A stretch of 64,000 nucleotides of DNA from Alphaproteobacteria bacterium (GTDB taxonomy: Bacteria > Pseudomonadota > Alphaproteobacteria > MPNO01 > UBA830): positions 3,680,001 to 3,744,000 of the forward strand of contig OZ251539.1 in the NCBI GenBank assembly GCA_965243135.1, read 5' to 3'. This document shows, in pieces, positions 1 through 64,000 of the stretch. The notes under the pieces are model-generated. The model was not told the origin of the DNA. It did not search any database and saw nothing but the letters and a program-made list of their open reading frames with translations. A program made the position numbers and the translations under genes. Within the stretch, counting starts at the first letter, position 1, and the number at the start of each line of letters is the position of its first letter.

Positions 1-719
1 GGCGCGGAAGGGTTGTACGACCGCCGCCTGGGCCGGGTCTCGGCGCGCCGGGCCGGCGCGGACGAGGTGGCGCAGGTTCTGGAATTGTTCGACACCCGGT
101 ACTGGGACTTCAACGCCAGACACTTTCACGAGAAGCTGGTCGCCTGCCATGGCGTCCGGCGCAGCTACGTCCGGCTGACCTTGCAGGCCCATGGCCGCGT
201 GCGAGCCGCGCCGCGCCGCGGCGCCCACCGGCGCAAGCGCCCGCGGCGGGCGCTGCCCGGCGCTGCACCAGGACGGCTCGCGCCACGAGTGGGTGTCCGG
301 TCGGCAGTGGGCGTCACCATGGACGACCCCGCCCGAGGGGGTCGGCCTTCGTGCCCTTCGCCGGCACCCTGGACGACATCCTCTGCGTCCACGAGGAGCG
401 TCTCGAACGACACGCGGTACAAGGGACGCACCCTGCAGATCCCGGCCGACCGCCACCACTACGTCAAGGCCAGGGTCCGGGTCCACGAGTACCCCGACCA
501 CACCCTTGCCGTCTTCCACGGCCCCGGACGCCTCGCTCTCTACCGGGCCGACGGGGCTCCGACCGCAACCCGGAAGGCCGCGTGACCCGCTTCGACGCGA
601 TCCTCCGGAGGCCTGAAGTGGACAGCCGCTTCGCGCCTGACCACTTCCCCACAGGCCCAACCACCACAACGGAAGCGGTCAATTAATTTGGTACTTACCA
701 GTTCAAAATGTTCTTGACA
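1..719 (+). mobile_element. Degenerate IS1202/IS481-like (ISNCY) element, 3' part
   Basis: Fragments YDRRLGRVSARRA..., HFHEKL, LHQDGSRHEW and HYVKARVRVHEYPD lie in shifting frames; the element ends ...tgttcttgaca at 719 (TGT/ACA-type end). Confidence 0.7.
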
Positions 720-735
720 CACGATATTAGGATGA

Positions 736-1150
736 ATGCACGGCCGGTCTTTCCTACGCGACGACGTCAAGGGCGTCGACAAGGTCGTCCAGGCGATCCG
801 CCATCCCCGCAACAAGGCGACCGACGCTCAAGATTCTTGGCCGCGAGCTTGCTTCCGCAAGAACAGGGGCGCGCTACGCAAGCCTCAAAACCAAGGGCTA
901 CCCGGTCGGGCCGGGCGTCGTGGAGGCCGCCCACAAGGTACTGGTCAACCAGCGCATGAAACGGGCCGGTCAGCGTTGGAGTATGCGGTCAGAACGTCCT
1001 TACCTTCGCGGTATCGGGCCGCTTCGACGCCGCATGGCGGGCGATGACCGGAACGCATGCCGCAAACGAAAACCGGGTGCCGAATGCCGTCGCTGCCTGA
1101 CCGAGGGAATCCTTTTTGTGGAACAAAACAGGATTTTACAATCTGCACCC
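736..1150 (+). mobile_element. Relic 3' end of an ISKra4/ISLre2-like element
   Basis: DDVKGVDKV and VEAAHKVLVNQRMKRAGQRWS match the copy at ~36380-36600; same terminus atctgcaccc (1141-1150 vs 36775-36784). Confidence 0.7.
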
Positions 1151-1159
1151 GTGCGCAGT

Positions 1160-1876
1160 CTAAAGATCAATCAATTGTTTTATCCTTATATCAACTCCCT
1201 TCTTTCCATACTCCCGCCCATGATAAGAAGGATGTGCCAATTTTACAATAACAACTTTTTTTGATATATTAGGTATCGTTACACGCTCAGCGTAATACAA
1301 ATCTATTCGTTTTCCTCGATGACACGTTTTGATCGATTTGCTAATCTTTTTACTGTCAACTACATTCATTGTACGTTTGAATTCTGTCAAAATACTCCCT
1401 TCTAAAATTACTAGTTTTGGCTGTACAATTTCACCAATTTTTCTAATAAAAGGCGCTGCCTCTTTATACCCCTCATTGAGGGTCATTTGATTAATTTTCT
1501 TAAATAAATCTGTGTTAGGAGAACGACGAAAGGCCAAATTTGTTTTCACCACTTTCCTTCTAATTTTTTTCCTGTCTCCCAGAATTTTTGCGAGAAGATC
1601 GACGATTTCGTTTTCAGGCCAGCAGCAATCTAGCATACTGTGTTCGCCTTTCTCATAATAACCTGCAGATGCTGCACCTCGCGTCTTTGGATCATTTTTC
1701 AGTCGTACTCCATCTGGATAATAATTTGAGGGACAACCACCCGGATTTATCCCTAAAATAAGAATCGGTGCGGGCCATATACGTGTATAATACATCGCAT
1801 AATCCGAACGATCTTTAAGACAGGATTGCTCACGATACTGCATTTCCATTTCTTCCATCATCTTGGTATAATTCAT
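1160..1876 (-). CDS. Uracil-DNA glycosylase superfamily-like protein
   Basis: 238 aa, AT-rich; motif A-like ILILGINPGG, a TNL segment and C-terminal LAHPS. Confidence 0.55.
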   Translation of the reverse strand: MNYTKMMEEMEMQYREQSCLKDRSDYAMYYTRIWPAPILILGINPGGCPSNYYPDGVRLKNDPKTRGAASAGYYEKGEHSMLDCCWPENEIVDLLAKILGDRKKIRRKVVKTNLAFRRSPNTDLFKKINQMTLNEGYKEAAPFIRKIGEIVQPKLVILEGSILTEFKRTMNVVDSKKISKSIKTCHRGKRIDLYYAERVTIPNISKKVVIVKLAHPSYHGREYGKKGVDIRIKQLIDL

Positions 1877-1949
1877 GGTGATACTCTCCTAATCATGACC
1901 ACCATTCGTGCAACACAGCTAAAACTAGCGTTATGTCCCTTAAATGGAT

Positions 1950-2900
1950 ACCTGCTATCAACTCCGAAATGCAATACCGGTGGTCGGCAATCCCTGTCGC
2001 CAAGGCAGTATGGGGATGGGTTGGCCGGTGAGTCAAGGCACTGGGGCGGCAGGGGCGAACGCCCCCGTCGCAGCAAAAAAATCCCTCCCTGCCCCGTGGC
2101 CGGGCCGACGCGCAGAGCGCGGGCCGCTGCAGCCCGGCGACAGCCTTACCGGCTGCGCCCACGAAGCCGATCCCTTTTCGCGGCCGGTTGTTGAGCAGGG
2201 TCTCGACACGCTTGAGTTCGGCGGGGTTCAGCTTGCGAAAGTCGGTCGGCTTCGGGAAGTACTAGCGGACTAGCTCGTTCGTGTGCTCGTTTAAGCTGCG
2301 CTCCTAGGAATGGTACGGCTGCGCGAAGAAGAACAATGCTTCCCCTGGCAACCACCCTGTGGGCCGCAAACTTCTTGCCATTATCGGTCGTGTGCACGAA
2401 CTCCTTGTACATGCCACTTGTGCGGCCCGTTTCCTTGGCCGTCCTACCGCCGAGCAGGCCAGCAACGTGAACTTGGAGGCGCGGTCCACCAGCGACAGCA
2501 CAGCGCCTCGGTGGCGCAAACCCGTGTCGCCCTCCCAGTCCCCGACCCGCGACTTCTCCTCGACGATCTCCGGGCGTATGTCCACCCGACCGGGAATCCA
2601 GCCGCGGCCCGCCTGCCCTTTGGCGCGCGAGTTCCTCTTCTTGCCGCGCCGCTGGTCGGAACAACGTTCCGCCAGCCTCCCGATCCTTCCACACATGTTT
2701 GCCACTCGTGGCGCTCGACCCTCAGGGCGCAGGCGTCCCAAGATTTGTTCCGGACTCCACTGCAGGGCCAGCTTCTCGTCGACTTCGCCCCACCGCTCCG
2801 GGGTCCCGAAGCCGCGCTGCGGCGCTCGGCCACCAGCCGGTCGGCCTGCTCGAAGCCTTAGTCACGCTGGCCCGCGTCGCGGGTCAGTTCGCGGCTGGAG
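1950..2900 (-). mobile_element. IS30 family element, pseudogenised
   Basis: Fragments RVGDWEGDT, LSLVDRASKFT, TTDNGK, FAQPYHS and LNNRPRK with frameshifts and stops; IS30-like terminus ggtattgcatttcggagttgatag (minus strand, ~1955-1978). Confidence 0.8.
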
Positions 2901-3089
2901 GGGTCGCGGCCGAACCGCCTCGCTATCGCGGCCCCGATTCGCCGCATTCCTTCGTCATCTGGCGACGTTCGTCGCGGGTCAGGTAATGGTAGGCGTTGGC
3001 TCGGAATAAATCTTGACATTGCCTACCTACAGGAGCATGTTTCTAATTGGCGCTCCGCGCTATGTCGATATTTAGCAGGATACACGGCT

Positions 3090-3212
3090 ATGAAAAAACG
3101 CTGTTCGGGCAGGAAAAAAAGGGTCATTCGCCGCTCTGCCATCACAGGGCGATTCGTGTCCAAGCGAACGACAAGGCGGTACCCGAGAACCACCATCACA
3201 GAACGGCGGTAA
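3090..3212 (+). CDS. 40-aa basic peptide MKKRCSGRKKRVIRRSAITGRFVSKRTTRRYPRTTITERR
   Basis: ATG 3090 to TAA 3212, AGGA upstream, TTGACA at 3013, hairpin downstream; below the ORF-track cutoff. Confidence 0.6.
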   Translation: MKKRCSGRKKRVIRRSAITGRFVSKRTTRRYPRTTITERR

Positions 3213-3348
3213 CGTTCGTCTGCAAGATGGCCGGCGAGTTTCCTCGGCCTTCGCTGATCTGATTCACAGCGAGTAACACTTCAATTTTGCCGCCACTCCT
3301 CCTCGCGCCGCTGTCGGCGCTCGTGGACGACGACGAGAGCGACGACAC

Positions 3349-3459
3349 CTCCACGGTTTCGACTCCATAGCCGCCCGTGAGCGCACGCCACGAACCGACC
3401 CGGTAGGACTCCAGGATGACGTTCGTGTCCACGAACACAGGGCCACGGTGTCGCGCCAC
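3349..3459 (-). pseudogene. Truncated PIN-like domain protein
   Basis: GTG start directly after the XRE-ImmA stop; VFVDTNVILE PIN N-terminal motif; degenerates into a Ser-rich run after VETVE. Confidence 0.6.
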
Positions 3460-3460
3460 T

Positions 3461-4567
3461 TCACAGATCGACTGGAAGCGCGACGCCATGCGCCGCGAAC
3501 AAATCCGCCAAGTCCTCGACGGTCAGATCGAGCAGGCCGGCGACGCGGCGGAGCGAGACATGGCCCCCGCCGATGGCGAGAACGAGAACCTCGACGAAAG
3601 GCTTGGAGAACAAGGCGGGCAACGCGTCCTCCATGACATCGTGTCCGTTGTTGCGCAGGGCTGCCTCGGGCAATGAACGCGCCGTGGCTGGCTTCATCTC
3701 GCCGAGCGCGACCAGCCGCCACCGCAATGCCGAAGACGTCACGTGGAGCTCGTCCGCCGCAGCGTTCAGCCGCGCGATCAACTCTTTTTCTGTGAGGTCC
3801 GACCAATCGCCGAACCGCTCCAGCGCGCTGGCTGGCATGAGCGCCGCCGCCGCGAAATTGTTGGCGAGCTGCTCCACACGGTTGCCTCCGGTCTCCCTTG
3901 CCTCCTCGGAGTGCTCGGGCGGCATCGCGTCCCAAGTCAGGAGGTGGAACAACTCGTGGGCAAGGTCGAAATGGCGGCGACCGATGATCTCGCGGCGCGC
4001 GATCAACACCGCGTCCAATTCAGGCAAGCGGCAAGCCGCGCCCGAGATACCGTCATGGGCATCGACCATGAGAACCAGGATGCCGAGCTCCCGCTCCATG
4101 ACCTCCGCCAGACCGATCGCCGGCGTTTCGCCAAGGCCGAACTCGGCGACGAACCGCTCCCCGGCCAGCATGGCGTCCTCGAAACGGGAATGCCGGGCAA
4201 GACCCAGCGCCCGGCGCATGAGCGGAGTCTCGCGCCCGACCCGCGGCGCCAAAGCGCGGAACGCGGCGATCCAGCGTCCGGCATCGCGTTCGTATTCACG
4301 GAGCCGGTCTGCTCCGACGCCTGTCTGCCGCCACGAAAAGCGGCCTTCGCCGACGAGCCGGAACGGATCAGTGAAATAGTCCAGCGGCGCGCACAGCTTC
4401 TCGACCGCGAGCACCAGTTCATCCGCCGTCACGCGGCGTGCGCCGGTCTCGATCGCGGATATGGTCTGCCGATCCTTGAAACCGAACAACTGAGCGAGAT
4501 CGTCTTGGGAGAGCTTGCGCTCTTCGCGCAGAGCCTTGATCCGTGCGCCGATAAGCCGCGTCGTCAC
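3461..4567 (-). CDS. XRE-family HTH + ImmA/IrrE metallopeptidase
   Basis: RIKALREERKLSQDDLA...ISAIETG HTH; FDLAHELFH (HExxH); EQLANNFAAAALMP; GAGGAGG RBS before GTG. Confidence 0.92.
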   Translation of the reverse strand: MTTRLIGARIKALREERKLSQDDLAQLFGFKDRQTISAIETGARRVTADELVLAVEKLCAPLDYFTDPFRLVGEGRFSWRQTGVGADRLREYERDAGRWIAAFRALAPRVGRETPLMRRALGLARHSRFEDAMLAGERFVAEFGLGETPAIGLAEVMERELGILVLMVDAHDGISGAACRLPELDAVLIARREIIGRRHFDLAHELFHLLTWDAMPPEHSEEARETGGNRVEQLANNFAAAALMPASALERFGDWSDLTEKELIARLNAAADELHVTSSALRWRLVALGEMKPATARSLPEAALRNNGHDVMEDALPALFSKPFVEVLVLAIGGGHVSLRRVAGLLDLTVEDLADLFAAHGVALPVDL

Positions 4568-5922
4568 CGGAACCTCCTCGCTGCATAGGTTATTGCAATC
4601 TGGACCATGCAAGTAATTTAAGCAATCTCGTCTCTGCTGGCAACGGAAAATCCGATTTCCGCAGGACGAATCCGAGAACGGGGCGATTGAGGAAGGCGTG
4701 CATTGCCAGGAGCCGCCCGCGAGGCGGCGGCTGACCTGCCCGTCCTTCGGCCTGTACTGAATGGACGATACCGTCGGCGAGGTCGGCCAGATGCGGAAGC
4801 CGAAAACCCGGAACTTGCAGCGCGCGAGTTGCTTGAGAGCGCTGCTGGAACGGGTCGGAACGCATGCCGACACGTTCGGGGAACGGCGCGCCGAGCGGCG
4901 CAGGACGCTCGAAGGCCTGAACATGGCGACGGAGCGCGAGCGTTCGAACGCCGCCGGTTTTGGGCCGCTGGTTGCGTTGTCCGGTGCCGGCCGCGTGCTG
5001 CGGAAACCGCGGCGCATCGGCGCCCGGTCGAGCGGGACGGCAGGTCGGCCCGGAGATCCTGTTGTGCGTTCGCTTCGGCTGCGCTCCCCCTGCAGCGAAT
5101 GCTCCTTGCGGCCCTTCCGCGCCGCTTCGGCATCTTGACTCGTCGGCAGACCCATACTAACTGCGCGCAGAGACCGCCGTGCGCCCGCGTCGCGCTTGGG
5201 CGTCGAGAGAGGGCGGCAAAACCGCATGGACCTTGAGTGGGCGCTCCGGGGGTACGAAAACCCTGCGCCGCCTGTTGGCGGTCGCAAACGCTGCGAGCGC
5301 GCGGTCTTCGGGCGAATCGTTGAGCGGCGGATCGGCGGAAGCATTGGAAACCGCCTGCGTTCAGCGTGCCACGGCTGGCTCGCGATGTCCGCGCCGGAAG
5401 GGTGAAAGCGCCCAACTCGATCGGCGCCGCCGAGGGCGGCGGCGAGACGCGCATCGGCCGAGGCCGCCATACCGCGGCGAGCCCGGGATGCCGCCGACTT
5501 GCCTGCGCCGGACCCTTCGCGGCGACGAACGATGCGCGGAAACGCGCAACTGGTTTCTCCGCGACGAATCCGCGGACGGACGACAATTTCCGGGGTTCGT
5601 CGCCGCGCCGGCAATGGCGCATTGCGGCCCTTCGCTTTCCGCGGAATCCTGCCCGCGGCGCGCCCTTCGAGCCACTGTCTTGCCGACCGTGCGCTCGCCG
5701 GCGGCCGGCCCGCTCGCCGGCGACTCCGTCCGGCGCGGGCGCAGGACGGTTTTCTAGCGTCGTTTTCTTCGCTCGCCTGCGCCCCCGAAACGCCGGAACC
5801 GCGCGTGACGGGATCGGTTCCGCCGCGCCGAAAAGCGAACTCGCGAGGGCTCCGGGGGTCGGCGCGCTCTCCTCAGGCAGGTGCGCCTGCCGTTCCGCTC
5901 CCGCGTCCCCGGAGCGGACGCC

Positions 5923-7221
5923 GTGACGGCGGACCGCCGCGCCGGCATGCGGACGCGCACGTACGCGCTTGCGGCGCTGCGCGATATCCTCGACCGGGGC
6001 CGGACGCTGGACGGCGTTCTCTCGTCGAACCCGCAGCCCCGGGACGCCCGGGACAGGGCTTTCGCCCGCAACCTCGTGGCGACCGCGCTCCGCCGGCTGG
6101 GCCAGATCGACGCGATCCTGAATTCCTGCCTCGAGCGCCCGTTGCCGGATTCGGCCGCCGCGGCGCGCAATGCGCTGCGATTGGGCGTCTGCCAGATCCT
6201 GTTCCTCGATACGCCCGCCCATGCCGCGGTGAACACGTCGGTCGCTCTCGCGGCGCGTCACGGACCGGAGCGGTTCGCCAGACTCGTCAACGCCGTCTTG
6301 CGGCGCGTCGCGAGCGATGCCGCAGGCCTCCCCGCCCGATACCCGCCCGAACTGAACGCTCCGGATTGGCTGCGGCAGTCCTGGAAGCGCGCTTACGGAG
6401 AAAGGACCGCGGAACTGATCGCCGCCGCGCATCTGGTGCCGCCGCCCTTGGACGTCACCGTGAAGAGCGACGCGGCCAAATGGGCCGATCAGTTGGGCGG
6501 AGACCGTCTGTACGGCGCCACGGTGCGTCTTCCGGCAGGCGACGTGCCCGCCCTGCCCGGTTACGCGGACGGCGCCTGGTGGGTGCAGGATCTGGCGGCC
6601 GCCCTGCCGGCGCGGCTTCTCGTGGCGGCGACCGGCGCGGACGCGCAGGTATGCGACATGTGCGCCGCGCCGGGCGGCAAGACGGCGCAACTGGCCGCCG
6701 CAGGCCTGGACGTCGTCGCGCTCGACGCGTCCGGGCGCCGCCTGAAGATGCTTGCCGACAATTTGAGGCGCCTGCGCCTGAAGGCGCGGTTGGTCGAAGC
6801 CGACGCGGCGGACTGGAAGCCGTCGCGCGCTTTCGACGGCGTGTTGCTCGATGCGCCGTGCGCCGCCACCGGAACGATAAGGCGCCGCCCGGACGTGCCG
6901 TGGCTCAAGACGAGCGGCGACGTCGCGCGCATGGCGGAACTCCAGAAAAAATTGCTCCGGGCCGCGATCGATCTCGCCGCGCCGGGCCGGCCGGTTTTCT
7001 ACAGCGTCTGCTCGCTCGAACCCGAGGAATGCGCGGACGTCGTCGACGAACTCCTCCGCGACCGCCCGGACGTCGCGCGCGACCCGGTTCGCAGGGAAGA
7101 ACTGGACGGCTTGCCGGTCGATATCACGGAAAGCGGAGACGTCAGGACGCTTCCCTGTCATCTCGCCGACCGCGTCGGCATGGACGGCTTTTTCGTCTCC
7201 CGCCTCCGCAGACACCGTTGA
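5923..7221 (+). CDS. rsmB: RsmB/NOP-family RNA m5C methyltransferase
   Basis: NusB-like N-terminus, WWVQD, DMCAAPGGKT, LLDAPC, YSVCSL. Confidence 0.88.
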   Translation: MTADRRAGMRTRTYALAALRDILDRGRTLDGVLSSNPQPRDARDRAFARNLVATALRRLGQIDAILNSCLERPLPDSAAAARNALRLGVCQILFLDTPAHAAVNTSVALAARHGPERFARLVNAVLRRVASDAAGLPARYPPELNAPDWLRQSWKRAYGERTAELIAAAHLVPPPLDVTVKSDAAKWADQLGGDRLYGATVRLPAGDVPALPGYADGAWWVQDLAAALPARLLVAATGADAQVCDMCAAPGGKTAQLAAAGLDVVALDASGRRLKMLADNLRRLRLKARLVEADAADWKPSRAFDGVLLDAPCAATGTIRRRPDVPWLKTSGDVARMAELQKKLLRAAIDLAAPGRPVFYSVCSLEPEECADVVDELLRDRPDVARDPVRREELDGLPVDITESGDVRTLPCHLADRVGMDGFFVSRLRRHR

Positions 7222-7447
7222 CGGCCGGAGCGCCGCCCGCGCGCTTGCCGTCGGGGGCGCAAGCTGATAGGTAACGTCGCCGGCATGCGCCGTCCGCTCG
7301 CGTTTCGCCGCCCGGCGCTCGCGGCGGAACGGCCTCCCGGATGACACCCCCGCGGGGACGGGAACAGCCGATGACGCGGCAATCCGCACCAGCCAAAGCT
7401 TGGAAACCGGGCGCTTCGTCCGCGCCCCGCGCCCGGACCTGATCGCG

Positions 7448-8134
7448 GTGCAGCAGGCCGTCAGAATCGCCCCGTCCATCCTGTCCGCCGATTTCGCCGC
7501 GCTCGGCGAGGAAGTGCGCGCCGTCACGGAGGCGGGCGCCGATTACATCCATGTCGACGTCATGGACGGGCATTTCGTTCCCAACATCACCGTCGGCCCC
7601 GACGTCGTCCGGGCGCTTCGCCGGTTCAGCGAACGGCCCTTCGACGTGCATTTGATGATTTCTCCCGCGGACCCCTATATCGTTCCCTTCGCCGAGGCGG
7701 GCGCCGACATCATCACGGTGCACCCGGAAGCCGGCCCGCATCTGCATCGGACCATCCAGCTCGTCAAATCCTGCGGCAAGAAGGCCGGCGTGGCGCTCAA
7801 CCCGGCGACGCCGGCGTCGGCCGCGCTGGAGGTTCTCGAGGAGATAGACCTCGCGCTGGTGATGAGCGTCAATCCCGGATTCGGGGGACAGGCGTTCCTT
7901 CCCGGCGCCGTCGGAAAGCTCCGCGCGCTGCGGCAGGCCATCGACGCGTCGGGCCGCGACATCGACCTCGAGGTCGACGGCGGCATCGACCCCCGCGCCG
8001 CGGGTCTGGCGATCGCCGCCGGCGCGGACGTGCTGGTGGCGGGAACGGCGACCTTCGAAGGAGGGGCCGGAAGGTACGCGGACAACATCCGCAGACTCCG
8101 CGACGCGCGCGCGGACGTTTGCGAACCGCGATGA
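7448..8134 (+). CDS. rpe: Ribulose-phosphate 3-epimerase
   Basis: IAPSILSADF, HVDVMDGHFVPNIT, MSVNPGFGGQ, EVDGG. Confidence 0.97.
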   Translation: MQQAVRIAPSILSADFAALGEEVRAVTEAGADYIHVDVMDGHFVPNITVGPDVVRALRRFSERPFDVHLMISPADPYIVPFAEAGADIITVHPEAGPHLHRTIQLVKSCGKKAGVALNPATPASAALEVLEEIDLALVMSVNPGFGGQAFLPGAVGKLRALRQAIDASGRDIDLEVDGGIDPRAAGLAIAAGADVLVAGTATFEGGAGRYADNIRRLRDARADVCEPR

Positions 8135-9744
8135 CCGCCGGCCGCGCTCTGCGCAACGCATGCCACCGGGGCGCGCGGCTCTGGTTTCGCGGCTTCTTCT
8201 ACCCGAACACGCTTCGTTGCCGACGCCCGGACGGCCTGCTCCTCGCGCCGGACGACAACTGGCCGGGCGACCCCCGGCGAGGGCGGCTCGTGCTCGACGG
8301 CCGGTTTCGTTTTCTCGGACGCACGCTGAAGGGGCAGGACGTCCTCTCGGGAGCCGCGAGGCCCGGCGCGGCGTGGACGGCCGATTTCCACAGCTTCGCC
8401 TGGCTGCGTGATCTCCGCGCGGTGGGAACGGATTCGGCCCGGACGCGCGGCGCGGCGCTGCTGAGCGCCTGGATCGAACGAAACGCGAGATGGCGGCCTG
8501 TCTCCTGGCGCCCGGACGTGTTGTCCGACCGCATCTGCAACTGGCTGACCCACGCCGAGTTCTTCGAGGCGAACGCCGAGGCGGACTTCCTGAACAGTCT
8601 GGCGAGGCAGGTCAAGCATCTCTATCGCGTGTCCCGTTTCGTCGATCGGGATCTGGACCGGATGATCGTTCTGAAGGCCCAGATATACGCCGCCCTGTGC
8701 CTGCCCGGCGGCGGCGGGCAATTGCCGAAGCTGTTGCGCCGACTGTCGCAGGTCTGCGACCGGCAACTGCTGCCGGACGGCGGACACGTCATGCGGAGTC
8801 CCGCCGCGCAGTTGACTGCGCTGCGGCATCTGGTGGACGCGAAGTCGCTCATCGGCGCGGCCCGCGGCGACGAACCGGAGGAACTGCAGGACGCGGTCGA
8901 ACGCGCGGCGGCGATGGTCAGGTTCTTCCGTCACGGCGACGGAGGCATGGCGCTGTTCAACGGCGCGAACGAAGGCGAAGCCCCGACGACCGACGCCGTG
9001 CTGTCGCGCGCCGGGGCGCCGGGCGAGCCGCCCGCTTCCGCCCCGGATACCGGCTTCGAGCGCGTTTCCGCGAACCGCACGCTGTTGATCGTCGATGCCG
9101 GGCCGCCCGTTCGGGACGCGCCGGACGCTCACGCCGGAACGCTGAGTTTCGAGATGAGCGTCGGCGAGCAGCGCATCGTCGTCAATTGCGGCGCCTACGA
9201 CGGCATGGACGACGATTGGCGGCTCGCCCAGCGCGCGACCGCCGCTCATTCGACGGTCACCGTCGACGACCGCAACCTTTCGGTGCTGCGCGAGGACGGA
9301 ACGCTCGGCCCCGGTCCCGAATCGGTGACCTGCGAGCGCCTCGACTCGGACGACGGCACCTTGCTCGAAATGAGTCACGACGGATACCTGCGAAGCCGCG
9401 GGCCGAGCCATCGGCGCCGCATCTTCGTCGACGCCTCGGGAGAGGACGTCCGCGGCGAGGACACGCTGAGCGGCGCCGGTGCGCACAAGTTCGCGATCCG
9501 GTTTCACCTCCACCCCGCCGTCAAGGCGTCTCTCGTCAACAGCGGCGCCTCGGTGCTGTTGCGGCTGTCGGACGGCGCGGGATGGTGCCTGCGATGCGGA
9601 GGCGGAACCGCCAGCCTGCAGGAAAGCGTTTACCTCGGAAAGGCCGACGAAATCCGCCGGAGCGAGCAAATCGTCATCGACGGCGCGACGCAGCAGGGCG
9701 GCGCCCGCGTCAAATGGGCGATCGCAAAGCTGAAAGGCGGCTGA
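8131..9744 (+). CDS. Heparinase II/III family protein
   Basis: QLLPDGGH..RSP, FFRHGDGGMALFNG, HAGTLSFEMS, ATAAHSTV; ATGA overlap with rpe. Confidence 0.88.
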   Translation: MTAGRALRNACHRGARLWFRGFFYPNTLRCRRPDGLLLAPDDNWPGDPRRGRLVLDGRFRFLGRTLKGQDVLSGAARPGAAWTADFHSFAWLRDLRAVGTDSARTRGAALLSAWIERNARWRPVSWRPDVLSDRICNWLTHAEFFEANAEADFLNSLARQVKHLYRVSRFVDRDLDRMIVLKAQIYAALCLPGGGGQLPKLLRRLSQVCDRQLLPDGGHVMRSPAAQLTALRHLVDAKSLIGAARGDEPEELQDAVERAAAMVRFFRHGDGGMALFNGANEGEAPTTDAVLSRAGAPGEPPASAPDTGFERVSANRTLLIVDAGPPVRDAPDAHAGTLSFEMSVGEQRIVVNCGAYDGMDDDWRLAQRATAAHSTVTVDDRNLSVLREDGTLGPGPESVTCERLDSDDGTLLEMSHDGYLRSRGPSHRRRIFVDASGEDVRGEDTLSGAGAHKFAIRFHLHPAVKASLVNSGASVLLRLSDGAGWCLRCGGGTASLQESVYLGKADEIRRSEQIVIDGATQQGGARVKWAIAKLKGG

Positions 9745-9748
9745 TCCG

Positions 9749-11020
9749 TCAAAGCTGCCAGCGGCGCACCTTGTCGGAAAGAACGACCCGCCGCCACATT
9801 CCCTTGACGTCCGCGACCAGCCCGCAGGGCGAAACGAGCGATGCGATTTTCGAGGCGCCGAAAGCCGCATACGCGTCGTGGGCGACGGCGCCGATCACGC
9901 AATCGTAGCCGGACGCGGCGTCGAGCGAGGGCAGCAGATCCAGGCCGTACGCCCGCTTCGCCTCCGCCCCGTTCACGAGCGCGTCGTGGACGTCGACCGC
10001 GAATCCCCGGCCGCGGAGGGCGCGGACGATATCGATGACCCGCGAATTGCGCAGATCGGGCACGTTTTCCTTGAACGTCAGACCCAGCACGAGAACGCGC
10101 GCGTTCGGCTCCGTCAGTTCGGCCGCGATGCATTCGGCGATGTAGTATCCCATCCTGTCGTTGATGCGGCGCCCCGCGAGCGTGATTTCGGGCGTGTGGC
10201 CGACCGCCGCCGCCGCATGCGCCAGATAGAACGGATCGATGCCGACGCAGTGGCCGCCGACGAGGCCCGGACGGAAGTCGAGATAGTTCCATTTGGTTTT
10301 CGCTGCCTCGAGGACGTCGAGGGTCGATATCCCCATCTTGCCGAATATCGTCGCGATCTCGTTGATGAAGGCGATGTTTATGTCCCGTTGGGCGTTCTCG
10401 ATGATCTTCGCCGCTTCGGCGGTGCGGATGTCCGGCGCCCGGAATATCGTATCCGAAGTGATCGAACCGTAGAGTTCCGCCAAGGTTTCGGCGGTGGCGG
10501 GAGTCTGGCCCGCGATCACTTTGGCGATCTTGTCGACTCTGTGGACCTGATCGCCCGGATTGGTGCGCTCCGGCGAATAGCCGAGAAAGAAGTCCTCGCC
10601 GCATTTCAAGCCCGACGCGTCCTCCAGTATCGGGCCGCAGACGTTCTCGGTGACGCCCGGATAGACGGTGCTTTCGTATACGACGATCGCGTTCCTGCCG
10701 AGCAACGAACCGACGGTGCGGCTGGCCCGCCGCAGCGGCCCGAGATCCGGGCTGTTGTCGGCGGTGATGGGCGTGGGCACCGTCACGATGTAGACGTCGG
10801 CGCCGGCGGCGTCCGACGGATCCGCCGAACAGGCGAGAGAGCTCGACCGCAAGGCTTCGGGAGCGACCTCGCGGGTTTTGTCGACGCCCTCCTTGAGCTC
10901 GGCCACGCGATTCGCGTCGGTGTCGAAACCGATGACGCCGAAGACTCTCGCCAGGGCGACGGCCAGCGGCAACCCGACGTAACCGAGGCCGATGACGGCG
11001 ATACGGGTGTTCTCGTTCAA
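9749..11020 (-). CDS. Nucleotide-sugar dehydrogenase (UDP-HexNAc, WbpO/TviB type)
   Basis: GLGYVGLP, YESTVYPG, GYSPER, GGHC, GLTFKEN; TTG start with AAGGA. Confidence 0.92.
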   Translation of the reverse strand: MNENTRIAVIGLGYVGLPLAVALARVFGVIGFDTDANRVAELKEGVDKTREVAPEALRSSSLACSADPSDAAGADVYIVTVPTPITADNSPDLGPLRRASRTVGSLLGRNAIVVYESTVYPGVTENVCGPILEDASGLKCGEDFFLGYSPERTNPGDQVHRVDKIAKVIAGQTPATAETLAELYGSITSDTIFRAPDIRTAEAAKIIENAQRDINIAFINEIATIFGKMGISTLDVLEAAKTKWNYLDFRPGLVGGHCVGIDPFYLAHAAAAVGHTPEITLAGRRINDRMGYYIAECIAAELTEPNARVLVLGLTFKENVPDLRNSRVIDIVRALRGRGFAVDVHDALVNGAEAKRAYGLDLLPSLDAASGYDCVIGAVAHDAYAAFGASKIASLVSPCGLVADVKGMWRRVVLSDKVRRWQL

Positions 11021-11182
11021 TTCGGTCGTTCCTTTTCGTACCGTCCGGAGGATGTAGTCGGGATTTCCGTTCACGCGCCGGGGGCGCGGCGCCTTTCGCG
11101 CGTCCGGTTCGAGAGCGCCGTTGCGCGCATGATTATCGGGAACCGCCGCGCCGCGCCATTGTCCCGGTTCGCAGAGGCAGGG

Positions 11183-12352
11183 TCAAGCCGCGGCCGCGAA
11201 CTCGATGTCGCCGACGCGCTTCAAAGGCGCGGCGGTGATGGCGTCGGACAGCGGATATTCGTGGTCGCCGGGATAGAGGATCCACAAGTGTTCGAGTCCG
11301 AGGTCTTCGATGACGACGTGCATGGACTTCGTCGTTCTGGGGGCGTCCGTGCATTTGAATTCGAAGCCCCAGCGCCGCCCCCGCCGCAACAGCATGAGAT
11401 CCAGTTCGGCGCCGCGCCGGGTAGCGTAGAAATAGGCTTCGCGCTCGCCGTGAGCGATGAGGGTCTGCTCCAGGGCGAACCCTTCCCAGCTGGCGCCGTA
11501 ACGCGGATGGACCGGCAATTCCTCCGGCTCTTCCAGTCCCAACAGGAAATGAAGCATGCCGCTGTCCCTCAGATAGATCTTTGGAGATTTGACGATCCGC
11601 TTGCCGAGATTCTCGAACCACGGCGGCAATATCCGGATCATGTAGGTGCCCGCCAGCAGATCGCGATAGTGGTTGACGGCCGTTACGCTCGCGTCCATCG
11701 AGCGGCCCAGTTCCGAAGCGTTCCACGTCTGCCCGTGATAATGCGCCAGCATTCTCCAGAAGCGGCGCAGCGACTCGGGCGGCACGCGCGGCCGCAGGCC
11801 CGGGACGTCCCGTTCCAGAAACGTGCGGGTGAACGCCTCCATCCAGCGCCTCCATCCGTCCGTCGACGGGGCCAGGTAGGCTCTCGGAAATCCGCCGCGC
11901 ATCCACAATCGATCCTGATTCTCCGGTCCCGCTTCCGCGAGCGAAAAACCGCCGACTTCCACGAACGAAATCCGGCCGGCCAGAGTTTCCGAGACGCCCC
12001 GGATCAGGTCCCAGGAAGCGCTGCCAAGGAGCAGAAAGACCGCTTTCCGGCCCGGATCGTCGCAGATGGGCCGCAACGTCTCGAACAGTCCCGGGAGTCG
12101 CTGAACCTCGTCGATGACCACCAGACCTTCCGCCTGGCGGAGCAGCCGCTCGGGAGTTCCAGTCAACGCTTCCCGAACCGCGCCCACTTCCAGATCGAAG
12201 ACGGTGGACGGCCCGGACCAGACGGACGCCGCTTGCGCGGCCAAGGTTGTTTTTCCTGTCTGGCGCGCGCCGAGCAGCGCGACTGCCGGCGCTTCGGAGA
12301 GACCGTTGAGAGCTGCGGCGAGCAGGTCCGGCCGTGCGATTTTTGGTTGCAT
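11183..12352 (-). CDS. AAA_14 ATPase with DUF4143 domain
   Basis: GARQTGKT, IDEVQ, LLGSAS, RGGFP, KSPKIYLRDSG, ELD...FEFK. Confidence 0.9.
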   Translation of the reverse strand: MQPKIARPDLLAAALNGLSEAPAVALLGARQTGKTTLAAQAASVWSGPSTVFDLEVGAVREALTGTPERLLRQAEGLVVIDEVQRLPGLFETLRPICDDPGRKAVFLLLGSASWDLIRGVSETLAGRISFVEVGGFSLAEAGPENQDRLWMRGGFPRAYLAPSTDGWRRWMEAFTRTFLERDVPGLRPRVPPESLRRFWRMLAHYHGQTWNASELGRSMDASVTAVNHYRDLLAGTYMIRILPPWFENLGKRIVKSPKIYLRDSGMLHFLLGLEEPEELPVHPRYGASWEGFALEQTLIAHGEREAYFYATRRGAELDLMLLRRGRRWGFEFKCTDAPRTTKSMHVVIEDLGLEHLWILYPGDHEYPLSDAITAAPLKRVGDIEFAAAA

Positions 12353-12544
12353 ATCCACTTCTTGAAATAAGATATGCAACGATAATTAAGACGAAAAGAG
12401 CGCGCGATCAAGCGTTCCCGCGCATGAAGCGGGCATCCGCGACATCGCCGCCGCGCCGTTCGGCGCGAAACCGCTCGGGTTTCGCGGACGGCTCCCGGCG
12501 GCAGCCCGCTGCCGCCGTCCCTCGAACGCCGCGGGCGGCGGCTC

Positions 12545-14479
<1,935 letters not shown>

Positions 14480-14509
14480 CGCAACTCCCTCCTGCTCGTT
14501 CGCCCGGAA

Positions 14510-14857
14510 TTATTCCTGCGTTCGCCCGTCCGGGCAAGGCGGCCCGCCGCCGACGAACACGTCGCCGCCTTCGACGCGCGCTTCGACCCGCGTCAGCGCC
14601 CGACCGGCGCAGGGTCCGCGCACGCAAGTCCCGCTCGCGACGTCGAACAGCGCCCCGTGCATCGAGCACAGGATCAGGTCGCGGTCGACGGACAGGAACG
14701 CGTGAGGCCGCCAGTCGAGCGGCGCGCCGTAATGCGGACAGACGTTGAGGTACGCGAACGCCTCGCCGCCTCGCCTGACGACGAAGAAGCGCCCGTCCGG
14801 GGAGCCGCGGCTGCCGGGGTCTTCGAGATCGTCCAGCCGGCAGAACGGAACGTTCAC
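14510..14857 (-). CDS. Rieske (2Fe-2S) protein
   Basis: CPH...CSMHGALFD; GTGA overlap with the EVE gene. Confidence 0.9.
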   Translation of the reverse strand: MNVPFCRLDDLEDPGSRGSPDGRFFVVRRGGEAFAYLNVCPHYGAPLDWRPHAFLSVDRDLILCSMHGALFDVASGTCVRGPCAGRALTRVEARVEGGDVFVGGGPPCPDGRTQE

Positions 14858-15279
14858 CGCCCGGGATCCGTTCCGGCCATCTCGCAGATCAACCGCCATT
14901 CCTCGGCGCTCACCGGCACCACCGACAGGCGCGACTGCTTCACGAGCGCCAGATCGGCCAATCCCGGCTCCGCCTTGATGTCGGCGAGGGCGACCGGCTT
15001 CCGGACCGGTTTCACGGCCGTCACGTCGACCATTCCGAACCGGCCCGAGGCGTCGGTGCCGTCGGGGTAATGCTCCTTCGCGACCTCCACGATGCCGACG
15101 ATCCTTTTCTCGTTCACCGAGTGGTAGAAGAACCCCAGATCGCCCTTCTTCATCGCCTTCATGTTGTTGTTCGCCTGATGGTTGCGAACGCCGTCCCATT
15201 CGGCGGTTCCCGCCTTGACCTGATCGTCCCAGGACCAGGCGCCGGGTTCGGATTTGAACAGCCAGTACCGCATCCTCAT
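14854..15279 (-). CDS. EVE domain protein
   Basis: YWLFKSEP, WDGVRNHQA, FFYHS, SRLSV. Confidence 0.93.
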   Translation of the reverse strand: MRMRYWLFKSEPGAWSWDDQVKAGTAEWDGVRNHQANNNMKAMKKGDLGFFYHSVNEKRIVGIVEVAKEHYPDGTDASGRFGMVDVTAVKPVRKPVALADIKAEPGLADLALVKQSRLSVVPVSAEEWRLICEMAGTDPGR

Positions 15280-16295
15280 CCTCCTCGTTTCGGGTGCGTC
15301 GGCGCGTCCCTCGCGCTTTCCGTCCTGAGGGGACGGGAAAGCAGCGCTTCGACGACCCGTTCGATCTCCGCCCCGCGGTTCAGCACCGCGTCGACGGCGT
15401 CCGCGATCGGCATGTCGACTCCGAGTTCCGCCGCCAGCGCGCTCGCCGCCGCCGCCGTGTATACGCCTTCCGTCACCGAATTTCTCTCGCCGAGCGCGTC
15501 TTCGAGCGATCTGCCGCGCCCCAGCTCCAGGCCCAGGGAATAGTTGCGCGACTGCTCGCTCGTGCAGGTCAGCACCAGATCGCCGAGTCCGGACAAGCCC
15601 GCCATGGTCTCGGCCCGCCCGCCCTTGGCGACGCACAGCCGCGTCAGCTCCGCGAGGCCGCGCGTCACGAGCGCGGCGCGAGCGTTGCAGCCGAAACCGA
15701 ACCCTTCGGAGATCCCGCATGCGATCGCCAGCACGTTTTTGACCGCGCCTCCGATCTGCGCGCCGACGACGTCGTCGCTCGTGTAGGGCCGGAACCGTTC
15801 GGAAGCCATGGAGGCGGCGAGCCCGGCCGTCGCCGCCGCGTCGGCGCCGGCAAGCGTCGCGGCGGCGGGAAGCCCCGCGGCGACCTCGCGGGCGAAAGTG
15901 GGGCCCGACAGGACGAGAACGGGGTTCGACGGGAATGTTTCCGAGACCGCCTCGCTCATCAGGCGGCGGGTTTCTTGCTCGATCCCCTTGGCGCAGACGA
16001 CCAGGGGGGTCGAAGCCGGGAGTTCGAGAGGCGCGACCGTGCGCCGCAGATGCTGCGCCGGAACCGCGAGGAGCAGGGTTTCGCAATCCGCCAGATCGCG
16101 CAGGTCGCAAGTCGCCCGGATCGCCGGGTTCAGGTCGATGCCGGGCAGATAGGCCCGATTGCGGCGAGCGAGGTTGACGTCGCTCGCGACGTCGCTCCCG
16201 CGCGCCCAGAGAGTCACCGCTCGGCCGGCGCGCCGCAGGGCCACCGACAGAGCGGTTCCCCAAGCGCCCGCGCCGACGATCCCGAATCCGGCTAT
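15276..16295 (-). CDS. gpsA: NAD(P)H-dependent glycerol-3-phosphate dehydrogenase (start uncertain)
   Basis: GAGAWGTAL, SGPTFA, GGAVKNVLAI, GLGDLVLTC, SRN. Confidence 0.93.
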   Translation of the reverse strand: MAGFGIVGAGAWGTALSVALRRAGRAVTLWARGSDVASDVNLARRNRAYLPGIDLNPAIRATCDLRDLADCETLLLAVPAQHLRRTVAPLELPASTPLVVCAKGIEQETRRLMSEAVSETFPSNPVLVLSGPTFAREVAAGLPAAATLAGADAAATAGLAASMASERFRPYTSDDVVGAQIGGAVKNVLAIACGISEGFGFGCNARAALVTRGLAELTRLCVAKGGRAETMAGLSGLGDLVLTCTSEQSRNYSLGLELGRGRSLEDALGERNSVTEGVYTAAAASALAAELGVDMPIADAVDAVLNRGAEIERVVEALLSRPLRTESARDAPTHPKRGG

Positions 16296-16945
16296 TTCCG
16301 CCTCGCCGCGGGCGTCAGATTGACGGAGACGGAAATCCGGGTTCCGTCGCCGCGGTATGGCCTGACAGCGTGCGAAAGCCACGACGGGAACATCAGCAGG
16401 AGCCCGGCCTGCGGCGCGATCAGTTCGCTGGCTCCGGCAGCCCCTCCGCCCAGATAGTCGAAGGTCAAATTCGGATTCAGCATGGCCGGCGCGACGCCGC
16501 GAGGATCCTGAATCTGGAATTCGCCGCCGAGAGACGGGTCGGCGCCCGCCCCGCCATCGTCGACGTAATACGCGGCCGACCAGAACGCGCCGGGATGCGT
16601 GTGGAGCTCGTTGCCGTTCCCGGTCCGGTTCACGTTGGCCCAGGCGTTCGTGAGCCATGCGACATCGACCGGCTTTCCCGCGCGGTCGCGCGTCATCCGG
16701 CTCGCGAGGCTTCGGACGGAGCGCAGCAGCCGCCGCGCCGCGTCGCCGCCCCAGCGCTCGAGATCCCAGCTCGATTGCCAGCCGCCAAGATTGCTGTGCT
16801 GCACGCTCGGATTTTTTTCTTCGCGGGCGAGGATCGCCTCGCGCAGCGCCTCGTTGTAGGCCGAGGCATCCGGCAGAACGACCTCGACCACCGGCGTCGC
16901 GAAGCGGCCGTTCACGGTCACCTTGGTCCCCCGGCCGCCGTTCAC
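16292..16945 (-). CDS. TIGR02466-type 2OG-Fe(II) oxygenase
   Basis: SNLGGWQS, WANVN, HTHP, FPSWLSH, RISVSVN. Confidence 0.85.
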   Translation of the reverse strand: MNGGRGTKVTVNGRFATPVVEVVLPDASAYNEALREAILAREEKNPSVQHSNLGGWQSSWDLERWGGDAARRLLRSVRSLASRMTRDRAGKPVDVAWLTNAWANVNRTGNGNELHTHPGAFWSAAYYVDDGGAGADPSLGGEFQIQDPRGVAPAMLNPNLTFDYLGGGAAGASELIAPQAGLLLMFPSWLSHAVRPYRGDGTRISVSVNLTPAARRK

Positions 16946-16948
16946 CTG

Positions 16949-17749
16949 TCAGTCCAACCGGTTGCGCCGCAGGAAATCGCCGATCGCCGCGTTGTATTCG
17001 TCGACCAGGATATGCGGAACGAAGTGGCCGCCGGTCGGCAAAATCGCCTTTTCCGCGCCGGGCACGGCTTCCGCGATTTCGTCCGACAGGTAGCGCGGGG
17101 TGACCATGTCGTCCTCCGCCACGATCACCAGCGTCGGAGCGGCGATGTCCGCGAGACGGTCGCGGCGGTCGAAAGCGCAGATCGCATCGATGCGGCTCGC
17201 CATGATTTCCGCGGGCTGGCCGGCGCCGGCGACGAAATTTTCCTGCGCGGCCATCGACTCTTCGTTGCGGGCGACATACCAGGGCGGATGGAGGGAAAGG
17301 AGCGAGTGGCGTGCGTATTCCGCCATGCCGAGGGCGTCGAGCACGGCCTTGCGCGCCGCGAAGGCGCGCCTGAAGTACCCGTCCCTTCCCGCCCAAGTGG
17401 CGCTGAGCACCAGCGCTCCCAAGCGGTCGGGATAGTCCTGCGCCACGATCTGCCCCATCGCTCCGCCGGTCGAATGTCCCACCCAGTGGGCGCGTTCGAT
17501 GCCGAGCGCGTCCAGCAAGCGAACGGCGTCCCCGGCCATCTGGTCGACCGAATACTCGATCCTGGACGGCGTGCTGCGGCCGCAGCCGCGATGGTCGTGG
17601 CAGATCACGCGGAAGTCGCTTTCCAGCGCCGGGATCTGGGCGTGCCAGAAGTTGCCCGCCCCTCCGAGGCCGGGCACCAGCATCACCGGTTCGCCGGCGC
17701 CCGTCTCCTCGCAGAAAATCTCCGCGTCGCCGATGTCGATTTTCGGCAC
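16949..17749 (-). CDS. Alpha/beta hydrolase, RutD-like
   Basis: PGLGG, DHRGCG, GHSTGG, GGH. Confidence 0.85.
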   Translation of the reverse strand: MPKIDIGDAEIFCEETGAGEPVMLVPGLGGAGNFWHAQIPALESDFRVICHDHRGCGRSTPSRIEYSVDQMAGDAVRLLDALGIERAHWVGHSTGGAMGQIVAQDYPDRLGALVLSATWAGRDGYFRRAFAARKAVLDALGMAEYARHSLLSLHPPWYVARNEESMAAQENFVAGAGQPAEIMASRIDAICAFDRRDRLADIAAPTLVIVAEDDMVTPRYLSDEIAEAVPGAEKAILPTGGHFVPHILVDEYNAAIGDFLRRNRLD

Positions 17750-17758
17750 GGTCCCGTC

Positions 17759-18253
17759 CTATCCGGCGACCGTATCGTTCATGCCGAGCGACCGTTCGAC
17801 CGCCACGACGTCTTCGGGACGGGCGAAGGGCTCCGGAGCCCGGTCGTCACGGTCGCGCGGGCGTCCGACGGCCGCGAAGAAGTCCTCGAGTCCGGGCGGC
17901 GAGATAATCCACAGCATCACGAGGTCTTGGTCGCCGTCGTTCACGATCTCGTGCTTGACGTCGCATCCGAGAAACGCCGCGGATCCCGGAACGATGTCGT
18001 GCCGGACGCCGTCGACGTTCACGTGGCCCTTCCCTCGGAAGCATATCTGGATTTCCACCTGTTCCCCGTGGGAATGCTCCCGCACCCGCCCGCCGACGGC
18101 GATGGTCTGAAAGCCGGTGGACAGCCCGTCAAACCCGGTATTCGAGGGGAACAGCACCGGATCCGCATGTCCGTTCGCCGGAACCGGTTGCCACCAGCTG
18201 GGTCCGTCGCCGGGCTGCATGACCACCGAGCGTCCTCTCGTTGCCTCGTTCAT
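17759..18253 (-). CDS. Cupin domain protein
   Basis: HSH..QVE..ICFRGKG, HEIVN, WIISPPGLE. Confidence 0.85.
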   Translation of the reverse strand: MNEATRGRSVVMQPGDGPSWWQPVPANGHADPVLFPSNTGFDGLSTGFQTIAVGGRVREHSHGEQVEIQICFRGKGHVNVDGVRHDIVPGSAAFLGCDVKHEIVNDGDQDLVMLWIISPPGLEDFFAAVGRPRDRDDRAPEPFARPEDVVAVERSLGMNDTVAG

Positions 18254-18414
18254 GAGCCTCCTCCCGTGTTCGGCCCCCGACGCGAGCGGCGCTGCCGTAA
18301 AACCGTCTTGCGCGGCCGGCGTTCGAGGGGAATGCGTCCAGAATCGCGCCTTTCAGACAAGCCGCTGCGCACGGCGAGTATATCAAGGATGCGGACGGAC
18401 GGAAACGCGGCCTG

Positions 18415-18510
18415 ACCGTTTTCGGGTCCACCGCCAGCGGATCCTCGCCGACCGCCGCCCGGTCGCGCTGCGCAAGCCGTGCCCGCAACGACGACAGGTT
18501 CCGCCTCGCG
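18415..18510 (-). pseudogene. Degenerate fragment of an Rpn paralog
   Basis: RRNLSSLRARLAQRDRAAVGED--LAVDPKT aligns to RRNLLSLRARFAQRDWATVGEDLQALAVDPET at ~19105-19200. Confidence 0.75.
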
Positions 18511-18663
18511 GACTTGCAAGCAGGCGGCCGCTGCCGGCCGGACCGGCCGCGGCGCTTGCGCCGCGAACAAGTTCGGCGCGTCCGTCAGGAACCTCGGCCG
18601 CCTCCTTGAGAGCGGATCGCACTGCGGAGCGCTGCGCGCGTCGTCATGTAAGCGAAACGCGCG

Positions 18664-19713
18664 TTAACGGTCGCCGCGACTGCGGTCAGCGCCGCTCCCC
18701 GACACGCAGGACAGCAACTCGTCGCCGGAGGCGCTGTCGATCAGATGGTCGCCGACCTCGTCGAGCCGGCGCGGGTCGTCGATGCTGGCCAGCAAGGCTT
18801 CGAGGCCCGCAGCCGTCCCGGCATCGAACTTCCGCGCCGCCTGACGCAACAACATCGCCCGTTGTCGCTCCAGGAACTCCCCGCGAACTTCCTCGCGGCC
18901 CTGCTCCAAGCCCTGCTCCAAGCCCTGCTCCAAGCCCAGCTGTCGACTCTCAAAGAGCGCCGTGTCCAAAAAAGATCCCATTTCCTTCAGATCTCCCTCT
19001 TTCGCCAACTCCCCGAACCGCGCTTTCACCTCGGGCGCCACGTCCTTGCTCTGCATCACCTCGTGCCGCAGCAACTCCTTGAACAGATCGGCAAGGCTCG
19101 CATCCGTCTCCGGGTCCACCGCCAGCGCTTGCAGATCTTCTCCGACCGTCGCCCAGTCGCGCTGCGCAAACCGGGCCCGCAACGACAACAGGTTCCGCCT
19201 CGGCAGATCCTCGACATTCAACCGGTGAATGTCAATCAGAAAAAAACGCTGCCGCGGCTGATACGCTTCCAGAAAGCCGCCTGGCGGCGCCACCAGCAAT
19301 TCCGTCGCCGCAGTCCAGGGCGGGCGGCCAGTGTAGATCACTATCGGCAGCACCGGCGGCAATGGGGCACCCTTCGGCAACTCTTTGTTCCGACGGAGCT
19401 TCCGATGCAACTGCCCGACATACGCATGCATCCGCGACGCCATGTCGCTGTCCACAGTGGACTGGAACTCCAGCACCAGAAGCAGGTAGAGCCATCCCTG
19501 CGCTCCGGCGAGGCGGAAACGGACGCGCCAGACCGCATCGCCGAAACTCTGGTCCAGACCGTCGTCGACATACTGGGTCGACAGCTGTTGCATCTCCCCG
19601 AAATCGCAGGCTTCGACCACCTCCGTCGGCATGAGGCCGCGCAGCACGTCCACGACCGCGCCGGGGATATCGAACAACTTCTTCATCCAGGCGTCTTCGA
19701 AATTTGCGAACAT
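18664..19713 (-). CDS. Rpn family recombination-promoting nuclease (YhgA-like PD-(D/E)XK)
   Basis: DAVWRVRF, LVLEFQSTVD, PVLPIVIYTG, C-terminal GLEQ repeats. Confidence 0.9.
   Translation of the reverse strand: MFANFEDAWMKKLFDIPGAVVDVLRGLMPTEVVEACDFGEMQQLSTQYVDDGLDQSFGDAVWRVRFRLAGAQGWLYLLLVLEFQSTVDSDMASRMHAYVGQLHRKLRRNKELPKGAPLPPVLPIVIYTGRPPWTAATELLVAPPGGFLEAYQPRQRFFLIDIHRLNVEDLPRRNLLSLRARFAQRDWATVGEDLQALAVDPETDASLADLFKELLRHEVMQSKDVAPEVKARFGELAKEGDLKEMGSFLDTALFESRQLGLEQGLEQGLEQGREEVRGEFLERQRAMLLRQAARKFDAGTAAGLEALLASIDDPRRLDEVGDHLIDSASGDELLSCVSGSGADRSRGDR
18900..18937. repeat. 12-bp coding tandem repeat (GLEQ x3)
   Basis: cctgctccaagc x3. Confidence 0.9.
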
Positions 19714-20608
19714 CCCGGTTTCCAGTCGTGCGAAGCAAAATGAGCGCCACCATACCACGGCCGCCCGTTCGATGGTCGTTCCAGTCCTCCCGCAGCCGAT
19801 CAAAGCGTTTCCAGCTCTCCTGCCAGGCGAGAACTGACGTTTCGTCGCGGTAGCGGAACGCAGATCAGACGTTCTATGGTGATAGCTGAGAACCTCGTGT
19901 GATTTAACGTTGCTTCCCCGCGGAACCGGCGTTTGCCATGACGGCGAGGTTCTCGATCCTTTCGGAAACGTGACCGTAGAAGCGCTGTCCATCCGCCGTC
20001 TCCCCTGCGGTCATGCGAACCCGCCGGAGTTCGCCGATCGACCGCCCCGGCGAAGCGGTGGTGCGTTCGGACGTCCCTGTCTCCTTTGAGGGGCCGCTCG
20101 CATTCGTAGCGGATACAGGTTCGAAGCGGGTCGGAAGCGCCGGCACGGTCTTGAGGTTTCGCCTGCCTTCCGCCCCCGACGCCAACCAGACCGCCTTGCG
20201 GCGCAGCTTCTTGAGACCTCGCCGACCAACGCCCTGCGCCTTCGTTCCTCAACGCTACCGGCTTTGGCGGCGACGGTTCGTTCAAGCGCATCCGCCTGCT
20301 TCCGAACGGAGGCCTCGGCGCGGGCTTCGGAAATGCCGAAGTTGCGGCGACTCGAATGTGGAGCTTTGGCGCCTGCAAAGGGCGGCGCTTTTTTCGCCTT
20401 CGGTTCCCGACGCGACGGGTTGCGCTCCCGGTCGGCTGCGAAACTCCCCGGAAGCCGACGCGACGCCGCTTTCCGGGCGCCCGTACTTTGTTCTCGGCGA
20501 GGGCGCGCCGCTCGTCGGCGGGGCGCGCGGCAGCCGACGGGAACGGCGACACGGTCTCGCGGTTTTCGCGCCGGGCCGCCTCTCGCGCCTCGCAGGCTGG
20601 ACGCCGGC

Positions 20609-21628
20609 TCATCCGGCGCGGGCGGCGTCGAGCGGCCAGCGAGGCCGCGGCGCGAATTCGAGGCCGTCGACCAGTCCGAGCCGCAGGCGTTCGATGCCGG
20701 CCCAGGCGATCATCGCGCCGTTGTCGGTGCAGAGGTTCGCGGGCGGCGACACGAAACGCGCTCCGGCGGCCGAGCAGAACGCCGTCAGTCTTTCGCGCAG
20801 CGCCCCATTGGCCGCGACGCCCCCCGCCGCAACCAGCGTCCGCGCCGCGGACGGGCGCGCCCTGAAGGCGTTCGCGCAGCGATCGACCAGGACGTCTCCG
20901 ACCGCCGCCTGGAAGGACGCGCAGATGTCGGCGACGTCCCGCTCCGTGGGCGCAGGCAGGGCGGCGACTGCGTGACGCACGGCCGTCTTCAGCCCGGAAA
21001 AGGAAAAATCGCACCCGGCCCGGCCCTTCATGGGCCGCGGAAACGCGAACCGAGTCGCGTCGCCTTTCTTCGCTTCCCGCTCGACGGCGACGCCGCCCGG
21101 AAAGCCCAGTCCAAGGAGCCTCGCCGTCTTGTCGAACGCTTCTCCGACGGCGTCGTCCACCGTGCCGCCCAGCTGCGCGTACCTTCCCGGACCTTCGACC
21201 GACAGCAACTGGCAATGGCCGCCCGAGACCAGGAGGAGCAGGTAGGGAAAAGAGATATCGTGCGTGAGCCGCACGGTAAGCGCATGCCCTTCGAGATGGT
21301 TGACGGCCAGAAACGGCTTTTTCCATGCGGCCGCGATGGCCTTGGCCATCGTTACGCCGACGATCAGACCGCCGATCAGGCCCGGACCCCCGGAGACGGC
21401 GACGGCGTCGAGGTCTTCGGCGTCCGCCGCCGCGTCGGACAGCGCCTGCCGGACGACGCCGTCGAGCTTCTGCAGATGCGCCCGCGCGGCGATCTCGGGC
21501 ACGACTCCGGCATAGGGGCGGTGTTCTTCGCGTTGCGAATAGACCACGTTGGATCGCACGACGCGGCCGTCGTCGACGACCGCCGCCGCCGTTTCGTCGC
21601 AGCTGGTCTCCATTCCGAGAACGATCAT
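20609..21628 (-). CDS. tsaD: tRNA threonylcarbamoyltransferase TsaD
   Basis: [40 protein letters not shown]. Confidence 0.97.
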
Positions 21629-21740
21629 CGCTTCGCACCCCCGTTTCCGTGCATCATGGCGTTCCTCCGGGCAAAATCCACCCGTCGGCGGGCGCGGCGC
21701 AACTGTCGCGGCCTGACGCGGATTCCGGTAGTGTTCGCGC

Positions 21741-22652
21741 ATGTCTTCGCGCCCGCTCAGAATCGGCACACGCGGAAGTCCGCTCGCCCTGGCGCAGGCC
21801 GACGAGGTTCGCCGGGAACTGGCCGGGCTGGACCCCGCCGCGGAAGGCGAGATCGTGGCCATTCGGACCGCGGGCGACCGCCTCTTGGGAAACAGGCCGC
21901 CCGACGGCAAGGGCGCGTTCACGAAGGAGATCGAAATCGCGCTGCTCGTCGGCGAAATCGATGTCGCGGTCCACTCGATGAAAGATGTTCCCACCCGGTT
22001 GCCGGACGGCCTTCTAATTGACTGCTTCATGCCGCGAGCCGATCCGAGGGACGCGCTGATCGCGCCGCAGGCGCGCAGTCTCGCCGAACTGCCCGCCGGC
22101 GCGACGGTGGGGACGTCGTCGCTGCGGCGCAAGGCGTTGATTCTTCATCGCCGGCCGGATCTGGACGTCGTTCCCCTGCGCGGCAACGTGGACACCAGGC
22201 TGGGACGAGTGGCCAGCGGCGACATGGACGCGACCCTGCTCGCGGTCGCCGGTCTCGACCGTCTCGGCCGGACGGGAGTCGAAATGGCGCCGCTCGATCC
22301 CGCGGACATGTTGCCGGCGGTTTGCCAAGGGATCATCGGGGTCGAGCGCCGGGCGGACGACGAGCGAACCGCAGAGTTGATCGAGCGCCTCGACGACCAC
22401 GCCGCCGCCGCCGCCGCCGCCGCCGAACGGGCGTTGCTGGCCGGTCTCGACGGTTCGTGCCGGACGCCCGTCGCGGCACTAGCGCAGATCGACGGCGACA
22501 TGCTGTCGCTTCGGTCGGCGATCGTTCGCCCGGACGGAAGCGAACTGCTGGAAACCGCGCGCGAGGGCCCGTGCGCCGACGCCGCGCGACTCGGCGCCGA
22601 CGCCGCCGCCGAGTTGCGCAACCGGGCTACGCCGGGGTTTTTCGATGACTGA
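21741..22652 (+). CDS. hemC: Hydroxymethylbilane synthase
   Basis: [42 protein letters not shown]. Confidence 0.97.
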
Positions 22653-24408
22653 GCTTCGCCGGGCACTGATCACCCGGCCGCGCGAAGATTCGGCCGCCCT
22701 GGCGGAGGCCCTGAAGCGCCGCGGGATCGAACCGGTTTCCGCGCCGATGATGACGGTCGCCTACGTTCCGGCGGAGATCGAAGACGCGTTCGAAGCCTGT
22801 CAGGCCGTTCTGTTCACCAGCCGCAACGGAGTCCGGGCGCTCTGCCGACTGACGCAGCGGCGCGACAGAACGGCTTACGCGGTCGGCGACGGAACGGCCG
22901 ACGCGGCGCGGGAAAACGGCTTCGCATCCGTGCGAAGCGCCGGCGGCGACAGCCGGGACCTCGCCCGCCTGGTCGCCGACACGCTCAAACCGGAGAACGG
23001 TCCGCTGCTGCACGCCGCCGGCGCGACGGTGGCGGGCGATCTTTCCGGCGCGCTCGAGAAAGCCGGATTCCGAACGATCCGGCGCGCGACGTACGAGGCC
23101 GAACCCGTCGCGGAATTGCCGCCCGGCGCCCTGGCCGCGCTCAGGGACGGGGCAGTCGACTGCGTCCTGTTCTTCTCGCCGAGAACGGCGCGTATATTTC
23201 TCGATCTTGTCGCCGCGGCGGGGATCGGCTCGTCCCTCGACGGTCTCGTCGCCCTTTGCCTGTCGGACGCGGTCGCGAAAGAACTCGATCCCGCCGCGTG
23301 GCGGGAAATTCGCGTCGCCGCCGCGCCGACTTCCGAGGCCATGGTGAAAATGCTGGAATCGGATTCTACCGCCCGGCCCGCCGCGCCGGAAAGCGCCGTC
23401 GTTTCGCGGCGCGCGGCGTCGTGGCGGCGCGCCGCGGCGGCCGTCGGGATCGTCGCGGTCGTCGCGGCGGCGGGATACGCCGCATTCGTTTCCTGGCGGT
23501 TTTCCGGGGGGGAAGATTCCGCCCGAATCGCAAGCCAGATCCGCGAGAACGCCGCGAGGGCGGAGAAAGAGAGCGAGAAGCGGAACGCCGTTCTCGCGCG
23601 CCGCGTCGAGCAGGCGGAAACTGGACTGGCGGAGGCGGCGGGGCGGCTCGACGAGCTGGCGGCGCGTCTGGCGTCCGTCCCCGACCGCGCGGACGACGAA
23701 GCGGCCGAGCGCGCGGCGCTCGCCGAAAAAGTCGCGCGTCTCGAAGAAGCGATAACGGAATTGCGGAACTCGGAAGCCGAGGCGCGGACGAAGGAGCTTC
23801 GGCGCGCGGACGAGACGGACCGCCTCTCGTCGTCTCTCGCGGCGCTGGTCGCGCGCGTCGGAGAACTCGAACGCCTCGCGAAGGAACGGCAGTCGGCCGG
23901 CGGCGCGCTGGCGCTGGCCGCCGGCCAGCTGCGCAACGCGATGTCCCGTTCCGCGCCCTACGCGGCGGAGCTCGCCGTTCTCGAACGCCTCGCCGCCGGA
24001 GATCGACGGGTCGCGACGGCGCTCGCACCGCTCGCGGCCGGCGCGGAAGCCGGGATTCCGTCCCGCGCGGTTCTGTTCGCGAAGCTGCCGGCCGCGGTGG
24101 CCGCCGCCGCGGCGAACCGGCCCGAGGCGCAGGGCGGATGGGTCGACCGCATCTCGCGCTGGCTGCGCGGCCTCGTCAAAGCGCGCCGAATCGACGGCAA
24201 GGGGGACGGCGACGACGCGCGGCTGGCCCGCGCCGAATTTGCGGCCGGGCGCGGCGATCTTACCGATGCCGCGCAGGAACTTTCCGGTCTTCGCGGGGCA
24301 AGCGCGCAAGCGGCGGCTCCCTGGCTCGCCGCGGCGCGGTCGCGGCTCGAGGCCGAAAAAGCCTTAGCCGAACTCGACCGGATCGTTCTCGAAGAGCTTC
24401 CGCGATGA
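22645..24408 (+). CDS. hemD: Uroporphyrinogen-III synthase fused to a mitofilin/Mic60 (COG4223) domain
   Basis: LITRP, FTSRNGV, AVGDGTA, FFSPRTA; then a TM helix, coiled coil and mitofilin-like C-terminus; lies between hemC and hemY. Confidence 0.85.
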   Translation: MTELRRALITRPREDSAALAEALKRRGIEPVSAPMMTVAYVPAEIEDAFEACQAVLFTSRNGVRALCRLTQRRDRTAYAVGDGTADAARENGFASVRSAGGDSRDLARLVADTLKPENGPLLHAAGATVAGDLSGALEKAGFRTIRRATYEAEPVAELPPGALAALRDGAVDCVLFFSPRTARIFLDLVAAAGIGSSLDGLVALCLSDAVAKELDPAAWREIRVAAAPTSEAMVKMLESDSTARPAAPESAVVSRRAASWRRAAAAVGIVAVVAAAGYAAFVSWRFSGGEDSARIASQIRENAARAEKESEKRNAVLARRVEQAETGLAEAAGRLDELAARLASVPDRADDEAAERAALAEKVARLEEAITELRNSEAEARTKELRRADETDRLSSSLAALVARVGELERLAKERQSAGGALALAAGQLRNAMSRSAPYAAELAVLERLAAGDRRVATALAPLAAGAEAGIPSRAVLFAKLPAAVAAAAANRPEAQGGWVDRISRWLRGLVKARRIDGKGDGDDARLARAEFAAGRGDLTDAAQELSGLRGASAQAAAPWLAAARSRLEAEKALAELDRIVLEELPR

Positions 24409-25781
24409 TCCGGTCGACGATCAAGTTTCTCGTCGCGCTCGCCGCGGTGGCCGCCGCCGCGGCATGGCTCGGCGAACGTCCGGGAGACGTTTCCATCCGG
24501 TGGCAGGGCTGGCTGATCGAGATGTCGGTCGGCCGGTTCGCCCTGGCTTTCGTCGCGGCGGTCGGCGCCGCCCTGCTTGTCGCGAGCGTCGTTCGCGCCG
24601 TCGGAGGCGCGCCCGGGCGGTATCGGGCGGGACGCCGCGCGGCCCGCCGGGAACGCGGTTACCGAGCGCTGACCCATGGCATGGTCGCCGTCGCCGCCGG
24701 CGACCCGCGCGAGGCTCTCCGGCAGGCGCGCCGCGCCGACGTGCTCCTCAACGAGCCGCCGCTCACCCTGCTCCTGTCCGCTCAGGCCGCGCAACTCAAC
24801 GGCGAGGAGACTGCGGCAAGGCGATATTTCACCGGCATGCTGGAGCGTCCCGAGACTGCGTTTCTCGGGCTCAGGGGGCTTCTCGTGCAGGCGCAACGCG
24901 ACGGCGACCGGCGCGCCGCGCTCGATTACGCCGACCGGGCATACCGGTTGCGGCCGGCGACTCCCTGGGTCGTCGCGACGCTGCTCGACCTTCAGGTCCG
25001 GGACGGACGTTGGCGCGCCGCGCTGGAAACCCTCGAGAGGGCGTCGAAAAGAAAGGTGCTGCCCGCCGAGGAATGGCGCGAGCGCCATGCGGCCGTGCTG
25101 ATGGGCTGCAGCGACGATGCGGGCGACAACGCCGGAGAAGCCATGCGTTTCGCGCGCCGCGCCCGCGCCCTGGCGCCGGACTTCCTGCCTGCATCGTTGC
25201 GGATCGCGGACATCCTCGCGCGGGCGAACAAAAAGCGACGCGCCGAGCGCATGATCCGCGAAGCGTGGCGGCGCACGCCGCATCCGGAACTCGCCAGGGT
25301 CTACGGAGAGATCGGCGGCGGCGACGCCCTGAGCCTCGTGCGCAGATGCGAGAACCTGCTTTCGTTCAACCCCCGGCACGAGGAAAGCCACGTTCAGCTG
25401 GCGCAGGCGGCGCTCGCCGCCGGCCTGTGGGGAAAGGCGCGGGCGCATCTCGGGAATGCGGCGGCGGACGAACCTTCGATGCGGATATGCCGCCTGATGG
25501 CGGAACTCGAGGAACGCGAGAGCGGCGACGTCGGAAAAGCGCGAGATTGGCTGTTGCGAGCGTCGACGGCTCCGCCCGATCCCGCATGGGTGTGCAACGA
25601 TTGCGGCAGCGCTCGGGAGAATTGGCGTCCTTTATGCGGAGCGTGCGGCGCGCTGGGCGAACTTGTCTGGCGCGCTCCGACGCACGGCCGAGAAGACGAC
25701 GACAGCGAACTGGTTCTGGCCGAAATCGCGCAGGACGACCGGAATGCCGGGCGCGACGAGTCCGTCCGGGACTCCGCGTAG
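24405..25781 (+). CDS. HemY N-terminal domain/TPR membrane protein
   Basis: PGDVSIRWQGW, LTLLLSAQAAQL, FLGLRGL, C-terminal CxxC...CxxC; ATGA overlap. Confidence 0.88.
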   Translation: MIRSTIKFLVALAAVAAAAAWLGERPGDVSIRWQGWLIEMSVGRFALAFVAAVGAALLVASVVRAVGGAPGRYRAGRRAARRERGYRALTHGMVAVAAGDPREALRQARRADVLLNEPPLTLLLSAQAAQLNGEETAARRYFTGMLERPETAFLGLRGLLVQAQRDGDRRAALDYADRAYRLRPATPWVVATLLDLQVRDGRWRAALETLERASKRKVLPAEEWRERHAAVLMGCSDDAGDNAGEAMRFARRARALAPDFLPASLRIADILARANKKRRAERMIREAWRRTPHPELARVYGEIGGGDALSLVRRCENLLSFNPRHEESHVQLAQAALAAGLWGKARAHLGNAAADEPSMRICRLMAELEERESGDVGKARDWLLRASTAPPDPAWVCNDCGSARENWRPLCGACGALGELVWRAPTHGREDDDSELVLAEIAQDDRNAGRDESVRDSA

Positions 25782-26125
25782 GAGCCAAGGCGCGCGGCCC
25801 ACCACGGAGACGCGCGCCTCACGCGCCGTTCGTCATCTCTCGAAATGCGCGCCGCCTTCATGGGACGGGAAATTTCCCCGCTTCGGACAACCGCGGATTT
25901 TCCGGCGGGGACCACGGTTTCCGGAGACGCCCCCGTCCAGACGCCGCCCCTACGGCAAACGGCCGCGCCGGGCAACATTCCGGCGAAAGCGGGGCATCAC
26001 GTGCGATCGGGAATACGTCGACGCTGAACCGGGGAGGAGACCCATGTTGCGACGAATCGTCCGCCTGCAACCGCGCCTCCAGCCCGTCGCTTCGTCAAGA
26101 ATCGCCGCGGCGCAGCGCAACCGCC

Positions 26126-26154
26126 TTGACGGCTCCGGTGCGGTCACCTACTCT
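26126..26154 (+). promoter_or_regulatory. Sigma70-like promoter, probably leaderless transcript
   Basis: TTGACG-N17-TACTCT, ATG 6 nt downstream. Confidence 0.55.
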
Positions 26155-26160
26155 CCTCGG

Positions 26161-27702
26161 ATGATGAGACGCATGCTTCCGACCGGCATGACCTCCCTCC
26201 GGGAGATCCGGGAGCTGGACTGCTACTACGTCGACAAGACAGACCATGTGCGCCGCCTCGTCGAGAGAGGCAAATTCTATTTCCTGTCGCGTCCGCGCCG
26301 GTTCGGCAAGAGCCTTCTGGTGGACACGATGCAAGAGTTGTTCGAGGGAAGCGAGGAGCTCTTCCGGGGGCTGGACATCCATGGACGATGGGACTGGTCA
26401 ACCCGCCATCCAGTGCTGCGGATCGACTTTAGCGGGCGGACCTTCACCGAACCCGGCCACTTGGAGAGAAACCTCGCGGCTCAGTTAGGCGCCGCCGAAC
26501 GGCGGGCGGGAATCGAGGCGCTGCACCCGGACGCCCCGGAGCGCTTTGCGCATCTGATCTCGGCCCTGCACGAGCGCACCGGGCAGCGGACGGTCGTTCT
26601 GGTGGACGAATACGACAAGCCGATTCTCGATGCGCTCGGCAAGCCGGAACTGGCGCACGCCAACCGCGATTTCCTGCGCGGACTTTATTCGGCCATCAAG
26701 TTCAGCGACAGGCAGCTCCGTTTCGTTTTTCTTACGGGGGTGAGCAAGTTCTCGAAGGCGGGTATTTTCTCGGGCCTGAACAACCTGCGCGACATCACGC
26801 TGGCGCCGGAGTTGTCGGACATTTGCGGCTACACGGACGCGGAGCTGGACGCGGTCTTCGCCCAAGAACTCGATGGCCTGGACCGGGACGAAATCCGCCG
26901 CTGGTACAACGGCTATAACTGGCGCGGCGCTGAGAAGGTCTACAACCCGTTCGATATTCTCCTGCTCTTCGAAACGCGCGAATTCAAGGCGCACTGGTTC
27001 GAGACCGGGACGCCGCGCTTTCTCGTCGATCTTCTGTCGCGGCGCCGGGTCGCGCCTCCGGCCCTGGAGAGCATGGTCGCGGACGATTCGCTGCTGTCGG
27101 CCTTCGACGTCGACGACATCTCGATCGAAGCGCTTTTGTTTCAGACCGGCTATCTGACCATCGTCGGGGAAGAAGCCGTCGGCGTCCGGAGCCTGTACCG
27201 GCTGGACTATCCGAACTACGAAGTGAAGTTCAGCCTGAACGGGCGGCTGCTGCGCGCGATGTCGCCGGCAACGGGAGGGGAGGCGATGCGGCAGGCGGAA
27301 CTTGCAAGGCTGACGGCGGAGGACGATCCGGAAAAGGTGAGGACGCTGTTCGAGGCGTTCTTCGCGAGCGTTCCTCACGACTGGCACCGGAAGAACGAGC
27401 TCTACGAGGGCTATTGGGCGGCCCTCGTCTACTCGCACTTCGCGGCGGCGGGGCTGGACGTTCGGGTCGAGGAAGCGACCGCCCGCGGGCGCCTGGACAT
27501 GGCTGTGCTTAGTCCGGGATGCGTGCATCTGTACGAGTTCAAGGTCGTGGGTCCGGGGCAGGAGGGCCAAGCGCTGGCGCAGATGCGGGAGCGCGGCTAC
27601 GCGGACAAGTACCGGCATCTCGGGGTGCCGATCCGGTTGATCGGCATGGAGTTCGGCCGGGAGGAGCGCAACATCGTCGGGTTCGAGTTCGAAACCGCCT
27701 GA
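26161..27702 (+). CDS. AAA-ATPase-like + PD-(D/E)XK (PDDEXK_9) nuclease
   Basis: YYVDKT, LSRPRRFGKS, VDEYDKP, YNPF, WFETGTP, GRLD..LYEFK. Confidence 0.9.
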   Translation: MMRRMLPTGMTSLREIRELDCYYVDKTDHVRRLVERGKFYFLSRPRRFGKSLLVDTMQELFEGSEELFRGLDIHGRWDWSTRHPVLRIDFSGRTFTEPGHLERNLAAQLGAAERRAGIEALHPDAPERFAHLISALHERTGQRTVVLVDEYDKPILDALGKPELAHANRDFLRGLYSAIKFSDRQLRFVFLTGVSKFSKAGIFSGLNNLRDITLAPELSDICGYTDAELDAVFAQELDGLDRDEIRRWYNGYNWRGAEKVYNPFDILLLFETREFKAHWFETGTPRFLVDLLSRRRVAPPALESMVADDSLLSAFDVDDISIEALLFQTGYLTIVGEEAVGVRSLYRLDYPNYEVKFSLNGRLLRAMSPATGGEAMRQAELARLTAEDDPEKVRTLFEAFFASVPHDWHRKNELYEGYWAALVYSHFAAAGLDVRVEEATARGRLDMAVLSPGCVHLYEFKVVGPGQEGQALAQMRERGYADKYRHLGVPIRLIGMEFGREERNIVGFEFETA

Positions 27703-27872
27703 TGCCGTGATCCGCAGGCGGACCAGTTGTCGGCGGCCGCCTCCGCCAAATGCCGCGAGCAGACCGGGTTTCGGATCCGGTTGGCGTGCGCCCGCCGAGA
27801 GCGTCCAGAGCGGGACGCCGAGCGGACGGCAGTCCGAAAAAAACGGCGCAGCGCAAACGCCGCAGCCTCCGC

Positions 27873-27901
27873 TTGCCGGCAACGATTATCGGTGCTATTC
27901 T
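27873..27901 (+). promoter_or_regulatory. Sigma70-like promoter of tRNA-Thr
   Basis: TTGCCG-N17-TATTCT. Confidence 0.55.
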
Positions 27902-27912
27902 TGCGCTATGTT

Positions 27913-27988
27913 GCCGATGTAGCTCAGCTGGTAGAGCAACGCATTCGTAATGCGTGGGTCGGGGGTTCGAGTCCCTCCATCGGCACCA
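27913..27988 (+). tRNA. tRNA-Thr(CGT)
   Basis: Cloverleaf; anticodon arm acgca-ttCGTaa-tgcgt; GGTTCGAGTCC; encoded CCA. Confidence 0.97.
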
Positions 27989-28141
27989 TAAGCAATGCGG
28001 AAAACTCAGGAACAAATATTGCCGACCGAGATTCCCTCGGAGGCGTGTCGGCTTGCCCCGATTCGTTGTCGACGCCATGCGCGGGAAGATCGTCTCGACG
28101 TTCATGTGCGCCGTCAAATCGTTCGATGAAGGATATTCCGA

Positions 28142-28480
28142 ATGCCGGGAGTTACGAAGCCTTGGGACCGTCCAGAGCTCAACCATGGCAAACTCACCCA
28201 TGATTTCGAGGAGATCGCCGCCGACGTTCAGTCTCGCGGCCTGCCAAAGCCGGGCAGCAGCGCCAACCGGCAGCTCACGATCCAGAATACGTTCAAACCG
28301 GACATACCGTGGTCGGTGCGTGTCGGAAGGTACCTGAACAGACGAAATTACCCGATGGGCGAGCCTTGGTACATCGAGTGGATAACGCCGGGCTCCGCAC
28401 CGATAAACGAGCGGACGACAAGATGCACTTTCTCCACTCGGAACGACGTAATCGACTGGCTTCAAAAGAACGGGTTCTGA
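28142..28480 (+). CDS. Hypothetical protein (112 aa)
   Basis: AAGGA upstream, globular composition; no family recognised. Confidence 0.55.
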   Translation: MPGVTKPWDRPELNHGKLTHDFEEIAADVQSRGLPKPGSSANRQLTIQNTFKPDIPWSVRVGRYLNRRNYPMGEPWYIEWITPGSAPINERTTRCTFSTRNDVIDWLQKNGF

Positions 28481-28777
28481 CCTGAATTTCCGATCAGCCT
28501 CAGCGTATTTTTCGCGTAAAATTCCTCTGCCTTCGTCGCGGAACGAGGTTCTCGCGCGGCATGGCGGCGCCGCTCTCGTCACGTTATCGAAACTTGGCCT
28601 TGGCGACGAGGATGACGACAAGCTGACGAAATACGGATAAATCCGACCGGGAATCGATTCGATTGACGAAAAAATCACTTCCATTCATTGCTGGTGACGG
28701 CACTGACGCCTCGGCATCAGTCGCGTACTGCAGCGTCTTTTTCTAATGTCCCCTCCCAGACGACGATCCTGCCTTCT

Positions 28778-30378
28778 TTGCTGTGTAACTAACCCCGAGC
28801 TGCCGGCCACACGAAGCCGTTCCGCAAATCGAAGATTTTTTTCGCGGCGGCGCTTGCCGTTCGGAGGTCTTGCGGCGCTGAGGGCTGCCTCGTAACGCCC
28901 TGTCTTCACACCGCGCTGCCTGGACCCGGAACGGCTATGTCGCGGCGCTCAGGCCGCCTGTCGTGCTCGTGCCCGCCGTGGCCGCCGCACCGCCCGTTGC
29001 GGCATGCGCCTTCGTCGTCCTGCGACGTTGTACGTTTCGAGCATGCGGATCCAACGAGGAGCATTGCGCCTCACCGCCTCGTAGTCGGTCTCAGGATCCC
29101 GGTAAGGCTTGCCGGTCCGAAGGACGCAGTAGACCACGCAAAGCAGTTTGTGCGCATTGGCGACGATGGCGCGTTCCGCAGCGGGGCACCTTATGGTAGC
29201 CTTGGAATTGACAGTTGTCGGTTCGTGCGGCACCGTGCGCACACTCGATCAACACCCTGCGCAGCGTTGCCTTTGCGGCTTCGCCCGCTGCGTCGCTTGC
29301 CTGCGCTTTTGTCGTTGCCGGGGCACACGCCGGACTAGGCGGCGCAGCGGACGGCGGAACCGAACACGCCGAGGTCGGGGCCAAGGGCGGAGGCCGACTC
29401 CTTGTCGATCCCGGGGATCGTCTGCAAGAGAAGAAGTTGCTTCTCGAAGCCGTCGAGGCCTTCCCGAATGAGTTTGTCGTAGTGCGCGATCTTCTGCTCG
29501 CATGGCCGTGGCAGCAGGTCGCCTTGCCGGCTGTACGGGTCGAGGTCGCAGGCGAGGGCTTCGCGTATCGCGCTTGTTGGCGACATGACGGGAAAGAGAC
29601 GCGACGATTTTCTCCCGCGACTCTCCGTCGATTATACCAAATGTACTATTAAGTGACCTGTATAACAAATGACTGTACTCGTTTATGTGCAACGAGAATG
29701 GGCTGCTGCAACCCCCGCAAAAACAAGTCATTTAATTGTGGGATTGGTATTGCTCCGTGAAGAATGCGCATCCCGGTGACGCCGAACACGTCCGAGAGCA
29801 CTCCGCCGATGCCGCCGCGGTCCAAAATCTTGTGGACACGGTTGCGCAACCGAGCGCAGCCATCCGCCGGGCGGCTCAGCACGCGCAGACGCCGGAACTC
29901 GCGCGGCAGGACCAGACTCGGAGCCGCCAGACCGAATTTGCAGGCCAGCCACCTGCTGTCGGCGACTTTTCCGGCCCCTGCTTGACGTGCTGCCCATGCA
30001 ACAGGTCGACGCCGGCGTCTTTCAGCGCGGAAGTTCCCAGGCCGGTCGCCTCCGCGGCGGTCACGCCATGGCCGAGCAGCCACGCCACGAGATCGCGCAT
30101 TCGGCTCTCCAGGATGCTGAAAGCCTCGGTCTCGGAATCGCCACCCTCCGGCGAACACAATCGCACCGTCGCAGTGATCTCCATCTTGTGAACGTCCAGA
30201 CCCGCTGCGCGCGGGTGGACAACGTGCATCTTGTCAGTTAGCATCGACGCTTCCATGTGAGAGTTGGCGGGTGCGGGGGACCTTCGGAACGAAAGTCACG
30301 TGCCGGTTCAGCCATTTTGTTGTACGTCCACAGCGCGGAGCCGGGAACAATACGGGGCTTGAGGCCGTTGGCACAGTT
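28778..30378 (-). mobile_element. IS110 family element, pseudogenised
   Basis: AAGLDVHK N-terminus, LLQTIPGI, LRRVLIECAHGAART, AIVANAHKLL; multiple frameshifts. Confidence 0.85.
29634..29750. mobile_element. 117-bp AT-rich MITE-like insert within the IS110
   Basis: Imperfect 24-bp terminal IRs ataccaaatgtactattaagtgac / gtcatttaattgtgggattggtat. Confidence 0.6.
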
Positions 30379-30545
30379 TGCTGTGTAACTACCCCGAACT
30401 GCCGGCCGCACAGAACCGTTCCGCGAATCGAAGATTTTTTCGCGGCGGCACTGGCCGTTCGAGAGGAGCGTGACGCTGAGGGCAGCCCCGTATAGCCCTG
30501 TTTTCGCGCCGCGACGCCCGAACCCGGAACGGTTATGTCGGCGCA
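30377..30545. repeat. Diverged direct repeat of 28778-28948 (IS110 downstream end)
   Basis: Both copies run tttgctgtgtaact...aatcgaagatttttt...cccggaacgg..atgtc. Confidence 0.85.
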
Positions 30546-30573
30546 TGATAGCGGCGCGACGCCAGCAAAACCA

Positions 30574-30749
30574 CCAGTTACATGCTACGGGGCGAGCAGG
30601 CGCCGATCATGAGCGTTTGTCTTCGGGAAACCAGCGTTCACCGCAAAAAAATCGTCCACATACCCGCTCAATAGCCCAACCAGCGGGCAGGACGCAGAGC
30701 CAGTTACATGCTACGGGGCGAGCAGGCGCCGGCCATGTGCGTTTGTCTT
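30574..30749. repeat. ~50-bp direct repeat, 2 copies 126 bp apart
   Basis: ccagttacatgctacggggcgagcaggcgccg..catg.gcgtttgtctt at 30574 and 30700. Confidence 0.85.
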
Positions 30750-31008
30750 GGCGTTCAGGGAGCGCGCAACTCTTGTGGCCTGCCTGATGGCTACCGGAGC
30801 GAGCCGCAGGATGCCGTGTGGACAGCGGCCGTCAAGAATGGCACAGCGCAACCGCCTTCTGGAGAGGGAGGTGCATCTGGACAGTATATGGCCTATATGT
30901 TACTTAATGGCATGTAGTATGCTATTCTTCTGCGGAGTACGGTCCATGCTGCGCCGAGGTACGGTATTGAGTGGTATCGGGAAATCATCAGAATTCGGGG
31001 AGTACGCT

Positions 31009-31263
31009 ATGCATCGGATTGCCGCACGTTCGCCGGGTAGCCCCGCATCCAGGGTGGTGCGACGGACGCTACTGAGCATGTTTCGTGGGGAACGCGCCTT
31101 CCTGCCCGCCGCGCTGAGGACCATAAGCAGCGCCGGCGATTGCTACGCGCCAGCCCGTCCGCTCCGGTACCCGCAGGACGCCAGCCACCGGGACCTGATA
31201 CGCATCGGCAAGGACATGTACAAGGCGATGGGACAGTATTCGGTAGAAAAGAATGGAGCATAA
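31009..31263 (+). CDS. Small hypothetical protein coupled to the DUF2335 gene
   Basis: GGGGAG RBS before ATG 31009; C-terminal DLIRIGKDMYKAM helix; overlaps the next start. Confidence 0.5.
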   Translation: MHRIAARSPGSPASRVVRRTLLSMFRGERAFLPAALRTISSAGDCYAPARPLRYPQDASHRDLIRIGKDMYKAMGQYSVEKNGA

Positions 31264-31675
31264 CAAGAAAGAGCAGGGTGAAGAGTCTCCGAGCCCGGCA
31301 TCCAATCTGCCTCCCAAGGAGATTCTCGACAATCTTCCAGAACATGTTCGTGTCTCGATCGTCGAGGCAGCGTCGTTTTCCGGCCCCCTTCCACCGCCAA
31401 CGATGTACCGGGAGTACGAGAGCGCGCTGCCTGGAAGCGCGGAACGCATTCTCGCCATGGTAGAAAAGGAGCAGAAGCACCGCATCATGTGGGAAACGAC
31501 TGCACTGAACGCCTCTGGACAGGAAACAAAGAGAGGACAGTGGCTCGGCTTTGCCATAGCGATGGCTTGCCTCGGTGCGGCGATATTTCTTGCCGTAAGC
31601 GGACACGAAGTGGTAGCGTGCATCGCATTGGGTGCCGGTGCCGTAGGTCTCGTTGGTCGTTTCCTAGGGAAGTGA
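31253..31675 (+). CDS. DUF2335 membrane protein
   Basis: FSGPLPPP..YE..LPGSAERILAM.EKEQ.HR followed by two TM helices. Confidence 0.85.
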   Translation: MEHNKKEQGEESPSPASNLPPKEILDNLPEHVRVSIVEAASFSGPLPPPTMYREYESALPGSAERILAMVEKEQKHRIMWETTALNASGQETKRGQWLGFAIAMACLGAAIFLAVSGHEVVACIALGAGAVGLVGRFLGK

Positions 31676-32019
31676 ATAGTGGAGTGCACGATGCGAGAAT
31701 GTTGGCGGTACACCAGCGCGACGGGCATCATGTGAGCCGGAAAGATAACGGATTCGTAATGCGTGGGTCGGGGGTTCGAGTCCTTCCATCGGCACCATAA
31801 GCGATGAGGACAAAGTTGATTTGGTGCAGAGCGCTAATCTCACTTTTTTGGAAGCCTGTCAGCTTAGTCTCGATTCTCGGGACGAAATCGATCATCGCCC
31901 GATTACAGATTTTAGCGCATATTCGATGAATGGAACCTCAGAAATTGATTTATCGCTGCAGGGAATTGTCGCGAGCGTCGGAGAATAATCATTCATCATA
32001 CGGATAAAGAAGGAGTGAA

Positions 32020-33357
32020 ATGCGGATGAACCAACCTCAGTATCTTCGACTCCAATACGTCGAAGTCGAAAATCTGTTCGGCGTGTACGATTATCATATC
32101 GACTTGAATTTAGACGATAGGGTTACGTTGCTGCACGGACAGAATGGCACAGGAAAAACCACCATATTGAAAATGATAGATTCCCTATTAAGGCGTGATA
32201 TAGCGCATTTTCGTGAAATTCCTTTCGTGCGATTTATCCTTGGATTTCACGACGAGAGCACTCTTGAATTGAAGACCGCCACTAATTCTAAAACCAACGA
32301 AAGTATTTGCATCCTGAAATTGGAACGGCAAAACGGCGAATCGCATTCCGCCGAAGTGAAATTGCAATCAGAAGCGGAAATAGTTGCCGAAAGAGTCGGC
32401 CATCTTCGCCCCCGTAGAGATGGAAATCTCAAGTCATGGATTGATGTTCGCGATCATGAAGAACTTACGGAAGAAGACGTACTTTCCAGATATAGCGTAT
32501 CAGATAGTGAACATAGAATCCAAGAGAACTTGGATTGGTTTGATGCGTTTCTCGAAAGCGCAAATACGCACTTGATTGAGACGCAACGGTTAGTTCGCAC
32601 CCATCGGAGCGTAAGAGAAAGAGTTGTTCTTTCGCGATCTGCTCGTCATGCGCATTGGTGGCCTCCAAGGGTTGTAGAGTGTAGTCGCGATTTTGGGAAC
32701 CGACTCAGTGATACGATGGCCGACTATGGCCGGCAAGCGCAAAGACTGGATCAGACTTTTCCGCAGCGCCTGATCTCGGCTACGGAGGAGTTGAATGAAA
32801 ATGAACTTAAGCAACGCATGTCTAATCTCGACAAAAAGACGGAGGAGCTTAAGGTAATGGGTATTTTGGACGAGACGCCCACGCATCCATTTGATGTAAA
32901 TAGCTTGAGCAATATGGATCACACCCAAGCCCGAGTCATGACATTGTACGTTCAGGACACCGAAGGTAAATTGCAGGCGTTAAGTGATTTTGCGAGGCGC
33001 ACGCGCCTTCTTCTGGAAAGTGTTAACGACAAATTTCGTCGTAAGAGAATTCTTCTTGACCGTGAACGGGGGCTGGTTGCCGTGAACGAAGAAGGGCAGC
33101 AGCTGGCGCTTGATTCCCTTTCTTCGGGTGAACAGCATGAGCTTGTGTTGCATTACGATCTTTTGTTCAAGGTGCTGCCAAATACGGTGGTGCTGATTGA
33201 TGAACCGGAACTTTCCCTCCACGTGGCATGGCAGAAAAAATTCCTTCCAGATCTCATGGATATCGTCGAGCTCTCTGGATTCGATGCAATCATGGCCACT
33301 CATTCTCCTTATATCGTAGGCGACAGGGATGACTTGATGGTTGGTTTAGGCGATTAG
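32020..33357 (+). CDS. ABC-type AAA ATPase (PARIS AriA-like)
   Basis: Walker A GQNGTGKT, signature LSSGEQ, Walker B LIDEPE, ATHSP; AAGGAG RBS. Confidence 0.88.
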   Translation: MRMNQPQYLRLQYVEVENLFGVYDYHIDLNLDDRVTLLHGQNGTGKTTILKMIDSLLRRDIAHFREIPFVRFILGFHDESTLELKTATNSKTNESICILKLERQNGESHSAEVKLQSEAEIVAERVGHLRPRRDGNLKSWIDVRDHEELTEEDVLSRYSVSDSEHRIQENLDWFDAFLESANTHLIETQRLVRTHRSVRERVVLSRSARHAHWWPPRVVECSRDFGNRLSDTMADYGRQAQRLDQTFPQRLISATEELNENELKQRMSNLDKKTEELKVMGILDETPTHPFDVNSLSNMDHTQARVMTLYVQDTEGKLQALSDFARRTRLLLESVNDKFRRKRILLDRERGLVAVNEEGQQLALDSLSSGEQHELVLHYDLLFKVLPNTVVLIDEPELSLHVAWQKKFLPDLMDIVELSGFDAIMATHSPYIVGDRDDLMVGLGD

Positions 33358-33497
33358 CGTTACTTTATTCGGATTATGAAACAGGAATATAAAACGCCCG
33401 GCATTCTGGCAGCCGAGATCAAAATGACGCGCGAATCGCACGAAGGCGCCTTTCTGATCGTTGAAGGCAAAGATGATATCCGGTTTTGGAGGCCAAG

Positions 33498-36400
33498 GGG
33501 TGCAGGTCTAGAATTGCAAAATTGGAAAACATGTAACTATTTGATTCTAAATCATTATCTATAGCTATGGCGATTCAAGACCGAGATTGGTGATTTCGTG
33601 CCAAAACACCGTTCCGGACGCGGATTTTGGCACGATTAAGGATCTGCAGGGCGAAAAAAAGGAATGCTCCAAGCCGCAAGATGCGGCAGAATGTTGGCTT
33701 GAACCCACAACATCAGGAGCATTCCCATGCCAGTCTCGCAATCTTCGAACGGTTTGTCCCTTTCGGCTCTCTCCCGGCCGACCGCGGAAGCGCTGCGGAC
33801 ATTCGCGACCTTGCTTGAGAAAGGGGGCGAAGCCGCCGAGGCGTTCCAATCTTTGGCAGCCCTCGTGGATGAAGGGGGCGAACGAACGGACCGGGGGCCC
33901 CAGGCGTTCGCCGATTTCGAGATCGGATTGCAGAAGCGGCTCGCGGAGTTCGGTCGTGGGGTGCTCCGCAACTTCAGAGCGGGACGAGAACGACGGCCCG
34001 ATTCGCCGGGACGGTCGGGTTTACTACCGGTCCAAACCGACGGCGAAAACCCACGGTGTTCGGCGCGGTCACGTTCCTGCGTTCGTTGTATCGCTCGCCG
34101 GGAAGCCCGGCGTTGGCACCGGTCGACGAAAGCTTGGGCCTATTCGACAAGTATCTCACGAACCCGGCGGCTCGTGGCGCCCTTATGCTCCTGTGCCACT
34201 GCACGCCGACGGACGGGGCCGAAATCCTGGAAGGGTTGGGGGGTATGAACCCGTCTTCGAGCCACCTCAAGCGTCTGTTGACGAAGTCGGGCGACCGCTG
34301 GAAAGAGAAGGAAAAAGTGGTCGACATCCGCGAAGAGGAAACGATACCGGAGGAAGCAGTTTCCTTCGCTGTCTCGCTCGACGGGGTTCCGCTTCGCCCC
34401 GACGAGGATGGAGAGGCCTGCTGGCGCGAGGCGTCCTGCGGGACGGTCAGTTTCCACAGCAATTCCCGCTAAGGCTCGAAACCCTTGGAAAATATGGGGT
34501 CCGAAAAAAAATTTTCGTAGACTTTTCGAGGCGATTCGGGGCTATTTGCCTTCGAGCGGAGATTTTTCTCTGGAAAGTGCTCCGAAGGCGAGGCGGGATC
34601 GTACCAAAATGGCTAGAATGCCAGGCATGCGCAAGACGCTCAGCGCTCCGGGATTGCTGAAGGCGCTCCGGGAGATTTTTGACGGCATTGAGAATCTGAC
34701 GGCGAGTCGAGGCCTCGTTCTTTCGGATTGCCTGATGTCGGGGATTGCGGTATTTGGTTTGAAATACAAATCTCTTTTAAAGTTTGATCGCGACGCACGT
34801 TTTGATGAAACGGTTCGCAATAATCTTGCGACGTTGTACGGGATAGAGCGAGCGCCTTCCGACAGCAGGTTGCGCGAGCGCCTGGATGAAGTGGACCCCC
34901 GTAGTTTACGTCCCGCTTTTACGAAGATGTTCCAATTGCTTCAGCGCGGAAAGGGTCTGGAAGGTTACACCTGTCTAGGCGGGCATTATCTTTTGTCCGT
35001 TGACGGAACGGGATATTTTTCATCTCACAAGGTGCACTGTAAAAGCTGCTGTGAAAAGCACCACAGGAACGGAACAATCACGTATTACCACCAGATGCTG
35101 GGGGCAGTTCTCGTGCGCCAAAAGGAAGTTTTCCCTCTTGCACCGGAGCCGATTACCAAGAAAGATGGAAAGAAGAAAAACGATTGCGAACGCAACGCAG
35201 CGACACGACTGTTGCGCGATGTGCGGCGGGAGCATCCGTTTTTGAAATTGATAGTGGTAGAGGACGGGCTCGCCTCGAATGGCCCGCATATCAAGCATCT
35301 CAAGGAGTTGAACCTTCGCTTCATACTGGGTGCCAAGCCGGGAGACCATAAATTTTTGTTTGACTTAGTGAACAGGTCACGATCTGTGAAACGTGCCGAA
35401 TTTTCCGATGAAGAAGGTATAATTCACGAATTCAGATATCTTAACAAGGCACCACTCAATGATGCGAATTTCGACCTTGAAGTCAACTTTGTTGAATACT
35501 GGGAAAAGCGCCCCGACGGCAAAAAGCAACGCTTTTCCTGGGTTACAGACCTGCCAGTAGGAGATCACAACCTGATGGAGATAATGCGTGCCGGGCGTGC
35601 ACGTTGGCGTATCGAAAACGAGACCTTCAACACCCTGAAGAACCAAGGTTACAACTTCGAACACAACTTCGGTCATGGTTACAAGCATCTGTCGAATGTC
35701 TTTGCTAACTTGATGATGCTGGCTTTCCTGCCAGATTCAGCAGAGATGTTGCAATCTGTTTCAAAGAGCACGGAAGAAAGCCGAGCGTTCCATCTACTTG
35801 TGGGAGAAGTTGAGAGCTATGTTCTTCAACTTTTCACTACCAGGCTGGGAAGCGCTTTATCGTGCGATAGCGTTCGGACACAAGAAGCCGATTCTGGAAC
35901 CTTACGATACTTCTTGATATAATAAATTTTCGAAGTGTGTAGCAGGTTCTTCAGGGGGAAACATAACCAACGAAAGCTTCGGTCATTAAGCCGAACGTTA
36001 GACGTCTGTCCTGACGGTCGTACCTTCTGCCGAGAAAGTCCTTTACATTTGATACGACCACTACAAGTTAGCGGGAATTTCTGCAGTTTCCATGACGTAG
36101 ATGGCAATCGCCTGAAAACGTTGAGTTTTGGGCGGATGCCGGAAGCCCGCAAGGAGACGCTGAAGGCGCTGCTCGCTGAAGAGGTCGCTCATATCCGCAA
36201 GACGCGGCCCGACCTGAAGTTGGTCGCTGTCGCCGATGCCGCGCCCGACAACTGGACGTTTCTTGAGAAACTCCGGCCTGACGAACGGGCAGTCGACTTC
36301 TTTCATGCATGCGAGCATCTCGGCGAAGTGTCAGACCGTCGCGAGCGGTTGGTACGAAAAGTATCGCGCTGTCCTGCGCGACGACGAGAAGGGCGTCGAC

Positions 36401-36784
36401 AAGGTCGGCGACATCTCCGCGACAAGGCGGAGACGAAAACGGCGGTCAAGGTGCTCGAGCGCGAGTTTTTCCGTAAACACAGGCGCGTGCTACGCGAGCC
36501 TCAAGGCCAAAGGCTACGTGTTCCGGCGTCGTCGAGGCCGCCAACAAGGTGCTGGTCAACCAACGCATGAAGCGGGCCGGCATGCGCTGGAGTATCGACG
36601 GAGGACAGAACGTCCTCACCTTCAGGGCGTTGATGATGTCAGGCCGTTTCGATGCCGCGTGGCGGGCGATAACCGGAATGTGCGCCGCAAACGAAAACCA
36701 GATGCTGAACGCTATCGCGGCCTGACAGTGGAAATTCTGATTCCGGAAACAAAAACAAGGTTTTACAAAAATAGATCTGCACCC
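33498..36784 (+). mobile_element. ISKra4/ISLre2-like element (decayed) carrying a nested IS
   Basis: IRs gggtgcaggtcta / tagatctgcaccc; 8-bp TSD aggccaag (33490-33497, 36785-36792); REASCGTVSF|HDVDGNRL, VADAAPDNW, DFFHACEHL. Confidence 0.88.
34457..36083 (+). mobile_element. DDE IS (ISNCY/IS4-like), transposase from 34609 with a 3' frameshift
   Basis: IRs cagcaattcccgctaa / ttagcgggaatttctg; 9-bp TSD cagtttcca (34448-34456, 36084-36092); SVDGTG, VEDGL, RWRIENETFNTLK. Confidence 0.9.
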
Positions 36785-37950
36785 AGGCCAAGATGCCGCG
36801 AGAAATGCGAACTTGTTGACGGGGGAGGAAAACCGAACGTTGTCGGGTGTATTATAAGGCTTGATGAAGAGAAATTTAAGGGTGCATTGGGTATCGTAGA
36901 CAGCGATTACGATATTTTTGTTGGAGAGAAAATGGGTACCGACAATATCGTAACCACGGACGCCCATGACTTGGAGTGCATTCTCTGCAGGTCTTCAGCT
37001 CTCGATACGGTTCTTGCTGAATATGGAGATTCCTCCAAAATCGAAAAATTTCAACAAGAAACGAAAAAAAGCGTTCGCACTGCCCTCCTTGAAAGGGCAA
37101 TGCCATTCGGTCGTTTGAGACTCGCGGCGTTACGACGACCGGTTATCGAAATGAAGAAAATCAAGGTGCCACAATTTGTAGAAGAGAAGACATGGTCCGT
37201 GAAGTGCGACGAACTGATTCGAGAATCCACAAAATCCGGTCTGCCCGAGGAAATTCAGGAATTGCAAAATCGTGTCGAGCGATCAGAAGTGGGAGATCCG
37301 TGGTATGTTGTGCAGGGGCACGATTTACTGCAGATTCTTCGAATCGGCCTGCGGCATGTGCTTGGAGACATCAGGCCCGGTATCGGAACGGAGGAGATAG
37401 CCAGAATTCTCAGAGCGGCGCTGCCTCTAGAAGACCTGCGGAATACAGGTATGTGGACGGATATTCGTAGTTGGGAAAGTTTGAATCCGCCATACGAGAT
37501 ACTGGCGAATTGATTTGTGTGCCTGGTTTATCTGCGCCTGTCCCGTGCGTGATGACGCGAAGCGGCTCGCACGCCGATCATGAAGCTGATCTGCGTGGCG
37601 GCGGTTACCGTCGACACCGAAGATGGGCACGATACTGTTTGGCGGAATTGATTTTGAATGATGGTTGACGAGGCCGGTAATGACCTCGGGATAGAACGAC
37701 CCTCGCGACGTAATTGTCCTGATTTCAGGGTGCAGGAAACGGGCGACAGCATCGTTTGCCAGTATCCTGGCCGATGATTGCCGCCCGGCTGATCGTGAAT
37801 TCACAGACTGCGGAAACCGGTTTTCGATATACGGCGAGGCCGAACCAGCTGCATTCGGTGGATGCGCTGCACTCTATATCCCCAACGACACTATTTCTTC
37901 TCCAAGCGCGCATTTTGCAATGCGGCCACGGCTCCTGATACCCTGCGGAC

Positions 37951-38829
37951 ATGACCCCGCCGATACGGCCTTCCTCTCTGGTCGCGCGGAGCGCGCTCCT
38001 GGCGACCGCGGCGATGCTGCTGTTCGGCGTCGTTCCGCCTTCGGTCCGACTGCTGTCCGATACCATGTCGCCGTTTCAGATTGTGTTCATTCGCGGTCTG
38101 ATCGGCGCCGCCGCGATCGGCGGATATTTCGCCTGGAAGGGTTTCCACAATCTGAAAACCCGCCGCTACAGGTTTCATCTGATGCGCTCGACGGTCAATT
38201 TCGTCGGCATGGTCATGTGGTTCTGGGCGCTCAACCATGTGGCGCTCGCCAAGGGCGTCGCCGTTCACTTCGTCATGCCGCTCTTCATCGTTCTTTTCGC
38301 CGCCCTTTTCCTGCGGGAGCGCATAGGACTGCGCCGGGTTTGCGCGGTCGTCGCGGGTTTCGCCGGCGTGCTCATCATCCTGCGGCCCGGCGTGATCGCG
38401 TTCGGCCTGCCGGAGTTCGCCATTCTCGGATCCGCGGCGCTCTACGCCGCGGCCACCATTTTTCTGAAGGTGATCGTGCGCGAAGAGAGCCCGCTGTCCG
38501 TTACCTTCCATACCAACCTGTTGATCGCCCTCTGGTGTCTCGTGCCGACGGTGTTTTTCTGGGAGCCGATCTCCGCGGACGATATCCTGCCGATACTCGG
38601 GCTCGGCATTTGCGGCATGATCGCGCCGGCGCTGGTCGCAACCGCGCTCCAAACCGCGGAGGCCAGCCTCATAAGCGCTTTCGATTTTCTGCGCCTGCCC
38701 TTCACGGCGCTGTTCGCCTTCCTGCTGTTCCAGGAAGTTCCCGACGCTTTCGTCTGGGTGGGAGCGGCCGTCATTTTCGGGAGCGCTTGGTACATCACCG
38801 CCTGGGAAGCGACACGGCATCGCCAGTAA
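37951..38829 (+). CDS. DMT/EamA transporter
   Basis: ~10 TM helices, FLRERIG, GVLIILRPG, FDFLRLPF. Confidence 0.9.
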   Translation: MTPPIRPSSLVARSALLATAAMLLFGVVPPSVRLLSDTMSPFQIVFIRGLIGAAAIGGYFAWKGFHNLKTRRYRFHLMRSTVNFVGMVMWFWALNHVALAKGVAVHFVMPLFIVLFAALFLRERIGLRRVCAVVAGFAGVLIILRPGVIAFGLPEFAILGSAALYAAATIFLKVIVREESPLSVTFHTNLLIALWCLVPTVFFWEPISADDILPILGLGICGMIAPALVATALQTAEASLISAFDFLRLPFTALFAFLLFQEVPDAFVWVGAAVIFGSAWYITAWEATRHRQ

Positions 38830-38921
38830 AGCCCGGCTCCCCGGGGGACCGAAGCCGGAAGCGCGGACCGGACCGGCGCTTCGGGTGGTGAATTTCGACG
38901 CAGACAGGCTATTCTGGAGCC

Positions 38922-39830
38922 ATGAACCGACAGGATGCCTCTGCGCCATCCAATGCTCACGGCCTGTACAGGGGCATCGCGATCGGCGTCCTGTCGATGG
39001 CTCTGTTCGCGTCGGTGCATTCGTCCGTGCGCGAGCTTTCGGACACGATGTCCGCGTTCCAGATCGTTTTCTGGCGCATGTCGATCGGCGTCCTGCTGCT
39101 AATGCCGTGGTATGCATGGAAGGGTTTCCACCTGTTGCGGACGAAGCGTCCCGGCATGCACGTACAGCGTGCGGTCGTGAACTTCGTGGGCATGATCCTC
39201 TGGTTTCACGCCATCGCCGTCGTGCCTCTGGGCAAGGCGGTCGCGATCCACTTCACCTTGCCGCTCTTCGTGCTGGTGCTTGCGGCCGTAGCCCTCGGCG
39301 AGAAGATCGGCCCGCGCCGCATCGCGGCGACCGTCGTCGGCTTCGGCGGCATGCTCGTCATCCTTCGGCCCGGCTCCGCCGAAATCGGATTGCCCGAGGC
39401 CATGATCCTCGGGTCGGCGCTGCTTTACGCGGCGACCGTCGTCTATCTGAAAGCCATGGTCGCAACGGAGACGCCGCTCGCGTTGACTTTCTACACCAAC
39501 AGCCTGATTGGCGCTTTCTGCGTGCCTCCCGCTCTGATTTTCTGGGTGGCCCCGACTTGGGACGACCTCCTGCCGATCCTTGCGCTCGGCTTTCTGGGGA
39601 CCTCCGGGCCGTTCCTGTACGCCATGGCGCTGCGCACGACGGACGCCAGCGTGCTGGCGCCGCTGGACTTCCTGCGCCTGCCGTTCACGGCCGCGCTGGC
39701 CTTCGCCCTGTTCGGAGAGGTTCCGGAAATCTGGGTCTGGGCCGGCGCCGCGATCATCGTTCTCAGCACCTGGTACATCACCATGCGCGAGAGCGCCGCT
39801 GCCCGCCGGAGCGGGAAGCGGCGCACCTGA
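38922..39830 (+). CDS. DMT/EamA transporter
   Basis: LGEKIG, LVILRPG, LDFLRLPF. Confidence 0.9.
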   Translation: MNRQDASAPSNAHGLYRGIAIGVLSMALFASVHSSVRELSDTMSAFQIVFWRMSIGVLLLMPWYAWKGFHLLRTKRPGMHVQRAVVNFVGMILWFHAIAVVPLGKAVAIHFTLPLFVLVLAAVALGEKIGPRRIAATVVGFGGMLVILRPGSAEIGLPEAMILGSALLYAATVVYLKAMVATETPLALTFYTNSLIGAFCVPPALIFWVAPTWDDLLPILALGFLGTSGPFLYAMALRTTDASVLAPLDFLRLPFTAALAFALFGEVPEIWVWAGAAIIVLSTWYITMRESAAARRSGKRRT

Positions 39831-39885
39831 CGATGGAAGGTATCCGCCTTCCGTGCGCGTCGCGAACCTCCCGCATGCGCCGCCG

Positions 39886-40779
39886 ATGAGTTCCGCTTTC
39901 CGGATGCCGCCCCTTTTCCGCGCGGTGCTGTGGTTCTGCGGCACGATGTGCGGCTTCGCCGGCATGGCGATTTCCGCGCGCGAACTGCAAACGACCCTGT
40001 CGGTCTTCGAAATCCTGTTCTTCCGCAGCCTGATCGGCGTGCTGGTCGTGCTGCCCTTCATTCTTCGAAATCGATTCGCCGATCTCCGCACCGCCCGCTT
40101 CCGATTTCACGGAATCCGTGCGCTCGTGCAGTTCTCCGCCCAGATATGCTGGATGTACGGCATCGCTCATCTCACGCTTTCCGACCTCACCGCCATCGAA
40201 TTCTCGGTGCCCGTGTTCACCGCCATCCTTGCGGTCCTGTTTCTGGGCGAGCGAATGTGGAAGCATAAATGGGTCGCGACCGGGCTGGGTTTCGTCGGCG
40301 TGCTCATCATCCTCCAGCCCGAGGGATCCGCTTTCAGCGTCGCGGGTTTCGTGATGCTGACGGGATCGGCACTCTACGCGGCCTCCGGCGTCCTCGTGAA
40401 ATATTTGACCCGAACCGACACCCCCCAAGGCATCATTTTCTACATGAACCTCCAGCAGCTTCCGCTGGGACTGCTCCCGGCGGTGCTGGCGTATGAATGG
40501 GTAACACCTTCCCTGGCCGACGCGCCGTGGATCCTCGCCTGGGGCCTTGCGGGACTGCTTGCCCACTACACGATGGCGCGGGCTCTGAGATTGGCCGACA
40601 TCACCATCGTCTTCCCGCTGGATTTTCTTCGCCTGCCGATGATGGCGCTGCTCGGCTTCCTGATTTACGCCGAGACGTTAAGTCCCTGGACGCTGGCGGG
40701 CGGGGCGGCGATCTTCGCGGCCAACTGGTACGCCGTTCGCGAGGAGGCGAAACGAGGCGGCAACGGCGCTGTCCATTAG
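39886..40779 (+). CDS. DMT/EamA transporter
   Basis: ILFFRS, FLGER, LDFLRLP. Confidence 0.9.
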   Translation: MSSAFRMPPLFRAVLWFCGTMCGFAGMAISARELQTTLSVFEILFFRSLIGVLVVLPFILRNRFADLRTARFRFHGIRALVQFSAQICWMYGIAHLTLSDLTAIEFSVPVFTAILAVLFLGERMWKHKWVATGLGFVGVLIILQPEGSAFSVAGFVMLTGSALYAASGVLVKYLTRTDTPQGIIFYMNLQQLPLGLLPAVLAYEWVTPSLADAPWILAWGLAGLLAHYTMARALRLADITIVFPLDFLRLPMMALLGFLIYAETLSPWTLAGGAAIFAANWYAVREEAKRGGNGAVH

Positions 40780-40793
40780 GATTCCTTGCGCTT

Positions 40794-41486
40794 CTACGGC
40801 CTGCGCTGCCCGAAAAGGATGGCGCGGCTTTCCTCGGTCATGGTTCTGGCCCCGCGGCGATCGGCCAACAATTCCATCCCCGCCTGCACCGCCTTTCGGG
40901 CCGCGATTTCCTCGAACCATCTCCGGACGTGCGGAAAGTCTCCCTTGTCGATGCCCTGGCGGCGCGAGGGACGAACCCAAGGCCAGCAAGCGACGTCGGC
41001 AATCGAATAAGCTTCGCCGGCGAGATAGGCATTGTCCGACAACCGCGCGTTCATGACGCCGTAGAGCCGCCTCACTTCCTTCGAATAGCGTTCGACGCCG
41101 TAGGGAACCTCGACGCCGCCCATTGCCTGCCGGAAATGGTGCGCCTGCCCGGCCATGGGACCCAGCCCGCCCATCTGCCACATCAGCCATTCGGCGGTCG
41201 CGGTTCGGCCGCGCAGATCGGTCGGCAGGAAACGGCCGGACTTCTCGGCCAGATAGAGGAGGATCGCGCCGCTTTCGAATACGGAAACCGGCTCGCCCCC
41301 GTCGCCAGGATCGTGGTCCACGATCGCCGGAATGCGATTGTTCGGACTGATCGCAAGAAACTCGGGGTCGAACTGCTCGCCCACGTTGATGTCTACGGCG
41401 AAAACTCTGTAGGGCAGGGCGCATTCCTCGAGCATTATGGAAACCTTCTGGCCATTGGGCGTCGGCCAGGCGTGGAGATCAATCAT
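40794..41486 (-). CDS. Glutathione S-transferase, YfcG/YghU type
   Basis: TPNG, SPNNRIPAI, FESGAIL, WLMWQMGGLGPM. Confidence 0.93.
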   Translation of the reverse strand: MIDLHAWPTPNGQKVSIMLEECALPYRVFAVDINVGEQFDPEFLAISPNNRIPAIVDHDPGDGGEPVSVFESGAILLYLAEKSGRFLPTDLRGRTATAEWLMWQMGGLGPMAGQAHHFRQAMGGVEVPYGVERYSKEVRRLYGVMNARLSDNAYLAGEAYSIADVACWPWVRPSRRQGIDKGDFPHVRRWFEEIAARKAVQAGMELLADRRGARTMTEESRAILFGQRRP

Positions 41487-41542
41487 TGGTTCGGCCTCGG
41501 AGAAACGAATGGCAAGGCCCGCGCCGAATGCCTCTGCAACGC

Positions 41543-43144
41543 TCAGCCATCGTCCCGCAGGCTCTGGTTGGGCGATACGTCCCGCCGCCGCAGCTGGAAC
41601 GAGCGTTCGCCGTTGGCGATCCAACCGCCGCGGGCTGCGCGCTCGGCGACGGCTTCCCATTCTTCCGACCAATCGCCGAGATCGTATCCGTGCCAGGGAG
41701 GTTCCGGCGTCAGGGGCGGCAGCCCGAGTCGGTCCCACAATTCCCTGGCCCGTTCCATGTATTCGCGTCGGGGCAGCGCGACGGGTGCCATCGGCGTCTT
41801 GAGGGTCGCGTCGATGAGCAAGGTGGCGTCCTCCTCTTCGGCGCCCGGACCATGTCCGGTCGGGCGGTGCCGCAGCGTTTCGCAGTCCCGAACCAGATTG
41901 GCGCGGTAACTCATCGCCCAGAAGACCGCGTCGAGGCTGTCGGGGTCGATGTCGTCGCTCACGGCGATCAGGTATTTTCCGACCGGAGCCTGAAAGGACG
42001 CGGCTCCGTACAACGCCCGCCAGATTTCCGTGCGCGCCGCGGCGCGCGCGAACTGCAGAACCACGACCTTGCGGAGGTTAGTGAGCGGCTCGTGCATCGC
42101 GACCCGGACGACGTCGGCGATTCCGAGATGACGGACCAAGTGGTTCAGGAAAAGCGGCTCGTACGCGACCCTCTTGATGACGCTCGATTCCGACGGTGTC
42201 ACCTGGCTCACGATCGAGGCGAGGACGGCGTCGCGCCGCCGCGTGATCGCGGTTACCCGGAGAATGAAATTGTACTCCTCCAGATTTACGTGGCCGTGGC
42301 TTTCGCCGAAGGGGCCTTCCGGCTCGAAACGTCCCGTGTCCACCAATCCCTCGATGACGATCTCGGCTTCCGCGGGCACGTTCAGATCGACGCTGCGACC
42401 GCGGGCCACATGGATCGGAACGCCGACGATGCCGCCCGCCACGCCCATCTCGTCCACGTCTTCGGGCAATTTTTGAGGACCGACATAGGCGACCGCCGGC
42501 GGGCAACCGACGACCATCGCGATCGGCATCGGCTCGCCGCGCTCGCGGTACTTGCGCCAGTGCGCCATTCCTCCCTGGCCCAGACTGGCGAACATCTTGA
42601 GACCGATCCTATCGGGCGCCTTGAGGCCGCCGCGGTAGGTGCCGACGTTCTGGATGCCTGTGTCCGGATCCTTGGTGATGCAGGCGGTCGCCGTCAGATA
42701 GGGCGCGGAATCGTAACCCGGCGTCGAGACGGGAACCGGCAACGCGTCGAGGCCGCTTCCCGAAACAAGCGCATCGCCTTCGAACGCTAGTTCCTGGCAG
42801 ACGGGCGCGGCGACTTCCGTCGGCGGAATCGGGTTTGCAATGGCGGTTCGCCAGCACTCGCCGATTTCGGCGACGGTCTTTCCCATGCCGACGGCGTAGA
42901 CCGCGGCGTTCGCCGCAAGCGCACCGACCGTTACGGGAATGTCGTAGCGCCGCCCGGTCCCGTCCACGACGTTGGTGAACAGGAACGCCTTGCGCTCGCC
43001 TTCCGGCAGGCCTCCGCGAAACTGCCAGCGCACCAGCGGAACCAACTCCGAATCCTTGTCCACCGGCGCCTCCACGACGTGAAGCAGCTCCGCTTTCCTG
43101 AGCTCCTCCAGATGATCGTGAAGGTCGCTGTAGCCGCGCTCCAT
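41543..43144 (-). CDS. UbiD family decarboxylase
   Basis: QNVGTYR, VPAEAEIVIEG, EGPFGESHG, IDAT. Confidence 0.9.
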   Translation of the reverse strand: MERGYSDLHDHLEELRKAELLHVVEAPVDKDSELVPLVRWQFRGGLPEGERKAFLFTNVVDGTGRRYDIPVTVGALAANAAVYAVGMGKTVAEIGECWRTAIANPIPPTEVAAPVCQELAFEGDALVSGSGLDALPVPVSTPGYDSAPYLTATACITKDPDTGIQNVGTYRGGLKAPDRIGLKMFASLGQGGMAHWRKYRERGEPMPIAMVVGCPPAVAYVGPQKLPEDVDEMGVAGGIVGVPIHVARGRSVDLNVPAEAEIVIEGLVDTGRFEPEGPFGESHGHVNLEEYNFILRVTAITRRRDAVLASIVSQVTPSESSVIKRVAYEPLFLNHLVRHLGIADVVRVAMHEPLTNLRKVVVLQFARAAARTEIWRALYGAASFQAPVGKYLIAVSDDIDPDSLDAVFWAMSYRANLVRDCETLRHRPTGHGPGAEEEDATLLIDATLKTPMAPVALPRREYMERARELWDRLGLPPLTPEPPWHGYDLGDWSEEWEAVAERAARGGWIANGERSFQLRRRDVSPNQSLRDDG

Positions 43145-43429
43145 CTTTCCTCCCTGCACCGGTCAGCGAAGTCGCCACCCGGTCGTCTCGATCCGCGTTC
43201 CGGGAACGCCGCCTCTCATCGATACATCCAGTCCACGCCGCCGTCCCTACAGCATCGCGTCGTCAAACGGCCCGCAGAGCGGAAAAGCGAGAGGAAGCTC
43301 CGAAATTCCCGCAATCCGTGCATTTTTCGAAAGATCGATCATGTCGAGAAATGCACAGCGCCAGACTATCTGCGTCTACAGGAAATGCAATGCGGCGGAT
43401 CGATTCCGAAAGATCGATCCAGGCAGCGC

Positions 43430-43965
43430 TCATCGCTCGGATTGATTCAGGAATTCTTCCATGGCACGGGGAAACCAATCGACGAATTCTTTGGCAGAAA
43501 GATAAAGAGCTTTTATCTCATCAAATGTCTTTTCCATGAAGAAACTACTGAAGTCCTCATGCAACATGCGATTTCTTTCTCGACCGATTTCCATAAAATC
43601 GGTGATCGATTTATTTATATATTCGTTTTCCGATACCATTTTCTGTGCGAAAATCTTGAAATTATCTCCAAAAATGGAAAAAATTTATTGGCATTTAGCA
43701 TCTTCCAATCGAACCATGTATGATACTGTCGCTCGATTGCCACTCTTCTTATAACGTGCACAACAACGTGTTCTTCCGAAGTAACTCTCTCAGCAAGCTC
43801 GATGACCGCATCTGAGAGGCGCTTTTCAAAATAACTTGCTGCTGCAATCAATAGAAGTTTTCTGAAGTTTTCATCGACTAATTGATGAAACTCCTGTCGC
43901 GGTTGACCCCGAAGAAATTCAAGGAGATCGGAAACATTCTTATAAATATCGTCAACGGTTGACAT
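43430..43965 (-). pseudogene. HEPN domain nuclease (frameshifted)
   Basis: LLIAAASYFE, RQYHTWFDW; adding one base in the A6 run at ~43678-43683 joins it to the frame containing RNRMLH (Rx4H). Confidence 0.75.
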
Positions 43966-43973
43966 AACACAAA

Positions 43974-45175
43974 TTAAACTTTCTTTGACCATAAAATTTG
44001 CTTGGCTCTTGCCAATCTTATTCCAACATTTGAGGGATTTGTCGTTCCCTGCTGTGACGCTTCCTGAAACCGCCTATCCTTTCGCAACATTTCGATTCGT
44101 CTTTCATCCAACTTATTTCTGACCATTCTCCGTCTACTGTAAGCTCTTCTGCAACTCGATGTAAAGACGGCTTCGTAGAGAGCGATGTTGAAGCGGTTGT
44201 TTGATTTGTTGATAAAAATATCCGGCGGCAAATTGGATGTAGCCTGAAGAAAAGATGCAAACAATTCTTCGAGGTATTGATTCGATTCTGGTTCTTGATC
44301 CTTGCATTTCCTTGAAAACTGATGAGAAATTTCACCATTGATGGCCTGTAGTTTTCCCCTTCTATCAGCATTGCGAATCCACGCAAAAGTATCTCTATAT
44401 CCTTCATATGCAGATCCGGAACGGAAGAGGAAACCATTTCCCTCCATCTCGGCAGCAAATTTATCTTCTTGAGCATTTCGTAGAACCCCGATTGGTGCAT
44501 GCTCATTCTGATTTCCTGGGGATGCAACGTAACGCCCCCTGTGTTGAGGCGATTGAATATTTCGTATACCGCGCTGTCATCGTCGGAAAGAGCGTTCTGT
44601 TTGATGAAAAAGCAGCGAACCGGCCTCAGATCGAGACGAGATTTATAGATCTCTCCCATGGTCGAGTAGGTTAATCCTGTCAACCCGTTTTTCTTGCCTG
44701 AAGCGCCCTCCGGCAACAGCAATTTGAAACTTCTGAAATATTCTTTGTTTTGAAATACTTCCTCCGGAATATGATTTTTTTCGTCGTAAATTCGTCGAAT
44801 TTCTTCTCGGCGATCGGCACGAGGAAAACGCTCGTTAAGAAAATAATATATCGACATCAAACGTTGTTGGCCGTCGATCAGAAGGTTGTTGTTCCGTTCG
44901 CGTTCGTATAGAAAAATCTGAGGAACGGGTAAACCCAAGATGAGAGATTCGATAAGTTTGGAGGCTCGGGGAAGATCCCAGACGTAATTACGCTGAAATC
45001 CAGGAATACGCAACCACTTCCTGTCCACAAGGTCTTTCAGCGTCATCACGTTGAAATCGCTCGGCGCGGCGGTTATCTCATATTCGCTGATCGACGCGTC
45101 ATCTCTGTTTTCTGCATAATCGTCGTACCTTTTGTCTTCGTTTAGCGTTTCCGCAGTCCGTTCACTCGCTTTCAT
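43974..45175 (-). pseudogene. DUF262 (ParB/Srx-like) protein (frameshifted)
   Basis: PGFQRNYVW, LIESLILGLPVP, IDGQQR, IFNRLNTGG; 1-nt shift near 44322. Confidence 0.85.
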
Positions 45176-45498
45176 GCCTGTTCTCCAATTTGAGGACCGT
45201 TTGTTCATGACAATGGCCGATGAACTCCAAATTCCGATTCGCCGTAAGGAAACTCATGCGGATTGTTTCTCGCGATCAAGGATGTAAAGCTACTTGATCG
45301 CATACCATGGGTACGGACAAATTGTCAAACGGACTATCGTGGTAGTCGTTTGCGTCGTTCAATGGAGGCATATAATGAAAATTTTAATTTGCGTATCGGG
45401 ACAATTTCTGCGGAAGCGCGCCTGGATCGGCGAAGTCGGCGCATACGTAAAGCGAATTGAGCCTAATGAAAAACGATCCGCGACGGTGCAACGCCGCG

Positions 45499-48400
45499 TC
45501 ACTCGCCGCATAAACGCCGAATATGGCGCAACGCCGCGGTCAACATGGCGAGATCGACCGGCGGGCCGCGTCGCATTTCGTCCAAGGTCTGACGCAGTTG
45601 CGACGCTGCGTGCCTCCGCGTCGCGTCCTCGAATGCGTCTTTTCCGGCATCCATGGCGAGGTCGGCGAGACGCGTCTGCCGAATCCGGAGTTCGTCGAGG
45701 ACAGCCGACAGCGCCGTCCTTTCCCAATCGTTCTCCGGGACGGCCGCCGCCGCCGCGCTGCGCAGCCAATCGAAGCCGTAGCGCGCGCCGACCCCGAAAT
45801 AGCTGCGAGCCGTGTCTTCGACGGCCGCGTCCTTGCGCTGCGCAAGGCGAACGATGTCGCATCCAGCGAACAGAGCGTCGAGCTGCGAGACCCGCCGGGC
45901 GAGATTCGCGGGCACCCTCCGTTTCTCGAACTGCGCCGCTCGACGGCCCAGCCGAGCCTTCAGTTCACCCGAAAGGTATTCCTCCAAAGATGCCGAAAGC
46001 GTTGCGATGCCGGGCCTGAACGCTTCGATCGCGGAAGAAACGTCGAGCGGGTCTACGGCGAGGAACCAGGTCGTCGCTCTCGGGACCAGATCCATAATCT
46101 CGAGATTGAGGTCCGTCTGGACGGCTGCGTCGACCGCGTGGTCCAGCGCTTCGATCTCCTCCCATATCGCGCGAAGGTCGAACACCTGGCGCGCGACGAG
46201 ATACGCTTGGGCGATTCGGTCCGGACTCGCGCCGGTCTCTTCGGAGAGATCGTTGACGAGAGTCGGTCCGGCCCGGTTAACGAGACTGTTCGCAAGATAG
46301 GATGCGCAGATTTCCCGCCGCAGCTTGTGCCGCGACATGAAGGCGGCGAAACGTCCGCGAAGCGCCGCGGGAAAATAGAGGTCGATATCTCCGACCAGCC
46401 ACGGGTCGTCGGGAAGGTCACTCGTCAGCAGATCGTCGTAAAGCGTCATCTTGGCATAGGCCAAGAGAACGGCGCATTCGGGGCGCGCGAGGCCTTGGCC
46501 CCGCGCCTTCCGCTCTTCCAGTTCCTCGTCCTCGGGAAGGAACTCGACCGCACGGTTCAATTTATCCGCGCGCTCGAGTGCGCGGATGAAGCGCGCGGCG
46601 TTTCCGACCGTCGCGCCGGCCCGGGCTTCGGCGTGGGTGAGCGCCATGCTCTGGCGATAGTTGTCGACCAGAACGTGCTCCGCGACGTCTTCGGTCATAT
46701 CCGCGAGCAACGAGTCGCGCTCCGGCATGTCGAGCGCGCCCGCGGCCAGGGCGTCGCCGAGCAGAATCTTGATGTTGACCTCCTGGTCCGAAGATCCGAC
46801 GCCGGCCGAGTTGTCGATGAAGTCGGAGTTGATGCGACCGCCCTGCAAGGCGTATTCGATGCGGCCGGACTGGGTGAAGCCCATGTTCGCGCCCTCGCCC
46901 ACCACGCCGCACCTCAGTTCGCAGGCGTCCACGCGAATTTCGTCGTTCGCCCGATCTCCGACTTCGCCGTGGGATTCGCTCGATGCCTTCACGAAGGTGC
47001 CGATCCCGCCGAACCAGAGCAGGTCTACCTGCAAGGTCAGCATCGCTCTGATTAGCTGCTTCGGGGTCGCCTGCTCGGGCACGCCGAACAGTTTCCGCAT
47101 ACTGGCGCTTGTCCGTATCGTCTTGGCCGACCGTTCGAAAACGCCGCCGCCTTTCGAGATCAGGGCGCCGTCGTAATCCAGCCAGGAGGAACGCTGCTTG
47201 CGGAACAGCCGGCGGCGTTCGTTCCAGCTTGCCTCCGGGTCGGGATCGGGGTCGACGAAGATGTGGGCGTGATTGAACGCGCCGATCAGCTTGACGCGTT
47301 TCGATAGCAACATGCCGTTGCCGAACACGTCGCCCGACATGTCCCCGACTCCGACGACGGTGAAGTTCTCGTTCCTGACGTCCAGTCCGGCTTCGCGGAA
47401 ATGACGCGCTACCGAGACCCATGCTCCCCGCGCGGTTATGCCCATTTTCTTGTGGTCGTAACCAGCGGAACCGCCGGACGCAAAGGCGTCGTGCAGCCAG
47501 AATCCGTATTCCTGAGCGATCCGGTTGGCGATGTCCGAGAACGTCGCCGTTCCCTTGTCCGCCGCGACCACGAGGTAAGGATCGTCTTCGTCGCGCCGGA
47601 CGACGTTGTCCGGGGGAACGATACGGCCGCCCTCGAGGTTGTCGGTGACGTCAAGCAAGCCCCGGATCAGCGTCCGATAACAGGCGACGCCTTCTTCGAG
47701 CAGCCGGCCGCGGTCCTCCGGCGGCTTCTTCACGACGAAGCCGCCCTTGGCGCCGACCGGGATGATGACCGCGTTCTTGGTCATCTGGGCCTTCATCAAG
47801 CCGAGAATTTCGGCGCGGAAGTCCTCGCGCCGGTCGGACCAGCGAATGCCGCCCCGCGCGACCAGTCCGCCGCGCAGATGGATGCCCTCCATGCGTGGCG
47901 AGTAGACGAAGATTTCGCGCGCGGGGCGCGGCAGCGGGAGGTCGGCGATCTTCCCGCTATCGAACTTGAACGACAGATACTGTTTCGGGGCGCCGCGGTC
48001 GTCGGCCTGATAGAAATTGGTGCGCAACGTGGCTTCGACGAGGTTGAGGAACCGCCTGATTATCCTGTCTTCGTCCGGGCTTTCCACCTTGTCCAGCGCA
48101 CCGCCGATCCTGCGGCGCAGCGCGTTGGAGGAAGGGCCTTTGTAATTCGGCGCGAACAGGCTTTCGAACAGAGAGGCGAGGTCGCGCAGAACGCCGCCGT
48201 TTCGCAGGAGCGTTTCGGTCATGTAGGCTTCGCCGAACGGAATGCCCGTCTGACGCAGATACCTGCTCAACGCCCGAAGCACGACGATCAGTCTCCATTC
48301 GAGGCCGGACGAAATCACCAGACCGTTCAGGCCGTCGTTCTCGACCTCGTTTCGCCACACGCGCTCGAACGTCCGTTCGAACGCGTCCCTGACGGCCTTC

Positions 48401-50169
48401 AAATCCAGATCCCATCGCGACTCCATCCCGAAATCGTGGAGCCAGACAGTGTCGCCTCCCTCCGTTCGGATTCTGTGTGGAATCTCCTCGATGACCCTCA
48501 GGCCCATGTTTTCCAGCATGGGAATGATGTCGGACAGGGGCAGCGCCCGGCCGCGGTGGAACACCTTGAACCGGACCGCGCGGCCGGGCGCGCCTTCGGG
48601 CCGGTAGAGTTCCATTCCGAGTTCGCCGGTCTCGATCGCCGATTCGATCGCGGCGATGTCCTCGACGGCAGCCGTTCCCGGAAAGCGGTCCCGGTAGGCT
48701 GCGGGAAACGCGCTGCGAAAACGCTCGAACACCGCGCCGCCGGCGCTATGCCCATGCCTCTCCTCCAGCGCCGCCGCGAGGTCCTCCGACCAGTCCCGGC
48801 AGGCCTCGACGACAGCCGCTTCCGCGCTCTCGATCTTCTTGCGGGACGGCGGCGCCGGGGTTTTGACCACGAAATGCAATCGGCCGTGCACGGCGTCGGA
48901 AAGCTGGGCGTAGAACGCCGTCACCGTTCCGCCGAAACCCGCTTCGAGGATCTTGCTGACGCGGCGGCGCAGCCTCGTGTCGAAACGTTCTCTCGGCACG
49001 CAGACGAAGCACGAGACATAGCGGCCCAGAGGATCGCGGCAGACGAACATCGCCACGTTCCGGTGCCGCTGCAGATGAAGGATTCCTGTCGCGATTCCGT
49101 GGAGTTCGCGTTCGCCCATCTGAAACATCTCGTCGCGCGGCAGCGTGTGGAGAATGTGGACGAGCGCCCTGCCGTCGTGGCTGCTCGGAGAAACGCGGGA
49201 TCGCTTCACGACCGCTTCGATCTTGCGCCGGATGACGGGAATGGCGTCGAGCGGCTGATTGTAGACCGAGGAGGTGAACAGGCCGGCGAACAGCTTTGCC
49301 GGGCCGCCCGGCGCCGTGCGGACGAGAACGGCGTCCATGACCGTATTGCGGTGCACGGTGGACCGCCTGTCGGTCTTGATGATAGAAAACCGCCGCCCAA
49401 GAGATTCCAGAACATCCGAACCGTTTCCGAAACCCTCGAACGCCATCGCGTCGTCGCGCAACAGGCCAAGGCCTGCCGCGGATACGCCATCGCCGTATTC
49501 GCGATACCCCAGGAACGTGAAATTGTCTTCGGCCAGCCAGAGCAGGAGGTCCGCCGTTTCGCCGGAGGACGGGTTCAGTTCGCCGACCGCGTCGCCCAGG
49601 CGGTCGAGCATCGGTCGCCAGTCCCTGACCGCGCGCCGGACGTCGGCGAGCACGCCGCCAAGCGAAGAAGACAGCTCGCGGCGAGCGGCTCCGTCAGCCC
49701 GTTCGGCGATCTGAACGTGCATGACCGCTTCGGAGCGGGAAGCGGGCGCTTCCGCTCCGACGCCGACAAGGTTGCCCGAGAGATCCCGCGCCATCGGCAT
49801 GACGGGATGAATGAGGACATGGACATCGAGGTTGCGACGTTCGAGTTCGCCGAGGATCGAATCGACCAGAAACGGCATGTCGTCGTTGACGATCTCGACC
49901 ACGGTGCGATCGACCGTCCAGCCGTCCTTGCGGACGGTCGGGGTGAAGACCCGCACCTTGCTTCTGCCCCGCCTGCGGGTCTGAGCGAAATTCCAGAGCG
50001 ACGCCGCCGCGCCGCGCCATCCGTCTGGATCGCCGTAGGCCCAGGGCTGCGCGTTCGCGAAGAACTCGCGGACGAATCCGTCCGCCGCGTCCGCCATCTT
50101 TCCCTGTCCGCGCCGGACGCTGTCCGCGATGCGGTCCACGAATGCCCGTTTCTCCGCGCCGGAGCGCAT
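45499..50169 (-). CDS. gdhB: Large NAD-specific glutamate dehydrogenase
   Basis: DDMPFLVDS, ARGGIRWSDR, VAADKGTATFSD, GVGDMSGDVFGNG, EGAN. Confidence 0.95.
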   Translation of the reverse strand: MRSGAEKRAFVDRIADSVRRGQGKMADAADGFVREFFANAQPWAYGDPDGWRGAAASLWNFAQTRRRGRSKVRVFTPTVRKDGWTVDRTVVEIVNDDMPFLVDSILGELERRNLDVHVLIHPVMPMARDLSGNLVGVGAEAPASRSEAVMHVQIAERADGAARRELSSSLGGVLADVRRAVRDWRPMLDRLGDAVGELNPSSGETADLLLWLAEDNFTFLGYREYGDGVSAAGLGLLRDDAMAFEGFGNGSDVLESLGRRFSIIKTDRRSTVHRNTVMDAVLVRTAPGGPAKLFAGLFTSSVYNQPLDAIPVIRRKIEAVVKRSRVSPSSHDGRALVHILHTLPRDEMFQMGERELHGIATGILHLQRHRNVAMFVCRDPLGRYVSCFVCVPRERFDTRLRRRVSKILEAGFGGTVTAFYAQLSDAVHGRLHFVVKTPAPPSRKKIESAEAAVVEACRDWSEDLAAALEERHGHSAGGAVFERFRSAFPAAYRDRFPGTAAVEDIAAIESAIETGELGMELYRPEGAPGRAVRFKVFHRGRALPLSDIIPMLENMGLRVIEEIPHRIRTEGGDTVWLHDFGMESRWDLDLKAVRDAFERTFERVWRNEVENDGLNGLVISSGLEWRLIVVLRALSRYLRQTGIPFGEAYMTETLLRNGGVLRDLASLFESLFAPNYKGPSSNALRRRIGGALDKVESPDEDRIIRRFLNLVEATLRTNFYQADDRGAPKQYLSFKFDSGKIADLPLPRPAREIFVYSPRMEGIHLRGGLVARGGIRWSDRREDFRAEILGLMKAQMTKNAVIIPVGAKGGFVVKKPPEDRGRLLEEGVACYRTLIRGLLDVTDNLEGGRIVPPDNVVRRDEDDPYLVVAADKGTATFSDIANRIAQEYGFWLHDAFASGGSAGYDHKKMGITARGAWVSVARHFREAGLDVRNENFTVVGVGDMSGDVFGNGMLLSKRVKLIGAFNHAHIFVDPDPDPEASWNERRRLFRKQRSSWLDYDGALISKGGGVFERSAKTIRTSASMRKLFGVPEQATPKQLIRAMLTLQVDLLWFGGIGTFVKASSESHGEVGDRANDEIRVDACELRCGVVGEGANMGFTQSGRIEYALQGGRINSDFIDNSAGVGSSDQEVNIKILLGDALAAGALDMPERDSLLADMTEDVAEHVLVDNYRQSMALTHAEARAGATVGNAARFIRALERADKLNRAVEFLPEDEELEERKARGQGLARPECAVLLAYAKMTLYDDLLTSDLPDDPWLVGDIDLYFPAALRGRFAAFMSRHKLRREICASYLANSLVNRAGPTLVNDLSEETGASPDRIAQAYLVARQVFDLRAIWEEIEALDHAVDAAVQTDLNLEIMDLVPRATTWFLAVDPLDVSSAIEAFRPGIATLSASLEEYLSGELKARLGRRAAQFEKRRVPANLARRVSQLDALFAGCDIVRLAQRKDAAVEDTARSYFGVGARYGFDWLRSAAAAAVPENDWERTALSAVLDELRIRQTRLADLAMDAGKDAFEDATRRHAASQLRQTLDEMRRGPPVDLAMLTAALRHIRRLCGE

Positions 50170-50252
50170 TTTTGCTTCTCCGTCCTCGGTTGCGCTCCGG
50201 CGCCCGCCCTGCCCGGCGTCGGCGGCCCCGCGAAAGGTTAACCGCCCGCGCC

Positions 50253-51590
50253 ATGGATTCAAGGCTGTCCAAGTGCCTCGGGGCCAGCCGGCTCTTGCGT
50301 CCGGAACCGTTGCTGTTCCTTCTCTGGGCGCTTGAGCTCGCGCGTCTCGCTTGGGATTCCGAAACGGCGCGATCCGCGGGCGGCCTCATGATGGCGGCTT
50401 ACGTCGTATTGTCGATCATGCGCTTGCGGCGAGCTACAATGTGGCTCTGCGCGCCGCTCGCCTTCCTGGCGGCCGCTCTAGCGCAGGCGTTCGGCTCGTG
50501 GAGCGAAGTCGTTCGGGGTTTCGAGAGTGCCGCGATCTTCATGGCCTTTTTCGGCTCCATCGTGCTTTTGCGCGGCCTGGCGGATCGGCGTCCCGAGATT
50601 TCCCGCACGCGCAGGCTGTTCGCCGGCCTCGGCGAAAAGGAAACTTCGGGCGCGTTTCTCGTCGGCGCGCACGTCATCGGCTCGATTCTGGTGGTGGGCG
50701 CGCTGGCGATCTTGGCGTCCATCGCGAAGGGCGGCGCAACGGCGCGGCGGCGCGCCGCCGAGGCGAGTCAACGCGGCCTGTGCCTCGCGCCCCTATGGTC
50801 TCCCTTCTGGATCGCGAGCGCATTCGTCGCCCGCCAGATTCCGGGAGTTCCCGCGTGGGAAGTCATGACGCTCGGCCTTGCGCTCGCCGCGACCGGACTG
50901 ACGGTCGCCCATCTGATCTACGCGCGAAGGACCGGGATGCCGGAGCTGTGGAGAGCGGTGCGAGGATTCGCCCCGCTCCTGCCTCCTGTCGCGCTCTGCG
51001 CGGCGATGATCGCGGGGCTGTCGGCGGCCGCCGGGTTCGGCACCCTCGAAGCGTTGATCGCGACGGTGCCGGTTCTGGCGCTCGTCGCGCTCGCGTCGCA
51101 GCGAGGCGTTCGTTTCGGGCCTCTCGCGGGAGATCTCTGGCGCGGCGCGGGACAGGTTCGCGACGAGATCGTGATCGTTGCGACGGCTCTCGTCCTCGGA
51201 CGCGTCCTCGAAAGCGCCTTGTCCGGAATCGACCTCGCGGTCGGCGCGTTGCCGCCGTGGGCCGCGGTCGGCTGCGTCGTCGCTGCGATCACCATCGGAG
51301 CTCTGGTGGGAATTCACCAGCTTGTCTCCGTCGTCGTCGCGCTGGTCGTTTTCGCGCCCCTGACAACGAACGTGGCGGACGTCGTCATGACGGAAGCGGC
51401 CCTTCTCGGCTGGGCGTTCGCCTCCATGGTGGGCGTAACCGCCGTTTCCACGGCGACGGCGAGCGCGATGTTCTCGGTTCCTCGCATCCAGTTGGTCTAC
51501 GGCCCCAATTTGATGTTCGTAGCCGCATTCGGGGCGATCTCGGTCGTTCTGCTCGCGATCGTCAACGAGATCCTTTCCGCTCCGTCCTGA
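50253..51590 (+). CDS. Multi-pass membrane protein (putative permease)
   Basis: ~12 hydrophobic segments, RG...APLWSPF motif. Confidence 0.7.
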   Translation: MDSRLSKCLGASRLLRPEPLLFLLWALELARLAWDSETARSAGGLMMAAYVVLSIMRLRRATMWLCAPLAFLAAALAQAFGSWSEVVRGFESAAIFMAFFGSIVLLRGLADRRPEISRTRRLFAGLGEKETSGAFLVGAHVIGSILVVGALAILASIAKGGATARRRAAEASQRGLCLAPLWSPFWIASAFVARQIPGVPAWEVMTLGLALAATGLTVAHLIYARRTGMPELWRAVRGFAPLLPPVALCAAMIAGLSAAAGFGTLEALIATVPVLALVALASQRGVRFGPLAGDLWRGAGQVRDEIVIVATALVLGRVLESALSGIDLAVGALPPWAAVGCVVAAITIGALVGIHQLVSVVVALVVFAPLTTNVADVVMTEAALLGWAFASMVGVTAVSTATASAMFSVPRIQLVYGPNLMFVAAFGAISVVLLAIVNEILSAPS

Positions 51591-51639
51591 GCGCCGCGCG
51601 CCGCGATTTCGCCGACTCGCAGCCGTCGATCGAATCTCC

Positions 51640-51960
51640 ATGAAATTCGTCGCAAAAAATCCTTCAGAGGTTGTAAGATAGACAAATCGAGAGCCCAATA
51701 TTTTTGATTTCCGTATTCGTTGGCGTTTGTTTCAATGCCAAGGGCTTCGCAATAAGCATAAACTCTCGCCTTGGAATTAGGTGAAACGTAATTGTCCCAA
51801 GCGCTTTTGAGGCAACCCTCGCAGGAATCAAAGCAATCGTATGTTCTTTCATGTCCAAGAACAGCTATTCTTTCCAAAAGCGTTTCAAGGCATCCAGGGT
51901 CGCGGTCATTCGGAAAGAGGAAAAAATGCAAATCGGCAAAGAAAGCTGATGAATTTCATT
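51640..51960 (-). pseudogene. C-terminal fragment of a DUF3226-like protein
   Basis: FFLFPND..PGCLETLL..KARVYAY..YW.L....LQPLKDFL; AT-rich; N-terminus lost at the IS junction. Confidence 0.55.
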
Positions 51961-52011
51961 CTCCAAGGTTATTCGCTCTTCTAATACCAAACCTCCCCCT
52001 ATCAACTCCGA

Positions 52012-53120
52012 TGGGATGGACGCTCCTCCCCGGCGGCATCACGTTGTGCCATAGTGCTGTCGAACCACAACATATGGAGAGAGGACGGAACAGGTCAGCA
52101 TAATCGGCCTGGCGAAGCGGAGTTTCTCGCTTCACGGCGCTCGAGCGGACGGCGCGTTTCGCCGGACCCTCGGCCGCCCGAAGGTTCCGGACTTCCTGAA
52201 GCGACAGCCGAAGTGCATCGTGGAGGCGCAGCTCGCACTACTGGGGCCGGGAGAAGCTTGGCCACGAGGTCAGGTTGTCGCCGCCCGTCAAGCCGTTCGT
52301 CAAGCGTCGGAAGAACGACGCGGGCGGACGCCGAAGCGGCACCGACGTCGTCGCCGTGAAGACCGAGGAACGGCAGTGGGCGGCATGCGCGCAGCCTGGC
52401 AGCGGCGGACGGCGCTTCGCGGTCGCGGAGTTCGGCCTCGTGGTTCCCCAAGGCACCGCCAACGTCAGGAAGCTCGAAGATGCGTTGCCGCCTGCCCGAC
52501 CTGGTACGCCGCACTGTTGGAGCAGCAGTCCGAAAAAGAAGATCGACGAGCGAAAGGGCGCTTGCGAAGGAGGACTCGAAGCGGAGCATCCGGGGTCGGT
52601 CCCTTGACCGCTTCGGCAGCCTTCGCGCCGGGAGAACCGGGGCGCGACTTCGCGGCCTGACCGACGCCGGGAGAGGACAGCGCGGGCGGCAAAGTCAGGC
52701 TCGGCCACGGGCCAGCGTGACAGAGCATCGGCGCAATGTCGGTCGTTCGGTTGGCGAAACGACGCGGGACGGGCTCGTGGCTGGCGCTTGCGACCAAGCC
52801 TCCGAAGCTGGCGGCGGCTGACCAACGGCGCGTACCGCCTGGGCACTGCTGACGAAGAAGGAGTTCTACCAGGCGGCGGCTGCCGACTGAGGGTTTCCCG
52901 GGATCCGACGGCGCCAGCGCCGGACGTCGGGGGCAAGGACGGAGGGAGAGTAAGGGCAAATGGTCGCGGGCAAACCAGCTGCACTTCTTGTGCGGCACGC
53001 ACTTGGACCCGGTCCGCGTATCGCTGTCCGCGGCCACTGAAGCCGCATCCAGATGCACGAATGTACTTGACGCACCGAGCTTTCCAAAATGCTTGCATCA
53101 ACGGGGGCGTCCATACACGA
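52012..53120 (+). mobile_element. IS1111-type (IS110 family) element, decayed
   Basis: Subterminal IRs atggacgc.cc (52016) / gggggcgtccat (53103-53114); KPFVKRRKND, GVGPLTASAF, RDFAA; downstream non-coding region. Confidence 0.88.
52900..53100 (+). ncRNA. Putative seek/bridge RNA region of the IS1111 element
   Basis: Non-coding region 3' of the transposase; TGCACTTC (52980-52987) is complementary to the insertion junction GAAGTGCA (53119-53126). Confidence 0.5.
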
Positions 53121-53248
53121 AGTGCAATACCGGCGGTCGGCAGCGCCAAGGCAGTACGGGTTGGCCGGTGAGTCAAGGTGCCGGGGCTGTGGGGGCGTTC
53201 GCCGCAGGGAGGGCGTAGCCCGCCCGGAGGCGAACGCCCCCGCCGCAG
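53121..53248. repeat. IS30-end relic homologous to 1968-2074
   Basis: Shared tgcaataccgg.ggtcggca...cgccaaggcagta...gggttggccggtgagtcaagg...ggcgaacgcccccg.cgcagc. Confidence 0.85.
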
Positions 53249-53386
53249 CCCTCTCTCGCGGCTGCCGCTCGCCGCGCTTCGGAGACCCAGGGCGCAGTGA
53301 AGGCGCCCGGCCCGCCCCGAAGCCGGCGGCTCGAAGCGGGGCGGCGCAGACCTCCGCCTCCGGGCGGACGGCGGCCGACGAAAAAA

Positions 53387-53415
53387 TTGAACGGCGCGAA
53401 CGCCTGGCGTATGAT
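53387..53415 (+). promoter_or_regulatory. Sigma70 promoter, repeat unit 1
   Basis: TTGAAC-N17-TATGAT. Confidence 0.7.
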
Positions 53416-53441
53416 CGCTGTCCCGAACTCGCCGAGGCAGG

Positions 53442-53747
53442 GTGAAACTCATGGAACAGTTCTCTCCCGAACTAATCGCCATTCTTGGCGTCGGCGTTGC
53501 CGTTCTCAGCCTCGGCGTTGCGGTTATGGGGCTGGTTCTTCATCAGGGCCGTCGGCTCGACCGCCGGATCGACGCCCTCGCCGTGCACATGAACGAACAA
53601 CACCGGCAGACGAACGAGCAAATCCGGCAGACGAACGAGCAAATCCGGATTTTGAGCGATCGCGTGGCGCGGATCGAGGGCAAACTCGATCTGTTCGAGA
53701 CTTTCATCACGCACCGGAGCGAACCGCCGACCGTGGCGGCGGAGTAG
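53442..53747 (+). CDS. Small N-terminal TM + coiled-coil protein, copy 1
   Basis: Hydrophobic N-terminus, RQTNEQI heptads, LSDRVARIEG; alternative start ATG 53451. Confidence 0.8.
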   Translation: MKLMEQFSPELIAILGVGVAVLSLGVAVMGLVLHQGRRLDRRIDALAVHMNEQHRQTNEQIRQTNEQIRILSDRVARIEGKLDLFETFITHRSEPPTVAAE

Positions 53748-53922
53748 CGCGCGAAGCCCGGCAAGCCGCACCGCCCGACGCAGCCCTCTCTCGCGGCTGC
53801 CGCTCGCCGCGCTTCGGAGACCCAGGGCGCAGTGAAAGCGCCGAGATCCGCCCCGAAGCCGGCGGCGCGAAACGGGGCGGCGCAGACCTTCGCCTCCGGA
53901 CGGACGGCGGCCGACGAAAAAA

Positions 53923-53951
53923 TTGAACGGCGCGAACGCCTGGCGTATGAT
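53923..53951 (+). promoter_or_regulatory. Sigma70 promoter, repeat unit 2
   Basis: TTGAAC-N17-TATGAT. Confidence 0.7.
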
Positions 53952-53977
53952 CGCTGTCCCGAACTCGCCGAAGCAGG

Positions 53978-54262
53978 GTGAAACTCATGGAACAGTTCTC
54001 TCCCGAACTAATCGCCATTCTTGGCGTCGGCGTTGCGGTTATGGGGCTGGTTCTTCATCAGGGCCGTCGGCTCGACCGCCGGATCGACGCCCTCGCCGTG
54101 CACATGAACGAACAACACCGGCAGACGAACGAGCAATTCCGGCAGACGAACGAGCAAATCCGGATTTTGAGCGATCGCGTGGCGCGGATCGAGGGCAAGC
54201 TCGATCTGTTCGAGACTTTCATCGCGCACCGGAGCGAACCGCCGACCGTGGCGGCGGAATAG
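53978..54262 (+). CDS. Small N-terminal TM + coiled-coil protein, copy 2
   Basis: Same as copy 1 except 7 aa fewer in the TM region and 2 substitutions. Confidence 0.8.
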   Translation: MKLMEQFSPELIAILGVGVAVMGLVLHQGRRLDRRIDALAVHMNEQHRQTNEQFRQTNEQIRILSDRVARIEGKLDLFETFIAHRSEPPTVAAE

Positions 54263-54530
54263 CGCGCGAAGCCCGGCAAGCCGCACCGCCCGACGCAGCC
54301 CTCTCTCGCGGCTGCCGCTCGCCGCGCTTCGGAGACCCAGGGCGCAGTGAAAGCGCCCGGCCCGCCCCGAAGCCGGCGGCGCGAAACGGGGCGGCGCAGA
54401 CCTTCGCCTCCGGACGGACGGCGGCCGACGAAAAAATTGAACGGCGCGAACGCCTCCCGCCGGCCCCGGTCTTTCGACCGGCCCGCAATGGTGCTACCGT
54501 GGAACGCTCATTCCGTTCGGAGCGAAGAAC

Positions 54531-55649
54531 ATGACCTCTCGAACTTCTCCTCCCTACCGGGCGGACCATGTCGGCAGCCTGCTGCGGCCAGCGGAACTGC
54601 TCGCAGCGCGCGACCGGCATGCCGCAGGCGAACTCGACGACGCCGGCCTCCGCGCCGTCGAAGACGCCTGCATCCGCGAGGCGGTCGAACTGCAGGAAAG
54701 CATCGGCCTCCAGGGGATTACCGACGGCGAGTTCCGCCGCACTTTCTGGCACCTGGATTTTCTGGAGCAGATCGAAGGCGTGGAAGTGACGCAAGGCGGC
54801 TTCGCCGCCCATTTTCGCAAGGACGACGGCACCGAAGTGGGCTTCGTGCCCCCCGTCATGAAGGTGAACGGACAGCTGCGGCACGTCCGCGAAATCCAGG
54901 CGCGGGACTTCGAGTTCCTGAAATCGGTCGTCGGCCGGACGCCCAAAGTCTGCATACCCTCGCCGTCCATGCTGCATTTCCGCGGCGGACGCAAGGCGAT
55001 CGACGAGAAGGCGTATCCGGACATGGACGGCTTCTACGCCGACCTCGCCGACGTCTACAACCGCGAGGTCATGGCGCTGGCCGGCCTCGGCCTGCGCTAC
55101 CTCCAGCTCGACGACACCAACTTCGCCTATCTCTGCGACGACGGAATTCGCGAGGCGACGCGGGCGCTCGGCGAGGATCCCGACGCGCTGCCCCGCACCT
55201 ACTGCAGGCTGCTCAACGAATCCATCGCCGGCCGGCCGGAAGGCATGGCGGTCACGATTCACATGTGCCGCGGCAATTTCCGCAGCGCCTGGGTCGCGCA
55301 GGGCGGCTACGAGCCCGTCGCCGAAATCCTCTTCAACGAGCTGGACGTGGACGGCTTCTTCATGGAGTACGACGACGACAGGTCGGGCGACTTCGCGCCG
55401 TTGCGGTTTCTGCCGCCGGGCAAGATCGTGGTGCTGGGCATCATGACCTCGAAGCGTCCCGAGCTGGAGTCCGCGGACGCGCTCAAGCGCCGAATCGACG
55501 AGGCCGCCAAATTCGCGCCGATCGAACAGCTTGCGGTCAGCGCCCAGTGCGGCTTTTCGTCGACGGTCGAAGGCAACGAACTGACCATCGACGACGAGAA
55601 GGCCAAGCTGCGCCGGCTCGTCGAGGTGGCCGAGGACGTATGGGGATGA
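54531..55649 (+). CDS. Cobalamin-independent methionine synthase, catalytic-domain-only (YxjH-like)
   Basis: RADHVGSLLRP, TDGEFRR, HMCRGN, EYD, QCGFSS. Confidence 0.9.
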   Translation: MTSRTSPPYRADHVGSLLRPAELLAARDRHAAGELDDAGLRAVEDACIREAVELQESIGLQGITDGEFRRTFWHLDFLEQIEGVEVTQGGFAAHFRKDDGTEVGFVPPVMKVNGQLRHVREIQARDFEFLKSVVGRTPKVCIPSPSMLHFRGGRKAIDEKAYPDMDGFYADLADVYNREVMALAGLGLRYLQLDDTNFAYLCDDGIREATRALGEDPDALPRTYCRLLNESIAGRPEGMAVTIHMCRGNFRSAWVAQGGYEPVAEILFNELDVDGFFMEYDDDRSGDFAPLRFLPPGKIVVLGIMTSKRPELESADALKRRIDEAAKFAPIEQLAVSAQCGFSSTVEGNELTIDDEKAKLRRLVEVAEDVWG

Positions 55650-55678
55650 CGCGGAGAACAGCCCGCCGGAGCGGAAAG

Positions 55679-55753
55679 TGGAGCGGGCGATGAGATTCGA
55701 ACTCACGACTTCAACCTTGGCAAGGTTGCGCTCTACCCCTGAGCTACGCCCGC
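55679..55753 (-). tRNA. tRNA-Gly(GCC)
   Basis: gcgggcgtagctcagggg...caaccttGCCaaggttg...gttcgaatc...cgctcca. Confidence 0.97.
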
Positions 55754-55766
55754 ATCCTCGTCGGCC

Positions 55767-55795
55767 AATATACGCCTCCCCGGACGGGTTGGCAA
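55767..55795 (-). promoter_or_regulatory. Sigma70-like promoter of tRNA-Gly
   Basis: TTGCCA-N17-TATATT on the minus strand. Confidence 0.6.
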
Positions 55796-55826
55796 GAGGG
55801 CGCCGGCCGAGCGAAACCTCGCCGCA

Positions 55827-56408
55827 ATGAACGGGGCGCTTCGCTCGGTGCCGGGCAAGGCGACGCCGGAAGACCTCTTCGCGCGCCTCGAAGCGCTCGG
55901 CATCGAGACGACGACGCATGCGCACCGGCCCGTGGTCACGGTTTCCGATAACCGCGAACTGCGGGGCGACCTTCCCGGAGCGCATTGCAAGACCCTGTTC
56001 CTGAAGGACGCGAAGGATGCGCTGTGGCTCGTCGTGGTCGAGGAGAGCAAAAGACTCGACATGAAAAGGCTCGCGACCGAGATCGGGTCCGCCCGATTGA
56101 GTTTCGCGCGGCCCGAACGGGTGAGGGAGCATCTCGGAGTCGAGCCGGGCGCCGTGACCCCGTTCTCGCTGATCAACGGAGCCCGGGTCGCCGTCGTGCT
56201 GGATGCCGAGGTGATGGCGGCGGACGTCGCGAATTTTCACCCGCTCGTGAACGATCGGACGACCGCGATCCGGCCGCCGGATCTGCTGCGTTTCATCGAG
56301 GACTGCGGCCGGTCGCCGCGCGTGGTCGATCTCGAACCCGCCGCCGGGCAGGCGCCGGGACTTGCCAGCGGCTGCGCAACGCGCCATCTTCGGACAACGC
56401 GTCCGTAA
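55827..56408 (+). CDS. YbaK/ProX family aminoacyl-tRNA deacylase
   Basis: HCKTLFLKD, RLSFA, LGVEPGAVTPF, NFHPLVN. Confidence 0.9.
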   Translation: MNGALRSVPGKATPEDLFARLEALGIETTTHAHRPVVTVSDNRELRGDLPGAHCKTLFLKDAKDALWLVVVEESKRLDMKRLATEIGSARLSFARPERVREHLGVEPGAVTPFSLINGARVAVVLDAEVMAADVANFHPLVNDRTTAIRPPDLLRFIEDCGRSPRVVDLEPAAGQAPGLASGCATRHLRTTRP

Positions 56409-56422
56409 CGGGATCTGGATCA

Positions 56423-57319
56423 ATGGAAACGATAGGCAACGCCGACTTGGTAACGGACGTCACCATCGAGAACTTCCAGAAGGAAGTGCTCGAAGCCTCG
56501 ATGACGACTCCCGTCGTCGTCGACTTCTGGGCCACTTGGTGCGGTCCATGCAAGCAGCTTACGCCGATCCTCGAAAAGGTGGTCCGCGAATCGGGAGGCG
56601 CCGTCAGGCTCGCCAAGATCGACATCGATCAAAACCGGACGATCGCGCAGCAGATGGGCATCCAGTCGGTGCCGACGGTTTTCGGTTTCTTCGACGGCCG
56701 TCCGGTCGACGGGTTCCAAGGAGCGCTCCCCGAAAGCCAGGTCAGGGATTTCGTCGACCGGCTGGCCGCCGCGGCCGGGACCGCGCAGGACGACCCGATA
56801 GCCGATGCCATGGACCAGGCCAGGGAGGCGCTCGAAACCGAGCGATACGACGTGGCCGCCGCCATCTTCGGCCAGGTGATCGGCCACGCGCCGGACAACG
56901 ACGACGCGGTCGCGGGGTTGGCGCGGGCTCTGGCGGCGCAAGGCGAAACGGACCAGGCGGCGGACATACTCGACGGAATGTCCGAAGAGCAGGCCGCGCA
57001 CCCGGACGCCGCCGCCGCGCGCTCGGCGGTGGATCTCGCGCGGCAGAGCGCCGCCGTGGGCGACCTCTCCCCGCTCGAGGCGCGCGTGGCCGCCGACCCG
57101 AAAGACCTGTCGGCGCGCTTCGATCTCGCCACCGGCCTGTTCGGCGCGGGACGCCGCGGCGAGGCGATCGATCACCTCGTGGAAATCCTCAAAGCGGACC
57201 GGAACTGGAACGATCAGGCCGCCCGGACGCAGCTGATCCAGTTCTTCGAGGCGATGGGGCCGACGGACGAGGAGACGGTGGTCGGCCGCCGCAAAATGTC
57301 GTCCGTTCTGTTTTCGTGA
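56423..57319 (+). CDS. ybbN: Thioredoxin-TPR co-chaperone (YbbN/CnoX)
   Basis: DFWATWCGPCKQL plus TPR C-terminus ending GRRKMSSVLF. Confidence 0.88.
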   Translation: METIGNADLVTDVTIENFQKEVLEASMTTPVVVDFWATWCGPCKQLTPILEKVVRESGGAVRLAKIDIDQNRTIAQQMGIQSVPTVFGFFDGRPVDGFQGALPESQVRDFVDRLAAAAGTAQDDPIADAMDQAREALETERYDVAAAIFGQVIGHAPDNDDAVAGLARALAAQGETDQAADILDGMSEEQAAHPDAAAARSAVDLARQSAAVGDLSPLEARVAADPKDLSARFDLATGLFGAGRRGEAIDHLVEILKADRNWNDQAARTQLIQFFEAMGPTDEETVVGRRKMSSVLFS

Positions 57320-57322
57320 CGA

Positions 57323-57967
57323 ATGCCCGGCGCGCCGCGTTACGAAAACCTGCCGCGGGAAATTCCCCTCTTTCCGCTGACGGGCGTTCTGCTGCTGCCG
57401 GGCTCGCGGTTGCCTCTCAACGTCTTCGAACCGCGCTACCTCAACATGACCGACGCGGCTCTCGCCGGACCGCGCCTGATCGGGATGATCCAGCCGAAGG
57501 GCGGCGACGGCGGACACCCGGAACTCTACAGCGCCGGCTGCGCGGGCCGCATCGTGTCGTTCAGCGAGACCGAGGACGGCCGATACCTCATTACCCTGAC
57601 CGGACTGCTGCGGTTCGGGTTCGAAGGGGAATTGCCGCTGCGCGACGGCTATCGCGTGGCGTTGGCGAACTGGGCGCCGTTTCGAGGCGACCTCGACGAG
57701 GAATCGGGCGAGGGCGTCGACCGACCGCGCATATTGCACGCCCTGCGGGCCTACTTCACGGTCAACAAGGTGGAGGCCAACTGGCCGGCGATCGAGGAAA
57801 CCCGCGCCGATCGCTTGGTCAACTCCCTCGCCATGATGATTCCGTTTCAGCCCAACGAGAAGCAGGCGCTGCTGGAGGCGGTCACGCTGGCGGACAGGGC
57901 CGACGTGCTCGTGGCGTTGCTGGAAATGGCCCTGGCGGCCAACGAGGACTTCGAACGCCGCAACTGA
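57323..57967 (+). CDS. LON substrate-binding domain protein
   Basis: IPLFPL, LPLNVFEPRY, GCAGRI, EKQALLE. Confidence 0.9.
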   Translation: MPGAPRYENLPREIPLFPLTGVLLLPGSRLPLNVFEPRYLNMTDAALAGPRLIGMIQPKGGDGGHPELYSAGCAGRIVSFSETEDGRYLITLTGLLRFGFEGELPLRDGYRVALANWAPFRGDLDEESGEGVDRPRILHALRAYFTVNKVEANWPAIEETRADRLVNSLAMMIPFQPNEKQALLEAVTLADRADVLVALLEMALAANEDFERRN

Positions 57968-57994
57968 ACGCGGGCGGACCGCGCCGGAGGAACA

Positions 57995-58186
57995 GTGACC
58001 GCGAATCGACAAGGCATCGACCCCAGGCTCCTCGAAATTCTCGTCTGCCCGCTCACCAAGGGACCGCTCGTCTACGACGAGGAAGCGCAGGAACTCGTCA
58101 GCGAACGGGCGGGACTCGCCTATCCGATCCGCGACGGCATTCCGATCATGCTGGTCGACGAAGCGCGGCGGATCGACCCGGAGTGA
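57995..58186 (+). CDS. Trm112 family protein
   Basis: [22 protein letters not shown]. Confidence 0.93.
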
Positions 58187-58205
58187 CGGTCGGGCCGCCG
58201 CGGCG

Positions 58206-58565
58206 ATGAGTCCGGTTCCGCCGCGCCCGGTCCAAATCACGGTCCGGCGCGCGGAGCGGATTCTCCATATCGCGTTCGACGACGGCGCATCCTTCGAGTT
58301 GCCGGCCGAATACCTGCGGGTCGAAAGCCCGTCCGCGGAGGTGCAGGGTCACGGACGGAAAACCCTCGTCGCCGGCCGCCGCCATGTCGGCATCGCAGAC
58401 GTCGAACCGGTCGGCAACTACGCCGTTCGGATCGTTTTCGACGACCTGCACGACACGGGGATCTACTCTTGGGAGTATCTCCGCCTGCTCGGCAGGGAGC
58501 GAGAGACGCGCTGGCGGACCTATCTCGCGGAACTGGAGGCGGCGGGGTTGAGCCGCGAGCCGTAG
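58206..58565 (+). CDS. DUF971 protein
   Basis: AEYLRVESPSAEVQGHG, VGNYA, FDDLHDTGIYSW. Confidence 0.92.
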   Translation: MSPVPPRPVQITVRRAERILHIAFDDGASFELPAEYLRVESPSAEVQGHGRKTLVAGRRHVGIADVEPVGNYAVRIVFDDLHDTGIYSWEYLRLLGRERETRWRTYLAELEAAGLSREP

Positions 58566-58631
58566 GTTCGGCGGCGACGCCGGCGCGAAGGACAGGGTTG
58601 CGGACGCAGGGCGGTCGCCGGCCCCTCGCCG

Positions 58632-59813
58632 TTACAAGGGCAAGCCTCTCGCCAGGCGCGGAAGGTTGCCGGCGAGGCCCATGGCGTGCCGCATGAACAG
58701 GCGCCTGAGAGGGCCGGCCCGGCCTACGGCGGAAAGGCCGAGTCCGCGAAGCAGGCGAACGGGCGGGATGTCGTTGGAAAACAGCCGGTTCAGCGCGTCC
58801 GTCATCGACAACATCGCTAGGTTGTCGGCGCGCCGCCAGCGTTCGTAGCGGGCGAGCGCGGCGGCGTCCCCGGGATCGAGGCCGAGTCGCAGCGCATCCG
58901 CGACCACTTCGGCGAGCGCCGCGACGTCGCGCAAGCCGATATTGAAGCCCTGCCCCGCGATAGGGTGGATCGCGTGCGCGGAGTCGCCCGCGAGCGCGAG
59001 ACGCGGCGCGACGTAGCGTCGGGCGTGCACGACCGACAGAGGGTAGGACCAGCGGCGTCCGATCGGCGTCACGCGCCCGAGGAAGCCGCCGAACCTTCGG
59101 CCAAGCTCTTCGGCGAACGCGTCCGCGTCGAGCGACAGGTAGGTCGGCGCGCGCTCGGCGCGTTCCGTCCACACGATGGAGGACCGCCGTCCCGTCATGG
59201 GCAGGATGGCGAACGGCCCGGCCGGCATGAAGTGCTCGTAGGCGACGCCCCGATGCGGCAGCTCGTGCGCGACGGCGCAGACGATCGCGGCTTGCGGATA
59301 GGACCAGCGCAACGTTTCGATCCCGGCGGCGGTTCGCAGCGGAGATTCCCTGCCGTCGGCCGCGATCACCAGCCTGGCCTGGAGCGAAGTCCCGTCGTCG
59401 AGCGCCAGGATTCCTTCGCCCTTCGCCGCCGCCCGGACGCCGTCGAATACGAGAGCGTCCGAACGGGAGAGAGAACGGGCCAGCGCGCGGCGGATCGCGG
59501 CGTTCTCCACGATCCATCCCAGCGGCCCCTCCTCCATCTCGCCGTGATCGAAATGGAGAAACGCGCCGCCGGCGGCGACTCGTATCTCGCGGATCGGCTG
59601 AGCGTCGGGCGCCAGCTGCGCCCACAGTCCGAGGCCCTGCAGCAGACGCTGCGAAGCGGCGGCGATCGCCGATCCCCGTCCGTCGGATTCCGCGAGCCGG
59701 GCGATCGGACGGCGCTCGACCAGCGCGACGCGCGCGCCGATTCCGGCGAGACCGACGGCAAGGCAGATGCCCACCATTCCGCCGCCGGCCACGGCGATGT
59801 CGACCTTTTCCAT
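58632..59813 (-). CDS. UbiH/UbiL/COQ6 family ubiquinone hydroxylase
   Basis: GGGMVG, AADG, GPFAILP, GDSAHAIHPIAGQGFNIG. Confidence 0.92.
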   Translation of the reverse strand: MEKVDIAVAGGGMVGICLAVGLAGIGARVALVERRPIARLAESDGRGSAIAAASQRLLQGLGLWAQLAPDAQPIREIRVAAGGAFLHFDHGEMEEGPLGWIVENAAIRRALARSLSRSDALVFDGVRAAAKGEGILALDDGTSLQARLVIAADGRESPLRTAAGIETLRWSYPQAAIVCAVAHELPHRGVAYEHFMPAGPFAILPMTGRRSSIVWTERAERAPTYLSLDADAFAEELGRRFGGFLGRVTPIGRRWSYPLSVVHARRYVAPRLALAGDSAHAIHPIAGQGFNIGLRDVAALAEVVADALRLGLDPGDAAALARYERWRRADNLAMLSMTDALNRLFSNDIPPVRLLRGLGLSAVGRAGPLRRLFMRHAMGLAGNLPRLARGLPL

Positions 59814-59945
59814 TGCGGCAGAATGAAGGGATCGGGTTTTCCTGTCCATGCCCGCTTCTGCGCAAAAATGCGCCATCGATCTTGCACAAGGATGCGCCAG
59901 AATTCGGGAGCGCGGGTCCGGCGCCGCGTCGACTCGCGCCGCAGC

Positions 59946-60008
59946 CGGAACCCGGCGGCGCGCTGCGGATCGGACGGAACCCGGCGGCGCGCTGCGGATC
60001 GGACGGAA
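59946..60008. repeat. 29-bp exact tandem duplication
   Basis: cggaacccggcggcgcgctgcggatcgga x2 plus cggaa. Confidence 0.9.
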
Positions 60009-60030
60009 AATCCGCGCCGACGGCGCGAAA

Positions 60031-60046
60031 CGGCACGAAAATTGCT
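60031..60046 (+). promoter_or_regulatory. Sigma54 promoter of amtB
   Basis: CGGCAC-GAAAA-TTGCT (GG-N10-GC); NtrC-like 17-mers at 59859 and 59883. Confidence 0.7.
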
Positions 60047-60195
60047 TCCAATATGGCGGCGGGCGGAACGCGGGAGCGGCCGCCGTTCCGCGAGAGGAAC
60101 GCAGCGATGGGTTTTCCGACGCCGCAGGGCGCGGCGGCGCGCCGCTATCCCGCGCCGAACCGTCGAAGGGAAGACCGAGACTGCTGGAGGCAGAG

Positions 60196-61542
60196 ATGAA
60201 AAAATCGATTGCATGTTTGGCGTCGGCGTTCGTTCTGGCGGCGGGAACCGCGCAAGCCGCGACCGAAACCGCTTATATTCTCAACACCTTTTCGTTCCTG
60301 GTGCACGGCTTTCTCGTCATGTTCATGGCGGCGGGCTTCGCCATGCTCGAAGCCGGGTTGGTCAGATCCAGGAACACGGCGGCGATCTGCCTGAAGAACA
60401 TAGGGCTCTATTCGATCGCCGGCCTGACGTTCTACCTGATCGGGTATTCCCTGATGTATACGGATGTCGGGGCCAGCGGCGGATGGATCGGCGCGCTCGA
60501 CGTCTTCTACAACCCGTCCGCCGCGGAACTCGCCCTCATCAATGCGGACGAAAAAGCGCAGGCGGCCGCGGCGGCGGCGCTGCTCGAGGATTCGTCCTAC
60601 GCTTCCATGTCCGACTGGTTCTTCCAGATGGTGTTCGTCGCCACCGCAGCCTCCGTCGTGTCGGGAGCGTTGGCCGAACGGGTCAGGATATGGCCGTTCT
60701 TCCTCTTCGTCGCGGCGCTGACGGCCGTCGTCTATCCAATGCAAGGCTCCTGGGCATGGGGCGGAGGCTGGCTCGCCGAGATGGGGTTCTCGGATTTCGC
60801 CGGCTCCACCCTGGTGCACTCCACGGGAGGCTGGGCGGCGCTCGCGGGCGCGATCGTGATCGGCGCCCGCCGCGGGAAGTACGGTCCGGCCGGGCGCGTC
60901 AATCCGATGCCCGGAGCCAATCTGCCGCTGGCGACGCTGGGCGCCTTCGTATTGTGGTTCGGCTGGTTCGGTTTCAACGGCGGATCGCAGCTCGCGCTCG
61001 GTTCGGCGCTCGACGCCTCGGCGATGGCGATCGTCTACGTGAACACCAACCTCGCGGCCGCCGCGGGCGTCGTCGTCGCGATGCTGTTGACCCAAGCCCT
61101 GTACAAGAAGATGGATCTCACCCTGTGCCTCAACGGCGCCATCGGCGGACTGGTGGCGATAACGGCCGGTCCCGATCTCCAGCATCACGGCATCGCGATG
61201 ATCGTCGGCGGCGTCGGTGGCGCTCTGGTCGTGTTCTCGGTGCCGCTGCTCGACAAGTTCCGGATCGACGACGTGGTCGGCGCGATTCCCGCCCATCTGA
61301 TCTGCGGGATCTGGGGAACCCTCGCGGTCGGCATCTTCGGCGCGGGCGCGTTCCTGGTCCAGCTCGCGGGCGTCGCCGCCGTCGGCGCCTTCGTTTTCGC
61401 GGTCAGCCTGATCCTCTGGACCGTTCTCAAGGTCACGATCGGCGTTCGGCCCGGGGAAGAGGCGGAATCGGCCGGCCTCGACCAGACCGAGCTCGGGCTG
61501 GAAGCGTATCCGGAGTTCGGCCGCGGATCGCAGCTCGGCTGA
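60196..61542 (+). CDS. amtB: Ammonium transporter
   Basis: GFAMLEAG, FFQMVF, DFAGSTLVH, GWFGFNGGS, IDDVVGA..H. Confidence 0.96.
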   Translation: MKKSIACLASAFVLAAGTAQAATETAYILNTFSFLVHGFLVMFMAAGFAMLEAGLVRSRNTAAICLKNIGLYSIAGLTFYLIGYSLMYTDVGASGGWIGALDVFYNPSAAELALINADEKAQAAAAAALLEDSSYASMSDWFFQMVFVATAASVVSGALAERVRIWPFFLFVAALTAVVYPMQGSWAWGGGWLAEMGFSDFAGSTLVHSTGGWAALAGAIVIGARRGKYGPAGRVNPMPGANLPLATLGAFVLWFGWFGFNGGSQLALGSALDASAMAIVYVNTNLAAAAGVVVAMLLTQALYKKMDLTLCLNGAIGGLVAITAGPDLQHHGIAMIVGGVGGALVVFSVPLLDKFRIDDVVGAIPAHLICGIWGTLAVGIFGAGAFLVQLAGVAAVGAFVFAVSLILWTVLKVTIGVRPGEEAESAGLDQTELGLEAYPEFGRGSQLG

Positions 61543-61548
61543 CGCTTC

Positions 61549-61585
61549 GCCGCGGCGCCCGCGAACGGCGCCGCGGCCCCTTTCG
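61549..61585 (+). terminator. Probable intrinsic terminator
   Basis: 11-bp stem gccgcggcgcc/ggcgccgcggc followed by a short T tract. Confidence 0.5.
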
Positions 61586-61766
61586 TTCGTCAAACGTTCG
61601 TTTCGAAACCGGAACGAACCGAATCACGCCGCAGATTGTGGAAGGGTAGCGGATTATACCGAAATCGTGTAATCTCGCGTCATGTTCCACGAGTCTGACG
61701 TTCGTTTTCCGCGGCGGGTTTTATGATTTGTTCTCATGCCTCGCATGCCGGCGCTCGGGCGGCGCC

Positions 61767-62951
61767 ATGCGGTTGAACGCGCGCCTCGACGCGGTCGGCG
61801 ATTATCCGTTCGACCGGTTGCGAAGCCTGCTCGGCGACTCGGAGCCGCCGGCCGGAATCGAACCGATCATGTTGTCGCTCGGCGAACCGCGGCACGACCC
61901 GCCGCCGGCTCTCGCGCAGGCCGTCGCCGAAGCGGGTTCCGGATGGTCCAGATACCCTCCGATGAGGGGGACGCAGGACGTGCGCGCGGCCGTCGCCGGC
62001 TGGCTCGGCCGGCGCTACGGCCTGCCGGACGGCATGATCGACCCGGAGACGATGATCGTCCCGGTTTCGGGGACGCGCGAAGCGTTGTTCATGGTCGCGC
62101 TCGCCGCCGTGCACGGGGAAGGCGGCGACCCGCTGGTTCTCATGCCCAATCCCTTCTATCAGGTCTATCTCGGCGCGGCGGTCATGGCGGGCGCGGCCCC
62201 CATGTTCGTGCCGGCCGGCCGGGAAGACGGCTTCCTGCCCGATTACCCGGGCCTTCCCGAGGAGACGCTCGCGCGCGCCGCGATGGCCTATTACTGCTCG
62301 CCCGCCAACCCGCAGGGCGCCGCGGCTTCGCTCGACGTCCTGAAGGCGCTGGTCGAGCTGGCGCGCGAGCGCGACTTCCTGATCGTGTTCGACGAGTGCT
62401 ACAGCGAACTCTACTATGGAGATCCGCCCGCGGGCGGCCTCGAAGCGTGCGCGGCGCTCGGCGGCGGCGTGCGCAACGTGATCGTGATGAACTCCCTGTC
62501 CAAGCGCTCCAGCGCGCCCGGGCTCCGCTCGGGTTTCGCGGCGGGCGACCCCGACGCGATACGGCGCTTCGTCCGGCTGCGCGACTACGGCGGCGCGCCG
62601 CCGCCGCTGCCGTTGCTGGCCGCCGCCGCCGCACTGTGGCGCGACGAAAGCCATGTCGCGGCCAACCGGGCGCTCTACGCGGCCAAGTTCGACGCGGCCG
62701 GCGAGATCCTGGGCGACCGCTACGGCTACTATGCGCCCGAGGGCGGCTTCTATCTCTGGCTCGACGTCGGCGACGGCGAAGACGCGGCGCGGCGGCTGTG
62801 GCGCGAGGCCGGCGTCCGGGTCGTTCCCGGCGAGTACCTTTCGCGCGAAGCGAACGGACGCAACCCGGGCGCGGGCTACATCCGGCTCGCCCTGGTGCAC
62901 GACGTCGACGCGACTCGCGAGGCGCTCTCGCGGATGACAGCGGTGCTTTGA
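61767..62951 (+). CDS. Class I/II aminotransferase (DapC-like)
   Basis: YPFDRL, GTREALF, SPANPQG, DECYSE, SLSKRS..PGLRSG. Confidence 0.9.
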   Translation: MRLNARLDAVGDYPFDRLRSLLGDSEPPAGIEPIMLSLGEPRHDPPPALAQAVAEAGSGWSRYPPMRGTQDVRAAVAGWLGRRYGLPDGMIDPETMIVPVSGTREALFMVALAAVHGEGGDPLVLMPNPFYQVYLGAAVMAGAAPMFVPAGREDGFLPDYPGLPEETLARAAMAYYCSPANPQGAAASLDVLKALVELARERDFLIVFDECYSELYYGDPPAGGLEACAALGGGVRNVIVMNSLSKRSSAPGLRSGFAAGDPDAIRRFVRLRDYGGAPPPLPLLAAAAALWRDESHVAANRALYAAKFDAAGEILGDRYGYYAPEGGFYLWLDVGDGEDAARRLWREAGVRVVPGEYLSREANGRNPGAGYIRLALVHDVDATREALSRMTAVL

Positions 62952-62967
62952 AAACGGGAGATCCATC

Positions 62968-64000
62968 ATGCCCGGGCTGAGCAAGGCCTTTTCTTCATGG
63001 CAAGAGTCGTCGGCTTTCCTGAAGCGCCGGCTGCGGGAAGCGTGCGGCGTTCTGGCCTTTCTGGCCGGACTCGCGCTCCTCGCGGCCGTTGCGGGCTACG
63101 ATTCCTCCGACCCGTCGTGGAGCCACGCTGTCGCGGGCGGCGTCGCGAATCCGCTCGGGCGGACGGGCGCCTGGATCGCCGACATCCTCCTGCAGAGCAC
63201 CGGGGCCGCGGCGGTTCTGCCCGGCGTCGTCCTGATGGTCTGGGGCGGACGCATCGGCGCGCACCGGTCGATGGGCCGGTTGTGGCTCCGCGTCGTCTCG
63301 GCGCCGCTGGCCTTGCTGCTCGCGACCGTCGCGCTGGCGGCCCTGCCCGCGCCCGCTTCCTGGCCGGTGCAGACGGGCGGCTTCACCGGGCACGTCATGC
63401 TTTCCGCCCTCGAGGCCCTGGCGCAGCGGGCGAACGCGGCGGGGACGACGCCCTTCGTCGCGGCCGCGCTGGCGGCGGCGGCGTTCGTCGCGGCGCTCGG
63501 CGTTCCGTGGAGCGAATGGCGGGGGGCCGCGCGCGGCGTCCTGCGACTGGGGACGGGAACGGCGCGGGCGGGAATGGCCGGCGGACGCAAGGGCCTGCGC
63601 GCCGTCCGCTGGGCCGGCGGCGCCTTGGAGCGGACGCGCCCGGACGACGACGCGTCCCCGGCCCGGCCCGAGGTTTCCGCATCCGAACGCGCGGCCCCGG
63701 ACGTCGTTTCCGGGACGGCCGCCGAGGCGATCCCGGAGCCGCCGCCCGAACGGATCGTCGCCGCCCGCCGGCGCAAGCCGGCCGAGGGCAAGCGCGCCGC
63801 GGAACTGCGGCAGCCGAATCTCGACCTCGGACCCGACGAGTACTCGCTGCCGCCGCTCGACGCCCTGGATCCGGCGCCCGAGGCCAATCCGGAGAGCCGG
63901 CAGAACGAGGAAGCGCTGGCGGAGAACGCGCGCCTTCTGGAATCGGTTCTGGAGGACTTCGGGGTGCGCGGACGCATCGTCAAGGTGCGTCCGGGTCCGG
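62968..64000 (+). CDS. ftsK: DNA translocase FtsK (N-terminal part, runs off the window)
   Basis: 4TM region DPSWS..NPLG..GAWIAD, then NARLLESVLEDFGVRGRIVKVRPGP. Confidence 0.92.
   Translation, partial: MPGLSKAFSSWQESSAFLKRRLREACGVLAFLAGLALLAAVAGYDSSDPSWSHAVAGGVANPLGRTGAWIADILLQSTGAAAVLPGVVLMVWGGRIGAHRSMGRLWLRVVSAPLALLLATVALAALPAPASWPVQTGGFTGHVMLSALEALAQRANAAGTTPFVAAALAAAAFVAALGVPWSEWRGAARGVLRLGTGTARAGMAGGRKGLRAVRWAGGALERTRPDDDASPARPEVSASERAAPDVVSGTAAEAIPEPPPERIVAARRRKPAEGKRAAELRQPNLDLGPDEYSLPPLDALDPAPEANPESRQNEEALAENARLLESVLEDFGVRGRIVKVRPGP

Follow-up and report, generated by a model that had tools for sequence, protein, structure and literature searches.

Several insertion sequences (ISs) of the IS110/IS1111 type home to the terminal repeats of other mobile elements. 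According to the reference list of PMC11208160, IS4321 and IS5075 home to the terminal repeats of Tn21-family transposons, and IS1383 integrates into the inverted repeats of IS1384 in Pseudomonas putida H. The RNA of such systems, a seekRNA or bridge RNA, is 70–100 nt long and binds the transposase. As described by Siddiquee et al. (2024, PMC11187229), IS1111 seekRNAs carry the complement of the top strand of the target first and that of the bottom strand second, with an overlap at the core. According to Durrant et al. (2024, PMC11208160), 93% of IS1111 elements have a predicted bridge RNA at their right end.

In this study, we analyzed a 64-kb stretch of DNA, hereafter the window (G000:C1:3680001–3744000), from a 6.1-Mb genome assembled as one contig, in which a decayed IS1111 element splits the end of an IS30-family IS. 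As far as the entries in that reference list go, IS4321 and IS5075 resemble this element in being IS1111-type, in having subterminal repeats and in occupying one position and orientation inside another element's terminal repeat, but their host is a Tn3/Tn21-family transposon, whereas the host here is an IS30-family IS. IS1383, by its entry there, is likewise an IS110/IS1111 element that targets the inverted repeat of another IS, but its host IS and its organism differ from those here. Insertion targeted at the ends of other mobile elements is already known, and IS30-family ends are an added target; no IS30-end target was found in the literature on IS1111 together with IS30 and on the IS110 family together with IS1383, a search whose scope ended before the supplementary target tables of PMC11187229 and PMC11208160, which may include one. 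We consider it very probable that the element is a dead IS1111-group IS whose DEDD recombinase was formerly steered by RNA to IS30 ends through the 5' strand of an internal loop.

Results

Structure of the inserted element and its junctions

Features are on the + strand unless otherwise indicated. The inserted element spans positions 52012–53120 (1109 bp), beginning with TGGGATGGACGC and ending with GCGTCCATACACGA; CGA stands at both junctions, so the element can alternatively be placed at 52009–53117. The left half of the split target (51999–52011) reads ctatcaactccga and is the tip of an IS30 right end (CTATCAACTCCGA), the sharp outer border of this repeat family lying directly before position 51999. 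The right half (53121–53250), which starts with agtgcaataccgg at 53121–53133, is the inner part of a solo IS30 right end; it includes a G+C-rich hairpin at 53186–53246, and no IS30 transposase follows it on the 3' side. An uninterrupted target, CTATCAACTCCGAAATGCAATACCGG, is located at 1955–1980, at the outer end of an IS30 relic. This sequence has no other match in the window, and none of 100 shuffles yielded any. Beyond the junction, the filled site (53118–53203) and the empty site (1965–2063) match at 74.7% over 99 nt. A filled site with a shared CGA, subterminal repeats and approximately 100 bp of flank homology had been described in a first-pass annotation of this DNA, and all of these were found. 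The 26-nt empty site listed in that annotation also exists; opposite the guide it has GAAATGCA, which mismatches the guide at one position, and the filled site has GAAGTGCA instead. Inside the transposase remnant, CCGAAGTGCA at 52208–52217 reproduces 10 nt of the target across the insertion point, as it does in another copy, L004; it may be a chance match or a pseudo-target.

The subterminal inverted repeats, ATGGACGCTCC at 52016–52026 and GGGGCGTCCAT at 53104–53114, are 11 nt each and 91% complementary, repeats of about 11–13 bp being typical of the IS1111 group. When the element is written as 52009–53117, with CGA counted on the left, the left extension beyond these repeats is CGATGGG (7 bp) and the right one ACA (3 bp), the lengths given for the IS1111 family (PMC11187229). 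Transposase remnants in two frames were located within 52014–52819 (approximately 52014–52487 and 52592–52819) by tblastn with P0066, a protein containing PF01548 and PF02371, at 34–43% identity; the same query matched another copy, L003, at 55–63% identity over three frames. In the window copy, the start codon is gone and the stop codon of the frame, TGA, is at 52888–52890, followed by a non-coding region of approximately 230 bp (52891–53120) on the 3' side of the transposase gene. L003 is the best locus for the profile NF033542, with pieces at model positions 1–95, 98–237 and 246–342 in three frames; Pfam gave no match on its single raw frames. No intact transposase of the element's family was found in the genome, none of the 13 NF033542 matches reaching the 140-bit cut-off. 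A protein search with a fragment from a relative returned thousands of matches (at least 7955 candidates at E ≤1e-20, 8000 being scored), and most among the matches listed are approximately 340 aa long and contain PF01548 and PF02371. Relatives in other genomes with a locatable left end have approximately 1.36–1.38 kb between their ends, and the window copy is therefore short of approximately 260 bp.

Remnants of a DEDD transposase, subterminal repeats, the extensions, a 3' non-coding region, a single target and orientation, and the lack of a target duplication are the characters of the IS1111 group, and by this anatomy we assign 52012–53120 to that group of the IS110 family. The IS1111 identity suggested earlier is thus borne out by the transposase remnants, the repeats, the non-coding region and the site- and orientation-specific insertion. 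Another IS110-family transposase fragment (29266–29502, − strand; NF033542 positions 196–280, one TAG stop) is outside the lineage of this element as far as examined.

Copies of the element and their flanks

The genome contains 15 matches to the element. The longest copies are L002 (1176 bp, 89% identical) and L003 (1273 bp, 83%); L004 and L005 are partial copies, and the remaining ones are stubs. We read the flanks at 14 loci related to the element, and at nine of them (the window copy, L002, L003, L005, L007, L008, L010, L012 and L014) the junction lies in IS30-end sequence. Both junctions are readable in the window copy, L002 and L003, where they take the form CTATC(A/G)ACTCCGA, element, AGTGCA(A/G)TACCG, with identical insertion position and orientation. 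Stubs of the 5' end remain at L007, L008, L012 and L014, and each has on its outer side the left half of the target, intact or diverged. A 3' part survives at L005, with AGTGCACGG next to it, and the 3' stub at L010 runs into AGTGCAACATGCGTGGTGGCTGACCGACCG, which belongs to the interior of the IS30 left end (75% over 201 nt). The right end of the element always points to the IS30 interior. A recognizable target flank was absent at L004, L006, L009/L011, L013 and L015. Tabulated by flank, the copies share one kind of site rather than sitting in unrelated sequences, in agreement with the target specificity that had been proposed.

The IS30-family target

One intact IS30-family element is present in the genome (G000:C1:329839–330687; NF033563, 277.6 bits; 377-aa open frame), and the relic in the window retains transposase remnants at 2175–2804 on the − strand (NF033563, 122.5 bits; two pieces, two TAG stops). 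In both, the target repeat is the end that comes after the transposase gene. The two ends of the intact element align with each other over approximately 25–40 nt in inverted orientation, including GAAGTGCAATA; its flanks are mirror-like (..CCC / GGG..) with no direct repeats, and its exact tips are uncertain. The target repeat family has 46 copies in the genome, all with a sharp outer border at which CCCG is followed by CTATCAACTCCGAAG, and it matches positions 1300–1456 of the intact IS30. When the whole IS30 was compared with the genome by BLAST, 79 clusters were obtained, approximately 10 of which include pieces of the body; approximately 40 cover only positions 1300–1456, and a dozen only part of the left end. 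The body fragments at approximately 10 loci therefore point to a long decay history of the IS30 family in this genome. Approximately 40 solo right ends persist beside these approximately 10 loci with body pieces.

On these alignments, the targets are IS30 ends, mostly as solo fragments, and the earlier claim that the element targets an IS30 end stands: the repeat corresponds to the last 100–150 bp of the intact IS30, and L010 is in a left end. The repeat could instead be a host intergenic one, a REP- or MITE-like promoter module captured by or lying beside IS30, and the element would then be an ordinary repeat-targeting IS1111, like ISPa11 or ISPpu9 on REP, and no IS30 parasite; we regard both parts of this reading as improbable. 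It draws on the fact that IS30 transposase sequence adjoins only three of the 46 repeats (the intact copy, the window relic and a relic at 3606318–3607431), the fragments with the right end alone being so numerous, and on the makeup of the repeat, which by eye reads outward as the hairpin and then TTGACT-18 nt-CATACT, often with a gene start 10–20 nt from the border. However, the intact IS30 carries GAAGTGCAATA inverted at its left end, L010 is inserted in an IS30 left end whose inner sequence is unlike the right-end repeat, and fragments of the IS30 body are scattered over approximately 10 loci, all of which favor IS30 ends as the target.

The outer flank is A+T-rich (G+C <0.5) at 10 of the 46 repeats, and A+T-rich genes on the − strand adjoin both IS30 ends in the window. 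One of these genes (1160–1876) has a weak match to the UDG superfamily (E 0.0014, below the cut-off), and the other (51497–51931) encodes a C-terminal portion of a DUF3226-like protein that covers profile positions 111–206 of 208. Since the latter gene is truncated at its 5' side, the IS30 end beside the filled site more likely cut into it than drives it from the outward promoter of the repeat. On the other side, 53250–54350 consists of two tandem units of approximately 536 bp, each encoding approximately 100 aa (53442–53747 and 53978–54262), and the stretch 53222–53300 is repeated at 53756–53835 and 54271–54350.

A common RNA scaffold in relatives

We searched species-representative genomes for a 19-nt motif of the non-coding region (TGGACCCGRTCCGCGYATC) and obtained at least 119 stretches, most of them in alphaproteobacterial assemblies, with a few chance matches. 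The parsed set comprised 95 motif instances (84 unique), and those without a right end were dropped (16 in relatives and one in L005); with stricter end-finding, 59 instances were kept, and seven more had no upstream anchor. The instances share one order of parts: GGGAAAACCAG, approximately 10 variable nucleotides, a small hairpin, approximately nine variable nucleotides, TGGACCCGGTCCGCG and, farther on, the subterminal repeat. RNAalifold on 28 sequences paired CCA with TGG, added an outer stem and placed both variable strands in one internal loop; one pair of the inner hairpin survives 16 double changes.

Reverse-complementing the first variable stretch gives the final two bases of the element plus the first 6–8 bases of its right flank, as seen with GGTATGTCCG for CG, GACATAC (L118), GGTATGTGTG for CG, CACATAC (L076), GGTACCGCCG for CG, GCGGTAC (L126) and CGGGCTTTCG for CG, AAAGCCC (L098). 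Over 29 guide types, each scored by its best match in a 10-nt frame with the tandem arrays of L103 excluded, the guides matched their own right junctions at a mean of 6.9 of 10 positions and the junctions of others at 5.04, and none of 10,000 permutations reached the observed total. The second variable stretch is a copy of the left flank, such as GTAAGCGAT with GTAAGCGA and CAATTTTGAT with CAATTTTGA, each followed by T. For this slot, 13 types, which are not independent in that many share one guide, scored 7.15 of 9 against 5.28, and one of 10,000 permutations reached the total. A small register range was allowed in the guide scores, with an equal range for the controls. The first-pass annotation had suggested a check of guide–target covariation, and the 5' loop strand does track the right flank in these 29 types.

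Some relatives depart from this arrangement. L142 combines a guide of the L076 type (GGTATGTGTG) with the right flank of L112 (GCCATGTGGGTCC), possibly through recombination between related elements. L103:494–938 is a tandem array of an RNA-plus-right-end module, with four motif copies at a spacing of 142 bp and the end of the left-guide strand fused to the right tip, and L051:918–1149 is a 213-bp tandem of the whole RNA region and right end. Both arrays look like products of self-recombination at the guide DNA.

Closer members of the compact lineage were sought by exact-pattern scans of metagenome contigs. The first scan gave no match, and the single match of the other was discarded as a chance one inside an unrelated gene of an A+T-rich contig. 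Among 41 genomes including that of the element itself, only weak partial matches were found beyond its own genome; in a plasmid collection, none of the 443 records covered 80% of the query, and the best 15 of the 443 were 64–71% identical.

The putative right-target guide of the window copy

A covariance model was built from 25 relatives in other genomes, with sequences of the own genome excluded. It detected a seekRNA/bridge-RNA-like scaffold at 52956–53070 of the window (39.7 bits, E approximately 2e-8), the only other match in the window having an E value of 0.67, and it scored L003, L002, L004 and L005 at 58.4, 47.9, 46.8 and 31.6 bits, respectively. With Rfam, only two tRNAs in the window reached the gathering score, and a search of 51900–53400 and 1850–2250, which include the non-coding region and the target repeat, produced no credible match at E ≤10.

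In the model alignment, CUGCACUUCUU is the poorly conserved 5' strand of the internal loop, and it contains the candidate right-target guide, TGCACTTC, at 52980–52987, directly 3' of AAACCAGC. This 8-mer had been pointed out beforehand; it is present, is complementary to GAAGTGCA of the filled site, and falls inside the variable guide loop and not outside it. When its neighbors are included, 11 of 12 positions are complementary to the right junction. The strand UGCACUUC pairs with GAAGTGCA, that is, with G of the core and AAGTGCA, while C of the core is mismatched.

It was also cautioned at the outset that an 8-nt match is modest, and rightly: with 1.25 matches expected in the window, TGCACTTC has three, a count attained in 12 of 100 shuffles, so taken alone the match is within chance. 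The match might then be coincidental, or it might be structural, the strand pairing with CTGAAGT/CCGAAGT of the later hairpin loop, with the target chosen by the protein or by another part of the element. A second guide is missing, as discussed below, and GAAGT of the later loop can indeed pair with ACUUC. However, in the 29 types described above, changes in the right flank are matched by changes in the homologous loop strand, and the later loop is nearly constant (GTGTGACGTG) in L055, L095 and L104 despite their different right flanks; because it is near-identical beside different flanks, this loop is no target guide. In addition, occupancy follows the perfect 8-mer: four of the 11 right-end repeats with a perfect GAAGTGCA are occupied versus none of the 35 with at least one mismatch (hypergeometric p approximately 0.002, by hand calculation), although shared ancestry of the repeat variants could account for part of this contrast. 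We therefore consider a coincidental or structural match very unlikely and regard the 5' loop strand as the right-target guide.

Target versions such as GAAGCGCA and GAAATGCA differ from GAAGTGCA, and the occupancy counts suggest that one mismatch may exclude a site. The left-end site at L010 also reads GAAGTGCA, and each end of the intact IS30 has a perfect site that is empty. The guide slot of L004 reads CGCGCTTC, which would suit repeats of the common GAAGCGC form; this fit is no more than suggestive, the right flank of L004 being lost.

The missing second guide

In the window copy, GCACT (52999–53003) forms the 3' strand of the loop, in the slot where relatives have a 9-nt copy of the left flank; a full strand for the present target would read CAACTCCGAT. 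In all five copies of the genome that keep the region, this strand is 7–8 nt shorter than in 25 of 25 relatives, consisting of CGC(A)ACT with TGGACCC at once thereafter. The slot of the window copy agrees with its own left flank at four of nine positions, and the hairpin that separates the loop strands of this copy lacks another 6 nt. The first-pass annotation had noted that a second guide is not evident in this decayed copy; that is so, but the absence is not confined to the window copy and extends to all five. The other four are only 76–89% identical to the window copy.

We looked for a bottom-strand guide elsewhere in the element and found no match of at least 6 nt to the left half of the target except ATCAAC near the right end, which was rejected as a left guide on the grounds that it belongs to a scaffold stretch common to relatives with other targets. 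The later hairpin loop (CACTGAAG) was rejected as the missing left guide as well, being near-constant despite differing right flanks.

Divergent left halves were used at L008 and L010, for instance TTCAAGTTTGA of the IS30 left end versus ATCAACTCCGA, and every readable right half keeps AGTGCA. It is conceivable, though doubtful, that the recombinase was naturally half-guided and that a single working guide sufficed for this lineage to reach at least nine IS30 ends. The short loop would in that case be ancestral rather than a product of decay, as its presence in copies that differ from the window copy by 11–24% suggests, and the left half would be recognized by the protein or from the donor side, if it is read at all. 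The alternative that remains is a defective sublineage moved in trans by a master copy that has since been lost.

A near copy of the right tip is present in the scaffold at 53053–53061 (ATGCACGAA versus ATACACGAA at the tip). By eye, this segment changes together with the right tip, with ACACACG, ATAGACG, AAACATG, ACAGATG and ACACATG appearing in both places, and it is what a donor-binding segment would look like.

Discussion

What we observed directly is the anatomy of the element, its repeated insertion into one kind of target, and where the right-target guide lies and how it covaries with the flank. These observations suggest the following mechanism. While the element was active, an RNA from its 3' non-coding region would have steered the DEDD recombinase. 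The internal loop of this RNA would flank a small hairpin, and its 5' strand would pair with the top strand of GAAGTGCA, a sequence that occurs in both terminal repeats of the IS30-family element of the same genome. Recombination at the shared CG(A) would then have placed the element in one orientation, approximately 10–13 bp inside the IS30 end, with no target duplication. That the RNA was made and acted as a guide is inferred from homology with tested IS1111 elements.

The predicted RNA is comparable to the seekRNAs described for ISEc11, ISKpn4, ISPst6 and ISPa11 in PMC11187229, with which it shares its place in the non-coding region 3' of tnp and the order of the guides. In the seekRNAs tested there, both matches overlap at the core, as they also do in relatives of this element, but the bottom-strand match is missing in the present lineage. 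The likeness to those elements is one of architecture, read here from DNA sequence. With the bridge RNA of IS621, as presented in PMC11208160, it has in common a two-guide internal loop around a hairpin and a segment mirroring the element's own end; unlike that RNA, it is encoded at the right end, and its putative donor segment is not in a simple internal loop. Both of these differences are given for IS1111 members in the same source.

By analogy, the splitting of a terminal repeat could reasonably be expected to disable or immobilize that IS30 end. Insertions were seen in relic ends only, and the sole intact IS30 has none; this pattern is consistent with such immobilization and is no demonstration of it.

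This genome is useful in that the guide, both IS30 ends and target sites with and without an insertion are all legible in it. New insight into the mechanism may come only from the short form of the second guide strand. The mostly alphaproteobacterial IS1111 clade to which the relatives belong, with one alignable RNA scaffold and at least 29 right-target guides, amounts to a natural reprogramming table, and the IS30-family ends join the short list of mobile-element termini that are targeted by IS1111-type elements.
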